Translations under genes and position numbers: made by a program | Shown here: positions 1-64,000 of the stretch, piece after piece | How the letters are laid out: every line of letters begins with the position of its first letter | Position numbering within the stretch: the stretch's first letter is position 1 | Notes under the pieces: generated by a model | What the model saw: only the letters and a program-made list of their open reading frames with translations | The model's database searches: none | Told to the model about the DNA's origin: nothing | Assembly: GCA_965263035.1 (NCBI GenBank) | Contig: OZ253580.1 | Location: 3,776,001 to 3,840,000 of the forward strand | Origin: Acidobacteriota bacterium | GTDB lineage: Bacteria; Acidobacteriota; UBA6911; RPQK01; JAJDTT01 | Direction of reading: 5' to 3' | Length of the DNA stretch: 64,000 nucleotides

Positions 1-649
1 TGCGAAGGGTCGTGGGACGAGTTCCGCCCGGCATCTGGAGCCTGGGTTCCACTTCCTGGAGCGTAGTCGTGTCGAAGCGCAGGATCTCGTCGGTCCCGGA
101 CGAGGCCACGATGCCCATGCCCCCGTCTCCCGAGAAAACCATGTTGTTGGCGACGGAGAAGAAAGCCTCCATGGCCAGGATCTGGACCTCCAAGGTGTCC
201 ACGTCGATGGCCGCGATCGCTCCCTGAACCGGCTGCGTCTCTGCCTGGGAGGCGTCGGCCCTGAAGGCGTCGGCCCTGCCATTCTCGTTGATGAACGCGC
301 ACAAGACCGCGACCCGGTTCCCGCCGGGCATGAGGGCGATGTGGCCCGGGCTCTCGGGAACGTCCACGATGCCCAGAATCTCGCCGGTCTTGGGATTGAA
401 GGCCAGGACCTTGTCCGAGAAGGTGTAGCTGACGAAGGCCTTGCTCGAGTCGGGAGTGAAAACCACATTGGGAGAGAAATTGAGATCGCGCTGGTTGGGC
501 CCGAGTATGAGGGGCACCTCGTTGGGATCCATATGCAGCTCGTCCTCGGGCTGGCTGGGATCCAACGTCATGAATACGCGCTGGCCCCGGAGTGCCGATC
601 CCCCCAGGCTCAGGAAGACGAACAGAAGAATCACAAGCTGGCGGCGCAT
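1..649 (-). CDS. Secreted YVTN/YncE-like beta-propeller protein, 3' end outside window
   Basis: Manual translation from ATG at 649: MRRQLVILLFVFLSLGGSALRGQ signal peptide, then propeller-like repeats (VVFTPDSSKAFVS, IALMPGGNRVAV, MVFSGDGGMGIVA). Open to window edge, so absent from the ORF track. Confidence 0.7.
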   Translation of the reverse strand, partial: MRRQLVILLFVFLSLGGSALRGQRVFMTLDPSQPEDELHMDPNEVPLILGPNQRDLNFSPNVVFTPDSSKAFVSYTFSDKVLAFNPKTGEILGIVDVPESPGHIALMPGGNRVAVLCAFINENGRADAFRADASQAETQPVQGAIAAIDVDTLEVQILAMEAFFSVANNMVFSGDGGMGIVASSGTDEILRFDTTTLQEVEPRLQMPGGTRPTTLR

Positions 650-705
650 CACTGGACCATCATGATATTCTGGCCGGAACCGGCCGTTCAATCCATAGAC
701 CCGAC

Positions 706-1092
706 TCAAGTCGAGCGATCTCCCGGCCGGGGGTGGAGCACTCGGAATTCCAGACTTCGAACCAGGGACCGGTTCCAGAACCCGTTGACCTTCGATATCA
801 GAGCGGGAGTCATTCCCCGGAGCACCCCCTCCCATTCGGAGCCGGGTACGCCGACCTCCAGGACGCGGCCGCGGAGACGCAGAGGATCGGTCGCTGCGGC
901 CAATCGTGCCCCAACGATCCGAGGCCAGAACTCACGCAAGAAGATCACGGCCACCTTCTCGTCCCGGACGATATCCTGCAGCCAGGGCAGAAAGAGAGAT
1001 CCGACCGTTCTCATCGGCGCCGGCCGCGTGCCCCCAGTCGGAAGCGGCGCCTCCTGGCTCGGGACTCGATTTCCCTGATCCGGTTGTCTCAT
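706..1092 (-). CDS. DUF721/DciA-family protein
   Basis: WPRIVG...TDPLRLRGRVLEVGVPGSEW...L pattern; extended -10 TGCTAGACT just upstream. Confidence 0.65.
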   Translation of the reverse strand: MRQPDQGNRVPSQEAPLPTGGTRPAPMRTVGSLFLPWLQDIVRDEKVAVIFLREFWPRIVGARLAAATDPLRLRGRVLEVGVPGSEWEGVLRGMTPALISKVNGFWNRSLVRSLEFRVLHPRPGDRST

Positions 1093-1244
1093 GACCGCAT
1101 CAGTCTAGCAAAATGAACTCGCGCCATGCCCTGAATCTTTGCGGATCAACACCAGGCAGGGCCCGCCGCCGTCCCGCTCCTGGGCTGACCCTGTTCTGTC
1201 CCCGGCACCGGCTTCAAATGGGAGGGAGCTTCCGGATCCTCGAC

Positions 1245-1274
1245 TTGACATTGGGCGGAAGCCTCCCTTACATA
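1245..1274 (+). promoter_or_regulatory. Putative sigma70 promoter of HNH gene
   Basis: Perfect TTGACA at 1245-1250; weak -10 (TTACAT/TACATA) 17-18 nt downstream. Confidence 0.4.
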
Positions 1275-1296
1275 TCGACCCGCGCCCCGTTGACAA

Positions 1297-1824
1297 GTGG
1301 AACACACTCTGGTTCTCAACGCTACCTACGAGCCTCTTCAGATCATCGGTTGGAAACGCGCCGTCCGCATGGTCTTCCAGGAGAAGGTCGAGGTGGTGGC
1401 CGAATATGATCGCGAGATCCGGAGTGTCTCGAACCGGATCCGGCTGCCCTCGGTCCTGCGTCTTCTTCACTACGTCAAGCTCCGGCACGGGTGTCAACGG
1501 ATCAGATTCAGCCGCGAAAATCTGTACGCTCGCGACAACTATCGTTGCCAGTATTGCGGCTCGAAGGCGCCTCTGAACCAGCTCACCTACGATCACGTGA
1601 TCCCCGTGGCCAAAGGGGGGATAAAGAGCTGGGAAAATATCGTCACCTGCTGTATCGAGTGCAACCGGAAGAAGGGGAATCGCTCTCCCGCCCAGGCCAA
1701 CCTGCGCCTGCTGAGAATCCCCAAGGCTCCCTCGGGTTTCCCCTACCGCGTCCGTCTCCTTTTCCGCCAGCCGGCCGTTCCCGAGAGTTGGAAGGATTAC
1801 ATCTTCTGGCCCGGGGGAACCTGA
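1297..1824 (+). CDS. HNH endonuclease (McrA-like/HNH_5)
   Basis: TLVLNATYEPL N-terminus; RDNYRCQYCG, DHVIP-GG-WENIVTCC-CN-KK motifs. Confidence 0.9.
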   Translation: MEHTLVLNATYEPLQIIGWKRAVRMVFQEKVEVVAEYDREIRSVSNRIRLPSVLRLLHYVKLRHGCQRIRFSRENLYARDNYRCQYCGSKAPLNQLTYDHVIPVAKGGIKSWENIVTCCIECNRKKGNRSPAQANLRLLRIPKAPSGFPYRVRLLFRQPAVPESWKDYIFWPGGT

Positions 1825-2519
1825 TGGACGGGTCTCTCGTGATCTTTTCCCGGTTTCCCCGATTGGGCCGGGTGAAGACCAGGCTGGAGCCGGTGCTGGG
1901 TCAGCGGGGCTGCCTGGAGCTCCACCGGGCGCTGCTTCTGGACACCATCGAGCGGACGCGTTTCCTGTGCCGCCGGCACTATCTGTATCTGAGCGACTCG
2001 ACCGCCCGGGAACGGGCCCGGTTCGCCGAAGCCTGCCGCCTGCCCGCGGATCTGATCATCCGCAGACAGACCGGAACCGACCTGGGGGAGAAATTGTGGG
2101 AGGCCTACCGGCAGGTCGTTGCGGAATCGAAGGAGACCTCCGTGGTCTTCCTGGGTGCAGACTCCCCTACGGTGCCGCGGAAATACATCCGCCAGGGCCT
2201 GGCTCAACTCGCGAGACGGCCCGTAGTCGTGGGACCGGCCGAGGACGGAGGGTACTATCTCATCGGTCTTTCCCAACCGAAACCGGAACTCTTCTCGAAT
2301 CTGGATTGGGGGACCGATAAGGTCCTGGAACAGACGCTTCAGAGGTTGCGCCTGGAACAATATACGTTGCTGCCCACCTGGTTTGACGTCGACGACGGCG
2401 ACGATCTGGCTCGGCTCCGCACGGAGGTCGAGGCAGAGCGTGCGAACGTCTTCCGGCACACGCGCCTTTGCCTGCGCCGGTTGGTTCACGATCCAGTTTT
2501 CCATCCGGTCTTCCAGTGA
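1824..2519 (+). CDS. TIGR04282/DUF2064-family glycosyltransferase-like protein
   Basis: FSRFPRLGRVKTRL, QTGTDLGEKL, GADSP, GPAEDGGYYLIG, WFDVDDGDDL motifs; ATG overlaps HNH stop (TGATG). Confidence 0.85.
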   Translation: MDGSLVIFSRFPRLGRVKTRLEPVLGQRGCLELHRALLLDTIERTRFLCRRHYLYLSDSTARERARFAEACRLPADLIIRRQTGTDLGEKLWEAYRQVVAESKETSVVFLGADSPTVPRKYIRQGLAQLARRPVVVGPAEDGGYYLIGLSQPKPELFSNLDWGTDKVLEQTLQRLRLEQYTLLPTWFDVDDGDDLARLRTEVEAERANVFRHTRLCLRRLVHDPVFHPVFQ

Positions 2520-2650
2520 CCCTTTCGACGGCGATTCACGTCTCAACAAGGTACGGTCGGATCGGGGTCGGTTGACCCGAAGCGGCCACCTTGACTAACA
2601 TTGCACCAGTTGTGCGTCCAAGGAGCGGGTGAAGGGGCTTTGAACCGGCG

Positions 2651-3490
2651 GTGAAGGATTTTCTGGAACGGCTGTTGGGTCTGAAGGTCCCCGAGGCCCA
2701 AATGGAGGGACCGCGGGACCCATATAACATCTATGAGTGGGATCTCGACGACCGGAGGCCGTTGGTCGTCGCCGCCATCCTGGCCATCCTCTTTCACGCC
2801 GTTCTCCTGCTGATGGTCTTCCCCTCGTTCGGCAGGACGGTCCTGATTCCGACCCAGCAGGTCCTGGTGCTCAAGAATCTGGCGAAGCCGGCGGCCCTGA
2901 CCGGGGGCGGCGACCTGCCCAAGGCGGCTCCGCCCAAGCCCAAGCCGGTGCGGCCGAAACCCAAGCCGGTTCTGGTTCCCATCCCGGATCCAACTCCCCG
3001 AGACCCCGAACCCATCCGCAAGGAGGAACTGGAAGATGTCCCCCAGGTCCTCAAGCAGATCGTCGCGGAATTGAACCTGGACGACATCCAGGCTCCGCCG
3101 GGTCGTCCGGGCCGGGGCGGTCAGGGTGAGAGCCGGGGCGTGGGAACGGGAACCGGACCGCTTGCCGGCTCGGGACCCGCGGCCGGAGACGGCAGCGGCA
3201 TCTATCGATATGGGAGCGGAGTCACCAACCCCGTCCCCATCGTTCAAACGACTCCCAGTTACACCGACGCCGCCATCAAAGCCAAGGTCCAGGGCGTGGT
3301 CTGGCTTCAGGCCATCATCCGGAAGGACGGCAACGTCGACAGCTTCAAGGTCATTCGGGGATTGGGCCACGGATTGGAAGAGCAGGCCATCCAGGAGATC
3401 GCCACCAACTGGCGCTTTCGACCCGGAATGCTCAACGGGAGTCCAGTGGACGTCCTGGCGACCATCGAAGTCCAGTTCAACCTGAGGTAG
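2651..3490 (+). CDS. tonB: Energy transducer TonB
   Basis: N-terminal TM with conserved His, Pro/Lys-rich linker, C-terminal PSYTDAA-KVQGVV-WRFRPG domain. Confidence 0.85.
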   Translation: MKDFLERLLGLKVPEAQMEGPRDPYNIYEWDLDDRRPLVVAAILAILFHAVLLLMVFPSFGRTVLIPTQQVLVLKNLAKPAALTGGGDLPKAAPPKPKPVRPKPKPVLVPIPDPTPRDPEPIRKEELEDVPQVLKQIVAELNLDDIQAPPGRPGRGGQGESRGVGTGTGPLAGSGPAAGDGSGIYRYGSGVTNPVPIVQTTPSYTDAAIKAKVQGVVWLQAIIRKDGNVDSFKVIRGLGHGLEEQAIQEIATNWRFRPGMLNGSPVDVLATIEVQFNLR

Positions 3491-3525
3491 ACGACGACTC
3501 CGGCGTCGTACATTACGTGAACAAC

Positions 3526-3549
3526 GGCAACCACAAGGGTTGCCCCTAC
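3526..3549 (-). repeat. GTAG-type REP-like palindrome
   Basis: Minus strand reads GTAGGGGCAACCCTTGTGGTTGCC: GTAG foot plus GGCAACC/GGTTGCC stem; one copy in window. Confidence 0.55.
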
Positions 3550-3564
3550 GCTACCGCATCCCGC

Positions 3565-3570
3565 TATAAT
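3565..3570 (+). promoter_or_regulatory. -10 box (TATAAT) of ileS operon
   Basis: Consensus TATAAT 10 nt before the GTG start; no SD. Confidence 0.55.
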
Positions 3571-3580
3571 TCCGGCTCTT

Positions 3581-6364
3581 GTGGATGAAGAACTCGACCT
3601 GAAAGGAACCATCAACCTTCCCAGAACCCGATTCCGGATGAAGGCGAATCTGCCCGTTCTGGAGCCGCGGATTCTTAAATCTTGGGAGGAGTCGGGGATT
3701 TACGGGAAGATCCGCGAGTCGCGGAAGGGCCGGCCTCTCTTCATCCTTCACGACGGTCCCCCCTACGCCAACGGGCATCTCCACGTGGGACACGCCCTGA
3801 ACAAGATCCTCAAGGATCTCATTGTCCGTTCCAAGACCATGGAGGGTTACGATTGTCCTTTCGTGCCGGGGTGGGACTGCCATGGGCTGCCCATCGAGAT
3901 CCAGGTCATGGACCGAAAGCGGACCGACCTGGACCCGTTGGAAGTGCGCCGGCGATGCCGCCGGCACGCCGGCAAGTTCGTGCGCATCCAGGGGGATGAG
4001 TTCCGCCGCTTGGGTGTCACGGGAGACTGGAACGCGCCCTACCTGACCATGAGCCATTCCTATGAAGCCGAGACGGCTCGGCTACTGGGTGATTTCGTCC
4101 GCCGGGGAAGCGTCTACAAGGGTCTGAAACCGGTTCATTGGTGCATTCACTGTGAGACGGCTTTGGCCGAGGCCGAAGTGGAGTATTCAGAACATGTAAG
4201 CCCCTCGGTCTACGTCCGGTTTCCCGTGACGGGAGGACTTCATGGGCTGGACGTCGGCGCCCGCCCCATCTCGGTTCTGATCTGGACCACGACCCCTTGG
4301 ACCCTCCCCGCCAACATGGGTCTCTGCTTTCATCCCGACTTCCAATACGCGTTGTTGGAGACCCGGGACGAGGTTTTCATCCTGGCTGCCGATCTGGTTC
4401 CCCGCGTGTCCAAAGAGTGTGATTTGGGTGATTACCGGATTCTGGGACGGCTCCGGGGAGCCGCCCTCGAGGGTCTCGAGTGCCGCCACCCATGGATTCC
4501 GCGCCGGTCTGCGGTCGTCTTCGGAAATCACGTCACCATGGAACAGGGCACCGGAGTGGTCCATACCGCTCCCGGACACGGAGAAGAGGACTACCGTCTC
4601 GGGGTCGACAACGGTCTTGAGGTCTATTGTCCGGTGGACGGATCGGGCCGGTTCCTGCCGGAGGTGGATCACTTCGGGGGCATGCCTGTGTTCAAGGCCA
4701 ACCCTTCCATCAACGGCTTCATGGCCCGGGAAGGCCATCTGGTCTGGGAAGGGCCGTTCGAGCACAGTTATCCTCATTGCTGGCGCTGTCACAACCCGGT
4801 CATTTTTCGCGCCACGGCCCAGTGGTTCATCAGCATGGACCGGGAAGATCTGCGCGGCCGTGCCCTGCGCGAGATATCCAGGGTGAAGTGGCTTCCCTCC
4901 TGGGGCCGGGAGCGGATCCACAACATGATCTCCAGCCGGCCGGACTGGTGCATCAGCCGGCAGAGAACCTGGGGCGTTCCAATCGTCGCCTTCTACTGCA
5001 AAATATGCGGAAAGATCCTGCTGGAGAGCGATATTATCGAACATGTGTCACGGGTCTTCGAGCGGGAGGGAGCCGACGCCTGGTACCGGAGGCCTGCGTC
5101 AGAGCTTCTCCCGGAAAGCACCCGTTGCGCCTGTGGAAGCGAAGAATTCGAAAAAGACAAAGACATACTGGATGTTTGGTTCGACTCGGGGGTCAGCCAT
5201 CACGTGCTGCGGAATACGCCCGGACTCGACTGGCCCGCGGATCTCTACCTGGAGGGTGGAGACCAGTTCCGGGGCTGGTTTCACAGCTCCTTGCTGGTCG
5301 GGGTCGGCGTCAGCGACGGAGCTCCCTACAGGTCGGTTCTGTGCCATGGATGGACGCTGGATCCCGAAGGGAAAGCCATGTCCAAATCCAGAGGCAACGT
5401 CATTTCTCCCCAGGACATCACCAAGCGGGACGGCGCCGAGATCTTGCGTCTCTGGGTCTCATCCATCGACTACACCGAAGACGTCCGCCTGGGGGAAGAG
5501 ATCCTGTCCCGTCTCCGGGACGCCTACCGCAAGCTGAGAAATACGAGCCGCTTCCTCTTGGGCAACCTTCACGACTTCTCTCCGGAACTGGCGGTCCCGG
5601 ACGGGGAGCTGCTGGAGTTGGATCGTTGGGCTCTGGCCCACACCGCCGCCACGGTACGGCGCGTGGAGAAGGCGTACCGGGATTTCGAGTTTCACACCGT
5701 CTACCACTCCCTCTACCATTTCTGTGTCGTGGGGCTTTCCAGCTTTTATCTCGACGTTCTGAAGGATCGCCTCTACGTCTCGGCGGCCGATTCCAGAGAA
5801 CGCAGGTCGGCCCAGACGGCCCTGTTCCGGATCGCGGACGCATTGGTGCGGCTGTTGGCTCCGATCCTGCCCTTTACCACGACCCAGATCTGGGAAGAAC
5901 TTCACGGTCAGAATCCTCCGGCCGAGTCGGTCCACATGGCCGAGTTCTCCCGGGAACTGGACCGGTATGCGAACCCCGAGCTTCTGGAGCGATGGGAGCC
6001 GCTCCTGCAGATCCGCCACCAGGTCAGTAAAGCACTTGAGGAATGCCGGCAGGAGAAGCTCATCGGGAACTCGTTGGAGGCGACGGTCAGGATCGAGGCC
6101 GGCGCGGAGACTTACAGGTACCTCAGCCGGTATTCGAAGGATCTGGCCTCCGTCTTCATCGTCTCCGAGGTCGAACTCGGACTGAGAGAGGAAATGGAGA
6201 CGGATGAGACGAAGCTCAGCGTGACCAGAACCCAGGCGGAGAAATGCGCCCGGTGCTGGAACCATAGACGCTCGGTGGGGACCCATCCCGATCTCCCGCA
6301 CGTCTGCTCCCGCTGCCGCTCGGTGTTGGAACAGATCGGTGCCCTCAGTAGAAGTCCGGGATGA
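3581..6364 (+). CDS. ileS: Isoleucine--tRNA ligase (type 1)
   Basis: HDGPPYANG-HVGH, WTTTPWTLP, WCISRQR, AMSKS, C-terminal CARCW...CSRC zinc finger. Confidence 0.98.
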   Translation: MDEELDLKGTINLPRTRFRMKANLPVLEPRILKSWEESGIYGKIRESRKGRPLFILHDGPPYANGHLHVGHALNKILKDLIVRSKTMEGYDCPFVPGWDCHGLPIEIQVMDRKRTDLDPLEVRRRCRRHAGKFVRIQGDEFRRLGVTGDWNAPYLTMSHSYEAETARLLGDFVRRGSVYKGLKPVHWCIHCETALAEAEVEYSEHVSPSVYVRFPVTGGLHGLDVGARPISVLIWTTTPWTLPANMGLCFHPDFQYALLETRDEVFILAADLVPRVSKECDLGDYRILGRLRGAALEGLECRHPWIPRRSAVVFGNHVTMEQGTGVVHTAPGHGEEDYRLGVDNGLEVYCPVDGSGRFLPEVDHFGGMPVFKANPSINGFMAREGHLVWEGPFEHSYPHCWRCHNPVIFRATAQWFISMDREDLRGRALREISRVKWLPSWGRERIHNMISSRPDWCISRQRTWGVPIVAFYCKICGKILLESDIIEHVSRVFEREGADAWYRRPASELLPESTRCACGSEEFEKDKDILDVWFDSGVSHHVLRNTPGLDWPADLYLEGGDQFRGWFHSSLLVGVGVSDGAPYRSVLCHGWTLDPEGKAMSKSRGNVISPQDITKRDGAEILRLWVSSIDYTEDVRLGEEILSRLRDAYRKLRNTSRFLLGNLHDFSPELAVPDGELLELDRWALAHTAATVRRVEKAYRDFEFHTVYHSLYHFCVVGLSSFYLDVLKDRLYVSAADSRERRSAQTALFRIADALVRLLAPILPFTTTQIWEELHGQNPPAESVHMAEFSRELDRYANPELLERWEPLLQIRHQVSKALEECRQEKLIGNSLEATVRIEAGAETYRYLSRYSKDLASVFIVSEVELGLREEMETDETKLSVTRTQAEKCARCWNHRRSVGTHPDLPHVCSRCRSVLEQIGALSRSPG

Positions 6365-6410
6365 TGGGAGACGATTTCTTTCGGAAGCGATTCTTGCGGT
6401 GGAGAAGACG

Positions 6411-7841
6411 ATGAGACTTCTGGCGATCGGAGTGGCGGCAGTGGTACTGACGCTCGATCTCCTCACCAAGTGGTGGGTCAAGAACACCGTCTGGATGCAC
6501 TACCACAAGGTCATCGACGGATTCTTCACGATCCACTTCGTCCGCAACGAGGGCATTGCCTTCGGCCTGTTCCATGCCAATCCATCGGCCTGGAAACCGC
6601 TGATCCTTTCTTTCCTGGCCGTGGCAGCGGCGATCATGGTGCTGTATTACATCTGGACCAGTCCTCCCGAGGAAAGAGGCGTCCAATTGTTTCTGGGGCT
6701 TCTGTTGGGAGGGATCCTGGGGAATTTCTGCGACCGGCTGTTGCGTGGTTATGTCGTCGATTTTCTCGAGTTTCATTGGCATGACCGTTTCGCTTGGCCG
6801 ACCTTCAATCTGGCCGATGCCGCAATCACCTGCGGAGTCGCGGCGATTCTCTACCAGGGCTTTCTTGGAACGGGTAACGGGGACCGGGCCGCGAACCGTC
6901 CCGGCCGGAGAAACTCCGGCTCCTTGGGTGCGATTCTGCTGGCGGGTATGCTCTCGGCGCCCCTGCTGGGGGGATCGTCCTCGCCCGGGGCGCAAGAAAT
7001 CGTGGACCGCGTCCAGGAGCGGTACGAGCGGGTCGAAAGCTTCTCCGCCGATTTTCGGCAGGTTTTCCAGTCGCAGGGGGTCTATTTCGAGAGCGACTGG
7101 GGAGAGGGGATCCTGCTGATGAAACGCCCGGGAAGGATGTACTGGGAATACCAGCGTCCCACCAGGAAGCTGTTCGTGGCCGACGGCAATCAGACCTTCT
7201 TCTACGTTCCGAGTGAGAATCAGGTGACGATCTCCGATCTGGATCCGGAGACCGCGGATACGCCGCTGCTTTTTCTGCTGGGACCCAAACGGATCCGGGA
7301 CGACTTCCTGGTGCAATTCGAGACCGGGGAGGGGCCCTTGGACGAATCCAACCTGCTCCTGCGCCTGACGCCCATTCAGGCCCGGCCTGATTTCAGCTAT
7401 CTGTTGTTGGAGCTGTCCCCCAAGACTTTTCTCATCCACAGACTGTCCGTAGTCGAGCCCATCGGGAACCGGAACGACTACATCTTCAGCCGTTTCCGGG
7501 AGAACGTGAAGATTCGAGACAAACAGTTCCGCCTGGAGTTGCCGGACGGAGTGGAGATCATCCGAATCGGATCCGGCGCCGGTCTCAGGCCGGAGGAAGA
7601 TCCCGGCCGGTCTCCCCATCGAAGTCGGCTCGACACCGGGGTGGAGACGACTGGTACGTCAACAGCCCGTGGCGAAAGTCGTCGCGGCATTCGACCGTCC
7701 CTGCATCCCGGCGGACTGCGTTGCGACTCGGTCACATACTCCCGGTATGCTCCCTCATCGCGCCTGGTCCGGCGGGCGCAGGAACGGTCTCGGTGCTCGC
7801 GAGACTTTCACCACGGACTGTTAAGGAGAGTGTCGAGTTGA
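6411..7841 (+). CDS. lspA: Signal peptidase II fused to LolA-like lipoprotein carrier domain
   Basis: LspA motifs DLLTK, NEGIAFG, GNFCDR, VVDF, FNLAD; then a hydrophobic segment and LolA fold (SFSADFRQ, KRPGRMYWEY, VADG, TPLLFL, F-LPDGVEII); no stop between the domains. Confidence 0.9.
   Translation: MRLLAIGVAAVVLTLDLLTKWWVKNTVWMHYHKVIDGFFTIHFVRNEGIAFGLFHANPSAWKPLILSFLAVAAAIMVLYYIWTSPPEERGVQLFLGLLLGGILGNFCDRLLRGYVVDFLEFHWHDRFAWPTFNLADAAITCGVAAILYQGFLGTGNGDRAANRPGRRNSGSLGAILLAGMLSAPLLGGSSSPGAQEIVDRVQERYERVESFSADFRQVFQSQGVYFESDWGEGILLMKRPGRMYWEYQRPTRKLFVADGNQTFFYVPSENQVTISDLDPETADTPLLFLLGPKRIRDDFLVQFETGEGPLDESNLLLRLTPIQARPDFSYLLLELSPKTFLIHRLSVVEPIGNRNDYIFSRFRENVKIRDKQFRLELPDGVEIIRIGSGAGLRPEEDPGRSPHRSRLDTGVETTGTSTARGESRRGIRPSLHPGGLRCDSVTYSRYAPSSRLVRRAQERSRCSRDFHHGLLRRVSS
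7661..7822. mobile_element. MITE-like palindromic element, family A copy 1
   Basis: Imperfect terminal inverted repeats AACAGCCCGTGGCGAAAGTC / GACTTTCACCACGGACTGTT, nested internal stems, second copy at 39777-39926. Confidence 0.75.
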
Positions 7842-8842
7842 GCGAGATTCGGGCGAATATAACGGCCGTGGGGATGTACGTTCCGGAGAAGCGCGTCACC
7901 AACCGCGACTTGAGCCGGGTTCTGGACACTTCCGACAGGTGGATTCGAGAGCGAACCGGGATCTCGGAACGCCGAATTGCCGGCAAGGACCAGGCCAATA
8001 GCGATCTCTCGGTTCTGGCCATTCGAAACGCTTTGGAAGGCACGCCGCATCGCCCTGAAGATATCGACCTCATCATCGTCACAACCGTCACTCCGGACAT
8101 GATGTTCCCTTCGACCGCCTGCCGGGTCCAGGAAAAGATCGGGGCCAGGAACGCGTGGGGATTCGATCTGTCCGGGGCTTGCTCCGGATTCCTTTTCGGC
8201 CTCTCGACGGCTGCGCAGTTCATTCGGACGGGAACCCACAAGAAGGTCCTGGTGGTGGGAACCGACGTGATGAGCTCCATCATCGACTTCGAGGACCGGG
8301 CCACCTGCGTTCTCTTCGGAGACGGCGCCGGGGCCGTCCTCCTGGAGCCCACCGAGGAGGAGGAGACGGGCATCCTGGACGTGACCCTGGGGTGCGATGG
8401 GTCAGGAGGGAAGTTCCTGTTCATGCCGGCCGGAGGGAGTCACCGCCCCGCGAGCCACGAAACCGTGGACAAGCGAATGCACTATGTCCATCAGGACGGC
8501 AGGAACGTCTTCAAGTTCGCGGTTCGGGTGATGTGCGAAACTTCGGTCGAATTGCTCCGGCGAAACGGCATTCCTAACGATCAGCTGTCGCTTTTCGTCC
8601 CCCACCAGGCCAACATGCGAATCATCAAGTCGTCCATGACGCGCCTGAAATTGAGAGAGGAACAGGTTGCGGTCAACATCGACCGCTATGCCAACACCAC
8701 GGCGGCGACCATCCCCACCTGTCTGGCCGAAGCTCACCGGCAGGGACGATTGAAGAAGCGGGACAAGATCCTCATGGTCTCCTTCGGAGCGGGATTCACC
8801 TGGGGTGGGATTCTTCTCGGCTGGGGAATGGATCCACCGTAA
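7838..8842 (+). CDS. fabH: 3-oxoacyl-ACP synthase III
   Basis: WIRERTGI, GACSGF (catalytic Cys), LFGDGAGA, PHQAN, YANT, GAGFTWG; SD AAGGAG and TTG start overlapping the upstream stop. Confidence 0.95.
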   Translation: MSEIRANITAVGMYVPEKRVTNRDLSRVLDTSDRWIRERTGISERRIAGKDQANSDLSVLAIRNALEGTPHRPEDIDLIIVTTVTPDMMFPSTACRVQEKIGARNAWGFDLSGACSGFLFGLSTAAQFIRTGTHKKVLVVGTDVMSSIIDFEDRATCVLFGDGAGAVLLEPTEEEETGILDVTLGCDGSGGKFLFMPAGGSHRPASHETVDKRMHYVHQDGRNVFKFAVRVMCETSVELLRRNGIPNDQLSLFVPHQANMRIIKSSMTRLKLREEQVAVNIDRYANTTAATIPTCLAEAHRQGRLKKRDKILMVSFGAGFTWGGILLGWGMDPP

Positions 8843-8956
8843 TCCCCCATCTGTGCCGGGTCCCGGCGTGTCGGACAAACGCCATCCGGTGCCCAGCGGC
8901 TTGCGTCAGGCTTGTCGAAGTCTGCCGGGCTGGTGAGAAAGGCGGGCCGGATGGCG

Positions 8957-9481
8957 TCAGATGAAGAGTTCCTCTTCAGGCGACTTGGTTCCGGTCTTCT
9001 TCCCTCGCCGCCCCAATAAGAACGATAGTCCCGACTGGATCCCTTTGAAGAAGGAACCGATTTCCAGAATGGGTCTCAAGACGTCCTTCTGAATCACTTC
9101 GCTGGTCTGCTCGAACTTCTCGACCGTGTCGGTGACCAGGCCGTCCACTCTCTGGGCCTGTTCGTGTCCCAGCCGAATCACTTCCTTCACCAAACCATCC
9201 ACCTCTTCGGTGGTTCTTCGGAAGGCGCCCAGCACGAAGCGGACATTGTCGTTGAACTCATTGCCGAGATGCCGCACCGGCTCCAGGCTCTCGGTCACTT
9301 GGGTCAATTTGGCGCTGACGGACTCGACAGCGGATTCGAGCCTCCGGGTCTCCTGCTGCAGCTCCTCGGCCATCTTTCGAACCGTCTGAGCCGCCCGCCA
9401 CACGGAGAGGGCTTGGAGGGTCATGGAGAGGGCGGTAATGCCGATGAACAGGATGAGCAGGAGTTCAGCGCTCAAGTGCAT
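8957..9481 (-). CDS. Membrane-anchored coiled-coil protein (DUF948-like)
   Basis: N-terminal TM then heptad-rich helix; downstream of a YtxH-like gene. Confidence 0.65.
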   Translation of the reverse strand: MHLSAELLLILFIGITALSMTLQALSVWRAAQTVRKMAEELQQETRRLESAVESVSAKLTQVTESLEPVRHLGNEFNDNVRFVLGAFRRTTEEVDGLVKEVIRLGHEQAQRVDGLVTDTVEKFEQTSEVIQKDVLRPILEIGSFFKGIQSGLSFLLGRRGKKTGTKSPEEELFI

Positions 9482-9559
9482 TCCCCACGGTTAGGACCGA
9501 ATCGAACGAGGGACGGTGCTCCGTCCTCGGACTCAGGACGCGTTGTCTTCGTCCGGAAC

Positions 9560-9901
9560 TCAGTCGGCGGACTCTTCCGGTGTCTCCGTCCGGCCCCGGT
9601 AGCTCCGTCTGGCCGTTTCCAGGACGACGCCGAGTTGCTCCTTTTTCTTCCGGAGAGTCTCCCTTTCCCGGTTCAGGGTCTGACTGGCCCTGCCGGCAAG
9701 GTCGCGGCCCTTCTCCTCCAGCACTTCTCTGCCTTCCCGGAGCTTCCGGCCGACCTTGTCGGCGCCCCCTCGGGCTTTGCCTTCCAACAACTCCCGAGTC
9801 TCGTCACCCGACTGGGGGGCCAGCAACAGCGCCACACAGGCGCCCACAAAGCTGCCGATGAGAAAATAGACCAGCTTGTCTCCACTTGAGGCCATAGCCA
9901 T
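9560..9901 (-). CDS. YtxH-domain protein
   Basis: FLIGSFVGACVALLLAPQSGDETR signature; SD AAGGAG. Confidence 0.85.
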   Translation of the reverse strand: MAMASSGDKLVYFLIGSFVGACVALLLAPQSGDETRELLEGKARGGADKVGRKLREGREVLEEKGRDLAGRASQTLNRERETLRKKKEQLGVVLETARRSYRGRTETPEESAD

Positions 9902-10119
9902 TACTCCTTCCGGTCCCGGTCCGGATCCATCAATTCAAGGTTACCATAGCCAGGATGAGGCATGACGGAGGAGGGGCGGGTGTGGGAACAGGATGTGCCC
10001 GGCAGAACGATATCGTGGCTGATTCCCGCAGCTCCGCTTGACGATCTCCCTCTGGGGCCGGGTTTGTGGAGGCGGACGGGTCTCGGGTAGAATACCGGGC
10101 GTTACGGAAGGAAGCTGCG

Positions 10120-10362
10120 ATGATCAAGGATTTGCTGCCCAGACAGGTCGTATGCAACGAGAGAAATGCCAAGGGCAAGCCCTGCCACGGGAGTTTGAAA
10201 CGATATTATCCGTTTGCCGGATACTACAACGAGCCTGACAAAACGCTCCGGCAGGAAATCGAGAGCGAGTTCGGCAAGAAAAAAACTCTGGTGCTGCTCA
10301 AGTGCGAGGAGTGCGCCGTCGTATTCCGGCTGCCTGGGGAATTGAAGGTCAAGTTCGGCTGA
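10120..10362 (+). CDS. Small hypothetical protein with 4 Cys (possible Zn-binding)
   Basis: MIKDLLPRQVVCNERNAKGKPC...CEEC; purine-rich SD and TAGAAT upstream. Confidence 0.6.
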   Translation: MIKDLLPRQVVCNERNAKGKPCHGSLKRYYPFAGYYNEPDKTLRQEIESEFGKKKTLVLLKCEECAVVFRLPGELKVKFG

Positions 10363-10470
10363 ACGGAGTCCGGAACCCGCACCAAATACTGCGTAGTACT
10401 TTTTCTGCTTTCATCTCAGGGGACTGCTGGCCGGGTCTGCCGGCGGCCCCTGTCTGCCGTCGCGCTCCAG

Positions 10471-11076
10471 ATGCAGATCTACACCGATTTTGACGGAACC
10501 ATTACCGATCGCGACTCCATCGTCCTGCTGGTCCAGGAGTTCGGAGGCGGCGACCGCTATCGGCGAGACCTGCTGTCCGAATTCGAGAACGGGACCCTGT
10601 CGGCGGCCGAGGTGATTGCCGAGGAGATCGCCTCGGTGGACGCCTCGTGGGAAGAGGTCGCCGCCTGTCTCAAGCAAATGGTCCGGGTCGACCCCACCTT
10701 TCCCGGATTCGTGAACTGGTGCCGCGAATCTTCGATTCCCCTCTGCGTCGTCAGTTCGGGGCTGGAGCAGATCATCGCCTTCATGATCGGAGACCTGGGG
10801 GTGCCGGTCGTGGCGCATACGGCCCGGATCGACGGCCGGAGTTGGCGCTACTATCGGCGGCCGGAGTCGGAGAAGGAGTCGGTGGTGCGGGCGGCGAGCG
10901 AGGCCGATGAGGTCACCTTCATTGGCGACGGCATATCGGATATCTGTGTTCTCCCCTATGTGGATCGCATCTTCGCTAAACGCTACCTGGAAAAGTATTG
11001 CCGGAAACGGGGCATCGACTTTCTCCCCTACGACACCTTCCAGGACGTCCGGAACCGGCTGCAGGCCGAGCTCTAG
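10471..11076 (+). CDS. MtnX-like HAD-IB phosphatase
   Basis: DFDGT motif I, VSSG motif II, GDGISD motif IV. Confidence 0.85.
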   Translation: MQIYTDFDGTITDRDSIVLLVQEFGGGDRYRRDLLSEFENGTLSAAEVIAEEIASVDASWEEVAACLKQMVRVDPTFPGFVNWCRESSIPLCVVSSGLEQIIAFMIGDLGVPVVAHTARIDGRSWRYYRRPESEKESVVRAASEADEVTFIGDGISDICVLPYVDRIFAKRYLEKYCRKRGIDFLPYDTFQDVRNRLQAEL

Positions 11077-11235
11077 GAGTCTGCGCGGTAGAAATGATCG
11101 TAGCGAGAAAGTGGGAAATCGAGGCCAGATTTTCTCGATTTTGAGGTGCATAGTTGTTCTATTCGCCGAGAAATCGGGGAAATATGGACCGATTTTACCA
11201 CTTTCGCAGTAGATCAATTTCTGCGGCGCAGGCTC
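11077..11235. mobile_element. MITE-like palindromic element, family B
   Basis: Terminal inverted repeats GAGTCTGCGC/GCGCAGGCTC, flanked on both sides by CTAG (11073-11076, 11236-11239); AT-rich long imperfect hairpin. Confidence 0.75.
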
Positions 11236-11240
11236 CTAGG

Positions 11241-12269
11241 TCAAACCGGCCAGTACGAGCTCAGGCCGGGACGGAGCTGTTCCATATAGGGCCCCGAATT
11301 CGGACTGGGTTCCAGCCCGGGACCGGCTTCCGGCGGGTCCAAGCCGGCGGCCACTGTAGTCTCCACAGAGGCGGCCAAGGCCTTCAGGTTGTAGCCACCT
11401 TCCAGCACGTAGAGAATCCTGCCGCCGCAGATCTTCGCGGCGGCCCGGTTCAGGTCCGCTGCCATCCTGGCGTAACCTCGCTCATCCAACAGCATTCCGG
11501 CCAGGGGATCATCCCGGTGGGCGTCGAATCCCGCGGAAACCAGGATCAACTCGGGCTCGTAGCTGGACAGGATGGGCAGCACCATCCGCAGCAGCAGGGA
11601 GGAGTAAAAGCCGTTGGTCTGACCGGCGGGAATCGGGAAATTGACCGTCATTCCCTTGCCTTTCCCCACGCCCACTTCGGTGTAGTAGCCGGTTCCCGGG
11701 TACAGAGGGTGCTGGTGCATGGATACGTAGAGGACATCGTCCCGGTGGTAGAAGGCGGCCTGGGTGCCGTTGCCGTGGTGGACGTCGAAGTCGACGATGG
11801 CCAGGCGCCGAACCAGACCCTGGTCCAAGGCCCACTGGGCGCCCACGGCCACGTTGTTGAAGAGGCAGAAACCCATCGCCTTCCCCGGTTCGGCGTGGTG
11901 GCCGGGTGGCCTGACGGCCGCGAACCCGGAGTCGAGTTCTCCTTGAAAGAGAAGTTCGATCATTCGAATGACGCTCCCTGCCGCCAGCAACGCCACGTCA
12001 GGGGAGGCTCCGCCCGAATAGGTGTCCCAGTCCAGGGGATGGAGCGGCTGATATCGTGTCCCCTTGATGGTGGCTACGTGGTCTCGGGTGTGGACCCGGA
12101 GAACGGCTTCTTCGGCTGCGGGGGTGGGCGCCACCTGCACCACGCGGCTGAATGCCGAGTGAGCGGACAGTCTCCGGGAGATGGCTCGAAGCCGGTCCGG
12201 ACGTTCGGGATGTTCAGGTGGAACCTGGTGTTCGAGGAAGACGGGATCCAACACCAGACCGTAGCGCAT
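11241..12269 (-). CDS. Histone deacetylase-family (AcuC/HdaH-like) amidohydrolase
   Basis: HPERPDRL, RPPGHHA, GFCLFNN, DFDVHHGNGT, SAGFDAH, LEGGY. Confidence 0.92.
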   Translation of the reverse strand: MRYGLVLDPVFLEHQVPPEHPERPDRLRAISRRLSAHSAFSRVVQVAPTPAAEEAVLRVHTRDHVATIKGTRYQPLHPLDWDTYSGGASPDVALLAAGSVIRMIELLFQGELDSGFAAVRPPGHHAEPGKAMGFCLFNNVAVGAQWALDQGLVRRLAIVDFDVHHGNGTQAAFYHRDDVLYVSMHQHPLYPGTGYYTEVGVGKGKGMTVNFPIPAGQTNGFYSSLLLRMVLPILSSYEPELILVSAGFDAHRDDPLAGMLLDERGYARMAADLNRAAAKICGGRILYVLEGGYNLKALAASVETTVAAGLDPPEAGPGLEPSPNSGPYMEQLRPGLSSYWPV

Positions 12270-12943
12270 CAGACCCCTCTTGCCTCGGCGCCCCATAAGA
12301 TCTTGTGCAGTTGCGTCTGGATACGGACGGGAAGACCGTCCTCCAGAATCCAGCGGGCCAGCTGCCCGGCCTCCATGCGATTCCATTCCGGGGAAAACAG
12401 GACCAGGTGCCTCCGGCTCAGCTCCAGCTCGAGGGTCTTCCGTCTGGCCCACTGGTAGTCCCGCCGCGATGAAATCACGAACTTGATTTCATCCTGCGGC
12501 CGCAGGTGATCCAGGTTCTCCCAACGGTTTCGTCCCTCCATGAGGCTGTCCGGACATTTGATGTCGTAGATCAAGACCGCTCTGGGATCCACCGGACGGA
12601 TGTCCAGACTGCCCCCGGTCTCGATCAGGACCCTCTGGCCCGCGTCCAGAAGCCTCTTGACGAGGGTGTGCGCCAGAGAGTGGAGCAGGGGCTCCCCTCC
12701 CGTGATCTCCACCAGGTCGGTAGGGTACTGCTCCAATTTGACGGTGATCTCCGACAGGGACATCCGGGTGCCTCCCTCGAAGGCGTATTCGGTATCGCAA
12801 TAGCTGCACCTGAGATTGCAGCCGGTCAGCCGCACGAACGCGCAGGGCTGCCCGCTGTAGCTGGATTCTCCCTGGATGCTGAAGAAGATCTCGGTGACGG
12901 GGAGAGTCCCGGTCTTTCGGTCGGTTGCGGTGGCGCTCTTCAT
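12269..12943 (-). CDS. queE: 7-carboxy-7-deazaguanine synthase (radical SAM)
   Basis: EIFFSIQGE, GCNLRCSYCDT, ITGGEP, QLHKILW. Confidence 0.9.
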   Translation of the reverse strand: MKSATATDRKTGTLPVTEIFFSIQGESSYSGQPCAFVRLTGCNLRCSYCDTEYAFEGGTRMSLSEITVKLEQYPTDLVEITGGEPLLHSLAHTLVKRLLDAGQRVLIETGGSLDIRPVDPRAVLIYDIKCPDSLMEGRNRWENLDHLRPQDEIKFVISSRRDYQWARRKTLELELSRRHLVLFSPEWNRMEAGQLARWILEDGLPVRIQTQLHKILWGAEARGV

Positions 12944-13055
12944 AGGCGGCTGAAGTAGTATACCCGGGAAGATGAGGACAGGAGACAAGGAGAAGAGAGT
13001 GGGAGGCGGCGGGATGGGCGGGCGGGCTCATGCCGTGACGGATTTCACCTGTGGC

Positions 13056-13064
13056 TGCTAGAAT
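13056..13064 (+). promoter_or_regulatory. Extended -10 promoter
   Basis: TGCTAGAAT upstream of SD AAGGAG and ATG 13095. Confidence 0.5.
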
Positions 13065-13094
13065 CGGAAAGAACAAGATCAAGGAGACACCCAG

Positions 13095-14849
13095 ATGAGT
13101 TGGACTGGCCGGGTGGCCGTCGGCGTGGTTGCGGTCGCGGCGTTTTCGTTTGCATATCCCCGGGTCGGCAGGGAAATTCGGGACGAGTACGTTCAGCGCT
13201 TCGAAAACAAGGCGGTCTTTCTGAAGATTCCGGTCCGGGGACTACAGCAGGTGGTCCACGTCTTGGATTCCGGCGCGAAGCTGGACCGGGGGAACCTGAA
13301 CCAACCGGTGAGCTTCAAGGTCGGGGACCAGGTCCGGATCATCGACGTGAATTTCAGGGACGATAGGGTCCGGTTCCGGTTCTCTTCGGTGGACACGACC
13401 CGTGAAGGTTCGTTGGAATTCCGGTTTCCCGCCCCGACACAACAAGCGTTTCCGCAGAGAGAGAACTTCGAAAAAAGCTTGGCGAGCAGCTTGACCGAAG
13501 GACTTTCCTACAAGGAGTTGGAATCCGCCAAGGGAGAGTTCATCCGGGGGCAGGTCAAGACTCTGGTCCGCGAATTCGCCGCGACCACCAACACTCCGGA
13601 TGACGTGGTGCTGCGGACCATCGTGGAGGACAGCCCTCAATACCAGGCTCTGGAGCGGGAGTCTTCACAGATCCAGCAGAAGAACCAGGTCCTCGATCGG
13701 GACGTGTCCCGGTTGGGACGGGCCAGTCGAGAGCAACGCGCGCGGATCGCGGACATGACCGTCGAACTCGACCGTCTCAGAACCCAGGTCCGGGAGCTGG
13801 AGCGGGACGAGAACCTGGCGGCCAGGACCCGCCAATCTCTGGAAGGGCAGTTGAAGGACGCCCAGGTCAAGATGAACGAGCTCTTGGGCAGCCTCAATCT
13901 CAAGGCGGCCTCGAACTCCGAGCTGGACAACCGGATGCAGTCGTTGAGCGCGGGCATCGAGTCGGCGCGCCGGGAGCGCGAAAAGCTCTCGGAGGAGTTG
14001 GCGCAGGCCCGCGCCGACTTGAACGAGCGGGAACAGGCCAATTCGAAGCTTACCGCCGATCTGATGAAGGTCCGGGACCGGAACCAGCGGCTCTCCTCGG
14101 AACTCCGGAGTCTGACCTCCAACAAGGACAGCATTCAATCCCAGTTTCTCCAGGCCAAACGGCAGAGCGACGCCTTGGAGATGGCCTCTCGCCTGAGCGC
14201 CGGCCTGCGTCTGGAAAGGTCGTTTCAGGAGCGGGAGGGACGGCCTTTGGAAATTGCCGACCTCTATTTGCTTTCCAAGCGGATCGGCCGGCTTGAGATC
14301 GAGACGCCGGAACATCCGGGACAGATCTGCAGGATAAAGTTTCTGATGGAGTCTCCGGACCGGGTGGAGTTCCAGGAAGAAGAGCGGGTCCTATTTGATT
14401 CCCTCGGAGAAACTTTCAAGATAGAGCCCTCCTGGTCCTTTACGGGTGACCGGCTGAGGGCGGTTCTCATGGAGGGAGAGCCGGCCAGGGAGGCCAAGCC
14501 CCGCGAGGCGGTGGAGTGGACCTGGATCCTGGAAGGTGAAATCTCGGAACCGGAGCGGGCTCAGTTGCGGGTTCTATTCGTCAACTCGGACGATCAGAAA
14601 ATCTCTCTGGATCCCCATGAGTTCTACTTGACGCCACCGGGGCTGATGTTCTACCTGATCCGGAGTTTTTCTCCCGTCTCCCTGGGGACGGGCGTCTTCC
14701 TGGGTCTGATTTTCGCCGGGGTTGCCGGGCTCTTCCGGAGACGTTCTCCTTCCAAGCCGTCCAGGCGTTCCAAACCTTCCAAACGCAGGCCGACTCAGCC
14801 GGCTCCGGAAAAGCCCGATCGCGAATACGTGATCAAGAAAAGGCTTTAG
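13095..14849 (+). CDS. Hypothetical exported coiled-coil protein with C-terminal TM anchor
   Basis: Signal/TM N-terminus, ~200-aa heptad region, beta-rich domain, C-terminal TM then basic tail; strong SD. Confidence 0.8.
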   Translation: MSWTGRVAVGVVAVAAFSFAYPRVGREIRDEYVQRFENKAVFLKIPVRGLQQVVHVLDSGAKLDRGNLNQPVSFKVGDQVRIIDVNFRDDRVRFRFSSVDTTREGSLEFRFPAPTQQAFPQRENFEKSLASSLTEGLSYKELESAKGEFIRGQVKTLVREFAATTNTPDDVVLRTIVEDSPQYQALERESSQIQQKNQVLDRDVSRLGRASREQRARIADMTVELDRLRTQVRELERDENLAARTRQSLEGQLKDAQVKMNELLGSLNLKAASNSELDNRMQSLSAGIESARREREKLSEELAQARADLNEREQANSKLTADLMKVRDRNQRLSSELRSLTSNKDSIQSQFLQAKRQSDALEMASRLSAGLRLERSFQEREGRPLEIADLYLLSKRIGRLEIETPEHPGQICRIKFLMESPDRVEFQEEERVLFDSLGETFKIEPSWSFTGDRLRAVLMEGEPAREAKPREAVEWTWILEGEISEPERAQLRVLFVNSDDQKISLDPHEFYLTPPGLMFYLIRSFSPVSLGTGVFLGLIFAGVAGLFRRRSPSKPSRRSKPSKRRPTQPAPEKPDREYVIKKRL

Positions 14850-14860
14850 CGCGACGCTCT

Positions 14861-15508
14861 ATGGTCAACCGCAAGGAAGCCCGCCGCGTCTTTGAGATCA
14901 TCCGCCTCCTGGAGCAGGAGTACGGAGAGGCCGAGTGCGCTCTCCATCGCGAGGACGCCTACCAACTCCTTGTGGCCACCATTCTTTCCGCCCAGTGCAC
15001 CGATGCCCGCGTGAACATGGTGACTCCGGCCCTCTTTCGCCGATTTCCCGATCCCCATGCTCTGGCCCAAGCGGAGCTGGACGAACTCCAGGAACTCATA
15101 CGCAGCACGGGATTCTTCAGGAACAAGGCTCGGAGCCTTCAGGGATCCGCCAGAAGGCTGGTGGACGAGTTCGACGGAGAAGTTCCATCGAACATGCCGG
15201 ACCTTCTGAAGCTGCCCGGAGTGGCCCGGAAAACGGCCAACGTGGTTCTGGGCACCGCTTACGGCATCGCCTCCGGAGTGGTGGTGGATACGCACGTAGG
15301 CCGTCTCTCCAGACGATTGGGGCTGACCCACGAAAAGACGCCGGAGAAGGTGGAAAAGGATCTCATGGGCATGATTCCCCGCGAAGAGTGGATCAATTTC
15401 GCACACCGCCTGATCCACCACGGGAGGCGGGTCTGCCAGTCCCGGAGTCCCCGCTGCGGAGAATGCGCCTTCGCCGACCTCTGCCCAAAAGTGGGAGTGC
15501 TGAGTTAG
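14861..15508 (+). CDS. nth: Endonuclease III
   Basis: LSAQCTD, HhH LPGVARKTANVV, VDTHV, C-X6-C-X2-C-X5-C 4Fe-4S motif. Confidence 0.96.
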   Translation: MVNRKEARRVFEIIRLLEQEYGEAECALHREDAYQLLVATILSAQCTDARVNMVTPALFRRFPDPHALAQAELDELQELIRSTGFFRNKARSLQGSARRLVDEFDGEVPSNMPDLLKLPGVARKTANVVLGTAYGIASGVVVDTHVGRLSRRLGLTHEKTPEKVEKDLMGMIPREEWINFAHRLIHHGRRVCQSRSPRCGECAFADLCPKVGVLS

Positions 15509-15557
15509 AACTTCCAAGAAACAGTGCCGTCTTCTCTCACCCCTCGCTCCTCTTTCC

Positions 15558-16367
15558 TCACTTCTCTGTGGCCCGGAACGCCCGGAAATGCCCCAGTGGT
15601 CCGCTGCCGGCGCCCAGCCGCAGGGAATGGCGAATCGCTTCGGTGACGTACTCCTTGGCACGGCGAACCGATTCCTCCACTCCGCTTCCCCGAGCCAGAT
15701 GGGCGGCGACGGCGGAGGCGAAGGTGCAGCCGCTGCCGTGGGTGTCTCGGGAGGGAAGACGGGGTCCTTCCAGCCGGACCCGGCCGGTTGTGGTGAAGAG
15801 CAAGTCGGTCGAGCGCTCCGGGTCCCGGAAGTGCCCCCCCTTGATGACGACGGCTCGGGGGCCCATGTCCAGCATCGATAGAGCCGCTTGGGCGGCGTCA
15901 TCCTCAGAGCGGATCTCCCGTCCGGCCAGCTGTTCCGACTCGTGCAGGTTGGGAGTCAGGACCAGGGCGAGGGGAAAGAGGAGGGACTTCATCCGGGATA
16001 CGGCTTCTCCGCTGGCCAGCGTATGGCCGTATCCGCTCTGAATCACCGGGTCCACCACGACCCGCTCCAGCCGGTGACGCCGGATCCGGTCCGACACCGC
16101 CTCCACGGTCTCGGGTGTGGGAATCATCCCGGTCTTAACGGAATCGACTCCTGGGTCCCGGACGGCAGCATCGATCTGGCGGGCTACGTGCCCGGCGGGA
16201 AGTGGATACACTTCATGCACGCGACGGGTGTCCTGCACCGTAGTCGCCGTGATGGCGCTCATCCCATGCACTCCGAGTGCCGCGAAGGTCTTCAGATCGG
16301 CCTGGATTCCGGCGCAGCCGCCGCTGTCGGAGCCGGCGACGGTAAGTGCGCAGGGAATCGACCTCAC
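15558..16367 (-). CDS. thiD: Hydroxymethylpyrimidine/phosphomethylpyrimidine kinase
   Basis: AGSDSGGCAGIQADLKT, VKTGM, TPNLHE, HGSGCTF; GTG start overlaps upstream TGA. Confidence 0.93.
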   Translation of the reverse strand: MRSIPCALTVAGSDSGGCAGIQADLKTFAALGVHGMSAITATTVQDTRRVHEVYPLPAGHVARQIDAAVRDPGVDSVKTGMIPTPETVEAVSDRIRRHRLERVVVDPVIQSGYGHTLASGEAVSRMKSLLFPLALVLTPNLHESEQLAGREIRSEDDAAQAALSMLDMGPRAVVIKGGHFRDPERSTDLLFTTTGRVRLEGPRLPSRDTHGSGCTFASAVAAHLARGSGVEESVRRAKEYVTEAIRHSLRLGAGSGPLGHFRAFRATEK

Positions 16368-17575
16368 CGGCGGCGGGTCCCGCTTCGGCCGCTCCCGTCC
16401 CGCAGCCGCAGGAGCCGGCTTCGAGCCTCCGCCAACACGTCCATGGTCTTGCAGAAGGCGAAACGGATGAGTCGCTTTCCCTGCTGCTTGCCGGGCCGGT
16501 AGAAGCTGCTGCCGGGGACGGCCGCAACCCCGTAGTCCCGGACCAGCTCGGCTGCGAAGCCGACGTCGTCCTTGTCGGTCACCCGGGAGATGTCGGCCAT
16601 GATGTAGTAGGCTCCGGCCGGCTTCCAGATTCGGAACCCCAACTGGACCAACGTCTCCATGAGAAAGTCCCGGCGCTCGAGATAGTCCCGCGCCAGCTGC
16701 CGGTAGTAGTCGGATTCCATGCCCAGAGCCGTGACTCCAGCCTCCTGCAGCGGCGCTGGGGATCCCACTGTCAGGAAGTCGTGCATCTTCCGGATGGCTC
16801 CGGCGAGGTGGCCCGGCGCGATGGTGTACCCGACTCGCCATCCGGTCACGCTGAAGGTCTTGGAGAGAGCGCTGATGGTGACGGTCCTCTCTTGCATGCC
16901 CGGAAGCAGGGCGACAGGGTGGTGGACGTGCCCATCATACAAGATGTGCTCGTAGATCTCGTCAGTGAAAACGTAGAAGTCGTACCGGACCGCCAGCTCG
17001 GCGATCCGGTTCAGCTCGTCGCTGTTGAAGACCTTCCCCGACGGGTTGTTGGGAGAGTTGAGGATGAGGGCCCGCAGCCGGCCGCGATCGCAGGCGTCGC
17101 GGATGGTCCCTTCCAGCACATCGAAATCCAAAGCCCAGTCGGATTCGGAATCCAGGGAAACATAGATGGGAGAAGCCCCGGCGATGATGGAATCGGGGCC
17201 ATAGTTCTCATAGAAGGGTTCGAACACCAGGACCTGTTCGCCGGGATTGACCAGGGCCAGCATGGTGGAAATCATGCACTCGGTGGAACCGCAGGCTACC
17301 GTCACCTCCACATCGGGGTCGACGTCCCAGTCGTAGACCCGGCGGTACTTCTCGGCCACGGCCCGGCGGAAGGACGGAGCCCCCCAGGTGACGGCGTATT
17401 GATTGATGTCCTCCTGGATCGCCCGGCAAGCGGCATCCTTGACCACCTGAGGTGCGGCGAAGTTCGGATAGCCCTGGGCCAGGTTGATGGCGCCGTGTTC
17501 GAACGCCAGACGAGTCATCTCCCGAATCACCGACTCGGTGAATCGGGACGCTTTCTCACCGATGTATTGTTTCAA
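16364..17575 (-). CDS. PLP-dependent aminotransferase class I/II (YbdL-like)
   Basis: INLAQGYP, NSPNNPSG, DEIY, SKTFSVTGWRVG. Confidence 0.92.
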   Translation of the reverse strand: MKQYIGEKASRFTESVIREMTRLAFEHGAINLAQGYPNFAAPQVVKDAACRAIQEDINQYAVTWGAPSFRRAVAEKYRRVYDWDVDPDVEVTVACGSTECMISTMLALVNPGEQVLVFEPFYENYGPDSIIAGASPIYVSLDSESDWALDFDVLEGTIRDACDRGRLRALILNSPNNPSGKVFNSDELNRIAELAVRYDFYVFTDEIYEHILYDGHVHHPVALLPGMQERTVTISALSKTFSVTGWRVGYTIAPGHLAGAIRKMHDFLTVGSPAPLQEAGVTALGMESDYYRQLARDYLERRDFLMETLVQLGFRIWKPAGAYYIMADISRVTDKDDVGFAAELVRDYGVAAVPGSSFYRPGKQQGKRLIRFAFCKTMDVLAEARSRLLRLRDGSGRSGTRRR

Positions 17576-17794
17576 ATCAACTGCCTCGGATCCGGTTCAA
17601 ACGGTCCCGAAAAGCGACGCGCTCCGGGAACCTGCCGGAAAGAGTACGCTTGCGATGGTCCGTCCCGCAAGAGCCGGTGGGAAGCGGGTTCGCGGACGGG
17701 AACCCGCGCCGCCGAAACTTGACTAATCCTCTCCCGGTTGGCTATGTCATGGGCCGGAAACACAGTCGAGGGGATCGGTCTAGGGAGAGATGTC

Positions 17795-18931
17795 ATGATG
17801 AGCCTGACGATTCTGGGGGGAGGGAACACCGCTTTTGCCGCCGCCGCCAACTTGAGCCTGCGCGGCTTCCAGGTGACGATCTGCGAGCATCCCGACTTTG
17901 CCCACACCCTCGACCCGGTCCGAGCGGAGGGTGGGATCCTGCTGGACGGTGTGTCGGCTCGCGGCCGAGCCCCCATACACGCTCTGACCACCGATTTCCA
18001 GGAGGGTCTGCGAAACGACCTGCTCCTGCTCATCGTTCCCGCGTATGCCCACCGTCCCTTCGCCCTGGCCTGCTCCCCCTACCTGAGAGAGGGCCATACC
18101 CTGGTTCTGCTTCCGGGAACACTGGGGACGCTGGAGTTCCATACCCTGTTGCGGGAGGGAGGCAGGGATCTGTCCCGGATCACGCTGGCCGAGACCGACA
18201 CGGCTCCCTACGTCTGCCGGAAGTTGACACCCGACTCGGCCCACATCTGGGGGGTCGTCTCCTCGTTGGGTCTCGGGGTCCTGCCGGCGTCGGAGACGGT
18301 TCGGACCAGGGACCTGTTGCGGTCCATCTTCACCGTTGACGGTCTGGGTGATCCGAACGGAGAAGATAACTCCGCCGTCTCCTGCTACGGCAACGTCCTG
18401 GAGTGCGGCCTCAGCGCCATGAACCCCGTAGTCCACCCTCCCGGTGTTCTCATGAACGCCGGCCGGGTGGAGTATTCCAGAGGAGATTTCTACTTCTACG
18501 AAGAGGGAGTCACGCCGGGGGTGTGCAATGCCATTTACGGCGTCGACCGGGAGCGCCGTCAGGTGGGCCGGGCACTCGGATTCGAGCTGTCGGTCGTGGA
18601 GGAGGCCTTTTTCTCCGCCGGGTTCGGTCCCAAGGGCGATCTCTGGAGCACTATCAACGGCAGCCGCATGCTGACCCAGCTGAGGGCGCCGGGCGAGCTG
18701 GGCAGCCGCTGGTTGACCGAAGACGTGCCCTATGGACTGGGAGCGTGGGGCTCGCTGGGCCGCCACTTGGGTGTAGCGACCCCGCTCATGGATGGTCTGG
18801 TGGCGCTCGCATCCGCGGCGCTGGGAGAGGACTTCAGGGCCTCCAGCCGGACCGTCGAGCGGCTGGGAATTGCCGAAATGGGACGGGACCCCTTGCTTCG
18901 CTTCGTGGAAACCGGGGAGATGCCGGCATGA
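17795..18931 (+). CDS. NAD/NADP octopine/nopaline (opine) dehydrogenase family
   Basis: ILGGGN Rossmann, ETDTAPY-CR, NPVVHP, FYEEG, DRER, RWLTEDVPYGL. Confidence 0.85.
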   Translation: MMSLTILGGGNTAFAAAANLSLRGFQVTICEHPDFAHTLDPVRAEGGILLDGVSARGRAPIHALTTDFQEGLRNDLLLLIVPAYAHRPFALACSPYLREGHTLVLLPGTLGTLEFHTLLREGGRDLSRITLAETDTAPYVCRKLTPDSAHIWGVVSSLGLGVLPASETVRTRDLLRSIFTVDGLGDPNGEDNSAVSCYGNVLECGLSAMNPVVHPPGVLMNAGRVEYSRGDFYFYEEGVTPGVCNAIYGVDRERRQVGRALGFELSVVEEAFFSAGFGPKGDLWSTINGSRMLTQLRAPGELGSRWLTEDVPYGLGAWGSLGRHLGVATPLMDGLVALASAALGEDFRASSRTVERLGIAEMGRDPLLRFVETGEMPA

Positions 18932-19974
18932 GAGCGTGCCGGATCGCCGAGGCCAGCATCGGCGGGATCGAGAGCCTGGTCCTGGAGAACGAGCACCTGG
19001 AGGTATCCGTCCTGGTGGGGAAGGGGACGGACATCTTCTCCTTCCGCCACCGGGCCAGCGGCACGGACTTTCTCTGGAAGGCCCCTTGGGGAGTGAGAGA
19101 TCCCGCCACCACCATCCAGGACACCGCCAATTCGGCTGCTTCCTTCCTCGATTACTATTTCGGGGGCTGGCAGGAGCTTTTTCCCAACGCGGGAGCCGGC
19201 TGCACCTATCGGGGAGCCGAGTTGGGGGTTCACGGTGAAGCCTGCAAGGTGCCCTGGTCCTGGCAGATCAAGGAAGAGACCTCCCGCAGGATTTCGGTCC
19301 GCTTCCGGGCCCGCATGGTGCGGACGCCGTTCCTGCTGGAAAAGCAGCTGACTCTGGAAGCCGGCCGGGCCACGCTCCTGATCGAGGAGTCGGTCACCAA
19401 CGAGGGTGCGGACGCGGTCGATTTCATCTGGGGCCACCATCCGGCCCTGGGGGCGCCGTTCCTGAGCGGCAACTGCCGCCTGTATGCCCCGGCCCGGGTC
19501 GTGGAGACGGATGACTCCAACCTTTTCCTGGCTCCCCAACGGCGTTTCGAGTCCTATCCCATGATCGAGACGGCGGATGGGGACCCCTTCGACATCTCCC
19601 GGATTCCGCCCCCGTCGGCGCGGGTCACCATGCAAAGCTTTCTGCGGGAGTTGGCGGAGGGTTGGTACGCCCTGGTCAATCAGGAGACCGGACTCGGGTT
19701 CGCCATGTCCTGGGACCTGGAGGTATTTCCCTATCTCTGGCTCTGGGAGGAACTGTGCGGATCCGCGGACTATCCGTGGTGGGGGCGATGTTACGTGGCC
19801 GGAATCGAGCCCAACAGCACGCCGACGGGCGGGGGTCTGGCCCAGGCCGTGGAGAACGGGACCCAACACCGGTTGCCGCCGGGGAAGTCTCTCCACTCAG
19901 TTCTACGCGCGACGGCATTCGTGACCCAGGGAGAACCGCGGCGCGTCGACCCCGAAGGCCGGATCGAGTATTGA
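18928..19974 (+). CDS. Aldose 1-epimerase-like / DUF4432-like protein
   Basis: LENEHL, GKGTDI, GGWQELFP, HGE, WGHHP, GIEP; ATGA overlap with opine dehydrogenase. Confidence 0.75.
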   Translation: MRACRIAEASIGGIESLVLENEHLEVSVLVGKGTDIFSFRHRASGTDFLWKAPWGVRDPATTIQDTANSAASFLDYYFGGWQELFPNAGAGCTYRGAELGVHGEACKVPWSWQIKEETSRRISVRFRARMVRTPFLLEKQLTLEAGRATLLIEESVTNEGADAVDFIWGHHPALGAPFLSGNCRLYAPARVVETDDSNLFLAPQRRFESYPMIETADGDPFDISRIPPPSARVTMQSFLRELAEGWYALVNQETGLGFAMSWDLEVFPYLWLWEELCGSADYPWWGRCYVAGIEPNSTPTGGGLAQAVENGTQHRLPPGKSLHSVLRATAFVTQGEPRRVDPEGRIEY

Positions 19975-20038
19975 TCCGGAGGTCGCCGCCATACATCACC
20001 TGCACGCCCGGCTTCGAGGCGCATTTAGGGAGGATCTA

Positions 20039-21565
20039 ATGCAGAAAAGAATCTGGCTTTCCATGCTGGCGGGCATGTTCTTGTTTCTGACCTGCTCGAC
20101 CGAGGTTTCAGGCAGCGAAATTCGACACCTCGGCGGCCGGCTGCAACTGTTTCTGGATGACTGGCTCGTCGACTCCAGCGACAACATCCGCTGGGTACTC
20201 CACAGTCCTGAGCGCCGCGAGGCGGCGATTCGCGTCGACCGTCCCTGGGAAGACATTTACATGTACAACCCGGTGGTCATCAAGGACGGTCAGCGCTACC
20301 GCATGTGGTATCGGGCCAAATACTTGGAGAGGCCCTTCCTGACGGCTTACGCTGAGAGCCTGGACGGCATCCACTGGGTCAAGCCCAGTCTGGGCCTTAT
20401 CGAATTCGAGGGCTCCCGGGACAACAACATCATCTGGCCCATTCCCGGGGCGGACGGGAGGTCGTTCTCCGTCTTCAAGGACGAGAATCCCGATGCGCGG
20501 GCCGACGCGCGCTACAAGGCCATTACCAATCTGAACGAGATCACCGCGTCGGGGAAGCGGCGGGCGGTGATCTACGGACTCGCTTCTCCCGACGGCTTGC
20601 GCTGGCGGCATCTCCGAAAGGAGGCGATGGTAAAGGCCCTGGTGGAGGACCCCCAGTTCGATTCCCACAACATCGTCCTCTGGGACTCGGTCCGCCGGCA
20701 CTACGCCATCTATGCCCGGGGCTGGTACCGGAAAGGTTTGCCTCCTCCGGGTTCGGAGCGGGTGGGCCGCACCGTGGACACCGTGACCATGAAACTCCCC
20801 GGGGGAGAGACCCGGGAGCTGACCCACATCCGGGACATCCGCCGCTACGTCTCCAAAGACTATGCGAATTGGGCCCCGCAGGAGTACATCGGATTGGGCG
20901 AATCGCCGTTGGAGCACCTCTACAAGAACTCGGCGACTTCTTACTATCGGGACCCGGGCCTTATTTTCATGTTCCCGAAGCGGTTCCTTCCCACCCGAAA
21001 GGCCGATCCGGAGTGGGGGCACGTCGGTCTTTCCGACATCGTCTTCATGTTCAGCCGGGATGGTCTCAACTTCGACCGCCGTTACCTGGAAGCCTTCCTC
21101 CGGCCGGGCCGGAACCCGTTGGCCTGGCACGAACGTTCGATCCACGTGGGCACCGGCCTGGTCCCCACCGGAGAACGGGAGATGTCACTCTACTTCATCG
21201 AGCATGGCAAGACCGCTCAGATGGCCATTCGGCGGGGAGTGTTGAGGGTCGACGGCCTGGTCTCGTTGCGGGCGCCCTACTCGGAGGGAACGGTCCTGAC
21301 CCGTCCCCTGACCTTCTCCGGTTCCCGCCTGGTGCTCAACTACTCCACCTCGGCCGCCGGACGAGTCCGGGTGGAGGTCCAGGACGAATCGGGGGAGCCC
21401 TTGCCCGGATTCGGGTTGGAGGACTGTCCCGAGATCTACGGGGATGAGATCGAGCGGGTCGTCTCCTGGCGGACGGGCTCCGACCTGACCTCCTGGGCGG
21501 GGCGGACCGTGCGTCTCAAGATCGAGATGAAGGACGCCGACCTCTACTCCCTCCGGTTCCGGTAG
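20039..21565 (+). CDS. Secreted glycoside-hydrolase-like beta-propeller protein (paralog 1)
   Basis: Signal peptide; QLFLDD, YRMWY, AESLDGIHWVKP, SPDGLRW, SRDG Asp-box-like repeats; C-terminal DADLYSLRF. Confidence 0.75.
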   Translation: MQKRIWLSMLAGMFLFLTCSTEVSGSEIRHLGGRLQLFLDDWLVDSSDNIRWVLHSPERREAAIRVDRPWEDIYMYNPVVIKDGQRYRMWYRAKYLERPFLTAYAESLDGIHWVKPSLGLIEFEGSRDNNIIWPIPGADGRSFSVFKDENPDARADARYKAITNLNEITASGKRRAVIYGLASPDGLRWRHLRKEAMVKALVEDPQFDSHNIVLWDSVRRHYAIYARGWYRKGLPPPGSERVGRTVDTVTMKLPGGETRELTHIRDIRRYVSKDYANWAPQEYIGLGESPLEHLYKNSATSYYRDPGLIFMFPKRFLPTRKADPEWGHVGLSDIVFMFSRDGLNFDRRYLEAFLRPGRNPLAWHERSIHVGTGLVPTGEREMSLYFIEHGKTAQMAIRRGVLRVDGLVSLRAPYSEGTVLTRPLTFSGSRLVLNYSTSAAGRVRVEVQDESGEPLPGFGLEDCPEIYGDEIERVVSWRTGSDLTSWAGRTVRLKIEMKDADLYSLRFR

Positions 21566-21581
21566 GCGCAAGGAGTCCTGA

Positions 21582-23237
21582 ATGAATGCAGTGACGCGAT
21601 TCCACAGCCGAATTCGGGCCGGAACCCAGGTGGCCGGCTTCGGGAGTTCCTGGGGGAGAAGGACCTTCTTGAAGGCCGCCAGCCTCGGGATCTTCGGCGT
21701 TGCTCACGAACATCTGCGGGCCCAGGTTCGTGGCCATGAAGGCCCGGCCTGGTATCCGCTGGAGGATCTCTACCGTCGCATCCGGCGATTGGGCCGTGAG
21801 CATGGAGACTTTCTGAAGCTGGAGGATCTGGGCAGAAGCGTTCAGGGACGTCCCCTGATCGCGGTCCGTCTGAGCGACTGGTCGATCCCGGACGAGCACA
21901 AGGAGCACGTGCTCCTCACGACGCTCCACTCGGGCGGGGAACGGATCGGCCCCAGCGCCACGCTGGACCTGGTGGAGTGGCTGCTCTCCGGGCATCCCCG
22001 GGCCCGGCGGATTCTCGCCCGCCAGCAGGTCGTGTGCGTCCCCATCGTCAACCCGGACGGGTATGTGGCCGGCAGCTTCCACAATGCCCACGACCTGGAC
22101 CCCTACAACAGCTGGACTCTGGAGGGTCCGGTGCAACCGGAGAAACATCCTGAGGCCCGTGCCGTCAAGCATCTCATGGATGAACTGCAGCCCGAGGTGC
22201 ACGGAGACCTGCACGGCTCCTTCCTCGAGTTCTACGGATCCATCCACGCCGATACGGCGGCCGCCTACTCCAACGTCTCCCTGCGGCCGTATCATCACGA
22301 GATCATGCGTCTCATGAACGAGGCGGCTCTGGAGGAGGGTTACCCTGCCGATTGGCTGGAGGAAGATTCGGAACGCATGTTCTGGGGCCCCGATCTGGAC
22401 CGGATGCGGGAAAAGACATGGAAGGGCAGGCCCCGGGTCTATGCCGCCACGTATTGCTACAACCGCTACCACTCGCTGGTCACGGCCAACGAGAATGCGT
22501 GGGAACGAAGCGCGCTGCTCCGCTATCGCCGGTTGCTCGAAGTGGGGAACGAGGTCTGGCCCGGAGAGTATTACCCGGGGTACCCGACCCGGGTGATGAT
22601 GGGAAACGACCTGCATCGCCTGACCGCCTATGGAACCACGGCGGGAGCCCGCCGCAGGAGCCGGGTGGAGCTGTGGAACAAGCTGCGTCAGCTCAGCTTC
22701 GGCTTCGACTGGCCGGAGGTCGAGGGCATGGCTCTTTGCGCCTGTGCCACCTCTCGGGAAGCGGCCCGCAAGTGGTTGGGGGACAACACCCTCCTGGACA
22801 TGCTCTCTCGAATCGAACGTCATCCGGGGATGAACCTGGAGCCCATCCGGCAACTGGTCCATCGTCATCCCCTGGACGACGGCAAGCGCCCGGCGCGCTT
22901 TCTGGTGGAGGGGGGAGGCGCCAAGTTCTACCGGCAGGACTCCGGAACCGACCGTCTGGAGGCGGAGGAGAGCGGTCCCGTCCGTCACGGGATCTGCGTG
23001 CGGCTGCGAATCCCGTACCAGAACGCCCGCATCCTCGACCTCAGGCTCAACGGGCACGTCGTCGACCCGTCGGAATCAGATGGGTTCGTCAGTTGGGTGG
23101 CTCGGGGCTACACCCATGTCCAGATCGCCATCCCTCCCCGCACGACACGATCGGAGGAGGTCTTCCTGGTGACCTGCGAGTACGATCCCCGCGAGAGGCG
23201 GCGGCAGGGCAAGGTGCGATGGATCCCGAAAAAGTAA
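21582..23237 (+). CDS. Tat-exported M14 zinc carboxypeptidase-like protein
   Basis: GRRTFLK; LGRSVQGRPL, HSGGE, PIVNPDG, DLHG. Confidence 0.75.
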   Translation: MNAVTRFHSRIRAGTQVAGFGSSWGRRTFLKAASLGIFGVAHEHLRAQVRGHEGPAWYPLEDLYRRIRRLGREHGDFLKLEDLGRSVQGRPLIAVRLSDWSIPDEHKEHVLLTTLHSGGERIGPSATLDLVEWLLSGHPRARRILARQQVVCVPIVNPDGYVAGSFHNAHDLDPYNSWTLEGPVQPEKHPEARAVKHLMDELQPEVHGDLHGSFLEFYGSIHADTAAAYSNVSLRPYHHEIMRLMNEAALEEGYPADWLEEDSERMFWGPDLDRMREKTWKGRPRVYAATYCYNRYHSLVTANENAWERSALLRYRRLLEVGNEVWPGEYYPGYPTRVMMGNDLHRLTAYGTTAGARRRSRVELWNKLRQLSFGFDWPEVEGMALCACATSREAARKWLGDNTLLDMLSRIERHPGMNLEPIRQLVHRHPLDDGKRPARFLVEGGGAKFYRQDSGTDRLEAEESGPVRHGICVRLRIPYQNARILDLRLNGHVVDPSESDGFVSWVARGYTHVQIAIPPRTTRSEEVFLVTCEYDPRERRRQGKVRWIPKK

Positions 23238-23247
23238 GGGTGGAATC

Positions 23248-24459
23248 GTGGTAGAGAGGGCGTCCAAGAACAACATCATCAGCTTCCTCTTCGAAAACTC
23301 GGTCTTCCTGATCGCCGGGGCATTTGGCGCCCTGTTGTGGGCCAATCTGGAGCACGGCTCCTACGAACATCTGATCCACTTGAAGCTTCTGGAGGACACG
23401 CTGTTCGGATCGCTGCAATCCGACGGCACGAAAGCCCTCGACCTCCACTACCTGGTCAACGACGTGCTGATGGCGTTCTTCTTCGCCATCGCCGGCAAGG
23501 AGGTCTGGGAAGCCACGCTTCCGGGCGGGCCGCTCAGCAGTCCCAAGCGAGCCGCCGTTCCCCTCGTCGCAGCCGTGGGCGGGATGGTGGCCCCCGCCGT
23601 CCTCTACCTGCTGGGAGCGGCTCTGATCGGGCGCTTCGACGAGCTGGCCAACGGCTGGGCCATTCCCTGCGCCACGGACATCGCCTTCAGCTACATGGTG
23701 GCCCGGATCGTCTTCGGCGCCGGCCATCCCGCGATTCCTTTCCTGTTGCTGCTGGCGATTGCCGACGACGCCATGGGCCTGCTGATTCTTGCGGCCTTCT
23801 ACCCGCAGGGAGAAGTGCAGATGCTCTGGATGATCCTGGCCATGGTCGGTGTGGGCGTCGCCTTCCTGTTTCAGCGCATGGGCCTCCGCAGCTTCTGGTG
23901 GTATCTGGCCGTTCCCGGCACCCTCTCGTGGATCGGGTTTGCGATGGCAGGCCTGCATCCGGCTCTGGGCCTGCTGCCCGTCATTCCCGCCATGCCTCAC
24001 CAACAGTCCGACAAGGGCCTCTTCGATTGGAAGGAGTTGGAGGCGACGGACACACTGAACGAGTTCGAGCATTGGTGGCAGAAACCGGTGGAGTTGATCC
24101 TGATGCTCTTCGGCCTCTTCAACGCCGGCGTATTGCTCAGCGCAGTGGATTCCCCCACCTTCCTGGTCCTGATCGGACTCCTGGCGGGAAAGCCGGTGGG
24201 CATCTGGTCCGGAGCCATGCTGGCCGCCAGAGGGTTTCGGTTGGGACTCCCCGAGGGGATCGGCTCCCGGGCCCTGGTGGTTGTGGGATTTGCTGCCGCG
24301 ATCGGGTTCACGGTGGCGCTTTTCGTGACGACCGTGGCATTTCCGGTGGGACAGATCCAGGACGCCGCCAAAATGGGTGCGCTGGGTTCTTTCGTCGCGG
24401 CCCTTCTCACATTTATCGTGGCCCGGGCCACGGGCATCAAACCAAAGACCGTGAAGTAG
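23248..24459 (+). CDS. nhaA: Na+/H+ antiporter NhaA
   Basis: NDVLMAFFF, GWAIPCATDIAF, LAIADD, GKPVG, IGFTVALF. Confidence 0.92.
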   Translation: MVERASKNNIISFLFENSVFLIAGAFGALLWANLEHGSYEHLIHLKLLEDTLFGSLQSDGTKALDLHYLVNDVLMAFFFAIAGKEVWEATLPGGPLSSPKRAAVPLVAAVGGMVAPAVLYLLGAALIGRFDELANGWAIPCATDIAFSYMVARIVFGAGHPAIPFLLLLAIADDAMGLLILAAFYPQGEVQMLWMILAMVGVGVAFLFQRMGLRSFWWYLAVPGTLSWIGFAMAGLHPALGLLPVIPAMPHQQSDKGLFDWKELEATDTLNEFEHWWQKPVELILMLFGLFNAGVLLSAVDSPTFLVLIGLLAGKPVGIWSGAMLAARGFRLGLPEGIGSRALVVVGFAAAIGFTVALFVTTVAFPVGQIQDAAKMGALGSFVAALLTFIVARATGIKPKTVK

Positions 24460-24481
24460 AAGTCGTTCCGCGGCTTTCGGC

Positions 24482-25945
<1,464 letters not shown>

Positions 25946-25950
25946 GCTCC

Positions 25951-28900
25951 TCACTCCCGAGTAATGGTTTCGTCCAGATTCAGAATGCTGCCGGTCACGG
26001 TGGTCCACGCGGCCAGCTCCACCGGGTCCAGGCTCTGGTCGTAGGCAGAATCGCCCACCTCGATCAGACGCCGCGCCGCCTCCGGATCCGACCTGTAGTA
26101 GCCTCGCTGCTGCTGGAGGATCCGGCCCAGGATCGGAGTCTCCCGAGAGTCGGGCACCCGTCCCGTAGCCAGACGGAAGGCCAAGCGGATCCGAGCCTCC
26201 GTGTCCGAAGCCGTTCCTTTCAGTGCACGTTGGGCCAGGGATCGGGCCGCCTCCACGTAAGTCGGGTCGTTCAGCAGGATCAGCGCCTGCAGCGGAGTGT
26301 TGGTCCGCGGCCGCCGCATGGTGCAGGTTTCCCGGTCGGGTGCGTCGAATGCCATCAATGTCGGCGGAGGAATCGTCCGCTTCCAGAAGGTGTAGAGGCC
26401 ACGGCGGTAGAGGTCCGAGCCCTCTCCTTGAACGTATTCCTGAGCCGTGTACTTCTCGCCGTAAGCCATTTCCTTCCACAATCCGGGTGGCTGGTAGGGA
26501 AAGACGCTGGGCCCGCCGATCGTGTTCATCAGAAGACCGCTGGCCCGCAGGGCGTTGTCACGAACCAGCTCGGCCGGCAGCCGGAACCGGGAGGCTCGCG
26601 CCAGCAGCCGGTTTTCCGGGTCCCTCTCCAACAGCTCCGGTGTGACGCGGGAACTCTGGCGGTAGGTGGCGGACGTGACCAGGAGCCTCTGCAGACCCTT
26701 CACCTCCCAGCCCGAGGCCACGAACCCGGTGGACAGCCAGTCCAGAAGTTCGGGGTGACTGGGTTGGTCTCCCTGGGAGCCGAAGTTCTCCGCCGACTTG
26801 ACGAAGCCGGTGCCGAAATACATCTGCCAGAATCGGTTCACCGTGACCCGGGCCGTCAACGGGTGGTCCGGGTCGACCAGCCATCGGGCCAGGCCCAGAC
26901 GGTTCGGAGAAGCATCTTGCGGCAACGGCGGCAGCGCCGCCGGAACTCCCGGTTCCACCGTCTCCCCTCGATTGCGGTAGTCTCCCCGATCCAGGACGAC
27001 CGTGTCCCGCGGTTCCCCCATCTCCTCCATCACCATGATGGTGGGAACGGCTGCCTGTAACTCCTGTTCTTCCCGGCGAAGGTCCTCCTGTTCCCGGTGC
27101 AGTTCCCGATAGAGGGCAGGTGCATCTTGCTCCAGGTAGAATCGGAACAGATCCTCCTGCTTCTGTTCGGTCCTCTCCTCCTCCCGCTCGAGCAGGATGG
27201 CTCGAATGGGATGGTAGACGGCCAATTGCTCCACTTCGTTCGCTGGCAGGTTCCGATCGTAGATGCGCACCTCGTCCATCTGGCCGTCGAACATCCCCTT
27301 GGCGTGGCGCCGGCCCAGAAGCAGCGGCCGCTCGGTCCTGATGGAGCCGGTCAGGCTGTCGTGCAGGACCTCGACTTCCTGACGCCTCCCGTCCAGGTAG
27401 AGGGCCACGCCGGAGGCTCTGCCGGAACCGTCGTAGGTGAGGGCCAGGTGATGCCATTCGTTCAAGGAAACAGGGGCAAGCGTCCGAACCTTGATGGCGT
27501 TGTCCGGCCAGGCATGAACCAGGTGCGCCATGAGCAGGGGACCGCTGTACTTGGGACCGTCATGCTCCTTGAAGTCGCCCACGAAAAGGTCATAGCCGCG
27601 AAGCCCCTCCACATCGTCCATGCGGGCGACGACGGCTTGGTCCCCCTCGTTCCTGAGACGGACCCAGGCCAGCAGAGAGAAGGAGTCGGTCCGGTCAAAC
27701 TCAGCCAAGTCGCCGAGGTCCACATGGGTCCGGATGGTGAATTTGAAAGCGCCTTCGACTTTACCCTCGGTCGGCACCAGTTCCTCGCCTCTGGGTTTCC
27801 CGTGACGATAGTGGCCACTGGTGTCCGAGGTGTGGTGATCCAATTCGTAGTGGGCCAGGAGGCCCTGGCGTGGACTCTCGGGGAGCTCGGCCAGTGTGGG
27901 CGCCTCCCACTCCCGTACCAAGGACTCCAAGCGACTCTCCGGCATCTGGGTCTCGATGGCTTCCAACCTTTCCCGTAACTTCTGCAGGCGCGTCGCCTGA
28001 TCCGGATAGGGTAATTGCATGACCGGAGCCGCGTTGCCTTTTCGGCCGTCCAGGCCCTTTTCGGGGATGGTGTTGAAGAACGCCGAAAAGCGGTAGAATT
28101 CCCGCTGCCGAATCGGGTCGTATTTGTGGTCGTGGCAGCGGGCGCACCCCATGGTCAGGCCCATCCAGACCGTCGACGTGGTGTTGACCCGGTCGACCAC
28201 GTACTCCAGCTGGTACTCCTCGGGAATGGCGCCGCCCTCGAAATTGATCATGTGGTTGCGGTTGAATCCGGTGGCCAGCTTCTGACGGACCGTGGCGCCG
28301 GGGAGAAGGTCGCCCGCCAGCTGCTCGATGGTGAACTCGTCGAAGGGCTGGTTCCGATTGAAGGAATCGATGACCCAGTCCCGCCAGAGCCACATGTCCC
28401 GATGGCTGTCGATGTGGTAGCCGTGGGTGTCGGCATAGCGGCTGGCGTCGAGCCACTCCAAGGCCATCCGCTCGCCGTAGTGCCCGGAGGAGAGGAGCCG
28501 TTCCACCACTCTTTCATAGGCCCCAGGGCTCCGGTCCGCCAGGAAGGCGTCCACCTCTTCCGGCGTGGGGGGCAGTCCGGTCAGGTCCAGGGTCAATCTA
28601 CGGATCAGGGTGACGCGGTCGGCTTCGGGAGACGGTTCAAGCCCCTCGCTTTCGAGGCGGGCCAGGATGAATCGGTCGACGGGGTTGCGGACCCAGGAGA
28701 CGCGGTTCACCTGGGGGAGGGCCGGCCGGCGAGGTTTGACGAAGGCCCAATGGTCCTGGGCCTCGGCGCCTTCGGTGATCCAGCGCCGGATGAGGTCGAT
28801 CTGATTCTGGTTCAGCTTCCGGTCGAATCCGGGTGGCGGCATCCGCGCCGCCTCGTGCTCCGCCGATATTCTCTGGTACAGGCGGCTCGATTCAGGGTCT

Positions 28901-29175
28901 CCCGGAGTGACGATCTTGTAGCCGTCCCGATCCTGGAACAGTCCCTCCTCCGAGTCCAGGTGCAGACCCGCCTGCCTCACCTTTTCGTCCGGGCCGTGAC
29001 AGGCGAAACAGTGGTCCGAGAGGATGGGGCGTATCTGGCGGCTGTAGTCTACGGCGCCGGCCGCCGCCTCGGCTTGAGCCGGTGACGGAACGGCACCGGA
29101 AGCCATCAACCCGACCAGAACCGCCGCCCTGGCCGTCAGTTCCGCAATGCTCTTCTTGCCGTCTGTTCGAATCAT
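25951..29175 (-). CDS. Planctomycete cytochrome C (PSCyt1)-DUF1549-LamG-DUF1553 protein
   Basis: CFACH, CARCHDH, YGERMA-WLD-RYAD, inserted LamG ([16 protein letters not shown]), [18 protein letters not shown]. Confidence 0.9.
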
Positions 29176-29293
29176 GGAGACTCTGACGCCGGTGTCGAAT
29201 CCGTCCGGGCCCGGTCCTGGGAGCGCTCACCAAGGCCGTGCCAAGAGTGTACGCCCGTGGAAGTCTGCCCGGCAACCCGCGGATACACTGAGG

Positions 29294-29337
29294 CTTCAAT
29301 CTATCTTCACGGCTTCTTAAAACGCTCCCCGTACACT
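29294..29337 (+). promoter_or_regulatory. PHO-box-like promoter 1
   Basis: CTTCAA (29294), CTTCAC (29305), CTTAAA (29316) at exact 11-bp period; TACACT -10 begins 10 bp after the last unit. Confidence 0.55.
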
Positions 29338-29341
29338 CCCA

Positions 29342-29456
29342 GCGGTTCTTCTCCCTGTCGAGGGAGGAGGACTGCGCATGGTCGCGTGCGCAAGAACTGA
29401 TTGGCTGGAGGGGTTGCCTGCCCACGGAGCTCCGGCTCGGGTGTGACCCTTTTTTT
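29342..29456 (+). ncRNA. Candidate structured small RNA / leader
   Basis: 15-bp stem with GTCG loop (29342-29375), 8-bp stem with GTCG loop (29373-29392), terminator-like stem plus T7 (29412-29456); begins at the predicted TSS. Confidence 0.45.
29412..29456 (+). terminator. Intrinsic terminator-like hairpin
   Basis: GGTTGC...GTGACC outer stem enclosing CGGAGCTCCG, followed by TTTTTTT. Confidence 0.5.
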
Positions 29457-29534
29457 GGCCATTCCAGGGGAGCAATACTCGCCTGCTCAATCCCAAACGA
29501 CGATGTGGGTGGCAGTTTCTCCGAAGGCCCGAAA

Positions 29535-29590
29535 ATACACAGGGATTTCAAGCCGTCTTAATAATTTCCCTTACCTGTCCAGCCTAGAAT
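29535..29590 (+). promoter_or_regulatory. PHO-box-like promoter 2
   Basis: ATACAC (29535), TTTCAA (29546), CTTAAT (29557) at 11-bp period; TAGAAT at 29585. Confidence 0.4.
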
Positions 29591-29623
29591 CCCGCCTGGA
29601 TTTGGCCCCCAAGAGAGGGACGG

Positions 29624-32280
29624 ATGCGCATGCAAATCGAAGGTGAGAGCCGGTCTGCAACGTGGTCATTCTGCCTGATGGCCGCGCTGAATTTTTCCCA
29701 GGTCCAACCGTTGGCCGCGGCGGAGAGCAAAGCCGCCGAGCCCAGCGACGTGTCCGCCATCGGCACTCTTTCGGGTTTCGTGGTCAACGTGGCCAACGGC
29801 ACCTTTCTCACCGGCGTGGAAGTCCGAACCCGTCCTCAGGCCGGTCAGGCGGTTTCGAATCTGGACGGCATCTTCCAGATGGACGTTCCCGCCGGGACCT
29901 ACGAACTGGAGGTCCAGAAAGAGGGTTACATCCCCCAGGTCATCCGCGGAGTGAAGGTGGCCGAGGCCGACCAGGCCTCCGAAGCCGCCCTTCTGGTGGA
30001 ACGGAAGACGGCACCCACGGTGAGCGATTCCATCGGGGCCCAGGAGATGTCCCGGATGGTCGGCTCCGACGCCAGCGACGTGATGCAGCGGGTCACCGGG
30101 GTCTCCATCGTGGACAGCAAGTACGTCTACATCCGGGGCCTGGGGGAGCGCTACAGCTCCACCATGCTCAACGGCGCCGTGGTCCCCTCCACCCGTCCGG
30201 ACAAGAAGGTGGTCCCCATGGACCTCGTTCCTGCCGCGTTGCTGCAGAACATCCGCACCGAGAAGTCCTACACCCCCGACCAGCCGGGCGAGTTCTCCGG
30301 CGGCCTGGTGAAGATGAACACGGTGGATTTTCCCCGCAGTCCCATCCTCAAGCTCAGCTATGGGACCGGCTTCGGCAGCACCACCACCTTCAAGGACTTC
30401 GCCGACTATCCGGGCGGCAGCCGGGACTGGCTCGGATTCGACGACGGGACCCGCGTGCTGCCGAGCGGGATTCCCAACCAGAGACTGACGCGTCGTGGAC
30501 CCTTCTCCGATACGGGTTTTACGCCGACCGAGTTGCAGGGCTACGGGCAGTCCTTCAGCAACGTCTGGACGCCTCGCGGTGGTCGGAACGCGATTCCCAA
30601 CCAGAGTTTCAACTTCATGGCCGGCAACACCTTCGGCAAGTTGGGAGTGGTCCTGGCCCTTTCCCACGGCAACAAATCGCACCGGCAGCAGGAAAGCCGG
30701 AACTACTACCGTTCGGCGGGTCAGGGGAAGCTCTCCCCCTTGCGGGAATACGAGATGGACTTCAGCACCCGCTCCATCCTGACCGGCATCACCGCCAACT
30801 TCGCCTACGAGCTCACCGACAACAACCGGATCCAGTTCCAGAACTTCTTCAGCAAGGACACCAGCGACGAGTCCCGTTTCTTCGAGGGTTACGACTCGGA
30901 CGGGCAACAGCTTTCTGACTTGGCGTCTTTCTTACTCCCTCTCCAGCCTGGACGAACCGGATCTGCGAGAAGCTCTCTACGAAGAACGGAACGATCGCTT
31001 CCTGCTGGCCGACGAGAGCCAGAGCGGCTTCCGGCTCTTCAACGACCTGGATGAGGACATCTGGGAGCCGGGTCTCGACTGGACCACCTATTTCAACCAC
31101 GGCAGCGTGAACAGCTCCATCAAGGTCGGAGCGTCCTACCGGTCGCGCCAGCGGGACTTCCTCTCGCGGGGGTTCCGGTTCGCTCCCCTGCGGACGGCGG
31201 GGATCGATCTGACCCAGACGCCGGAGCGGATCTTCACCCCCCGGAATATCCATCCCAGCGGCTTCGAGCTGCGGGAGGAGACGCGCCCCACCGACACCTA
31301 CGACGCCAAGCAATTGACCCGCGCCGGCTACGCCATGCTGGATCTGTCCATCGACAATTGGCGGTTCATCGGCGGCGCGCGGGTGGAGGCCGATTCGCAA
31401 CGCGTGGAGACCTTCGATCCCTTTGACCGCACGGCCCCTACGGGCGTCTCGACGCGCCTCGACAACACGGACCTGCTCCCCGCCTTCTCGGTGGTGTACC
31501 GCCTCGACAACGACATGAATCTGCGGGGTGGCTACGGAAGGACCCTGAATCGCCCCGAGTTTCGCGAGTTGTCTCCCTTCGAATTCACCGACGTGGTGGG
31601 AGGCCGGGCCGTTGTCGGCGACCCGGAATTGGTCCGGGCCCGGATCCAGAACTGGGACTTTCGGTGGGAATGGTTCATGAGTTCCAACGAACTGCTTTCG
31701 GCCGGCTTCTTCTTCAAGGACTTCGAGAACCCCATTGAGAGAGATTCAGTTGACCGCTCAGCTCAGGACCTCCTTCATCAACGCGCAGGGCGCCAAGAAT
31801 CTGGGGATCGAGTTGGAGACACGCAAGAACCTGGGCGGCCTCTCGTCCGCTCTGCAGAACTTCTTCGTCTCGGCCAACTACACCTTGGTCGACTCGGCGG
31901 TGGAAATCTCCCGAGAGCAGGTTCCGTTGGTCACCAAATTGAATCGGGTGTTGGAAGGACAATCCCGGCACATCTGCAACGGGGTCCTTCAGTACGAGCA
32001 CCCGACGGCCGGGTCCATGGCCCGGCTGCTCTACAACTACCAGGGGGATCGAATTTCGGATGTCGGCGCTCAGGGCTTGCCTGACGTGGTTCAGGTCGGG
32101 GTCCCCCGCATGGACGCCGTTTTCATCCAACCTCTGGGCAAGAGCCGGAGGCTCAAGGTCAGCGCCGAAAACCTGCTGGACCACCAGTACGAGTACCGGC
32201 AGGGGGACCGGATTCAGCGCTCGTATCGAATCGGACGGAGCTTCTCCGTCGGTATTTCCAAGACCTTCTTCAGAGAGTAG
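29624..32280 (+). pseudogene. TonB-dependent receptor, split by two frameshifts
   Basis: CarboxypepD_reg-like N-terminus, plug (IRGLGERYS-LNG, MDLVP), barrel continuing in other frames after ~30902 and ~31740; ends SVGISKTFFRE. Confidence 0.8.
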
Positions 32281-32323
32281 ACGACTAACCCTGAATCACT
32301 TGTAGAAAAAGGAGCCACGACCC

Positions 32324-34147
32324 ATGCGAAGAATCATTTCGGTAATGATTCTGACTTTGATCCCGATCCTGGCGGTCGCCAATCCGGCGGGCGCTGTGGA
32401 GGGTGCCGGAGCGGCTGGGGACATCCAGTTCGTGCAGCTGATGGATCAGTCCAGCGGCCCTCACGCCAGCATCTTTCTGCGGACCAACGAAGTCGGCTAT
32501 TTGACCCAGTCCGACGATCCGCGGAACCAGATCATGGTGAGGGTGGACCTGGATCCCAACGGCCACATGTACGACAAGACCTATTTCGTTTCCTTCCTGA
32601 ACAAGGAGACGGGAGAGTCCCGGTACCTCGATGTGACGGGTGGCCGGCCGCGGGATGCCTCCGACGGAGTCGTTGATTTCGAAGGGAATCCCCCCGCTGA
32701 AGCCAACGCCTATCCCATCCCGGCCCTTGCGGCGCCTCTGAACACTCTCGTCGGCCCCGCGCCTGCTCCCGTGAGCACGTTGGATCCCAGTGACCTGGGC
32801 GCCGGCCGCTGGGCCGCCGTCTTCGACATCCGGGACGTCACCGGGACCCGGATCTCCCAGCGGGCCTACTGGCATTTCGTCATTGCCGAGCAGGCGACGG
32901 AACTGCCCGCCGAGATCAACGCCGATATGACTCTCGACTGGAGGACCCTCTGGATTCTGCCATCGCGACTGCATACCGTCGGTCCCGGCGCCACCCTGAC
33001 CATCGAGCCCGGCACGGTGCTGTTGGGCACCGACATCGCGACTCTGATTGGACGAGGAGGTCGGATTCATGCCGAGGGAACTGCGCTCAGCCCCATCATC
33101 ATGACCTCCGACGAGAGCGTGGGTTCTCGGCGCGTTCAGGGTTGGGGTGGACTGGTGCTCGCCGGCAACGCTCCCATCAACGGTTGCGAGGGCGGCAATT
33201 GTGAAGGAGACGTCGAGGGAGTGAGCAATGCCAAGTACGGCGGGAACGATCCGGCAGATGACAGCGGCGTGCTGAAGTACGTCCGAGTGGAATTTGCAGG
33301 GGCGGAGTTCTCACCCGAAAACGAGCTCAACGGTATCGCCTTCCACGGTATCGGCAACCAGACCGAGGTCGACTATGTCCAAGTCCATTACAACAAGGAC
33401 GACGGCATCGAGATGTTCGGGGGTACTGCCAATATCAGACACGCACTCCTGACGGGGGTTGCCGACGACAGCCTTGATTACCCCGAAGGCTGGGTGGGCA
33501 AGGCTCAGTTCATCTGCATCCAGCAGGACAAGTCCGACGCCGACAACGGTTTCGAGTTCGACAGCAACGGCGAAGCCAACGATCTGCTGCCCCGCTCCAA
33601 TCCCACGATTTCGAATGTGACTCTTGTGGGTGGCAATCCGGGCGCGGGCAGTGACGCGGAGAGTGACATCGGCATGCTGGTGCGCGAAGGCACTGCGGGC
33701 CAGACCTACAACTCCATTGTCATCGGTTTCGGCCGTGAAGCGGTCGTGATTGATCAGGCGGCCACCACCCGGCAGATCGACAGCGGGGATCTCGTGATTG
33801 CCAACAACATCTTTGGTCCGAACCGAACTCGGGAATCCCAGCGAGTTCAGTTCGCGGCTGGTAGTGACGCCGGCGGCTGCGGTGTTGACGCCTGGATCCG
33901 GGGTGCGTCCCCGATGAATCGCTTTGCCGATTCGGCGAGTGCGGTGGGCTTGGCCGATCCGTTCAACGCTCTGTCCCCCGACTTCCGGCCCCTGCCCAAC
34001 TCCATGGCCCTTGACGTGAACTACGTCAAGACGCTGCCGGAAGACGGTTTCTTCACGCCGGTGACCTATGCGGGTTGTGTAGGTCCAAACGACGATTGGA
34101 TTCACAGCTGGAGCACCAGTGAACCGTCTCTGGCGTCCGGCAACTAA
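32324..34147 (+). CDS. Secreted parallel beta-helix protein associated with the TonB receptor
   Basis: Signal peptide; GATLTIEPGT, WGGLVLAG-APIN, DDSGVLKYVRVEFAG, DDGIEMFGG, DNGFEFD; SD AAAGGAG. Confidence 0.85.
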   Translation: MRRIISVMILTLIPILAVANPAGAVEGAGAAGDIQFVQLMDQSSGPHASIFLRTNEVGYLTQSDDPRNQIMVRVDLDPNGHMYDKTYFVSFLNKETGESRYLDVTGGRPRDASDGVVDFEGNPPAEANAYPIPALAAPLNTLVGPAPAPVSTLDPSDLGAGRWAAVFDIRDVTGTRISQRAYWHFVIAEQATELPAEINADMTLDWRTLWILPSRLHTVGPGATLTIEPGTVLLGTDIATLIGRGGRIHAEGTALSPIIMTSDESVGSRRVQGWGGLVLAGNAPINGCEGGNCEGDVEGVSNAKYGGNDPADDSGVLKYVRVEFAGAEFSPENELNGIAFHGIGNQTEVDYVQVHYNKDDGIEMFGGTANIRHALLTGVADDSLDYPEGWVGKAQFICIQQDKSDADNGFEFDSNGEANDLLPRSNPTISNVTLVGGNPGAGSDAESDIGMLVREGTAGQTYNSIVIGFGREAVVIDQAATTRQIDSGDLVIANNIFGPNRTRESQRVQFAAGSDAGGCGVDAWIRGASPMNRFADSASAVGLADPFNALSPDFRPLPNSMALDVNYVKTLPEDGFFTPVTYAGCVGPNDDWIHSWSTSEPSLASGN

Positions 34148-34163
34148 TCGACCGGAGACTTCG

Positions 34164-34199
34164 AAGCGGGCCCGGCGGACGTTGGTTTCCGGGCCCGCC
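34164..34199 (+). terminator. GC-rich hairpin after the beta-helix gene
   Basis: GCGGGCCCGG/CCGGGCCCGC inverted repeat without a U-tract. Confidence 0.35.
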
Positions 34200-34224
34200 C
34201 CAGCACGGCGTAGCGTGAAGCAGG

Positions 34225-34807
34225 ATGACGATGCAATCAGAAAGATCCCGACCCGCAAGAGAATCTGTGGCGAGCCCCTGGCTCTTGGGAATCGGAGGCA
34301 TGGTGGTCCTGGCGGTGTCCCTCGCGTTGCTCTTCACCGGATTCAGCCAAAGTTCGCTGTTGGTGGAAGAAGGCGAGTTGAAGGATTCCGCGGTCTCGCC
34401 GCATGCGTTGGGGCGCCTGCTGCTGGAGCGGCTGCAAGAAGGGGATCTCTCGGAGGTCGGCCAACTCGGCCTTTCCAAGGAGGAGTGGGTCCGCCACGTC
34501 TGGCCGGTGAGTGCGGCTAACCGGCCCGGCTCCAACTTCACACCCGATTTCGTCCGGGGTCTGGACGCCGCCGGGAGTCAGCGGGACCTTTCCGGCACCG
34601 TAAGGCGTTACGGCGGGAAAGAGTTGGAGTTGATCCGGGTCCGACTTCCGGAAGGGTATTCGGGATTATGACGGCTTTCGCCTGCACCGGGACGCCCGCT
34701 TGGAGGTGGGTCTTCGGGACGGCGGGAAACGGGAATTGAAGCTGTTCAGTTCCGTCTTCGAGCGAAACGGGGAGTTCAAGATCTTTAGCTTCAAGAATGA
34801 CAATTGA
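34225..34807 (+). pseudogene. Membrane-anchored hypothetical protein with +1 frameshift
   Basis: ORF stops at 34671, but the +1 frame continues DYDGFRLHRDARLEV...LFSSVFERNGEFKIFSFKNDN to TGA 34805-34807; likely extra G in GAAGGGTATT. Confidence 0.6.
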
Positions 34808-34825
34808 AGTGGGGGAGGGAAAATA

Positions 34826-35596
34826 ATGTCGGGTTTCAGAATTCTAATTTTGTCCATGTTCTTCGGGGCGGTCCTGGCGCAGGACCAAACCGTATACATT
34901 GCGCAGGTGGGTCACGGCGCCGGCTTCGAGACGACGCTCAGCTTCGTCGGACTGACCAACACCACGACGAACATCCTGATCGAAACCTTCGATAACGACG
35001 GCGACCCTGTCGCTCTTCTGAACAGGCCTGACGTCGTTACCACTATCGGTGCCTCCATCGGCGTTCCGGTTGGCAGCGCAGGTGCAGCCGAAAGTTATGG
35101 TATCGAAGTGCCGCCCATGGGAACGCGAGAAGGCCAGAGCCTGAATGAAAACGAGGCCACGCTTGAGGTGGGCTACGCGAAGATCACTTCGGACAGTCCG
35201 GTCGGAATAGAGGCGGTGTTCCGCAATTTTGCGAACGGCGTTCGGGTCACCACGACCAGCGTACTGCCCGAGAGTCCGACCACGGGTTTCTCCATGTTGG
35301 CCTACGGACAAACCGGGCTCGCGCTCTTGAACCCGCCCGACAACGGAGGGACCGCAGAGGTCACGGTGAGCCTCTTTGACGGTGCGGGCAGAATGTTGGG
35401 TGAGCGCATGATCCCCTTGGCCGCCGGCAGCAAGGCCGTGGCATTCCTCAATCAGGCGCCTTTCTTCAGTCCGGAGATGGCGCCCGGGGATTTCTTCGGC
35501 TCCGTCGAGATCAGCTCGACGCAACCGGTTGTGCCGGTGGTCATCAAGATCGAAGGCAGCGCCTTGGTCACCCAGACCGTCCAGCCTGCCCGATAA
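34826..35596 (+). CDS. Secreted hypothetical protein (beta-rich)
   Basis: Signal peptide ending VLA, SD GGAGG, two Ig-like-looking modules. Confidence 0.75.
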   Translation: MSGFRILILSMFFGAVLAQDQTVYIAQVGHGAGFETTLSFVGLTNTTTNILIETFDNDGDPVALLNRPDVVTTIGASIGVPVGSAGAAESYGIEVPPMGTREGQSLNENEATLEVGYAKITSDSPVGIEAVFRNFANGVRVTTTSVLPESPTTGFSMLAYGQTGLALLNPPDNGGTAEVTVSLFDGAGRMLGERMIPLAAGSKAVAFLNQAPFFSPEMAPGDFFGSVEISSTQPVVPVVIKIEGSALVTQTVQPAR

Positions 35597-35611
35597 AGTC
35601 AGATCGCGTGT

Positions 35612-35723
35612 GGCACCGGCGGCTGGGACCGCCGGTGCCGACGCCTTTCGCTCCGTGGCGCCGAGAATCGTCCCGGCGCGATCTCAACAGGCGTCACCAG
35701 CCGTCCCTCCCGACGCTTTTTTT
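35612..35723. terminator. Terminator hairpins between convergent genes
   Basis: GGCACCGGCGG/CCGCCGGTGCC stem, and GCGTC/GACGC stem followed by T7. Confidence 0.5.
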
Positions 35724-35746
35724 ACTCGCTCCGCAATCTCTGTCGT

Positions 35747-37057
35747 TCAGATCTTCTCCGGCAGCGTCCAAGGCTCCCGGTACGGCTTGGTGAGCATGGC
35801 ATTGGCTTCCGAATCGCGGGGAAAGGTCTCCGTCTCCGGATCGAACTCCAGGACGCGGCCGACCCGATAGGCGATCTCGGCCAGGTGAATGACGCCGCAA
35901 CTGAGATGGGCGACGTCGGCCGGGGCATTGGGTGGCTTCCTGGTCTTGACGGAATCCAGGAAGTTGTACATGTGGGCTCTCGAGTTTTGGGCGAACTCCC
36001 GTCCCGTGATGCCCGGTCCCTTTTCCTCCTTGCGGCCCATATAGACCTGGAAGTGGCCGCGGCGGGAGAAGATCATGTAACCCTCCGTCCCGTAGAAGGC
36101 GTTGCCGTTGTCGTACCCGTGGAGCCCGTAGGGGGTCCACAGCCGGTCCTCGTAGAGCAGCACCTTCCCTTCGGCGTACTGGAGAGCCACCGTCATGTTG
36201 TCCGGATACTCCCGTTCTCCTTCCAGGTCGATGGTGCTGCCATGGGCGGTGATCCGGACGGGATGGGTCGTCACACCCAGGGCCCAGCGCGCCATGTCGA
36301 GGTCGTGGGCGCCGTCGTCCCCCATGTCTCCGTTTCCATAGTCCCGATAGACGCGCCAACTTCGATGGAAACGATTGGGGTTGAAGGGCCGCTTCGGCGC
36401 CGGACCCAGCCACCGGTCGTAGTCCACACCGTCGGGGACAGGACCGTCGGGCTTGGGTTCCAGGGCGTTGCCGCGCTGGACGTTCCAGGCCTTGGTCATC
36501 TTGATCTCACCCATCAGGCCCGACTTCAGGACCTCGGCCGCCCGCAGCGTCACCTCGGTGGAGCGCATCTGGGTTCCGTGCTGGACGATCCGGCCGTACT
36601 TTCGGGCGGCCTCGACCAGAAGCCTTCCCTCCCGGAACACGTGAGAGGCGGGTTTCTCGACGTAGAGGTCCTTACCCGCTTGCAGCACGGGGATGGCGAT
36701 GGGAATGTGCCAGTGGTGGGGTGTGGCCAGCACTACGGCGTCGATGGCGGCATCCTCCAGCAGCCGCCGGTAGTCCTTCACCAGCCGGGGTTTCTTGCGA
36801 TTCGCCTCCTGGACCATACCGGAGACCTGCGCCAGAACCGCATCGTCCACGTCGCAGACACATGCGAAATGGACGTCGTCCCTAAGGAGCAGGTTTTTCA
36901 GATGGCCGCGTCCCATGCCGCCGGCTCCGATGAGGCCCACGGATATCTGATCGTTCAGCGACGCCCTGGAGGCCTTCAGGGTCGGTGCGGCAAGTGTTCC
37001 GGCAGCTGTGGTTCCAGCCAGAGCGGTGAGGAATTCTCTTCGAGCTACGGATTTCAT
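35747..37057 (-). CDS. Tat-exported Gfo/Idh/MocA oxidoreductase
   Basis: ARREFL; IGAGGMG, ATPHHWH, YVEKP, GAHDLD. Confidence 0.9.
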   Translation of the reverse strand: MKSVARREFLTALAGTTAAGTLAAPTLKASRASLNDQISVGLIGAGGMGRGHLKNLLLRDDVHFACVCDVDDAVLAQVSGMVQEANRKKPRLVKDYRRLLEDAAIDAVVLATPHHWHIPIAIPVLQAGKDLYVEKPASHVFREGRLLVEAARKYGRIVQHGTQMRSTEVTLRAAEVLKSGLMGEIKMTKAWNVQRGNALEPKPDGPVPDGVDYDRWLGPAPKRPFNPNRFHRSWRVYRDYGNGDMGDDGAHDLDMARWALGVTTHPVRITAHGSTIDLEGEREYPDNMTVALQYAEGKVLLYEDRLWTPYGLHGYDNGNAFYGTEGYMIFSRRGHFQVYMGRKEEKGPGITGREFAQNSRAHMYNFLDSVKTRKPPNAPADVAHLSCGVIHLAEIAYRVGRVLEFDPETETFPRDSEANAMLTKPYREPWTLPEKI

Positions 37058-37176
37058 GCGCAGTTCCTTTCCGGTTGTGAAATTCAACGGTCCACGGTGA
37101 CCAACCGGCGGAACATCAACATCGGGATGCCGTGCCGGTCAAATGCCGCTCCGGCTCTTGCCGTATGCGGCCGTTA

Positions 37177-38250
37177 TCAGACGTCGACGCCGGACGCCTG
37201 CAGCAGGGCCCGCTGCACCGCCAGATCGTGCTCCGGCGAAAAGAATTCGACCCCTCTGCCTTCGCGGATGGCGCCGGCCAGATCGTCCACGTCGGACAGG
37301 TAGCGCGGTGAAGGTCCCACCGGCACGTCGTGGACTCCCGCGCCGAACTCACCGTGGGGGCGGCTCAGGGCCAGTCTCACCCTCGGACGGTCGGGAGAGT
37401 CGATCTGGATGGAGCCCTCCTCTCCGAAGACGTAGAAATAACGGTTCCCGTTGAGGCTGTGGCTCTTGACCACGGCCACCGCCAGGTCGAACTCGAAAGT
37501 GGCCAGCACGTCGTCCTCCAACTGGTCCGGAACCGGGTCGCTGTGGCGCAGCACTGGGCTCACGCGATTGGGAGCGCCCAGGAGCCAGATCAGGGCGTCG
37601 ATCATGTGGCCGCAGATCTCGAACATCTGTCCGCCGGGGTAGTTGTCCAAGCGCCGCCGGCCGGCCGGACTCAAGGTGTCGTTCATCTGACAGACGGCGG
37701 ATCGAATCCGGCCCAGCCAACCCTCGCGGATGGCCCGGTGGGCCAGGCGGAAGGCGGGATTGTAGCGATAGACGTATCCCATCTGGATCAGCAGTTTCCT
37801 GCGCTCAGCTTCGTGGAAGAGGCGCTCCAGGGCCGTCAGATCGGCCCCCGGAGGCTTGTCGATCTTCAGGTGCTTGTTGGCCACGATCACCCGGTGGGAG
37901 TAGCGCAGGGCCTCCAGCGGATCGGTCTCGATGCACACCATCTTCACCCGGTCGTCTCTCAGAATCTCCTCGACACTGGTCCAGGAAACGCCTTCCCATC
38001 GGCCGCTCCTCTTGGCGCGGGCGCGCAGTTCGGGGTCCGGCTCCGCCACCGCCAACACTTCGTAGTTGGAGGACTTCCGAAGCGTCTGCAGGTGACCAAC
38101 GGCGTGAGAATGGACGGTGCCGATGATAGCGGCCCCGATGGGGTGGGACGCTGCGGGAGCCGCGCCCCGCGCCCCCATGGCCGCCACACCCGTTGCTGTG
38201 GCTCCAACGGCCGTGGCAGAGAGGAACTGACGTCTAGCCATCATAGTCAT
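37177..38250 (-). CDS. Tat-exported Gfo/Idh/MocA oxidoreductase
   Basis: ARRQFL; HSHA, IDKP, YRYNPA, CGHMID. Confidence 0.88.
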   Translation of the reverse strand: MTMMARRQFLSATAVGATATGVAAMGARGAAPAASHPIGAAIIGTVHSHAVGHLQTLRKSSNYEVLAVAEPDPELRARAKRSGRWEGVSWTSVEEILRDDRVKMVCIETDPLEALRYSHRVIVANKHLKIDKPPGADLTALERLFHEAERRKLLIQMGYVYRYNPAFRLAHRAIREGWLGRIRSAVCQMNDTLSPAGRRRLDNYPGGQMFEICGHMIDALIWLLGAPNRVSPVLRHSDPVPDQLEDDVLATFEFDLAVAVVKSHSLNGNRYFYVFGEEGSIQIDSPDRPRVRLALSRPHGEFGAGVHDVPVGPSPRYLSDVDDLAGAIREGRGVEFFSPEHDLAVQRALLQASGVDV

Positions 38251-38352
38251 TCGCTTGTCTCCTGGAGTAACTGCCGACAAGCATAATCCAGTGACATGCG
38301 CGCATCAATCGTGCCTTGCCTCACCTCGTCCGGTGTGGTTCTATTTGGGCAA

Positions 38353-39762
38353 ATGCCAGACACTCCCGATCGGCCGAACCGACGGCGCTTCCTTTCCAGA
38401 ACCGCAATGACGGCGGGGTCGGCCGCAAGCGTTTCGCTGCCCGCCGCCCTGGCCTGCAATCCGAGTTCAAGCTCCTCCATTGCAACTCCCTTGGATCTTT
38501 CGGTGGCCCGGACCGAGACGGTGACGGTCGACGTCCCGTTTCGGCCGGTTCCGGCCCGAAACATGATCCGGGAAATCCCCCACTGGACGGTGTTCGAGAT
38601 CTGCAAGGTGGAGCTCAAGTGCGGTGTCGCCGGGTTCGGCGAGACCATGGAGTATTACACCTGGGGCCAGGTCTCGGAGGAGAGCCTGCAGCGGGTCCAG
38701 GGAAAAAACGCCGCCGAGCTCATGTGGGACGATTCTCTCGGAGCCGGCCTTCAGATGGCCCTCTTCGACGCTGTGGGCAAGGCCTGGGACGTCCCCTGCC
38801 ACCGGCTGCTGGGGCATCAGCTTCGGGAGCAGGCACCGGTCAGCTGGTGGGACATCGACATGCCGGGCGACGACTGGGTCCTGGAGTGCGCCGAGGCTAT
38901 GCGGCAGGGCTACAAGGCCTTCAAGACCAAGGGCCGGCCCTGGTTCGACCTGGACCAGCAGTTGGCGACCCTGATACCGACCCTTCCGGCCGACTTCGAA
39001 GTGGACATGGACTTCAACGGGTTTCTCATGGACGCCGACCGGGGCGCCGAGCGGCTCAAGCGTTGGGAGGCGTATCCGCAGATCGCCATCTACGAGACCC
39101 CCATCCCACAGGGCGACATCCCGGGAAACCAGCGTCTCAAGACGGCCACCCGGGTCCCCATCGCCATGCACTACGGGAATCCGGAGCCGGCCGTGGCGAT
39201 CCGGGAAGAGGTCTGCGACGGTTTTGTGGTGGGGGGCGGGGCCTCCAGGGTGATGGGAGCCGGGCACTTCTCGGCCGAGGTGGACCTGCCGTTCTGGCTC
39301 CAACTGGTGGGGACCACCATCACGGCCACCTTCTCTCTCCACTTGGGAGCCGTCCTCAAGCAGGCGGTCTGGCCGGCGGTGAACTGCCATCAACTCTATA
39401 CCCACGCCATGGTGCGCCAGCCCATGAAGGTGGAAGGGGGGACGGCTCCGATTCCGATGGGTCCCGGTCTGGGCGTGGAGCTGGATGAGAACGCGGTGGA
39501 GCGGTTTCGCATAGAGCCTCTCAAGGAAAGGCCCTACCCGGCTCCCGGGCTCCTGATTGGCATCCGGTGGCCTTCCGGCCGAACCAGCTACTACGCCCAC
39601 GCCCGTCAATACTGGGAAGACTTCCACGCCGACAAGCTCCCCGTCTTCGCGTCCGGCGTAGACCTCAAGAGCATCCCCGACGACGGGTCGGAAGCGTGGA
39701 GAAACCTGCAGGCTCAGGCGCAGAAGGGGGGAGTGCACCTGGAGGAGCCTCGGTTGTGGTAA
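38353..39762 (+). CDS. Tat-exported enolase-superfamily (mandelate racemase-like) protein
   Basis: NRRRFLS; MALFDAVGK, FKTK, DMDFN, YETP, PGLGVELD. Confidence 0.85.
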   Translation: MPDTPDRPNRRRFLSRTAMTAGSAASVSLPAALACNPSSSSSIATPLDLSVARTETVTVDVPFRPVPARNMIREIPHWTVFEICKVELKCGVAGFGETMEYYTWGQVSEESLQRVQGKNAAELMWDDSLGAGLQMALFDAVGKAWDVPCHRLLGHQLREQAPVSWWDIDMPGDDWVLECAEAMRQGYKAFKTKGRPWFDLDQQLATLIPTLPADFEVDMDFNGFLMDADRGAERLKRWEAYPQIAIYETPIPQGDIPGNQRLKTATRVPIAMHYGNPEPAVAIREEVCDGFVVGGGASRVMGAGHFSAEVDLPFWLQLVGTTITATFSLHLGAVLKQAVWPAVNCHQLYTHAMVRQPMKVEGGTAPIPMGPGLGVELDENAVERFRIEPLKERPYPAPGLLIGIRWPSGRTSYYAHARQYWEDFHADKLPVFASGVDLKSIPDDGSEAWRNLQAQAQKGGVHLEEPRLW

Positions 39763-39776
39763 CCACCCGAACCCAA

Positions 39777-39926
39777 GCAGCCCGTGGCAAAAGTCGCCGC
39801 GGCATTCGACCGTCCCTGCATCGTGCGCGGACTGCGTTGCGACTCGGTCACATACTCCCTCATCGCGCCTGGTCCGGCGGGCGCAGGACCGGTCTCGGTG
39901 CTCGCGGGACTTTCACCACGGACTGC
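39777..39926. mobile_element. MITE-like palindromic element, family A copy 2
   Basis: Near-identical to 7661-7822 apart from an 11-nt internal deletion and a few substitutions. Confidence 0.75.
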
Positions 39927-39940
39927 AAGGAGGAGACTTC

Positions 39941-41410
39941 GTGTTGTTGCTGAGAATGGCCGTCGGCCTGATGTTTCTGTTTTCGACGAACCTGCCGGCA
40001 AAGGACAAGGAGGCGCCGGCACCGCTGGACCTGGGCTCCCGGCTCGAACTCTTCGTGGACGATTTTCTCATCGAGTCCATGAAGGGGCTGGAGCAGAGAC
40101 TGCATCATCCCGTGTCCGCGGGAAAGATCCTCACCCTGGACAAACCCTGGGAAGGAGTGACCTGCGATTACCAGGTCGTCTTCAAGGATGGGGACTTCTA
40201 CCGCATGTACTACCGCGGAAGCAGTCACGAGGGCTACACCATCCCGTCGTTCCTGAAGCCGGGGGAGACGGTGGTTCCGGTGCATCCCCAGTTCGCGCTT
40301 TACGCGGAGAGCCCCGACGGCTTGACCTGGACGCGGCCGGAACTGGGGTTGGTCGAGTTCAACGGTTCCAAGCAGAACAACATCGTCCTGGAGGGAGATG
40401 GGGCCCACAATCTGGCTCCCTTCCGGGATCAGAACCCGGCAGCTACCGAGGCTCAACGTTACAAGGCGGTCGGTTCCGGCTCGCTCAACCGGAAGCCGGT
40501 CCTGTGGGGGTTCGTCTCGCCCGACGGTCTGAGATGGAGCAAGATCCAGGAGAAGCCCGTCATCACCGATGGGAAGTTCGATTCCCTGAACGTGGCCTTC
40601 TGGGACACGATCCGGAAAGAGTATGTGGCCATCTACCGGGATTTCCGGCACGGAGTCCGAACCATTCGGCACTCGACGTCACGGGATTTCGTGAACTGGA
40701 CGACGGGTGAATGGGGCCAGTTCGGAGACGTTGAGCGGGACCATCTCTACACCAACGCCACCACCCCCTATTTCCGTGCTCCCCAGATCTACCTGGCGTT
40801 CCCCCGAAGATACATCCCTTGGAAGACCCGTCTCAGCGAGTCCCCTTGGCCTGGGGCCTCGGACACGGTCTTCATGACCAGCCGCGACGGCGTCCACTGG
40901 GACCGGCGTTTCATGGAGTCGTTTATCCGTCCCGGCAGACAGCGGCGAGCCTGGATGCATCGCACCAACCTGGCGTCGTGGGGTGTCGTTCCCACGGCTC
41001 CCGATGAGATCTCGCTCTACGTGCTCCGGGAACGGGATTTTCCCTCGGTCCACTTCGAGCGCATGGTCCTCCGCACCGACGGGTTCGTCTCCCTTCGAGC
41101 CGGGTACTCAGGAGGCGAGCTGCTGACCCGTCTGTTCACCTTCGACGGCGGCGCCCTGGTGCTGAACTTCTCCACCTCGGCCGCCGGGAGCATCCGGCTG
41201 GAGTTGCAGGACATCAACGGTCATCCCGTTCCCGGCTTCTCGCTGGCCGACTCCCCGCTCATCTTCGGAGACGAAATCGAACACCATGTCGAATGGAAGC
41301 GTCCCACCGGGCAGACCGACCGGGAACCCTTGAAGCACTTGTCCGGCAAACCCTTGCGGTTGCGGTTCGTGATGAAGGACGCGGATCTCTATTCCATCCG
41401 TTTCCAGTGA
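39941..41410 (+). CDS. Secreted glycoside-hydrolase-like beta-propeller protein (paralog 2)
   Basis: ELFVDD, YRMYY, AESPDGLTW, SPDGLRW, SRDGVHW, DADLYSIRF; SD AGGAGG. Confidence 0.78.
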   Translation: MLLLRMAVGLMFLFSTNLPAKDKEAPAPLDLGSRLELFVDDFLIESMKGLEQRLHHPVSAGKILTLDKPWEGVTCDYQVVFKDGDFYRMYYRGSSHEGYTIPSFLKPGETVVPVHPQFALYAESPDGLTWTRPELGLVEFNGSKQNNIVLEGDGAHNLAPFRDQNPAATEAQRYKAVGSGSLNRKPVLWGFVSPDGLRWSKIQEKPVITDGKFDSLNVAFWDTIRKEYVAIYRDFRHGVRTIRHSTSRDFVNWTTGEWGQFGDVERDHLYTNATTPYFRAPQIYLAFPRRYIPWKTRLSESPWPGASDTVFMTSRDGVHWDRRFMESFIRPGRQRRAWMHRTNLASWGVVPTAPDEISLYVLRERDFPSVHFERMVLRTDGFVSLRAGYSGGELLTRLFTFDGGALVLNFSTSAAGSIRLELQDINGHPVPGFSLADSPLIFGDEIEHHVEWKRPTGQTDREPLKHLSGKPLRLRFVMKDADLYSIRFQ

Positions 41411-41424
41411 GGTCCCTGACATTT

Positions 41425-42258
41425 ATGGTGAGGACGGACGGCAGCGCAGTTGGAAGGGGCGGCCGCGGATCTGGTGCGGACGCGGAGCGGGCGGCTCCGT
41501 CGTTCCTTGCGAGACGCGAGTTTCTAAGGAGGAGTCTGGTGGCGGGAGGGGCCGCAACTGCCGCCGGAATTCGAATACCCCAAGCCTCCACCGCGCCGGG
41601 TCCGGTCCGGGTGCTCTGTTGGTCGGAGCGGACGGAACCCAAGGAGGTCTATCCGGAGGGGATCAGCGGGGCCATCGCCCGGCACCTCCGCTCCGTTCCC
41701 GAGGTGACAGTGCGGACTGCCTCCATTCGGGATCCGGACCAGGGGCTCGCCTCATCGGTCCTGGACGCCACCGACGTTCTGATCTGGTGGGGGCACACGA
41801 AGCACAAGGACGTCCTTTTCGACCGCGTCGCCGACGTGGTGGCCCGGGTGCGGGCGGGTCGGCTGGGGTTCATCGGGCTGCACTCGGCCCACTGGTCCAA
41901 GATGTTCAAGAGCATCCTGGAGTGCACGGGGAATCTCGGGGGTTGGAGGCACGGCGCCGGACCCGAACATCTGAAGGTGGTTGCTCCGTCGCATCCCATC
42001 GCGCGGGGTATTTCGGATTTCACCATCCCCGAGACGGAGATGTACGACGAGCCCTTCGACGTGCCACCCCCGGAGAAGGTGGTCTTGTTCGGATACTGGG
42101 CAACGGGAGAACAGTTTCGTAGCGGCTGCGTCTGGACGGTGGGCAAAGGGAGGGTCTTCTATTTTCGTCCCGGTCATGAGTCCGACCCCGTTTATTTCCA
42201 TAGGGAGCCGCTCCAAGTGGTGGCTAATGCCGTCCAATGGTGCGCCCACCGGACCTGA
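41425..42258 (+). CDS. Tat-exported ThuA-domain protein
   Basis: ARREFL; YPEGI, DVLIWWGH, GLHSAH, EMYDEPF, FRPGHE; start uncertain. Confidence 0.85.
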   Translation: MVRTDGSAVGRGGRGSGADAERAAPSFLARREFLRRSLVAGGAATAAGIRIPQASTAPGPVRVLCWSERTEPKEVYPEGISGAIARHLRSVPEVTVRTASIRDPDQGLASSVLDATDVLIWWGHTKHKDVLFDRVADVVARVRAGRLGFIGLHSAHWSKMFKSILECTGNLGGWRHGAGPEHLKVVAPSHPIARGISDFTIPETEMYDEPFDVPPPEKVVLFGYWATGEQFRSGCVWTVGKGRVFYFRPGHESDPVYFHREPLQVVANAVQWCAHRT

Positions 42259-42338
42259 TCGCGCGCTTCCGGTCCAGTCCGTGAAGCGCCGCGCATGGCG
42301 AAGGCCTGGAAGAGCTCGGCCGGCATTGGAGAAATGAC

Positions 42339-43517
42339 ATGGAATCGTGGAAACGGAAGCTGAGAATGGGGATGGTGGGAGGCGGCCAAGGGGCGTTCAT
42401 CGGGGCTGTTCACCGCATGGCCGCCGCCCTGGACCAGCAGGTGGAACTGGTGGCGGGCTGCTTCTCTCAAGATCCCGAGAATACCCGGATAACTGGAGAG
42501 CAGTTGTATGCCGATCCCGCCCGCTGCTATGCCACCTACCGGGAGATGGCGGCCCGGGAAGCTGAGTTGCCGGCGGACAAGCGGATCGATTTTGTCAGCG
42601 TCGTGACGCCCAACGCCTCCCATTTCGACATCTCACGGACCTTTTTGGAGGCGGGCATCCACGTCGTGTGCGACAAGCCCATGACCTACTCCCTGGCGGA
42701 GGCGGACGAGTTGTGCCGCCTGGTGGAGCGGACGGGCCGGGTCTTCGGCCTGACCCACAACTACACCGGACACCCGCTGATCCGGCACGCCCGCCAGTTG
42801 TTCCGTTCCGGCCAGATGGGCACGGTGCGCAAGGTCATCGTCGAGTATCTGCAGGATTTTCTGTCGGTCCCGCACGAAAAGCTGGGGCAAAAACAGGCCT
42901 CGTGGCGGGTGGACCCGGCCCAGGCGGGGGTGGGCGGGACGCTGGGGGATCTGGGAACCCACTGTCTGAACCTGCTGGAGTACGTGACCGGTGACCCGGT
43001 GACCTCGATCTGCGCCGACACGAGCACCTTTCTCCCCGACCGGACTCTGGACGAGGATGCCAATATTCTCTTGAGGCTCAAAGGGGGCGGCAAGGGTGTC
43101 TTGACGATCAGTCAAATCGCCACCGGCGAGGAGAACGGATTGCGGCTCAGAGTGTATGGCTCGGAGGGAGCCATCCTCTGGGAGCAGGAGGATCCGAACC
43201 GGATGGGATTCTACCGCTACGGCCAGCCCAAGCGGATCCTGACCCGGGGACGCGGCGAGTACCTGGACGAAGCGGCCGGAGCCGTGACCCGTATCCCGCC
43301 GGGGCATCCCGAGGGGTACCTGGAGGCCTTCGCCACCATCTACTGCGGCGCCGTCGAGGCGATCCGGCGGCATCTGGAGGGCGCGCCGCTGAAACCGGAA
43401 GAGTACGACTGTCCCAACGTCTATGACGGGCGCCGGGGGCTGGAGTTCATCCACAAGGCAGTGGAGTCCAGCGGCCGGGGCGGGGTCTGGGTCGAGATGT
43501 CTGAGGGGGCGCCGTGA
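42339..43517 (+). CDS. Gfo/Idh/MocA oxidoreductase (no export signal)
   Basis: GMVGGGQGAFIGAVHR, CDKP, GDLGTH, GHPEGYLEAF. Confidence 0.92.
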   Translation: MESWKRKLRMGMVGGGQGAFIGAVHRMAAALDQQVELVAGCFSQDPENTRITGEQLYADPARCYATYREMAAREAELPADKRIDFVSVVTPNASHFDISRTFLEAGIHVVCDKPMTYSLAEADELCRLVERTGRVFGLTHNYTGHPLIRHARQLFRSGQMGTVRKVIVEYLQDFLSVPHEKLGQKQASWRVDPAQAGVGGTLGDLGTHCLNLLEYVTGDPVTSICADTSTFLPDRTLDEDANILLRLKGGGKGVLTISQIATGEENGLRLRVYGSEGAILWEQEDPNRMGFYRYGQPKRILTRGRGEYLDEAAGAVTRIPPGHPEGYLEAFATIYCGAVEAIRRHLEGAPLKPEEYDCPNVYDGRRGLEFIHKAVESSGRGGVWVEMSEGAP

Positions 43518-44779
43518 AGACAACATTGGTTTCCGGATTGCTGGGTCTGTTGCTGGCCGTTCCGTCCTCCCCCGCGTTGCGCGCCGGAGAGCCGGAACCG
43601 GGCTTCGTCTCTCTTTTCAACGGCCGGGATCTGACCGGATGGAGGACGATCAAACAGAGGAATCAGGGCTGGCTGGTCCGGGACGGCCTTCTGATCTGTC
43701 CCGAAGGGGAGGGGGCCAAGCTCCTGACGGAGAAGGAATACGCCGACTTCATTCTGCGCTTCGAGTTCAAGCTGCGGCCGGGAGGCAACAATGGCGTCGG
43801 TGTCCGCACTCCCCTGGATGGGCACGCTTCCATCGACGGCATGGAGATCCAGATTCTGGACAACACGGCGCCCAAGTACGCCGGGATCAGGCCATATCAG
43901 GCCCACGGCTCGGTCTACGGCCTGGTGCCGGCCCGCCGCGGCGCGCTGGCGCCGGTGGGAGAATGGAACCGGCAGGAGATCGCGCTCCTGGGTCGTCGGG
44001 TGAAGGTCACGCTCAATGGAACGGTGATCGTCAGCGCCAACCTGAACGACGTCCGCGACGCCGAGGTTCTCCAAAGGCATCCGGGAATGATGCGCTCCCG
44101 GGGGCACGTGGGTCTCCTGGGGCATTCCACTCACGTGGAGTTTCGAAACATCCGCATCAAGGACCTGGGTGGGGAACAGCCGGACAATCTGGCTCCCGAG
44201 GGTTTTCAGGCCCTGTTCAACGGCATGGACCTGGAGGGCTGGAAAGGCTTGGTGGCCAATCCCAAGAAACGGGCCGCCATGGACCCGGCGGAACTGGCGG
44301 CGGCCCAGCGCGAGGCGGACGCCAAAATGCGGAAGTATTGGACGGTCGAAGAGGGTGTGCTGCTCTTCGACGGCAAGGGCGGCAGCCTCTGCAGCCGCCA
44401 GGACTTTCGAGACTTCGAATTGTGGGTCGACTGGAAGATCGAGCCCAAGGGAGACAGCGGCATCTACCTGCGAGGGAGTCCCCAGATTCAGATCTGGGCA
44501 GACCCCGAGGGCTCAGGGGCCATTTGGAACAACAAGGAGAACCCGTCCAAGCCCAAGTTGGCGGCCGACAATCCGGTGGGGGAGTGGAACCGGTTCCGGA
44601 TTCTTATGTCCGGCGACAAGGTGACCGTCTGGCTCAACCACCGCCTGGTGGTCCATAAGACCACCATGGAGAACTACTGGGAACGGGACAAGCCCCTCTA
44701 TCCCACGGGCGCCATCGAACTCCAGGCCCACGGGAACCCTCTCTACTTCAAGAACGTCTACGTCCGCCGGCTCGACTGA
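43514..44779 (+). CDS. Tandem DUF1080 (3-keto-disaccharide hydrolase-like) secreted protein
   Basis: Signal peptide; two repeats of LFNG-DL-GW / GEWN / F-N. Confidence 0.9.
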   Translation: MKTTLVSGLLGLLLAVPSSPALRAGEPEPGFVSLFNGRDLTGWRTIKQRNQGWLVRDGLLICPEGEGAKLLTEKEYADFILRFEFKLRPGGNNGVGVRTPLDGHASIDGMEIQILDNTAPKYAGIRPYQAHGSVYGLVPARRGALAPVGEWNRQEIALLGRRVKVTLNGTVIVSANLNDVRDAEVLQRHPGMMRSRGHVGLLGHSTHVEFRNIRIKDLGGEQPDNLAPEGFQALFNGMDLEGWKGLVANPKKRAAMDPAELAAAQREADAKMRKYWTVEEGVLLFDGKGGSLCSRQDFRDFELWVDWKIEPKGDSGIYLRGSPQIQIWADPEGSGAIWNNKENPSKPKLAADNPVGEWNRFRILMSGDKVTVWLNHRLVVHKTTMENYWERDKPLYPTGAIELQAHGNPLYFKNVYVRRLD

Positions 44780-44781
44780 AA

Positions 44782-45387
44782 TCAGGATTCGGGTGCCACG
44801 GCGTTGCGGACCAGAGCGTGAAGGGATTTCGGCAGCGTTCCGGCCACCGCCAGGGCTGCCTCACGACCCTGCGAGGACATCTTTCGCCAAGTCTTACGAA
44901 GGATGTCGGCCAGCTTGGCGTCGTCGTGCATCCGGGAGAATGCCTCGAACTCGTTCTCCAGGAAGACCAGGCAGACGGCATCCTCCAAAAGCTGCGACTC
45001 CGGGTCCAGCTTGAGGCGCAGTTTCCGGAGCAGGGCCTGGACCCGTCCGGTGGTGATCTCGCCGTATCCCGCCTCGCCGAGTATGCGTCCCGCCTCTTGG
45101 GCGTGGTATTGGGCGAGAGTCTTCCGCCACCGTCTGTAGCCGGCTCCCCCCAGCGGATAGCGATCACGGGGAATGGTCCAGCGTCGGATGTGCTGGCAAT
45201 GGGCCGCCAACACCAGCGCTTCCGAGGCCTCCGGCTCCAGCCGGAGGACCCACGCCACGAGCCGGCGGTGGTAGTGGACGGACCAGGGGACCGGTCCACC
45301 TTCCGTCTCCACGGTGACCGGATCTTCGCAATGGGCCTCGTGGAACCGGGCGACAGCCAACTGGAAACGAGAGTCGTCGACAGACAT
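44782..45387 (-). CDS. DUF4202 family protein
   Basis: EDP, CQHIRRW, GYRRWR, LEDAVCLVFL, KTWRKMS. Confidence 0.88.
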   Translation of the reverse strand: MSVDDSRFQLAVARFHEAHCEDPVTVETEGGPVPWSVHYHRRLVAWVLRLEPEASEALVLAAHCQHIRRWTIPRDRYPLGGAGYRRWRKTLAQYHAQEAGRILGEAGYGEITTGRVQALLRKLRLKLDPESQLLEDAVCLVFLENEFEAFSRMHDDAKLADILRKTWRKMSSQGREAALAVAGTLPKSLHALVRNAVAPES

Positions 45388-45474
45388 TGCCCGAAGACTA
45401 TATCAAGCCCGACTTCTCCTTCACCAAGGGGTACGAATCCGCGCCTCGGCGGGCAATTCTGTCCGGGTGTCGCC

Positions 45475-46701
45475 TCAATAGGACACCAGGTGAGGCCGGA
45501 GGGCATCCTCGTCGAATTCCACGCCCAGGCCGGGCCGGTCGGGCACCAGCAAGGCTCCCTCCTGAAATACCAGAGGATCCTTGAGGACGTCGTTGCGCCA
45601 GGGAATGCGGCTGGGGGCGATCCACTCCAGAATGAGCGGGTTGGGAATGGCGGCCATGACATGGGCGGCGGCCATGGTCCCGACCGGTCCCTTGGTGTTG
45701 TGCGGCGCGATTGAGACCTGATGGGTCTCGGCCAGCGCACAGACTTTCTTCATCTCGGTGATGCCGCCGATGTAGACGGGGTCGGGTTGCGCCACGTCGA
45801 CGGCGCCGGCCCGGAAGAAGTCGTTGAAACGGTGCTTGTTGGTCAGGCGTTCGGAGCCCGCGATGGGGGTCAGGGTGCCTTGCCGCACTTGTGCGTATCC
45901 GGCGGGATCCTCGGGGATGGTAGGTTCTTCCAAAAACAGCAGGCGATAGGGTTCCAGAAGACGGGCGACCTCCAGTGCGGCGCCGGGAGCGAAGGCGGCA
46001 TGGGGGTCGTCCATCAGCAGCACGTCTTCCCCCAGGAACCGGCGAAGGGCCGAATATCGCCGGTCGATGTTCCTCAACTCTTGACGGCTGATCCCCGGAC
46101 CACCAGCCTCCTGGATGCTGATGCTTGACTTGAGCGCCTTGAAACCTTCGTCCAGGACCCTCCGAGCATTGTCTACCAGCGTGTCCTCGTCCTTTCCGCC
46201 GAAGTGGGAATAGACCGGAACGCGGGCGGAACGGGGTCCGCCCAGAAGGGTGCAGACGGGGGCTCCCAGGGCCTTCCCCTTCAGGTCCCAAAGGGCTTGG
46301 TCGATGCCGCTGATGGCGCTGGTGAAGATGATCCCTCCGGTTCGATACGCGGTGCCGCCGCCGGAGTAGAGGTCCCGATAGATGCCTTCGATATCGAGGG
46401 CATCCCGGCCCAGGAGGTAGGGCCTGAGTTCCTCGACCATGCGGGCGACCACCGTCTCCTTCCGGCTGTAGGTCGCCTCGCCGATGCCGGTGAGGCCTTC
46501 CCTCGTGTGGACCCGCACGTGGGTCCACTTGCGCCCGCAGTCGGACTGGACCAGCTGAACGGTGATGTCCCGGATCGGCAATGAGACGCCGGGCCGGGCC
46601 GTTGAAGCCCGGCCGCGAGCCACGCCGGAACCGCGCGCGACAAGCCCCCACATGCCGGACCCGAATCCTGCCGTCTGCAGAAGAAACCGTCTTCGGTTCA
46701 T
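45475..46701 (-). CDS. Tat-exported mandelate racemase/galactonate dehydratase-like enzyme
   Basis: MNRRRFLL; SGIDQALWDLKGK, DPH, EEP, SE, QPD, APHN, PGLGVE. Confidence 0.88.
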   Translation of the reverse strand: MNRRRFLLQTAGFGSGMWGLVARGSGVARGRASTARPGVSLPIRDITVQLVQSDCGRKWTHVRVHTREGLTGIGEATYSRKETVVARMVEELRPYLLGRDALDIEGIYRDLYSGGGTAYRTGGIIFTSAISGIDQALWDLKGKALGAPVCTLLGGPRSARVPVYSHFGGKDEDTLVDNARRVLDEGFKALKSSISIQEAGGPGISRQELRNIDRRYSALRRFLGEDVLLMDDPHAAFAPGAALEVARLLEPYRLLFLEEPTIPEDPAGYAQVRQGTLTPIAGSERLTNKHRFNDFFRAGAVDVAQPDPVYIGGITEMKKVCALAETHQVSIAPHNTKGPVGTMAAAHVMAAIPNPLILEWIAPSRIPWRNDVLKDPLVFQEGALLVPDRPGLGVEFDEDALRPHLVSY

Positions 46702-46753
46702 GGTGGAAATCTCTCTGGCCGATGGTTCATAGCGCGAAGATCCTCCCCCGGCT

Positions 46754-48460
46754 TCACGACGGTTCGATACGGTCGGCTCCCTCGATTTCTTCGGGACGGG
46801 CGAAGCTCCGATACCGCGTCTGGATCTCAACTCCGCTGACGAAGCGGGTCCAACTCGCCGTCGGCGTCAGCGTCCGGACCAGGATCTCGACCGTGTTCTC
46901 TCCCTTTTTCAGAAGATCCGGATCCAGCTTCGTCCGAAGCCAGTGGGCGGCAAAACCGGACGGCGCCTCGATGGGCCGGCGCAGGCGGACCGGAATTCGA
47001 AGTGCACGTTCATCCGTCACTTCGAAGCGCTCCAAGGGCAGAAGCCGTCCGTTGAAGCGGATCCGGATCTCGTCCTCCACCGGGAAGTTCTGAAGCCGGA
47101 GGGTGAGCCGGGGTCTCCTCAGCTCGCCGTCTCTCTCCGCTTCCTTCAGATCGTCGGCGACCTGAAGCGTCAATCTAACCCGCTCGCCTTCCTTCAGTGC
47201 GAGTGGAAGCACCCGTTTCGGCGGTGGATCGGTGAAGGTCCCGGCTCCTTCCACCGGCTGGAGAAAGTACCGCTTGCCCTCTCGTCGGTACGTCTCCGGA
47301 TAGGCCATCTCCCGGAGGATCTGATGCTCCTTGCGAGCCAGGGGCCAGCGCAGGTAGCCGAGATAAAGGCCGGCAGCTCCCTGGGCCCTGAGGGTCTGCC
47401 CCAGGGCTCTGTACATCTCGATGGTGGGGCGGGGCGTCCTTTCGTCATAGACTCTCAAGGGAGGGCGGGCATAGACTCCGGCCCTTCCCCCCGACGCCTC
47501 CACCAGCCACCCGACGTCCACGGCCGGCTCGAAGAGTTGGTCCGAGACCTGGCCCACCACCAGATCCAGATCGCCCTGCCGGAGCCACGCTTCGACGTCG
47601 AGGCCCACCTTGAGGTTCTCTTCCTCCCGGTGGAACACGCGGGCGCTGACGGTGACGGGTCGATTCTGGCTGCGGCCGACCTCGTCGGCCAGCCCGCGGA
47701 TCTGGCTCACGAAGCGGTTCATGACGGGGATGTTCTTCTCCACTTCCCGCTTCTTGAAGTAGGAGGCGAAGAACATGAAGTCCAGCTCGATGCCGTCGGC
47801 TCGGTAATCTTCCAGAACCTCCCGGACCATGGCCAACCTGTCCTCCCTGACGCTTTCCAGGGAGAAGTCATAGCAGTACTCGAAACCGGAGTGCCTCTCG
47901 TCCGTCTCCCCGACGCAAACGGACTTTCCCCGTTTCCACTTGAGCCAGCCGCAGCGCTGGGAGCCGGGCCGGTTCCCGTCCTGGAGCTTGAGGCTGGGAA
48001 GGACCGGCAGGCTCTCCTCGCGTCCCCGGCGGATCACCTCCCGCAACTGGTCCGTCCCCAGCTTCCTGGCGTCCCGCACCATACACATGATTCGCCAGTC
48101 GATGATGTGTTCCCAGGTCTGCTTCTCCTGTCCCACGACGCGTCCGACCTTGCTGTCGTGGAAATACACGTCGCCGTAACCCAGCCCCAGGACCAGCATT
48201 CCCACTCCGGTTCCCAGCACCTCGTCCACCGGCCGCTGGAGCTGCAAGCGGCTCACCGGGGGATCGATCCTCTTGGCATGGAAGTGGTGGGCGTCGTTGT
48301 AGTAAATGAGGCGGGGCAGCATCCGGTCGGCGCCATCCGCGTGGGCCGGAACTTCGGGTTCCGGCTTGCCGGCGGAGGCCCGGCGCGATGCTACCATCGA
48401 GGTGGCCGCCACCCCCGGCCCCACTCCCACGAATCGTCTCCGGGTCCAGTTCGGTTTCAT
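46754..48460 (-). CDS. Tat-exported glycoside-hydrolase-like TIM-barrel protein
   Basis: TRRRFVG; IYYNDA, YDFS-VRE, DGIELDF, GLDVEAWL; C-terminal beta domain. Confidence 0.7.
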   Translation of the reverse strand: MKPNWTRRRFVGVGPGVAATSMVASRRASAGKPEPEVPAHADGADRMLPRLIYYNDAHHFHAKRIDPPVSRLQLQRPVDEVLGTGVGMLVLGLGYGDVYFHDSKVGRVVGQEKQTWEHIIDWRIMCMVRDARKLGTDQLREVIRRGREESLPVLPSLKLQDGNRPGSQRCGWLKWKRGKSVCVGETDERHSGFEYCYDFSLESVREDRLAMVREVLEDYRADGIELDFMFFASYFKKREVEKNIPVMNRFVSQIRGLADEVGRSQNRPVTVSARVFHREEENLKVGLDVEAWLRQGDLDLVVGQVSDQLFEPAVDVGWLVEASGGRAGVYARPPLRVYDERTPRPTIEMYRALGQTLRAQGAAGLYLGYLRWPLARKEHQILREMAYPETYRREGKRYFLQPVEGAGTFTDPPPKRVLPLALKEGERVRLTLQVADDLKEAERDGELRRPRLTLRLQNFPVEDEIRIRFNGRLLPLERFEVTDERALRIPVRLRRPIEAPSGFAAHWLRTKLDPDLLKKGENTVEILVRTLTPTASWTRFVSGVEIQTRYRSFARPEEIEGADRIEPS

Positions 48461-48494
48461 GGTCACGGGGCTCCTGTAGCCATGGCGCCGGATT

Positions 48495-49784
48495 TTATCC
48501 TTGAGGATCCCGTTTCCAGCCTTCCATCTGCTCCCGGTACCACTCTTCCCCGTGCACTTCCTTCTTGTTGTGGTACCGGCTGATGTGGGGGAGGATCTTC
48601 TGCTCCCGGTCCCGAACCGGAAGTCGAACGGGAGCGTAGCCCTGGCGGTGCGACTGGCGCAACGCAATGCCCAACTCCAGGGCCAGCCGCAGGTCGTCTC
48701 CGCTGGTTCGCGGCGGGATTCCCTGTTCCAGGGCATCCACCAGGGACTGGACTCCGGCCATCTGACGGGTACCGGGGTGCCGCCATCCTTCCGCGTCATA
48801 ATTCCGCTGCCCGAGTCCCGAATCCGGGTACAGGCCCTGGATCTCCTCCAGGCTGTCCCGACGCCGGGGATCCTTGGCACTGGCCTTCATCCGGTAGAGG
48901 CGAAACGTGTACCAGTCGCTCAAAAAGACCCCTTTGCTGCAGAGCACCTCGATTCCCATGCGAGCCACCGGCTGGTTGTGGATGAAGCATTCGATGCCGT
49001 TGCTGAAGCGGACGGTTCCGCCCATGCCCTGGTCCTGGTCGCTGAAGGGATCTCCCCGGGTCCAGCCGCACACCCACTCCACGGGTGCATCCCGGGCGAA
49101 CAGCCTCATGACGCTCAGCCCCTGGCACCCGCCCCCGGAGATCTCGTTGGTGGACTGGTAGAGGTTCAAGCCGCGGACTTCGCCCAACTCCCCGGATTCC
49201 AAGGCTTCTCGAGCCTGCCAGAACTGGGGAAAGTTACGGTACATATCGCCGCCGGCGAAGACGATTTCCTTTCTCTTGCAGGCTTCGACCATCTCGTCCG
49301 CCTGCCGTAGACCGGCGGAAATCGGTTTCTCGCAGTAGATCGCCTTGACCGGGAACTCCGTACACCCTACAACCACACCCGGGTTGGCTTTCACCGGAAG
49401 GATAGGCGAGACGATGTCCACCTTCTCCCGGGCCAGCATCTCCCTGTAATCCCTGTATCCCGGAACGCCGAACCTTCTGGTGAAAAGTTCCAGGTTCTCC
49501 GGGTCGATATCAGCAGCGGCCACCACCTTGGTCCTGGGATGGAGCACATAGCCCCTGGCGTAGCCGGTCCCCTTGCGGCCGCATCCCACGATGGCGGCCC
49601 GGTACGGGGACCCTGTCGCGGGCACAGCGGCCGGGAGGGAGGACTCTCGCGAGGCGACCGCGAACAAGGATACTCCTCCGGCCCGGAGGAATTCGCGCCG
49701 GTTCTGACCCGAAGCCTCCCGGGAAGAGGTCTCGATGTCTTGAGCCCCGGTCGCGCCAACGACGGAAAAGTCATTCGGCCTCAT
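48495..49784 (-). CDS. Tat-exported Gfo/Idh/MocA oxidoreductase
   Basis: NRREFLR; IVGCGRKG, YCEKP; start uncertain. Confidence 0.85.
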   Translation of the reverse strand: MRPNDFSVVGATGAQDIETSSREASGQNRREFLRAGGVSLFAVASRESSLPAAVPATGSPYRAAIVGCGRKGTGYARGYVLHPRTKVVAAADIDPENLELFTRRFGVPGYRDYREMLAREKVDIVSPILPVKANPGVVVGCTEFPVKAIYCEKPISAGLRQADEMVEACKRKEIVFAGGDMYRNFPQFWQAREALESGELGEVRGLNLYQSTNEISGGGCQGLSVMRLFARDAPVEWVCGWTRGDPFSDQDQGMGGTVRFSNGIECFIHNQPVARMGIEVLCSKGVFLSDWYTFRLYRMKASAKDPRRRDSLEEIQGLYPDSGLGQRNYDAEGWRHPGTRQMAGVQSLVDALEQGIPPRTSGDDLRLALELGIALRQSHRQGYAPVRLPVRDREQKILPHISRYHNKKEVHGEEWYREQMEGWKRDPQG

Positions 49785-49979
49785 GACTGCACCCCGTGGT
49801 TGATCGAGCTGTTCGCCGGATCGTCTGGAAACCTCTGCCAGACTGGAATTCCTGACTGGTTCAAGAGAGTACCCATGGCCTTGGTCTGTTGGCAAATCCG
49901 GAGGCTGTCCTGCGCCCGAGTGCGCGGAAGATGGCCAACCTGTCCTGGCCCCGGGGAATGCGGGAAGACGGGAAATGGT

Positions 49980-50783
49980 TCAGCGCGATTTCTTCAGCGC
50001 GTAAAGGGCGATCGGCGTGACGAGCCGAGCCGCAAGCGCCGGCGACAAGCGGTTCAAGCCGACCATCAGCCGGCCCAGCCCGGTCAGGTGCACTTCCCGG
50101 CGCCGCCGGCGAACCGCCTCTACAATGGTGCGAGCTACGGATTTCGAGGTGGCGGCCGCCCGGAAGAGACTGATGGCGGGTGCAGCGCTGGCAGTGCGGT
50201 GGGCCGCCTCAAGGAACTCGGTTTCGGTCAGGCCGGGACAGATGAGACTGATCCCCACACCGGTCCCTCTGAGTTCTCCCCAGAGCGCTTCGGCCAGGGC
50301 CGCCTGGGCGAACTTGGTCACGCAGTACGCCGAGAAATAGGGCATGGCCCGTCTACCGACGACACTGCTGACGAGGACGATGTGACCGCTCCCTTGCCGG
50401 AGCAGTCCGGGAAGGGCCGCGTGGATGGTCTCGTATCCGGACTGAAAGTTGACCTGCCAGATTCGGGTAAGCTCGTCCGGGGGAGTCTCGACGACGGGCC
50501 CCACAATGCCGTATCCGGCATTGGAGACGACAATATCGAGGCCTTGGAGTCGACGCCGGCATTCGCGGACGATTTCCGCTCCGCGGCCCGGCCGGCTCAG
50601 ATCATGGGCGGCCCAGACGGCCTCTCGTGCACCCCGGCGGCCGCACTCAAGTGCCACCTGCTCCAACCGTTCGCTCCGGCGAGCCACCAGAAAGAGCTCG
50701 CAGGATTCCGCGGCAAACGCGTAGGCAGTGGCTTCTCCGATGCCGGACGACGCCCCCGTAACGAGGACCTTTCCGCCCCTCAT
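49980..50783 (-). CDS. Short-chain dehydrogenase/reductase
   Basis: TGASSGIG, NAG, YCVTK. Confidence 0.92.
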   Translation of the reverse strand: MRGGKVLVTGASSGIGEATAYAFAAESCELFLVARRSERLEQVALECGRRGAREAVWAAHDLSRPGRGAEIVRECRRRLQGLDIVVSNAGYGIVGPVVETPPDELTRIWQVNFQSGYETIHAALPGLLRQGSGHIVLVSSVVGRRAMPYFSAYCVTKFAQAALAEALWGELRGTGVGISLICPGLTETEFLEAAHRTASAAPAISLFRAAATSKSVARTIVEAVRRRRREVHLTGLGRLMVGLNRLSPALAARLVTPIALYALKKSR

Positions 50784-50829
50784 TTCTGGGCTCGGATTGC
50801 TCGCCGCGGGGTGCGATGAGAAGTGCGGA

Positions 50830-52224
50830 CTAATCCTCGTCGTCCAGTTCTTCCGGCATGAGGACGAACTCGGGATAGGCCTCCATGCCCAACTCGCCCA
50901 CGTCCTGTCCCAGCCGTTCCACCTGGGCCGACACTCGCACGCCCATCGTCATCGCCAGCACTTTCCACACGATCAATGATGACGCGAACACGAACACACC
51001 CACCGACACGATGCCCAACAACTGGACCCCGACGTTGCCGCCCGCCGCTATGCAGACCGCGATCGTTCCCCAGGTCCCCGCAAACAGGTGCGCCGGCACC
51101 GCCCCCACCACGTCGTCGATCTTGACCTTCTCCAGGACCTTGATCCCCGCCGTGCACAGGATGGCGCCGATGGCGCCGATGAGAATCGACCAGTGGTGCG
51201 ACACGATGTCCGGTCCCGCCGTGATCGCCACCAGGCCCGCGATCCCCCCGTTCAACGTCGCGAACAGGTCATTGCGCCCCAGGATCGGCCGCGACACGAT
51301 CAGGGCCGTCACCACCCCGGCCGCCGCCGCCAGGTTCGTGTTCACCAGCACGTGGCTCATCGCCATCGCGTCCGCCGCGCTCCCCAGCGCCAACTGCGAC
51401 CCGCCGTTGAATCCGAACCACCCGAACCAGAGGATGAACACCCCCAGCGTCACGACGATCACGTTCGACGGCGGCGTCGGCTTCACCGTCCCGTCCTTCC
51501 GGAACTTGCCCAGCCGCGGCCCCACGATCAGGATCCCCGCCAACGCGGCCCAGCCGCCCGTGCTGTGCACGATCGTCGATCCCGCAAAATCCTGGAACCC
51601 CAGCTCGCTCAGCCAGCCGCCGCCCCAGGTCCACGCCCCCACCACCGGGTAGATCACCGCCGTCAGCACCACCGAGAACGCGAAAAACGACCACATCTTC
51701 ACCCGCTCGGCCAGCGCCCCCGACACGATCGACGCTGCCGTCGCCACGAACACCATCTGGAAAAACCAGTCCGACATGGTCGAGTACTTGCTCTCGGCCC
51801 CCGTCACCGCCGCTACCGCCCCGTCCTGGCCCGCCACCAGCGCCAGATCCGCCGCCGACGGCCCGTACAGCAACTTGAACGACCCGATCACGCTCCCCAC
51901 GTCCGTGTACATCAGGTTGTACCCGATCACGTAGTAGGCCAGCCCCGCGATCGAGTACAGACCGACGTTCTTCATGCAGATCATGGACGCGTTCTTGGTC
52001 CGCACCGACCCGGACTCCAGCATCGTGAACCCGGCGCACATCCACATCACCATGGCGCCCCAAACCATGAACGAGAAGGTGTTGAACACGTACAGCACCT
52101 CGTCGTCCACCGCCGCCTGCGCCGCCGCCGTCCCGCACAGCAGACAGATCACCACCAACAGCAGCTTCCCCACCGCTCCCCGCACCAGCCGCTTGTGCAG
52201 CGGGATCTTCGTTCCTTCTCTCAT
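50830..52224 (-). CDS. amt: Ammonium transporter
   Basis: GFTMLESG, FFQMVF, SGALAER, DFAGSTIVH, WFGWFGFNGGS, DDVVGAVPAH (twin His present). Confidence 0.96.
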   Translation of the reverse strand: MREGTKIPLHKRLVRGAVGKLLLVVICLLCGTAAAQAAVDDEVLYVFNTFSFMVWGAMVMWMCAGFTMLESGSVRTKNASMICMKNVGLYSIAGLAYYVIGYNLMYTDVGSVIGSFKLLYGPSAADLALVAGQDGAVAAVTGAESKYSTMSDWFFQMVFVATAASIVSGALAERVKMWSFFAFSVVLTAVIYPVVGAWTWGGGWLSELGFQDFAGSTIVHSTGGWAALAGILIVGPRLGKFRKDGTVKPTPPSNVIVVTLGVFILWFGWFGFNGGSQLALGSAADAMAMSHVLVNTNLAAAAGVVTALIVSRPILGRNDLFATLNGGIAGLVAITAGPDIVSHHWSILIGAIGAILCTAGIKVLEKVKIDDVVGAVPAHLFAGTWGTIAVCIAAGGNVGVQLLGIVSVGVFVFASSLIVWKVLAMTMGVRVSAQVERLGQDVGELGMEAYPEFVLMPEELDDED

Positions 52225-52356
52225 CGCTCCCTCCCGAGTCGCAGTTCCGTCGTAAACAGGATCCGTTGAACCTGCAATCGCCATATATCGATCTCAGCTA
52301 CAAACTTCGAATCCGTCCAGTCGATTTCGATCTCCCCCCGACGCCATCATGGGAAC

Positions 52357-52692
52357 TCAGCCCGCGTATGCGGCACGGGCTTCGGACCGTGATCCATGAG
52401 TTGGGATGACCCTGTCGAAGCCGCTGATGGTGAAGACCCTTTCGATGGAATCGGAGAGCGAGCAGACCGAGAATCGTCCTCTCCTTCTCTTTATTTGCTG
52501 GGCAAGGAGCAGAAATACACGCAGGCCCGCACTGCTGACATACGAGAGGCCTGCCAAATCCAGGATGACGTCATCGTCGTCGCCGATTGCCGCTTGCAGC
52601 GCGTTCTGAAACTCCAGCGCATTGGCGCCATCGACGCGACCGACTGCCGTGGCAATCAAGATTCCATCTTCCCTCTCTGCATCTACTTTCAT
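52357..52692 (-). CDS. STAS-domain anti-sigma factor antagonist
   Basis: GRVD, DLAGLSYVSSAGLRV, VFTISGF. Confidence 0.88.
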   Translation of the reverse strand: MKVDAEREDGILIATAVGRVDGANALEFQNALQAAIGDDDDVILDLAGLSYVSSAGLRVFLLLAQQIKRRRGRFSVCSLSDSIERVFTISGFDRVIPTHGSRSEARAAYAG

Positions 52693-52994
52693 ATGACCAA
52701 TCTCCCACAATTCACCAGCCACAAGCCTCCCCGATACTGGTCCCGCGGATCTTCTCGGATGTCAAGGCCCGAAGCCAGCGAGTTTACCTTGTTGCCTGAT
52801 CGGAAAACAGAGGTTGGTCAGGCAGAAAAGAGGTAAAGATTGGTCGGGATCGACCCCCGATTCGTGTGAGGCCAGTCGACTATCGAAATCTCGAATAATC
52901 GCGGTAGTGTTCGCCATCCGTTCTATTGACTCCCCGCCGGAGATCGTGGTACGCCTCTGCTCAGCAAGTCGCCAGCGAAGACAAGGAGCCACTC

Positions 52995-54500
52995 ATGAAG
53001 CCTAGCCGCATTCCGGGAATCATCCTGATTTTTCTCTGCTCAGTTGTGACAGGATTTCCGGCCAAACCACTCTCCTACGTGCACATCCCTTCGGGACAGC
53101 ATCAGTTGTTCCTGGACGATTTCTTGGTCGGCGCCCTCTACCGCGTCGAGCGCCGGGTCAATCCGCCAGTCAAGTACAAAGGCAACCCGGTGGTCCGGGC
53201 GGACCAGCCCTGGGAGCAGTCTCCGGGACCCGATTGGAATCCCGGAGTCAGCAAGTCGATCCAGATCCGCAGCGCCCCCTGCTGGGACCCCCAGGAGGAG
53301 GTTTGGAAGATGTGGTACCACGCCGGTGGGGAAACGGCGTTCGCCCGTTCCCGGGACGGGATCCAGTGGGAGAAACCGTCTTTGGGAATGCGGGAGTTTC
53401 AGGGATCCAAGGACAACAACCTGGTGGTGCTTCGAGACGCGCCCGGGACCTTCATCCAGCACGTACTGCTGGACCCCGACGCGGGGCCTGCACGGCGATA
53501 CAAGGGACTGACCGGATCTCATGACCGGCATCCCGTGGTCTCATCCGACGGCTACGAGTTCACCAAGCTGGACGTGCCGGTGATCCCCAGCCAGGACGAG
53601 TCGCATCTGAACTACGACGAGGTCAAGAAGCGGTTCATCGCCACGGTCAAGCACCGGGGCCCATTTGGCCGATCCGTGTTTCTGTCCCTGAGCACCGATT
53701 TCGAGAACTGGACCGACCCCGAGCTCATCTATCACGCCGATGCCTATGACCAACTGCTGGGTGAGAAGCGGGTCCGGGAGCATCTGGTCAATCCCAAACT
53801 CCGTCTGATGACCGTCAACCAGCCGGAGCACTACAACACCGAGATCTACAACATGCCCATCTTCCCTTACGAGGGGACCTACATCGGGCTGCCCAACCAC
53901 TTCGAAGCCGCCGGCCACTCTCCCAACCGGAACCAGGAGGGGATCAACTCGGTAAAGCTGTCCACCAGCCGCGATCTCCGGCGGTGGGTGAAGGTGGGCA
54001 ACCGGGGATCCTTCATTCCGGTCTCGGAATTGGGTAAAGGGGTGATCGACACGGGCCAGGTCCTGGCTGCGTCCCGGCCCCAGGTCCACGGAGACGAGCT
54101 TTGGTTCTATTACACCGGCCTGAACCACCGCTTCCAGACCGACGATCCCTACCGGGGCGGAATTCACCTGGCGAAGCTCAAGCGGGACCGGTTCGCCTAC
54201 TTCGGCGCGGACCAGGAGGGTGGGTTCGTGGAGACCCGAGCCATCCGCTTCGAAGGGAACCGGCTCTTCATCAACGCCGACGCCACGGATGGAGAGGTCC
54301 GAGTGGAGGTGATCGACCAACGGGGCCGCCGGGTGCTGGAAGGGTGGAGCCGTGACCAGTCCCAGCCGATCCAGGGCGACCACCTGCGAGCCGCGGTGAA
54401 GTGGGCGGGCAAACCGGACCTGGGCGCCTTTCAGGGTGAGTCGATCCGTTTTCGGTTCCGGCTCTACAACGCCCGGTTATTTTCGTTCTGGTTGGAATAG
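52995..54500 (+). CDS. Secreted glycoside-hydrolase-like beta-propeller protein (paralog 3)
   Basis: QLFLDD, WKMWY, SRDGIQWEKP, SRDLRRW, NARLFSFW; SD AAGGAG. Confidence 0.78.
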   Translation: MKPSRIPGIILIFLCSVVTGFPAKPLSYVHIPSGQHQLFLDDFLVGALYRVERRVNPPVKYKGNPVVRADQPWEQSPGPDWNPGVSKSIQIRSAPCWDPQEEVWKMWYHAGGETAFARSRDGIQWEKPSLGMREFQGSKDNNLVVLRDAPGTFIQHVLLDPDAGPARRYKGLTGSHDRHPVVSSDGYEFTKLDVPVIPSQDESHLNYDEVKKRFIATVKHRGPFGRSVFLSLSTDFENWTDPELIYHADAYDQLLGEKRVREHLVNPKLRLMTVNQPEHYNTEIYNMPIFPYEGTYIGLPNHFEAAGHSPNRNQEGINSVKLSTSRDLRRWVKVGNRGSFIPVSELGKGVIDTGQVLAASRPQVHGDELWFYYTGLNHRFQTDDPYRGGIHLAKLKRDRFAYFGADQEGGFVETRAIRFEGNRLFINADATDGEVRVEVIDQRGRRVLEGWSRDQSQPIQGDHLRAAVKWAGKPDLGAFQGESIRFRFRLYNARLFSFWLE

Positions 54501-54527
54501 CTCTTGGACCCTGAAAGGAGCGAAAGA

Positions 54528-55700
54528 ATGAAGGACAGGCCCAGGATCGCCAGCATCGAGGTCTTCCAGTACGAGCGGGACGTCAACGACGTGGGGGTCG
54601 AGCCGACCATCGGCATTCTCATCTACCAGCCTGGCGGGGTGCAGAAGTTTCGCGGCCGGGGCCTCCGGATCCACACCGACCTGGGAGTCACGGGGGAGTA
54701 TTTCGGGGGATTCGAGGCCGACTACGCCGTCGTCGCCGGGCTGGCCCACACCCTTATCGGCCGCAACGCATTGGAGCGGGACGCCATCTACGACGACCTG
54801 AAGCAGGCCACCCGGCAGCAGTCCCGAATGGGTATGGGGGTGGTGGACATCGCGCTCTGGGATCTGGCCGGCAAGTACTACGACGCACCGGTCTATGAGC
54901 TTCTCGGCGGATCGGCCGGCAAGAAGCTCCCCTGTTACGCCAGCACCTACGTCGGCGACTACGAGCAGGGAGGCCTCAACAGCCCAGAGGCCTACGCGGA
55001 CTTCGCCGAGGAGTGCCTGGAAATGGGTTACCCCGGCTTCAAGATCCACGGCTGGCAGGACGGTCCTCTCAAGGACCAGATCGAATTGGTTCGGGCCGTG
55101 GGCCGAAGAGTGGGGGACAGAATGGACCTGATGCTGGACCCCTTCTGCGCCATCCGAACGTTTGCTGACGCCCTGAAGCTGGGCCGGGCCTGCGACGAGT
55201 TCGACTATTTCTGGTACGAGGACCCTTTCCGGGACGGCGGTGTCTCGGCTTTCGCCCACCGGAAACTGCGCCAGCTCATCAAGACGCCCCTCCTTCAGTT
55301 GGAACACCTGAGGGGCCTGGAGTCGCATGTGGACTTCATCGTGGCCGACGGCACCGACTTCGTGCGCATCGATACCGACTACGACGGCGGCATCACCGGG
55401 GTGATGAAGATCGCTCACGCCGCGGAGGGATTCGGCCTGGATGTGGAGCTGCATGGACCGGGCCCGGACCGGCGCCACGTGATGGCCGCCATCCGCAACA
55501 CCAATTACTACGAAATGGGCTTGCTCCATCCGCAGCTGGGCCCCTTCCACATGGCGCCCTTCAAATGCGGCTATCGGGACGCCATCGACGCCATCGACGC
55601 GGATGGCTGCGTCGTCGCCCCCGACGGTCCGGGACTGGGCGTCGAGTATGACTGGGACTACATCATGGACCACTGTGCGGATCGGGCGGAGTACAAATAG
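54528..55700 (+). CDS. Mandelate racemase-family enzyme (cytoplasmic)
   Basis: DIALWDLAGK, FKIH, LMLDP, YEDP, LE, PGLGVE; SD AAAGGAG. Confidence 0.9.
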   Translation: MKDRPRIASIEVFQYERDVNDVGVEPTIGILIYQPGGVQKFRGRGLRIHTDLGVTGEYFGGFEADYAVVAGLAHTLIGRNALERDAIYDDLKQATRQQSRMGMGVVDIALWDLAGKYYDAPVYELLGGSAGKKLPCYASTYVGDYEQGGLNSPEAYADFAEECLEMGYPGFKIHGWQDGPLKDQIELVRAVGRRVGDRMDLMLDPFCAIRTFADALKLGRACDEFDYFWYEDPFRDGGVSAFAHRKLRQLIKTPLLQLEHLRGLESHVDFIVADGTDFVRIDTDYDGGITGVMKIAHAAEGFGLDVELHGPGPDRRHVMAAIRNTNYYEMGLLHPQLGPFHMAPFKCGYRDAIDAIDADGCVVAPDGPGLGVEYDWDYIMDHCADRAEYK

Positions 55701-55741
55701 GGCGCGCTTGAGCCGATTCGAGACCGGAGGACTGGTTTGAG

Positions 55742-57133
55742 ATGGGCACGCAGGGTTGGCAGGAATATCTGAAGGATCGTCAAGACCGGTGGATCGAGGA
55801 ACTGAGCGAGTTTCTGACCATCCCCAGCATCTCGGCGCTGCCCGAGCACGCCGGTGACGTGCAGCAAGCGGCCCGTTGGGTCGGCGACCGGCTGCAGAGG
55901 GCGGGCATCGAGAACGTCGAGGTCCTCCCCACCGAAGGGCATCCCGTGGTCTACGGCGACTGGCTTCACGCCTCGGGCCGCCCCACGCTCCTGGTTTATG
56001 GACATTTCGACGTGCAGCCGGTGGATCCGGTGGAGCTCTGGAGCCACCCTCCCTTCGAGCCGGTGGTCCGGGACGGCCGGATCTACGCTCGAGGATCGTC
56101 TGACGACAAGGGGAACATGCTGGCTCCGATCCTGGCCGTTCAGGCCCTGCTGGAGACAACGGGAACCCTCCCCTTGAACCTGAAATTCCTGCTGGAGGGC
56201 CAGGAGGAGATCGGAAGTCCCCACCTTCCCCCCTTCATGAAGGCCGAGGCGGGACGGTTCGCATCCGACATGGCGGTGAGCGCCGACGGTTCCCAGTGGA
56301 GCGAGGAGGAACCGGCCACCTGGGTCTCGTTGCGCGGTCTTTGCGGTCTGCAGATCAATGTCCAGGGTCCTTCCCGGGACCTGCATTCGGGACTCTTCGG
56401 CGGCGCCGTCCAGAACCCCGTGCACGCCCTGGTTCGCCTGCTGGACTCCATGCGCTCAGCCGACGGCCGAGTGCTGGTCCAGGGCTTCTACGACGACGTA
56501 CGACAGCCCGATGACAGGTTGAGGAGCGAGCTGGCCCGGGTCCCGTACCGGGAGGCGGAACTGCTGGCCTCCATCGGAGTGAGCGAGACGTTCGGCGAGC
56601 CGGGGTTCAGCACCTACGAGCGGGAGTGGATTCGGCCGACCCTGGAGATCAACGGTATCTGGGGAGGTTTTCAGGGAGACGGTATGAAGACGGTCCTGCC
56701 TCGCCAGGCTCACGCCAAGGTCACCTGCCGCCTGGTGGCCGATCAGGAGCCGGACCGGATCTTGGAGGCCATCACCCGTCACGTGGAGCGGAACACGCCG
56801 CCGGGCGTCGAGGCGGAGGTCGTCGCTTTGGGATCGTCGTCCATGCCCTATTCCATCCCCATCGATCACCCGGGAAACCGGACGGCCGGCAAAGTGCTGG
56901 AGGAGCTCTACGGCAGAAGGCCGTACGTGGTGGGATCGGGAGGAAGCATCGCCACCTGCGGCCTCATCCTGGAGCATCTGGGGATCCACACCGTGAATCT
57001 CTCATTCGGCCTCGATGACGAATGCGCTCACAGTCCCGACGAATTCTTCCGTCTTTCCAGTTTTGAGAGAGCCCAGATCGCCCACGGCAGGTTCATGGAG
57101 GTCCTGGCCGCCGACTCCGGTCACGGATCTTGA
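55742..57133 (+). CDS. M20 family dipeptidase
   Basis: YGHFDVQP, RGSSDDKG, EGQEE, DLHSG, AHSPDE. Confidence 0.92.
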   Translation: MGTQGWQEYLKDRQDRWIEELSEFLTIPSISALPEHAGDVQQAARWVGDRLQRAGIENVEVLPTEGHPVVYGDWLHASGRPTLLVYGHFDVQPVDPVELWSHPPFEPVVRDGRIYARGSSDDKGNMLAPILAVQALLETTGTLPLNLKFLLEGQEEIGSPHLPPFMKAEAGRFASDMAVSADGSQWSEEEPATWVSLRGLCGLQINVQGPSRDLHSGLFGGAVQNPVHALVRLLDSMRSADGRVLVQGFYDDVRQPDDRLRSELARVPYREAELLASIGVSETFGEPGFSTYEREWIRPTLEINGIWGGFQGDGMKTVLPRQAHAKVTCRLVADQEPDRILEAITRHVERNTPPGVEAEVVALGSSSMPYSIPIDHPGNRTAGKVLEELYGRRPYVVGSGGSIATCGLILEHLGIHTVNLSFGLDDECAHSPDEFFRLSSFERAQIAHGRFMEVLAADSGHGS

Positions 57134-57194
57134 TGAACTGGAGCAGCCGGGGAGGTTCTGCAACCTTGCCCTCGACTTGGAGGGGTCGTTCGGG

Positions 57195-58457
57195 TCAGAG
57201 GCAGGCGGCTGGAATTCCCACCAAGCGAGGACCGTAGAGGCGGGGCCTCTCATCGTTGTTGATGACGAACCCGAGGCGACAGGCGTACTCCTCGACAAAA
57301 TCGCTTATGGGGCGGAGTTCACGGGCGCGGACGGTCTGAGGGTATTTGATCTCGATGGGGACAACCCCAAAGGTCCCCTCCAGGACCAGATCGACCTCGG
57401 CGCCCCCGTGGGTCCGATAGTGATAAGGGTCACAGGCGATTCCACTTGCGGCCAACCCTCTGAGTATCTGTTCAACGACCGTTCCTTCCCACGACCGGAC
57501 CATTTGAGGATGCCCCCGTAAATCGTCCAGTTCACCGATTCGAAGCAGGTGGTGGAGTAGGCCCGAGTCGCGAAGATGCCCGCGCGGGCTCTTGACCACG
57601 CGCTTGAGCACGTTGCGTGTGAAAGCGGGCAGAGTCCTCCAGAGGAAGGAACCGTGCGCGATCTCGAAATACTCGCGGGCGGTGGGCTGGGATACATTCA
57701 GAGCGCGAGCGACGTCCGAGTAGTTCAAGATCGTGCCCGAAAGACCTGCGAGCAACTGGATGAAGCGGCGAAAGCGGTTTCGGTTCAGACCGGGGAAGAG
57801 GGTCCCGATGTCGCGGTGAAGGTAGGTTTGAACGTACTGTTCCTGCCAGACTTGACGGAACCGATCTCCACCCTTGACCCAGGGTTGGGGATATCCTCCC
57901 CAGAACCAGTATTCGTGGAGTTTCCGAATTCCCGCACGGGGTGTCAGCTCCTTTACGAAGCGTTCCGGCTTCCAGCCTTGCGACAGCCCGGAGAAAAAAG
58001 GACTCGGGGGCTCGCGGATCGCTTCCGCCAGGGAAAAGGGGCCCATCTCGATCAGGCCGATCCGGCCGGCTAGACTCTCCGAGATCCGCCCGGTGAGGTC
58101 AGGCGAACTCGAACCGGTAATGACGAATCTGCCGGTTCGGGATCGATCGGCATCGACGGCGACCCTCAACGCTTGGAAGAGTGGAGGAAAGGCCTGTGCT
58201 TCGTCGATGGCCACTCGATCAGGATGTAGACGGAAAAACAGATCGGGGTCGCGCGCAATGGCTTCGAAATCCGATTGTCGTTCCAGATCGAAATGCAACC
58301 ATCCTTTGCCCAACTGTCCCAGCAAAGTGGTCTTCCCACACTGTCGTGGTCCGATAAGACCGACACAGGGGAAGAACCCCAGGTATTCGAGAAGAAGTTT
58401 AGTGGTATGACGTGGAATCACACCTGGAATATTGAAAGGTACAGTTTGAAAATACAA
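57195..58457 (-). CDS. AAA+ ATPase (AAA_14) with DUF4143 C-terminus
   Basis: GPRQCGKT Walker A, IDEAQ Walker B, TGSS, ESLAGR, GGYP, DSGL, EVDLV-PIEIK; start may be GTG 58421. Confidence 0.88.
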   Translation of the reverse strand: MYFQTVPFNIPGVIPRHTTKLLLEYLGFFPCVGLIGPRQCGKTTLLGQLGKGWLHFDLERQSDFEAIARDPDLFFRLHPDRVAIDEAQAFPPLFQALRVAVDADRSRTGRFVITGSSSPDLTGRISESLAGRIGLIEMGPFSLAEAIREPPSPFFSGLSQGWKPERFVKELTPRAGIRKLHEYWFWGGYPQPWVKGGDRFRQVWQEQYVQTYLHRDIGTLFPGLNRNRFRRFIQLLAGLSGTILNYSDVARALNVSQPTAREYFEIAHGSFLWRTLPAFTRNVLKRVVKSPRGHLRDSGLLHHLLRIGELDDLRGHPQMVRSWEGTVVEQILRGLAASGIACDPYHYRTHGGAEVDLVLEGTFGVVPIEIKYPQTVRARELRPISDFVEEYACRLGFVINNDERPRLYGPRLVGIPAACL

Positions 58458-58645
58458 GGTGAAATTGCACGATCGACCTTGCTACAGACGCATACGACTC
58501 CGGCCGGTAGGGGAGTAAGCGTTTGAATCGGGACGAATGGTCGCCGTGAAGACCTTGCCGATCCCCGTGCCGCGCCAGCCCGTCGCCGCAGGGCAGCGGG
58601 GTTCTGACCGCTCGCCCGACGAGAAACCGCTCGATACGCGTTCGT

Positions 58646-59965
58646 TCAGGCGACGCCGCACCAGTCCATGGCCACCTGGGCATAGGCCTTGGTGGCGACC
58701 ATCAACTCCGAGATGTCCAGGAACTCGTCCACGGCGTGGGCCTGGAGCAGGCTTCCGGGACCGTACACCAGGCTGGGAATGCCTTTGGCGCTCAGGAACG
58801 CCGCGTCGCAGACGGCATAGAAGCCCTGCATGGCGGCAGGACCCTCGAAGGGAGTGCCTCGGGCAGCGGTCTCATGGGCGGCGGCCATGGCCTTGCAGAT
58901 GGGATGCTCCCGGTCGACCGAGAAGGGAGGCCAGTGCAGTTTCCACTCCACTTCAGGAGGATTCTCGCGGAGCCATTCGTCCAGCTGGGCGGCGTGGTGG
59001 ATCTGGTTCTCCACCTCCTGCTTGACCTCTTCCTCCGACTGCTCCGGGTGGTACCAGATGGCATACTCGATGGTGCAGAACTCGGAAATGAAGAAGGGGA
59101 CCCCCACGCCGTGGGGCGCTCCCATGACCACTCCGGGATGGAGAGTGAAATGCCCGGGCTTGAACAGGTCGTGGACCTTGGTGAGCCCCCATTCGTCTTC
59201 CAGCTTCCGGAGGCATTCGAAAATGAACACGCCCTTGTCGATGGCGTTGACAGCCACACTGGATCCGAAACCGCCCGCCCGGAAGGTTTCGGCCCGGGTG
59301 GACGCATGACTCGACTTGCCGCGGCAGGTGACCGCCATCCAGAGGAGTCCCGGACTGATGGGAACGATCGCCAGGGGCCGCACCGGCGCCGAGGCCTCGG
59401 AGACCACGGCCGCATCCGCCCGGTAGCCTCTTCGAACCGTGGCCGTGACGCCCGCCTCGTGGTCCATCACCTCTTCACCCACCACGCTCTCCAGGAGCAG
59501 GTCCCCCTTGAGCCGTATCCCCAGGCGCTGCAGCGCCAGAGCCGCCATGGCTTGGCTCACCACCGGTCCCTTCATGTCGCAGGAACCCCGGCCGTAGATT
59601 TTCCCCCCGTCCACCTTGCCGCTGAAAGGGTCGGACCATCTCCAGTCTTCCGGTCGTCCGGTGGGCACGGTATCGATGTGGCCGTTGAAGATTAGGGACT
59701 GTCCCCCGCCGGCTCCCTTGAGGACGCCCACGGCGTTGGCTCGGCGGGCCTCCGCTTCCCAGACGTCGACTTCGCACCCGACGGTCCGGTAGAGCTCCGC
59801 CACGACCTGGTTGGCATTGGTCTCCCCTCCCAGGACCTCTTCCTTGACCACTCCCGGATACTTGGGATTGATGCTGGGAATCCGGACGACTTCGCTGATC
59901 TTCTCGACGATCTCGTCCTGCATTCCGTCGATGGTCTCGAATACCTTGGCCGTGAGTTCCGTCAT
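58646..59965 (-). CDS. ArgE/DapE-family M20 deacylase
   Basis: FNGHIDTVP, GRGSCDMKG, GEE, AHAVDE; SD AAGGAG. Confidence 0.92.
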   Translation of the reverse strand: MTELTAKVFETIDGMQDEIVEKISEVVRIPSINPKYPGVVKEEVLGGETNANQVVAELYRTVGCEVDVWEAEARRANAVGVLKGAGGGQSLIFNGHIDTVPTGRPEDWRWSDPFSGKVDGGKIYGRGSCDMKGPVVSQAMAALALQRLGIRLKGDLLLESVVGEEVMDHEAGVTATVRRGYRADAAVVSEASAPVRPLAIVPISPGLLWMAVTCRGKSSHASTRAETFRAGGFGSSVAVNAIDKGVFIFECLRKLEDEWGLTKVHDLFKPGHFTLHPGVVMGAPHGVGVPFFISEFCTIEYAIWYHPEQSEEEVKQEVENQIHHAAQLDEWLRENPPEVEWKLHWPPFSVDREHPICKAMAAAHETAARGTPFEGPAAMQGFYAVCDAAFLSAKGIPSLVYGPGSLLQAHAVDEFLDISELMVATKAYAQVAMDWCGVA

Positions 59966-60011
59966 GACTGACTCCTTGATGGTCTGGTTTGCCTGAAATT
60001 TGGCGGTTTGG

Positions 60012-60040
60012 ATGCTATGGGCTGACCGCCGCCCGGTCAA
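60012..60040 (-). promoter_or_regulatory. sigma70 promoter of the M20 deacylase
   Basis: TTGACC-17 bp-TAGCAT on the minus strand. Confidence 0.65.
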
Positions 60041-60110
60041 GCCCCCGGGCGCCGAATCCAAGCGCCGACGACGTTACGTCTGGCCGAACCGCCGGACCTG
60101 TGATCGTGCC

Positions 60111-62813
60111 CTACAGAGAAACCCCGAGGGGACCCCGGGTGATCTGGAAATCCACGTTTCCCTGGTCTTGAAGCACCGGAACGTATCTTCCCGAGGCCAA
60201 GTCCAGAACCAGAGCCGACAGCCTCTCCTCCCACGTTTCGGGAGGACCCGTGAGGACCAGGTCCAGGTCCTGACCCCGGTCCCCGGCCATACTCCCGGCA
60301 TCGGACACCTGCAGCGTCGGGACCATGACGTGCCCCGGCAGGGGTTCCTGGCCGACCCATGCCAGGAGGATCTCCGCTCCTGTCGCCCCAAGACCGGTCA
60401 GGAGCTCGACCCCGTGGCCGGTAGCGGCTTCCATGATCTGCAGGCCCGTCCCCTGCGCCTTCTCTCCGAAGAGAAGTGTAGGCCCCAACAGGTCCGGCTC
60501 CAAGAGGATCTCCCGCCACGACGGGCTCTCCATCAGAGCGTCCCATTCCGGGATCACGACGGTGGCGCCCGCATGGACAAGACGCTGTACGAGAGCGCTC
60601 AGAGCCCGGCAGGCGGCCTCGGTCAGCCGGCCCGAAGTCAAGACTGCCATCCTCAATGATTCCAGTCCCACGGCTTGCCGCCGGGGAGAGGATCGGCCCG
60701 AGAGTGCGTTCTGAAACCAGGTTTCCACCCTGTGGCCAACCTTCTCGATCCCTCCGTCCAACTGGATGCTGGCCTTTCCGTAGGCTTCGACGTCGCCTCC
60801 CATCCGGGCCAGCTGCCCGGTCATGTAGTCGTTATGGGTCGCCTCGCAACCGTGCTCCAGGAAGAGGCCGGCCGCGACCGTGGGATGAGTCAGATGGCCC
60901 AGGAGGGTGCGAGAGTAGAGTTGCCGCGTCTGACCTCCCGAGCAACCGCAACCTTCGGTGTGAGGGAGCGCCACGAAGCGGGAAACGGAACGGTCCTTCC
61001 CCGCCTGCCGACGGTTGAGCCGCTGGGCGAGGAGACGGGCAATCTGGCTGGAGCAGAGGCTGGTGGGCAGTATGAGTCCGACCTGATGGGTGACCCAGCC
61101 GTCGGGCGTCCGGATTCCGTCGAACTGGAGCCGACGACCGGAAACGGGGGGCTTGAGCCGGATTGGGGCGTCCACCCGCGGCCGGCGCACATTCTGGAGA
61201 CGGACCAGGTTGGAGTCGTCGGACTGTTGCCAGTTCCGCCAGAGCGAGATCTGGGAGTGGCCCGCCTTTTCGCCGACACTCCGGAGACCCGAGGCCACCT
61301 GCAAGCTCAGATCCAGCAGTTCCCGGCCCAGCTCCGGGAGGGGGGTTCCCTCCAGATAGGCGCCGGCGTTGAAGTCCATGTCCCGCGAGAGGAGGCGGAA
61401 TCGTCCACTGGTGGTGACGATCTTGATGGTGGGGACGAAGGGGAAGTTGGTGACCGACCCGTTGCCCGTGGTGAAGAAGATCAGGTTGGTTCCCGAGGCC
61501 ACCTGACCGGCGATGCTTTCCAGGTCGTTGCCGGGACTGTCCATGAAGTAGTACCCGGGTTCCGTCATCCGCTGGGCATAGTCGATGACGTAATCGAGCC
61601 GCACGCCGGGGTGGCGCTTGGTAGCGGCTCCCAGGGACTTGATCCCGATGTTGTAGAGCCCCCGGAGAATATTGCCGCCGGAGGGGTTGCCCTGGGCCGA
61701 TTCGCCGTGCCACGCTGCCCGCTCCTGAAACTGGGCCACCTTGGACAGGAAAGCCCGCGCCGTCGCCAGGTCGCGGACGTTCCGGAGCACGTAAGCTTCG
61801 GCCCCGATGAGCTCGTCGGTCTCGGCCAGATTGGCCGATCCTCCCTGGCGCAGGAGCTCCCTGGCGACCCAGCCCGAGAGAGGGTTGGCGGATATGCCGG
61901 AGAAGCCGTCCGAACCGCCGCATTGGAGGGCCAGGCGTAGGCTCGTCAATGGCTGAGGCGTCCGCCGGAAGGCGTTGACTCGAGGGAGCCAGTCTCGCAC
62001 GACTCGTTCGCCCCGGCCCAAATCGTTCTGGAAGCTGTCCTCCAGGGTCAGGAAACGGTGCGGGACGTCCTCGAGGGGATAGCCGTTTCGCAGCAGGTGC
62101 CGTCGCAGGCGGTCATTGGTCACGGCTTCGGTCCCGCGGTCCACACACAGCACGGCGCCCACGTTGGGATGGACCACGAACCCCGAGAGGGTGGAAAGAA
62201 CCAGTCCCAGGTTGTTGGGGTCCTCATCCTGTCCCCCCTCGGTGTGGGCCACGGCCACGACGCCGTCCACGTTCTCCAGAGGCTCGGCTTCACCCTTGAG
62301 CCGTTCGGCCAGGACCCGGGCGAAGCTGCCGGTGCGTGAGGAAGTTCCCAGGATCACGATGTAGTTGCGGGTCCCCACCCCTCGGGCCGGAGACCTTTCG
62401 TAGCCCAGGAAGGTCCTGCCTGGAAGGTCGGAGGGCGTCTGGAGACCCGGCTGGAACCCTTCCTCGTCCATGAGGTAGGGGTCGATCCGATCCTCGAAGT
62501 TGGGGGCCTCAGGCAGGGAGATCTCCAGGTTCCGGCCGGAGAGGGCCTCCACGGCCCTCCGATTGCAAACGTAGTTTCCGGGCTCGATGTCCCGGCAGGC
62601 GAATCCGAAGGGAAATCCCCAGGACAAAAGGGCTTCTCCCTCGGCGACGGGGGCGACCGCGAAGCGATGCCCCTCCAATACGGTGTGATCCAGAACCAGC
62701 TCGCCGCCCTGGTATTCGATTCGAGTCCCCGGGGCAAGGGTGCGGATGGCGATGGCCACGTTGTCCGCGGGAGCCGGGAGTCTTCCGATCTCTTGGAATT
62801 CGTAGTCTGGCAT
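60111..62813 (-). CDS. UxaA/GarD-family dehydratase with duplicated catalytic module
   Basis: SAF domain (DNVAIA, GHRFA), VGTRNY, QCGGSD, DSPGND, FTTGNG, then a second module SLCSS/HTEGCG/HGCE. Confidence 0.85.
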   Translation of the reverse strand: MPDYEFQEIGRLPAPADNVAIAIRTLAPGTRIEYQGGELVLDHTVLEGHRFAVAPVAEGEALLSWGFPFGFACRDIEPGNYVCNRRAVEALSGRNLEISLPEAPNFEDRIDPYLMDEEGFQPGLQTPSDLPGRTFLGYERSPARGVGTRNYIVILGTSSRTGSFARVLAERLKGEAEPLENVDGVVAVAHTEGGQDEDPNNLGLVLSTLSGFVVHPNVGAVLCVDRGTEAVTNDRLRRHLLRNGYPLEDVPHRFLTLEDSFQNDLGRGERVVRDWLPRVNAFRRTPQPLTSLRLALQCGGSDGFSGISANPLSGWVARELLRQGGSANLAETDELIGAEAYVLRNVRDLATARAFLSKVAQFQERAAWHGESAQGNPSGGNILRGLYNIGIKSLGAATKRHPGVRLDYVIDYAQRMTEPGYYFMDSPGNDLESIAGQVASGTNLIFFTTGNGSVTNFPFVPTIKIVTTSGRFRLLSRDMDFNAGAYLEGTPLPELGRELLDLSLQVASGLRSVGEKAGHSQISLWRNWQQSDDSNLVRLQNVRRPRVDAPIRLKPPVSGRRLQFDGIRTPDGWVTHQVGLILPTSLCSSQIARLLAQRLNRRQAGKDRSVSRFVALPHTEGCGCSGGQTRQLYSRTLLGHLTHPTVAAGLFLEHGCEATHNDYMTGQLARMGGDVEAYGKASIQLDGGIEKVGHRVETWFQNALSGRSSPRRQAVGLESLRMAVLTSGRLTEAACRALSALVQRLVHAGATVVIPEWDALMESPSWREILLEPDLLGPTLLFGEKAQGTGLQIMEAATGHGVELLTGLGATGAEILLAWVGQEPLPGHVMVPTLQVSDAGSMAGDRGQDLDLVLTGPPETWEERLSALVLDLASGRYVPVLQDQGNVDFQITRGPLGVSL

Positions 62814-62877
62814 CGTCTCCAGAGAACGACGTTGTCGTGCGTCGTTCACGCCCGTTCCATGCCGCCGGATCGCTTCC

Positions 62878-63435
62878 CTACTTGATGAGGGAGGCGACCT
62901 GCTTGAATTCGGCCGTGCCCGAGACCTCCAGGAGCTCGAACAGAGCCGACTCGACACTGGTCAGGATCACCCCCGACCGGGCCATGCGGTCCAGAGCCGT
63001 CCGGTAGTCCAGCTCCTTGCGGGAGGCGACGGCGTCCACGGCCAACTGCACCTGAAAATCCCGGGAGAGCAGATCCAGAGCCGTCTGCTGCACGCAGACA
63101 TGCGCCTCCGTCCCCGAGAGCAGGATCTGCCGGATTCCCTGACTCCGGATGTTGGAAATCAGGTCCGGGGCGCCGCAACAACTGAAGGTGGCCTTCACCA
63201 CGGCGGAGTTCCCGCCCAGCGCCTCCAGAATCCTGGGTTCGGTGTGGCCCAGTCCCTTGGGGTACTGCTCGGTAGCGAAGATGGGAAGGCCCAGGATCCG
63301 GAATCCGCGGACCAACTTGACGATTTCGCCGACCATCGCCTGGCCGCTTCGGACCGCCTGGGTGAGCCTGGTCTGAACGTCCACCACCAGCAGGGCCGCG
63401 TGAGCCCGATTCAGGATCTGAGGATGGCGCTTCAT
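62878..63435 (-). CDS. Isochorismatase-family hydrolase
   Basis: VVDVQ, TEQYPKGLG, KATFSC, EAHVCV-QT. Confidence 0.92.
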   Translation of the reverse strand: MKRHPQILNRAHAALLVVDVQTRLTQAVRSGQAMVGEIVKLVRGFRILGLPIFATEQYPKGLGHTEPRILEALGGNSAVVKATFSCCGAPDLISNIRSQGIRQILLSGTEAHVCVQQTALDLLSRDFQVQLAVDAVASRKELDYRTALDRMARSGVILTSVESALFELLEVSGTAEFKQVASLIK

Positions 63436-63463
63436 GGCGTTCACGGACGGCGACCGGAGCAGT

Positions 63464-64000
63464 TTAGTCGTCCCGGCCTCCCAGGAGGCCGGCGCGGAGC
63501 AGGAAATAGAGCAGGGTCATCAAGGTGGAGACGGCGGCGGCCACGTAGGTCAGTGCAGCCGCGTTGAGCACGCGGTCCATGCCCCGCCGCTCCTGGGCCG
63601 TGACGATGCCCTGTTCCACGGCCAGTCGTTTGGCCCGGGCCGACGCATCGAACTCCACGGGAAGGGTCACGACCTGGAAGGCCAGGACGGTCGAGAAGAG
63701 GATCGCTCCCACCAGGACCATGTTCTGGCTGGCCATGAAAAGGCCCACGAGCATGACGATGTATCCCACCGAGGATCCGACGTTGGCCGTCGGAACCAGG
63801 ATCGACCGGAGCCAGAGCGGTCCGTAACCCTCGGCGTGCTGGATGGCATGTCCGGCTTCGTGGCAGGCTACGCCGATGGCGGCCACCGAAGAGGAGCGGT
63901 AGACGCTCTCGGACAGCGCCAGGGTCTTGTTCGTCGGGTTGTAATGGTCCGACAACATTCCCGACGTCTGTACGATCTTCACGCCGCTGATGCCGGCGTA
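63464..64000 (-). CDS. YugP-like neutral zinc metallopeptidase, 5' end outside window
   Basis: LSDHYNP, HEAGHAIQH, TLPVEFDAS, AAALTYVAA. Confidence 0.9.
   Translation of the reverse strand, partial: YAGISGVKIVQTSGMLSDHYNPTNKTLALSESVYRSSSVAAIGVACHEAGHAIQHAEGYGPLWLRSILVPTANVGSSVGYIVMLVGLFMASQNMVLVGAILFSTVLAFQVVTLPVEFDASARAKRLAVEQGIVTAQERRGMDRVLNAAALTYVAAAVSTLMTLLYFLLRAGLLGGRDD

Follow-up and report, generated by a model that had tools for sequence, protein, structure and literature searches.

A single open reading frame joins signal peptidase II (LspA) and the lipoprotein carrier LolA in a branch of the Acidobacteriota

LspA and LolA serve well-known, essential steps in the building of the outer membrane. 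LspA, which cleaves diacylglyceryl-prolipoproteins, is an enzyme of four transmembrane helices with both of its ends in the cytoplasm, whereas LolA is a soluble shuttle of the periplasm that takes over lipoproteins from LolCDE/LolDF and brings them to the outer membrane. How, then, could the two be made as one polypeptide? This question is raised by a locus in a 64,000-nucleotide stretch of DNA from an Acidobacteriota bacterium (contig OZ253580.1, forward-strand positions 3,776,001 to 3,840,000; hereafter the window), in which an earlier note, made from the letters alone, described one reading frame holding a complete LspA followed by a LolA-like domain (Table 1).

Table 1. Positions in the window of the fusion frame, its component parts and the adjoining genes.
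Feature	Coordinates	Strand	Basis or remarks
ileS, upstream gene	3581..6364	+	Pfam tRNA-synt_1, Anticodon_1, zf-FPG_IleRS
lspA-lolA fusion ORF, entire	6411..7841	+	476 codons + TGA; translation, homologue N-termini, stop-free single frame
LspA domain (signal peptidase II, Peptidase_A8), residues 8-149	6432..6857	+	Pfam, TIGR00077, AF2, Foldseek
Linker after TM4, residues 153-170 = GTGNGDRAANRPGRRNSG	6867..6920	+	Basic, predicted cytoplasmic
Internal former LolA signal peptide (putative)	6921..6989	+	Hydrophobic helix residues 171-185, small-residue stretch 186-193 (GGSSSPGA); contains TTG 6924-6926
LolA domain, residues 189-384	6975..7562	+	TIGR00547, Pfam LolA, Foldseek
Arg/Pro-rich tail, genus-specific, residues 385 to ~416	7563..7660	+	Follows LolA domain; relatives' native stop at tail end
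MITE-like repeat, 162 bp, 20-nt terminal inverted repeats	7661..7822	.	Read through as ORF codons ~417-471
fabH (KAS III), downstream gene	7838..8842	+	Pfam ACP_syn_III + ACP_syn_III_C

The N-termini of homologues (MRLLAIG/MKLLAIG...) place the start of the frame at ATG 6411 and not at GTG 6339, and a GGAG lies 6 nt upstream of this ATG in all five members of the genus. The frame closes at TGA 7839-7841. The earlier note had ended the feature at 7575, where the translation contains no stop codon; that position is the approximate end of the LolA domain, and the frame continues beyond it. An lspA gene after ileS is the usual arrangement, shared by the fusion and by stand-alone lspA genes.

Profile searches bear out the description of both halves, with scores above the Pfam and NCBIfam cut-offs. 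Residues 8-149 match Peptidase_A8 (PF01252) with an E value of 4e-38 and 131.3 bits against a cut-off of 25, and the lspA equivalog model TIGR00077 returns 113.6 bits against 73.95. The aspartates of the VVDF and FNLAD motifs, to which a catalytic role had already been ascribed, are D117 (codon 6759-6761) and D136 (codon 6816-6818); both are invariant among 49 fused homologues, as are N46, G48, A50, F51, N105, D108 and R109, and we take D117 and D136 to be the catalytic pair defined in the 5DIR work. The AF2 model of this part has four helices (2-25, 62-83, 89-112 and 134-152), and Foldseek matches it to 5dir_A (TMt 0.86) and 6ryo_A (TMt 0.81). In family, in its two catalytic aspartates, in its four helices and in its fold (TMt 0.81-0.86), the LspA half is like the stand-alone enzymes of MEROPS A8 (5DIR of P. 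aeruginosa, 6RYO/6RYP of S. aureus), from which the fusion differs by approximately 230 native extra C-terminal residues, comprising the linker, a membrane-crossing segment and the whole of LolA, and, in the window's genome, by 60 further residues encoded by a MITE. As the genome, which is 97% complete, has no second Peptidase_A8 gene, the protein would be expected to retain prolipoprotein-cleaving activity.

The second half is equally recognizable. Pfam LolA (PF03548) covers residues 207-375 (E 2.3e-26, 93 bits against a cut-off of 23.6), and the lolA equivalog model TIGR00547 covers residues 189-384 with 123.8 bits against 112. The top 12 Foldseek matches to this part are all LolA structures, among them 2w7q, 6f3z, 4ki3 and 8orn, with TMt values of 0.80-0.86 and E values down to 1.4e-16; the fold is an unclosed beta-barrel with a helical lid. 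Set beside stand-alone LolA (E. coli 1IWL/6F3Z, P. aeruginosa 2W7Q), which it matches at the equivalog level and in fold, the fused domain lacks an N-terminal signal peptide and a start codon of its own, and its signal-like segment comes within the chain, after a polytopic membrane enzyme. Other LolA fusions occur in the databases, such as P0156 (797 aa; BlaR1 peptidase M56, GWxTD and LolA), where LolA is likewise the C-terminal domain on a membrane protein and the partner is a different one. Since the genome encodes no other Peptidase_A8 protein and no other LolA above the equivalog cut-off, both halves would be expected to work. The locus is a genuine in-frame LspA-LolA fusion in which both domains are intact.

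It might be suspected that the lspA stop was lost, or the frame displaced, through an error of sequencing or assembly, the more readily as sister families carry the two genes one base-shift apart. However, the same single frame recurs in 93 protein clusters and, across three families, in 14 further genomes, and no indel is seen where contigs from four runs, each belonging to a different study, cross the junction. Gap-free contigs of X3, X13 and X15 cover 6300-7704, the X17 pieces (6518-6912 and 6783-7074) have no gaps either, and all the indels listed lie at 7710 or beyond; the four runs are not fully independent, since the source sample may be among the best DNA holders. Across 6860-6990, the interval in which the earlier note thought a stop or indel might be hidden, the contigs have neither, and the fusion survives. 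One X15 contig skips 152 nt (6483 to 6636), the shorter side of the joint having only 25 letters; joints of this kind often come from other organisms. An artefact is thus exceedingly unlikely. Runs labelled as RNA also contain the stretch as contigs, which is not proof of transcription.

A search of protein databases for the combined architecture found PF01252 and PF03548 together in 93 of 117 matches, at 39-93% identity, and these 93 fused clusters come from several sources. At the level of the order, 15 of 27 sampled genomes have the same single frame: the window's own, 4/4 others of its genus, 2/2 of the family's second genus, and all those sampled from two further families (6/6 in f3, 2/2 in f7); base-by-base inspection of 30 junctions likewise gave a single frame at 15. 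HMMER against 1.84 billion representatives yielded no second divergent fused family among the best 150 matches, of which only P0039 (386 aa, aligned to query residues 1-384) is a full fused protein, P0093 and P0080 being partial; this library is nameless and clustered at 50% identity, and so says little about taxonomic range. A contig search with two LspA-derived patterns returned 80 loci, most of them plain lspA from many phyla, together with a few fused or adjacent records labelled "Acidobacteriota bacterium", and the ESM Atlas gave no usable match. No paper on an LspA-LolA fusion was found in the part of the literature available to us; supplementary tables of Lol-pathway surveys may list the architecture. 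What is new here is that a whole branch of the Acidobacteriota makes LspA and LolA from one gene.

More distant members of the same order keep the genes apart, so that the split relatives that had been named as a possible objection do exist, whereas the close relatives are fused. These more distant members also reveal how the fusion came about. All 12 unfused genomes have a separate lolA directly after lspA, and in nine of them (seven in f5, one in f4 and one in f2, the f4 example resting on the unpublished genome G049) the ATG of the lolA frame lies on the lspA stop as ATGA. Such pairs are like the fusion in gene order, in the proteins encoded and in where the hydrophobic segment lies with respect to mature LolA; they have two frames and two products where the fusion has one. 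We chose the start codons of these separate lolA genes ourselves, in place of an annotation; among the LolC/E-free examples, the best-scoring products start in the manner of MRYGRVLVLALLPVALM..., which shows a basic n-region as well as a hydrophobic core. Sequence comparison thus indicates that the fusion arose by merger of overlapping neighbour genes. In the ancestor, lspA would have stood next to lolA in translational coupling, the ATG of lolA set on the lspA stop as ATGA, and a frame change would then have removed that stop and merged the two; this may have happened once or twice. The path is visible stepwise among living genomes, from separate to adjacent genes, to a four-base overlap or a stop in the same frame, and to a single frame.

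The elements reported earlier at the junction (the linker motif RAANRPGRRN, the hydrophobic segment LGAILLAGMLSAPLL, TTG 6924 and GGAG 6907-6910) are each found in the sequence. At least one K or R lies within the 8 residues before the hydrophobic stretch in 80 of 92 fused homologues, and the stretch itself stands where separate LolA of the sister families has its N-terminal Sec signal peptide. Its uncharged length (median 16.5, range 8-29, n=92) resembles that of 15 separate LolA precursors (median 14, range 9-22), a measure that serves only for this comparison, as LspA's real helices score 12-20 likewise and length alone cannot decide between a signal peptide and a transmembrane helix. Because separate LolA of the sister lineages starts with a Sec signal peptide at this point, we infer that the apparent fifth transmembrane helix is LolA's former signal peptide, now internal, and that the last basic residues of the linker correspond to its n-region. 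AF2 folds both domains with confidence and gives them no fixed mutual arrangement (pTM 0.51): residues 155-170 have pLDDT below 50, and the helix at 171-185 appears at low confidence (pLDDT approximately 43-55). A complex prediction of LspA 1-160 with LolA 186-386, using its own alignment, scored 0.00, which speaks neither for nor against docking.

What becomes of LolA beyond this segment? The earlier note had offered two possibilities, LolA on a membrane tether or a polyprotein that signal peptidase I cleaves, and had proposed a coherent topology of cytoplasmic basic linker, one hydrophobic crossing and periplasmic LolA. The predicted topology is consistent with our results, and the sister lineages favour the polyprotein. 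According to this reading, LspA would insert with four helices and a cytoplasmic C-terminus, the basic linker would remain inside, and the former signal peptide would cross the membrane N-in/C-out, carrying the LolA domain into the periplasm. Signal peptidase I, for which the genome has two genes above cut-off, would most likely cut past the segment and free a soluble LolA, leaving LspA with one extra C-terminal membrane stub. Such a fifth membrane stub would be unusual, and its tolerance is presumed. We consider it probable that the fusion is a natural polyprotein of this kind. A parallel is offered by FbcH of Bradyrhizobium japonicum, in which cytochromes b and c1 are reportedly synthesized as a single precursor that is divided at an internal segment resembling a signal peptide. 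What the fusion would share with it is the proposed logic, in that a basic and then hydrophobic internal segment follows a cytoplasmic end and precedes a periplasmic domain, the parts of the polytopic precursor coming apart after translocation; the proteins are unrelated, and cleavage is experimental in FbcH and predicted in the fusion.

Candidate cleavage positions did not discriminate. A -3/-1 site past the hydrophobic core is present in 85 of 92 fused proteins, and also in LspA's own TM1 (72/89) and TM3 (92/92); with Ala required at -1, the counts become 50/92 at the junction, 52/89 for TM1 and 2/92 for TM3. As the junction was not separable from the helices of LspA, the scan was dropped as evidence. 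Even by the loose rule, seven of the 92 proteins have no such site, and the window's stretch LLGGSSSPGAQ contains no classical AxA, as had been remarked before.

These last observations would suit a LolA that stays attached, with the uncleaved segment as a fifth transmembrane anchor holding LolA covalently on LspA, on the periplasmic side of the inner membrane, for example as the first acceptor of newly processed lipoproteins. The frame is kept down to 39% identity, which pure accident would not predict, and a second LolA-like protein (G000:C1, approximately 3172928-3173629), with a signal peptide of its own, could be the soluble carrier. However, the segment has a cleavable signal peptide as its ancestor, is poorly conserved in sequence, is short in some homologues (8-12 uncharged residues) and contains Pro in 72 of 92, and AF2 does not pack it on LspA. 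The spacer to the LolA fold, approximately 10 residues, would be too short for LolA to reach the outer membrane, and the second paralogue scores 44 bits against the equivalog cut-off of 112. We therefore regard permanent tethering as unlikely; were it true, LolA could no longer be pictured as a free shuttle in every case. An extension, in which LolA anchored to LspA forms an inner-membrane station that couples signal-peptide removal to carrier hand-over while the divergent paralogue acts as the soluble shuttle, is a doubtful proposition, and would amount to a relay of two carriers, of a kind that is not known from the Lol pathway.

Alternatively, LolA might be made mainly as a separate product from an internal codon, the fused frame being a tolerated by-product. 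TTG 6924, at residue 172, is kept in all five genomes of the genus, the window's GGAG lies 13 nt upstream of it, and the ancestors re-initiated at the same place through the ATGA overlap. This GGAG, however, is present in the window alone among the five and stands at a long spacing; the product from TTG 6924 would lack a basic n-region, and the loss of the stop would have abolished coupling by re-initiation. Two other fused loci also stand against it, L012 having no in-frame ATG, GTG or TTG anywhere in the junction and L009 no start codon before the mature part. Thus, of the internal start proposed earlier, the TTG proved conserved and the upstream GGAG did not, and we give this explanation little chance. 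That LspA, although it adjoins the hydrophobic segment, cuts LolA off at a lipobox and makes it a lipoprotein is scarcely credible, as a lipobox-like [LVI][ASTVI][GAS]C occurs in the junction of none of the 92 homologues and any Cys in only 16.

For the polyprotein that we favour, the rest of the pathway is at hand. The genome encodes Lnt above cut-off, two Lgt genes, and a LolC/E-like gene (326 bits, below the cut-off of 362) followed directly by the best LolD-like gene (255 bits), with which a freed LolA would work as usual; LolB has no Pfam match in the genome. The fusion provides a natural "Rosetta stone" tie between lipoprotein processing and lipoprotein transport, and a naturally occurring case in which to test if an internal signal peptide that follows a polytopic membrane protein is cleaved in bacteria. 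It also has a practical side: the source databases name the fused proteins only "signal peptidase II", so that automated inventories can report LolA as missing.

The C-terminal end of the window's protein has a separate history. The inverted repeat 7661-7680 / 7803-7822 bounds the MITE-like element, for which, with 40 of 241 candidates scored, 43 matches were obtained in the same genome: the site itself, one 37-nt fragment and at least 41 further copies (approximately 160 nt, 87-98% identity). Depth over the element rises approximately 200-fold or more. The element is missing at this site in three relatives (G170, G200 and G088), whose frames stop after 416 codons, and a remnant is found in a fourth (G148). 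The Arg/Pro-rich tail that precedes the element aligns only among genus-level relatives, and more distant fused proteins end right after ...VEVIEQ. The last 60 codons are a read-through of the MITE, which displaced the native stop; their MITE origin accounts for 23 unrelated protein matches to this end of the protein. At its far end, the new TGA of the fusion overlaps the TTG start of fabH at 7838 as TTGA, with AAGGAG at 7824-7829.

The fused gene lies on the forward strand of the window in the order ileS, fusion, fabH, and is separated from ileS by a gap of 46 nt. In an ORF listing the middle frame opens at GTG 6339 and closes at 7841, and ATG 6411 is the real start because the N-termini of homologues read MRLLAIG or MKLLAIG; a GGAG is present 6 nt before this ATG in all five genomes of the genus. 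The elements that an earlier note had described (LspA, a basic linker, a hydrophobic segment and LolA) are all present, but 7575, which it gave as the end of the fusion, marks the end of the LolA domain rather than that of the ORF.

Features of the fusion locus (window positions) and related genes elsewhere in the window's own genome (G000)
Feature	Position	Strand	Details
ileS	3581-6364	+	Pfam tRNA-synt_1, Anticodon_1, zf-FPG_IleRS
lspA-lolA fusion	ATG 6411 to TGA 7839-7841	+	476 residues from 6411
MITE-like element, 162 bp	7661-7822	.	20-nt terminal inverted repeats
fabH	7838-8842	+	Pfam ACP_syn_III, ACP_syn_III_C
Lgt genes, two	G000:C1:1628565-1629320 and 5470459-5471166		above Pfam cut-off
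Second, divergent LolA-like protein, 234 aa	G000:C1 ~3172928-3173629 (locus L002:1357-2058)	+	own signal peptide

Pfam matches Peptidase_A8 at residues 8-149 (E 4e-38) and LolA at residues 207-375 (E 2.3e-26), and both halves exceed the NCBIfam equivalog cut-offs (lspA, 113.6 bits versus 73.95; lolA, 123.8 bits versus 112, residues 189-384). Alignment of 49 fused homologues shows no variation at the LspA residues D117 (VVDF) and D136 (FNLAD). With this alignment as input, an AlphaFold2 model (mean pLDDT 81.3) confidently folds the four LspA helices and the LolA barrel; pLDDT falls below 50 at residues 155-170 and 184-190, with a 15-residue helix (171-185) in between. Because pTM is only 0.51, the model does not fix how the two domains are placed relative to each other. 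Foldseek matched the LolA part to 2w7q, 6f3z, 4ki3 and 8orn (TMt 0.80-0.86) and the LspA part to 5dir (TMt 0.86) and 6ryo (TMt 0.81). Compared with known LspA and LolA proteins, each half is a full family member, and the only LolA feature that departs from its usual form is the N-terminal signal peptide.

The observation of a real LspA-LolA fusion is confirmed. An assembly or sequencing error is contradicted by gap-free contigs and by conservation, the latter being the stronger argument. Contigs from four sequencing runs of four studies were aligned to 6300-7950, these runs being not fully independent because the sample from which the window was assembled may be among the best matches. Runs X3, X13 and X15 each contributed one contig over 6300-7704 with one to three letter differences and no gaps, and X17, from a diverged strain, contributed gap-free pieces at 6518-6912 and 6783-7074. 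At 6860-6990, where a stop or indel had been proposed as a check on the frame, contigs of all four runs cross without gaps; the only indels listed in the comparison occur at 7710-7757, within a repeat. One X15 contig jumps from 6483 to 6636, a skip of 152 nt flanked on one side by only 25 letters; joints of this type carry a tool warning.

With protein length limited to 261-833 residues, a homologue search yielded 117 matches. PF01252 and PF03548 occur together in 93 of these, at 39-93% identity, and one match (P0080) has the LspA domain alone; the fused matches with source names are from Acidobacteriota. Some JGI product names read "lipoprotein signal peptidase/chaperone LolA". NCBI-derived names read only "signal peptidase II", and LolA may therefore be scored absent in automated pathway inventories of these genomes. 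Public protein collections and JGI product names already show the architecture, which therefore does not constitute undiscovered data. No description of the fusion was found in a full-text literature search, the supplementary tables of Lol-pathway surveys lying outside its coverage, and the fusion appears to be undescribed biology.

The window's own genome was among the 401 of the phylum that were searched with residues 1-390, and the lspA/lolA junction was read base by base in 30 loci. Within one acidobacterial order the fusion is conserved in roughly half of the genomes sampled: a single uninterrupted frame is present in 15 of 27, namely the window's own genome, the four others of its genus, both genomes of a second genus of the family, all six of family f3 and both of family f7. 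The other 12 carry a separate lolA directly behind lspA (seven in family f5, two in f6 and one each in f2, f4 and f8). Outside the order, no fused form was found among the genomes searched: the three class-level junctions read are unfused, and the remaining 8 class-level and 363 phylum-level genomes were assessed by listed matches only. Among the matches listed for these remaining genomes, each covers one domain, often on different contigs, and the best E-values are no stronger than ~1e-39, whereas every fused gene scores 2.3e-83 or better.

The origin of the fusion is clear: two tightly coupled genes became one when the lspA stop was lost. Closest to this arrangement is the lspA-lolA pair of sister families, which is coupled by ATGA, the ATG in frame with lolA overlapping the stop of lspA; this overlap occurs in 9 of the 12 unfused genomes of the order (seven of f5 and those of f4 and f2, with the unpublished genome G049 as the f4 case). 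The separate LolA of five f5 genomes begins like MRYGRVLVLALLPVALMEGNPSAETAE..., an ordinary Sec signal peptide made up of a basic n-region, a hydrophobic core and small residues. Because of these sister-lineage junctions, the hydrophobic segment of the fusion, which is present as claimed but had been read as a fifth TM, is seen to correspond in position to the signal peptide of LolA itself. In two further genomes, G318 of family f6 (locus L020) and G063 at class level (L018), lspA and lolA share one frame and are separated by a single TAG and a single TGA, respectively; each is one substitution short of fusion. In a quick maximum-likelihood tree built from the joined LspA and LolA portions of the 30 loci, the fusions of f1 and f3 form one group (SH-aLRT 90) and those of f7 lie at an unresolved fork. 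The tree implies two changes of state, and one single origin may also be compatible with it.

In the 5DIR structure work, LspA reportedly has four helices with both ends in the cytoplasm. The C-terminus of the LspA part would thus be cytoplasmic, and the hydrophobic segment would cross outward, taking LolA into the periplasm; K or R is found within the 8 residues ahead of the hydrophobic stretch, in the basic linker, in 80 of 92 fused homologues scored. Signal peptidase I would then cut after the segment. Such cleavage of a polyprotein, releasing soluble LolA, is probably the mechanism as judged from sequence, and we hold this reading with moderate confidence. It is consistent with the descent of the segment from a cleavable signal peptide, as indicated by the sister-family comparison, with the length of the uncharged stretch (median 16.5 residues, range 8-29, n = 92 fused, versus 14, range 9-22, n = 15 separate LolA signal peptides), with the presence of Pro in the hydrophobic stretch of 72 of the 92, and with the poor sequence conservation of the segment, which is not packed against LspA in the AlphaFold2 model. 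The fusion is also the sole equivalog-grade LolA and the sole Peptidase_A8 of its genome, and both halves must therefore function; a LolA kept within ~10 residues of the inner membrane would be unable to get to the outer one. Two SPase I genes of the genome, and its Lnt, Lgt and Lol components described below, fit this reading as well. Against cleavage, a -3/-1 scan fails to discriminate, matching the junction in 85/92 proteins and LspA's own helices in 72/89 and 92/92, and seven of the 92 have no -3/-1 site whatever; the window's stretch LLGGSSSPGAQ indeed lacks a classical AxA, as the earlier note had remarked. In mechanism, the cleavage proposed here would resemble that of FbcH, the Bradyrhizobium japonicum precursor of cytochromes b and c1, which is divided at a signal-like segment inside the chain.

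Alternatively, LolA might stay uncleaved and tethered to LspA, which, if true, would be the interesting case. Long conservation of the single frame favours this reading, as does the second LolA-like paralogue, which has a signal peptide of its own and could be the soluble carrier. Overall, we regard tethering as unlikely. Internal initiation of LolA at TTG 6924, raised earlier on account of an upstream GGAG, seems very improbable: the TTG is kept in all five genus members, but the GGAG occurs in the window only, 13 nt away, the product would have no basic n-region, and one locus (L012) has no in-frame start across the junction. The sequences rule out self-processing by LspA, a lipobox-like motif being present in the junction of 0 of 92 fused proteins.

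The inventory of lnt, lolCDE, lolB and other lolA copies proposed in the earlier note was run on the window's genome; it recovered Lnt, a LolC/E-like permease gene directly followed by the best LolD-like ATPase gene, and a second LolA-like protein, with no Pfam match to LolB in this genome. Just one LolC/E-like permease gene scores highly, giving the appearance of a one-permease (LolDF-like) layout. The second LolA-like protein is matched by PF17131 LolA_like (30.2 bits), by TIGR00547 below cut-off (44 bits) and weakly by LolA2_flexi, and its gene adjoins an opposite-strand gene for a LolD-like ABC ATPase (L002 2114-2824; 221.9 bits). Elsewhere, a metagenome protein of 797 aa (P0156) represents another LolA fusion, joining a BlaR1-type peptidase M56, a GWxTD domain and a C-terminal LolA, and P0141 (358 aa) contains two Peptidase_A8 stretches in tandem, a duplicated LspA.

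Beyond LolA, residues 385 to ~416 form an Arg/Pro-rich extension common to the genus only, and residues ~417-476 are read-through of the MITE-like element, which adds 60 codons. Its insertion displaced the native stop of the fusion, and the stop now in use, TGA 7839-7841, overlaps the TTG start of fabH at 7838; in genomes G170, G200 and G088 the element is absent from the site and a TAA stop lies just ahead of the fabH AAGGAG. A search of the window's own genome with the element gave 43 matches, comprising the site itself, a 37-nt fragment and at least 41 further ~160-nt copies at 87-98% identity, a count that rests on 40 scored of 241 candidates. The read-through accounts for the 23 of 117 homologue matches that align solely to the tail, unrelated proteins covering 11-20% of the query. 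A ~40-nt remnant of the element's two ends occupies the same site in G148 (L006, aligned to window 7655-7825), which suggests either an old insertion that later lost its interior or the footprint of an excision. Other copies on public contigs tend to be flanked by CTAG on both sides. The genus-specific tail of the ORF also contains an 18-nt imperfect inverted repeat at 7610-7648 (72% complementary, 3-nt loop).
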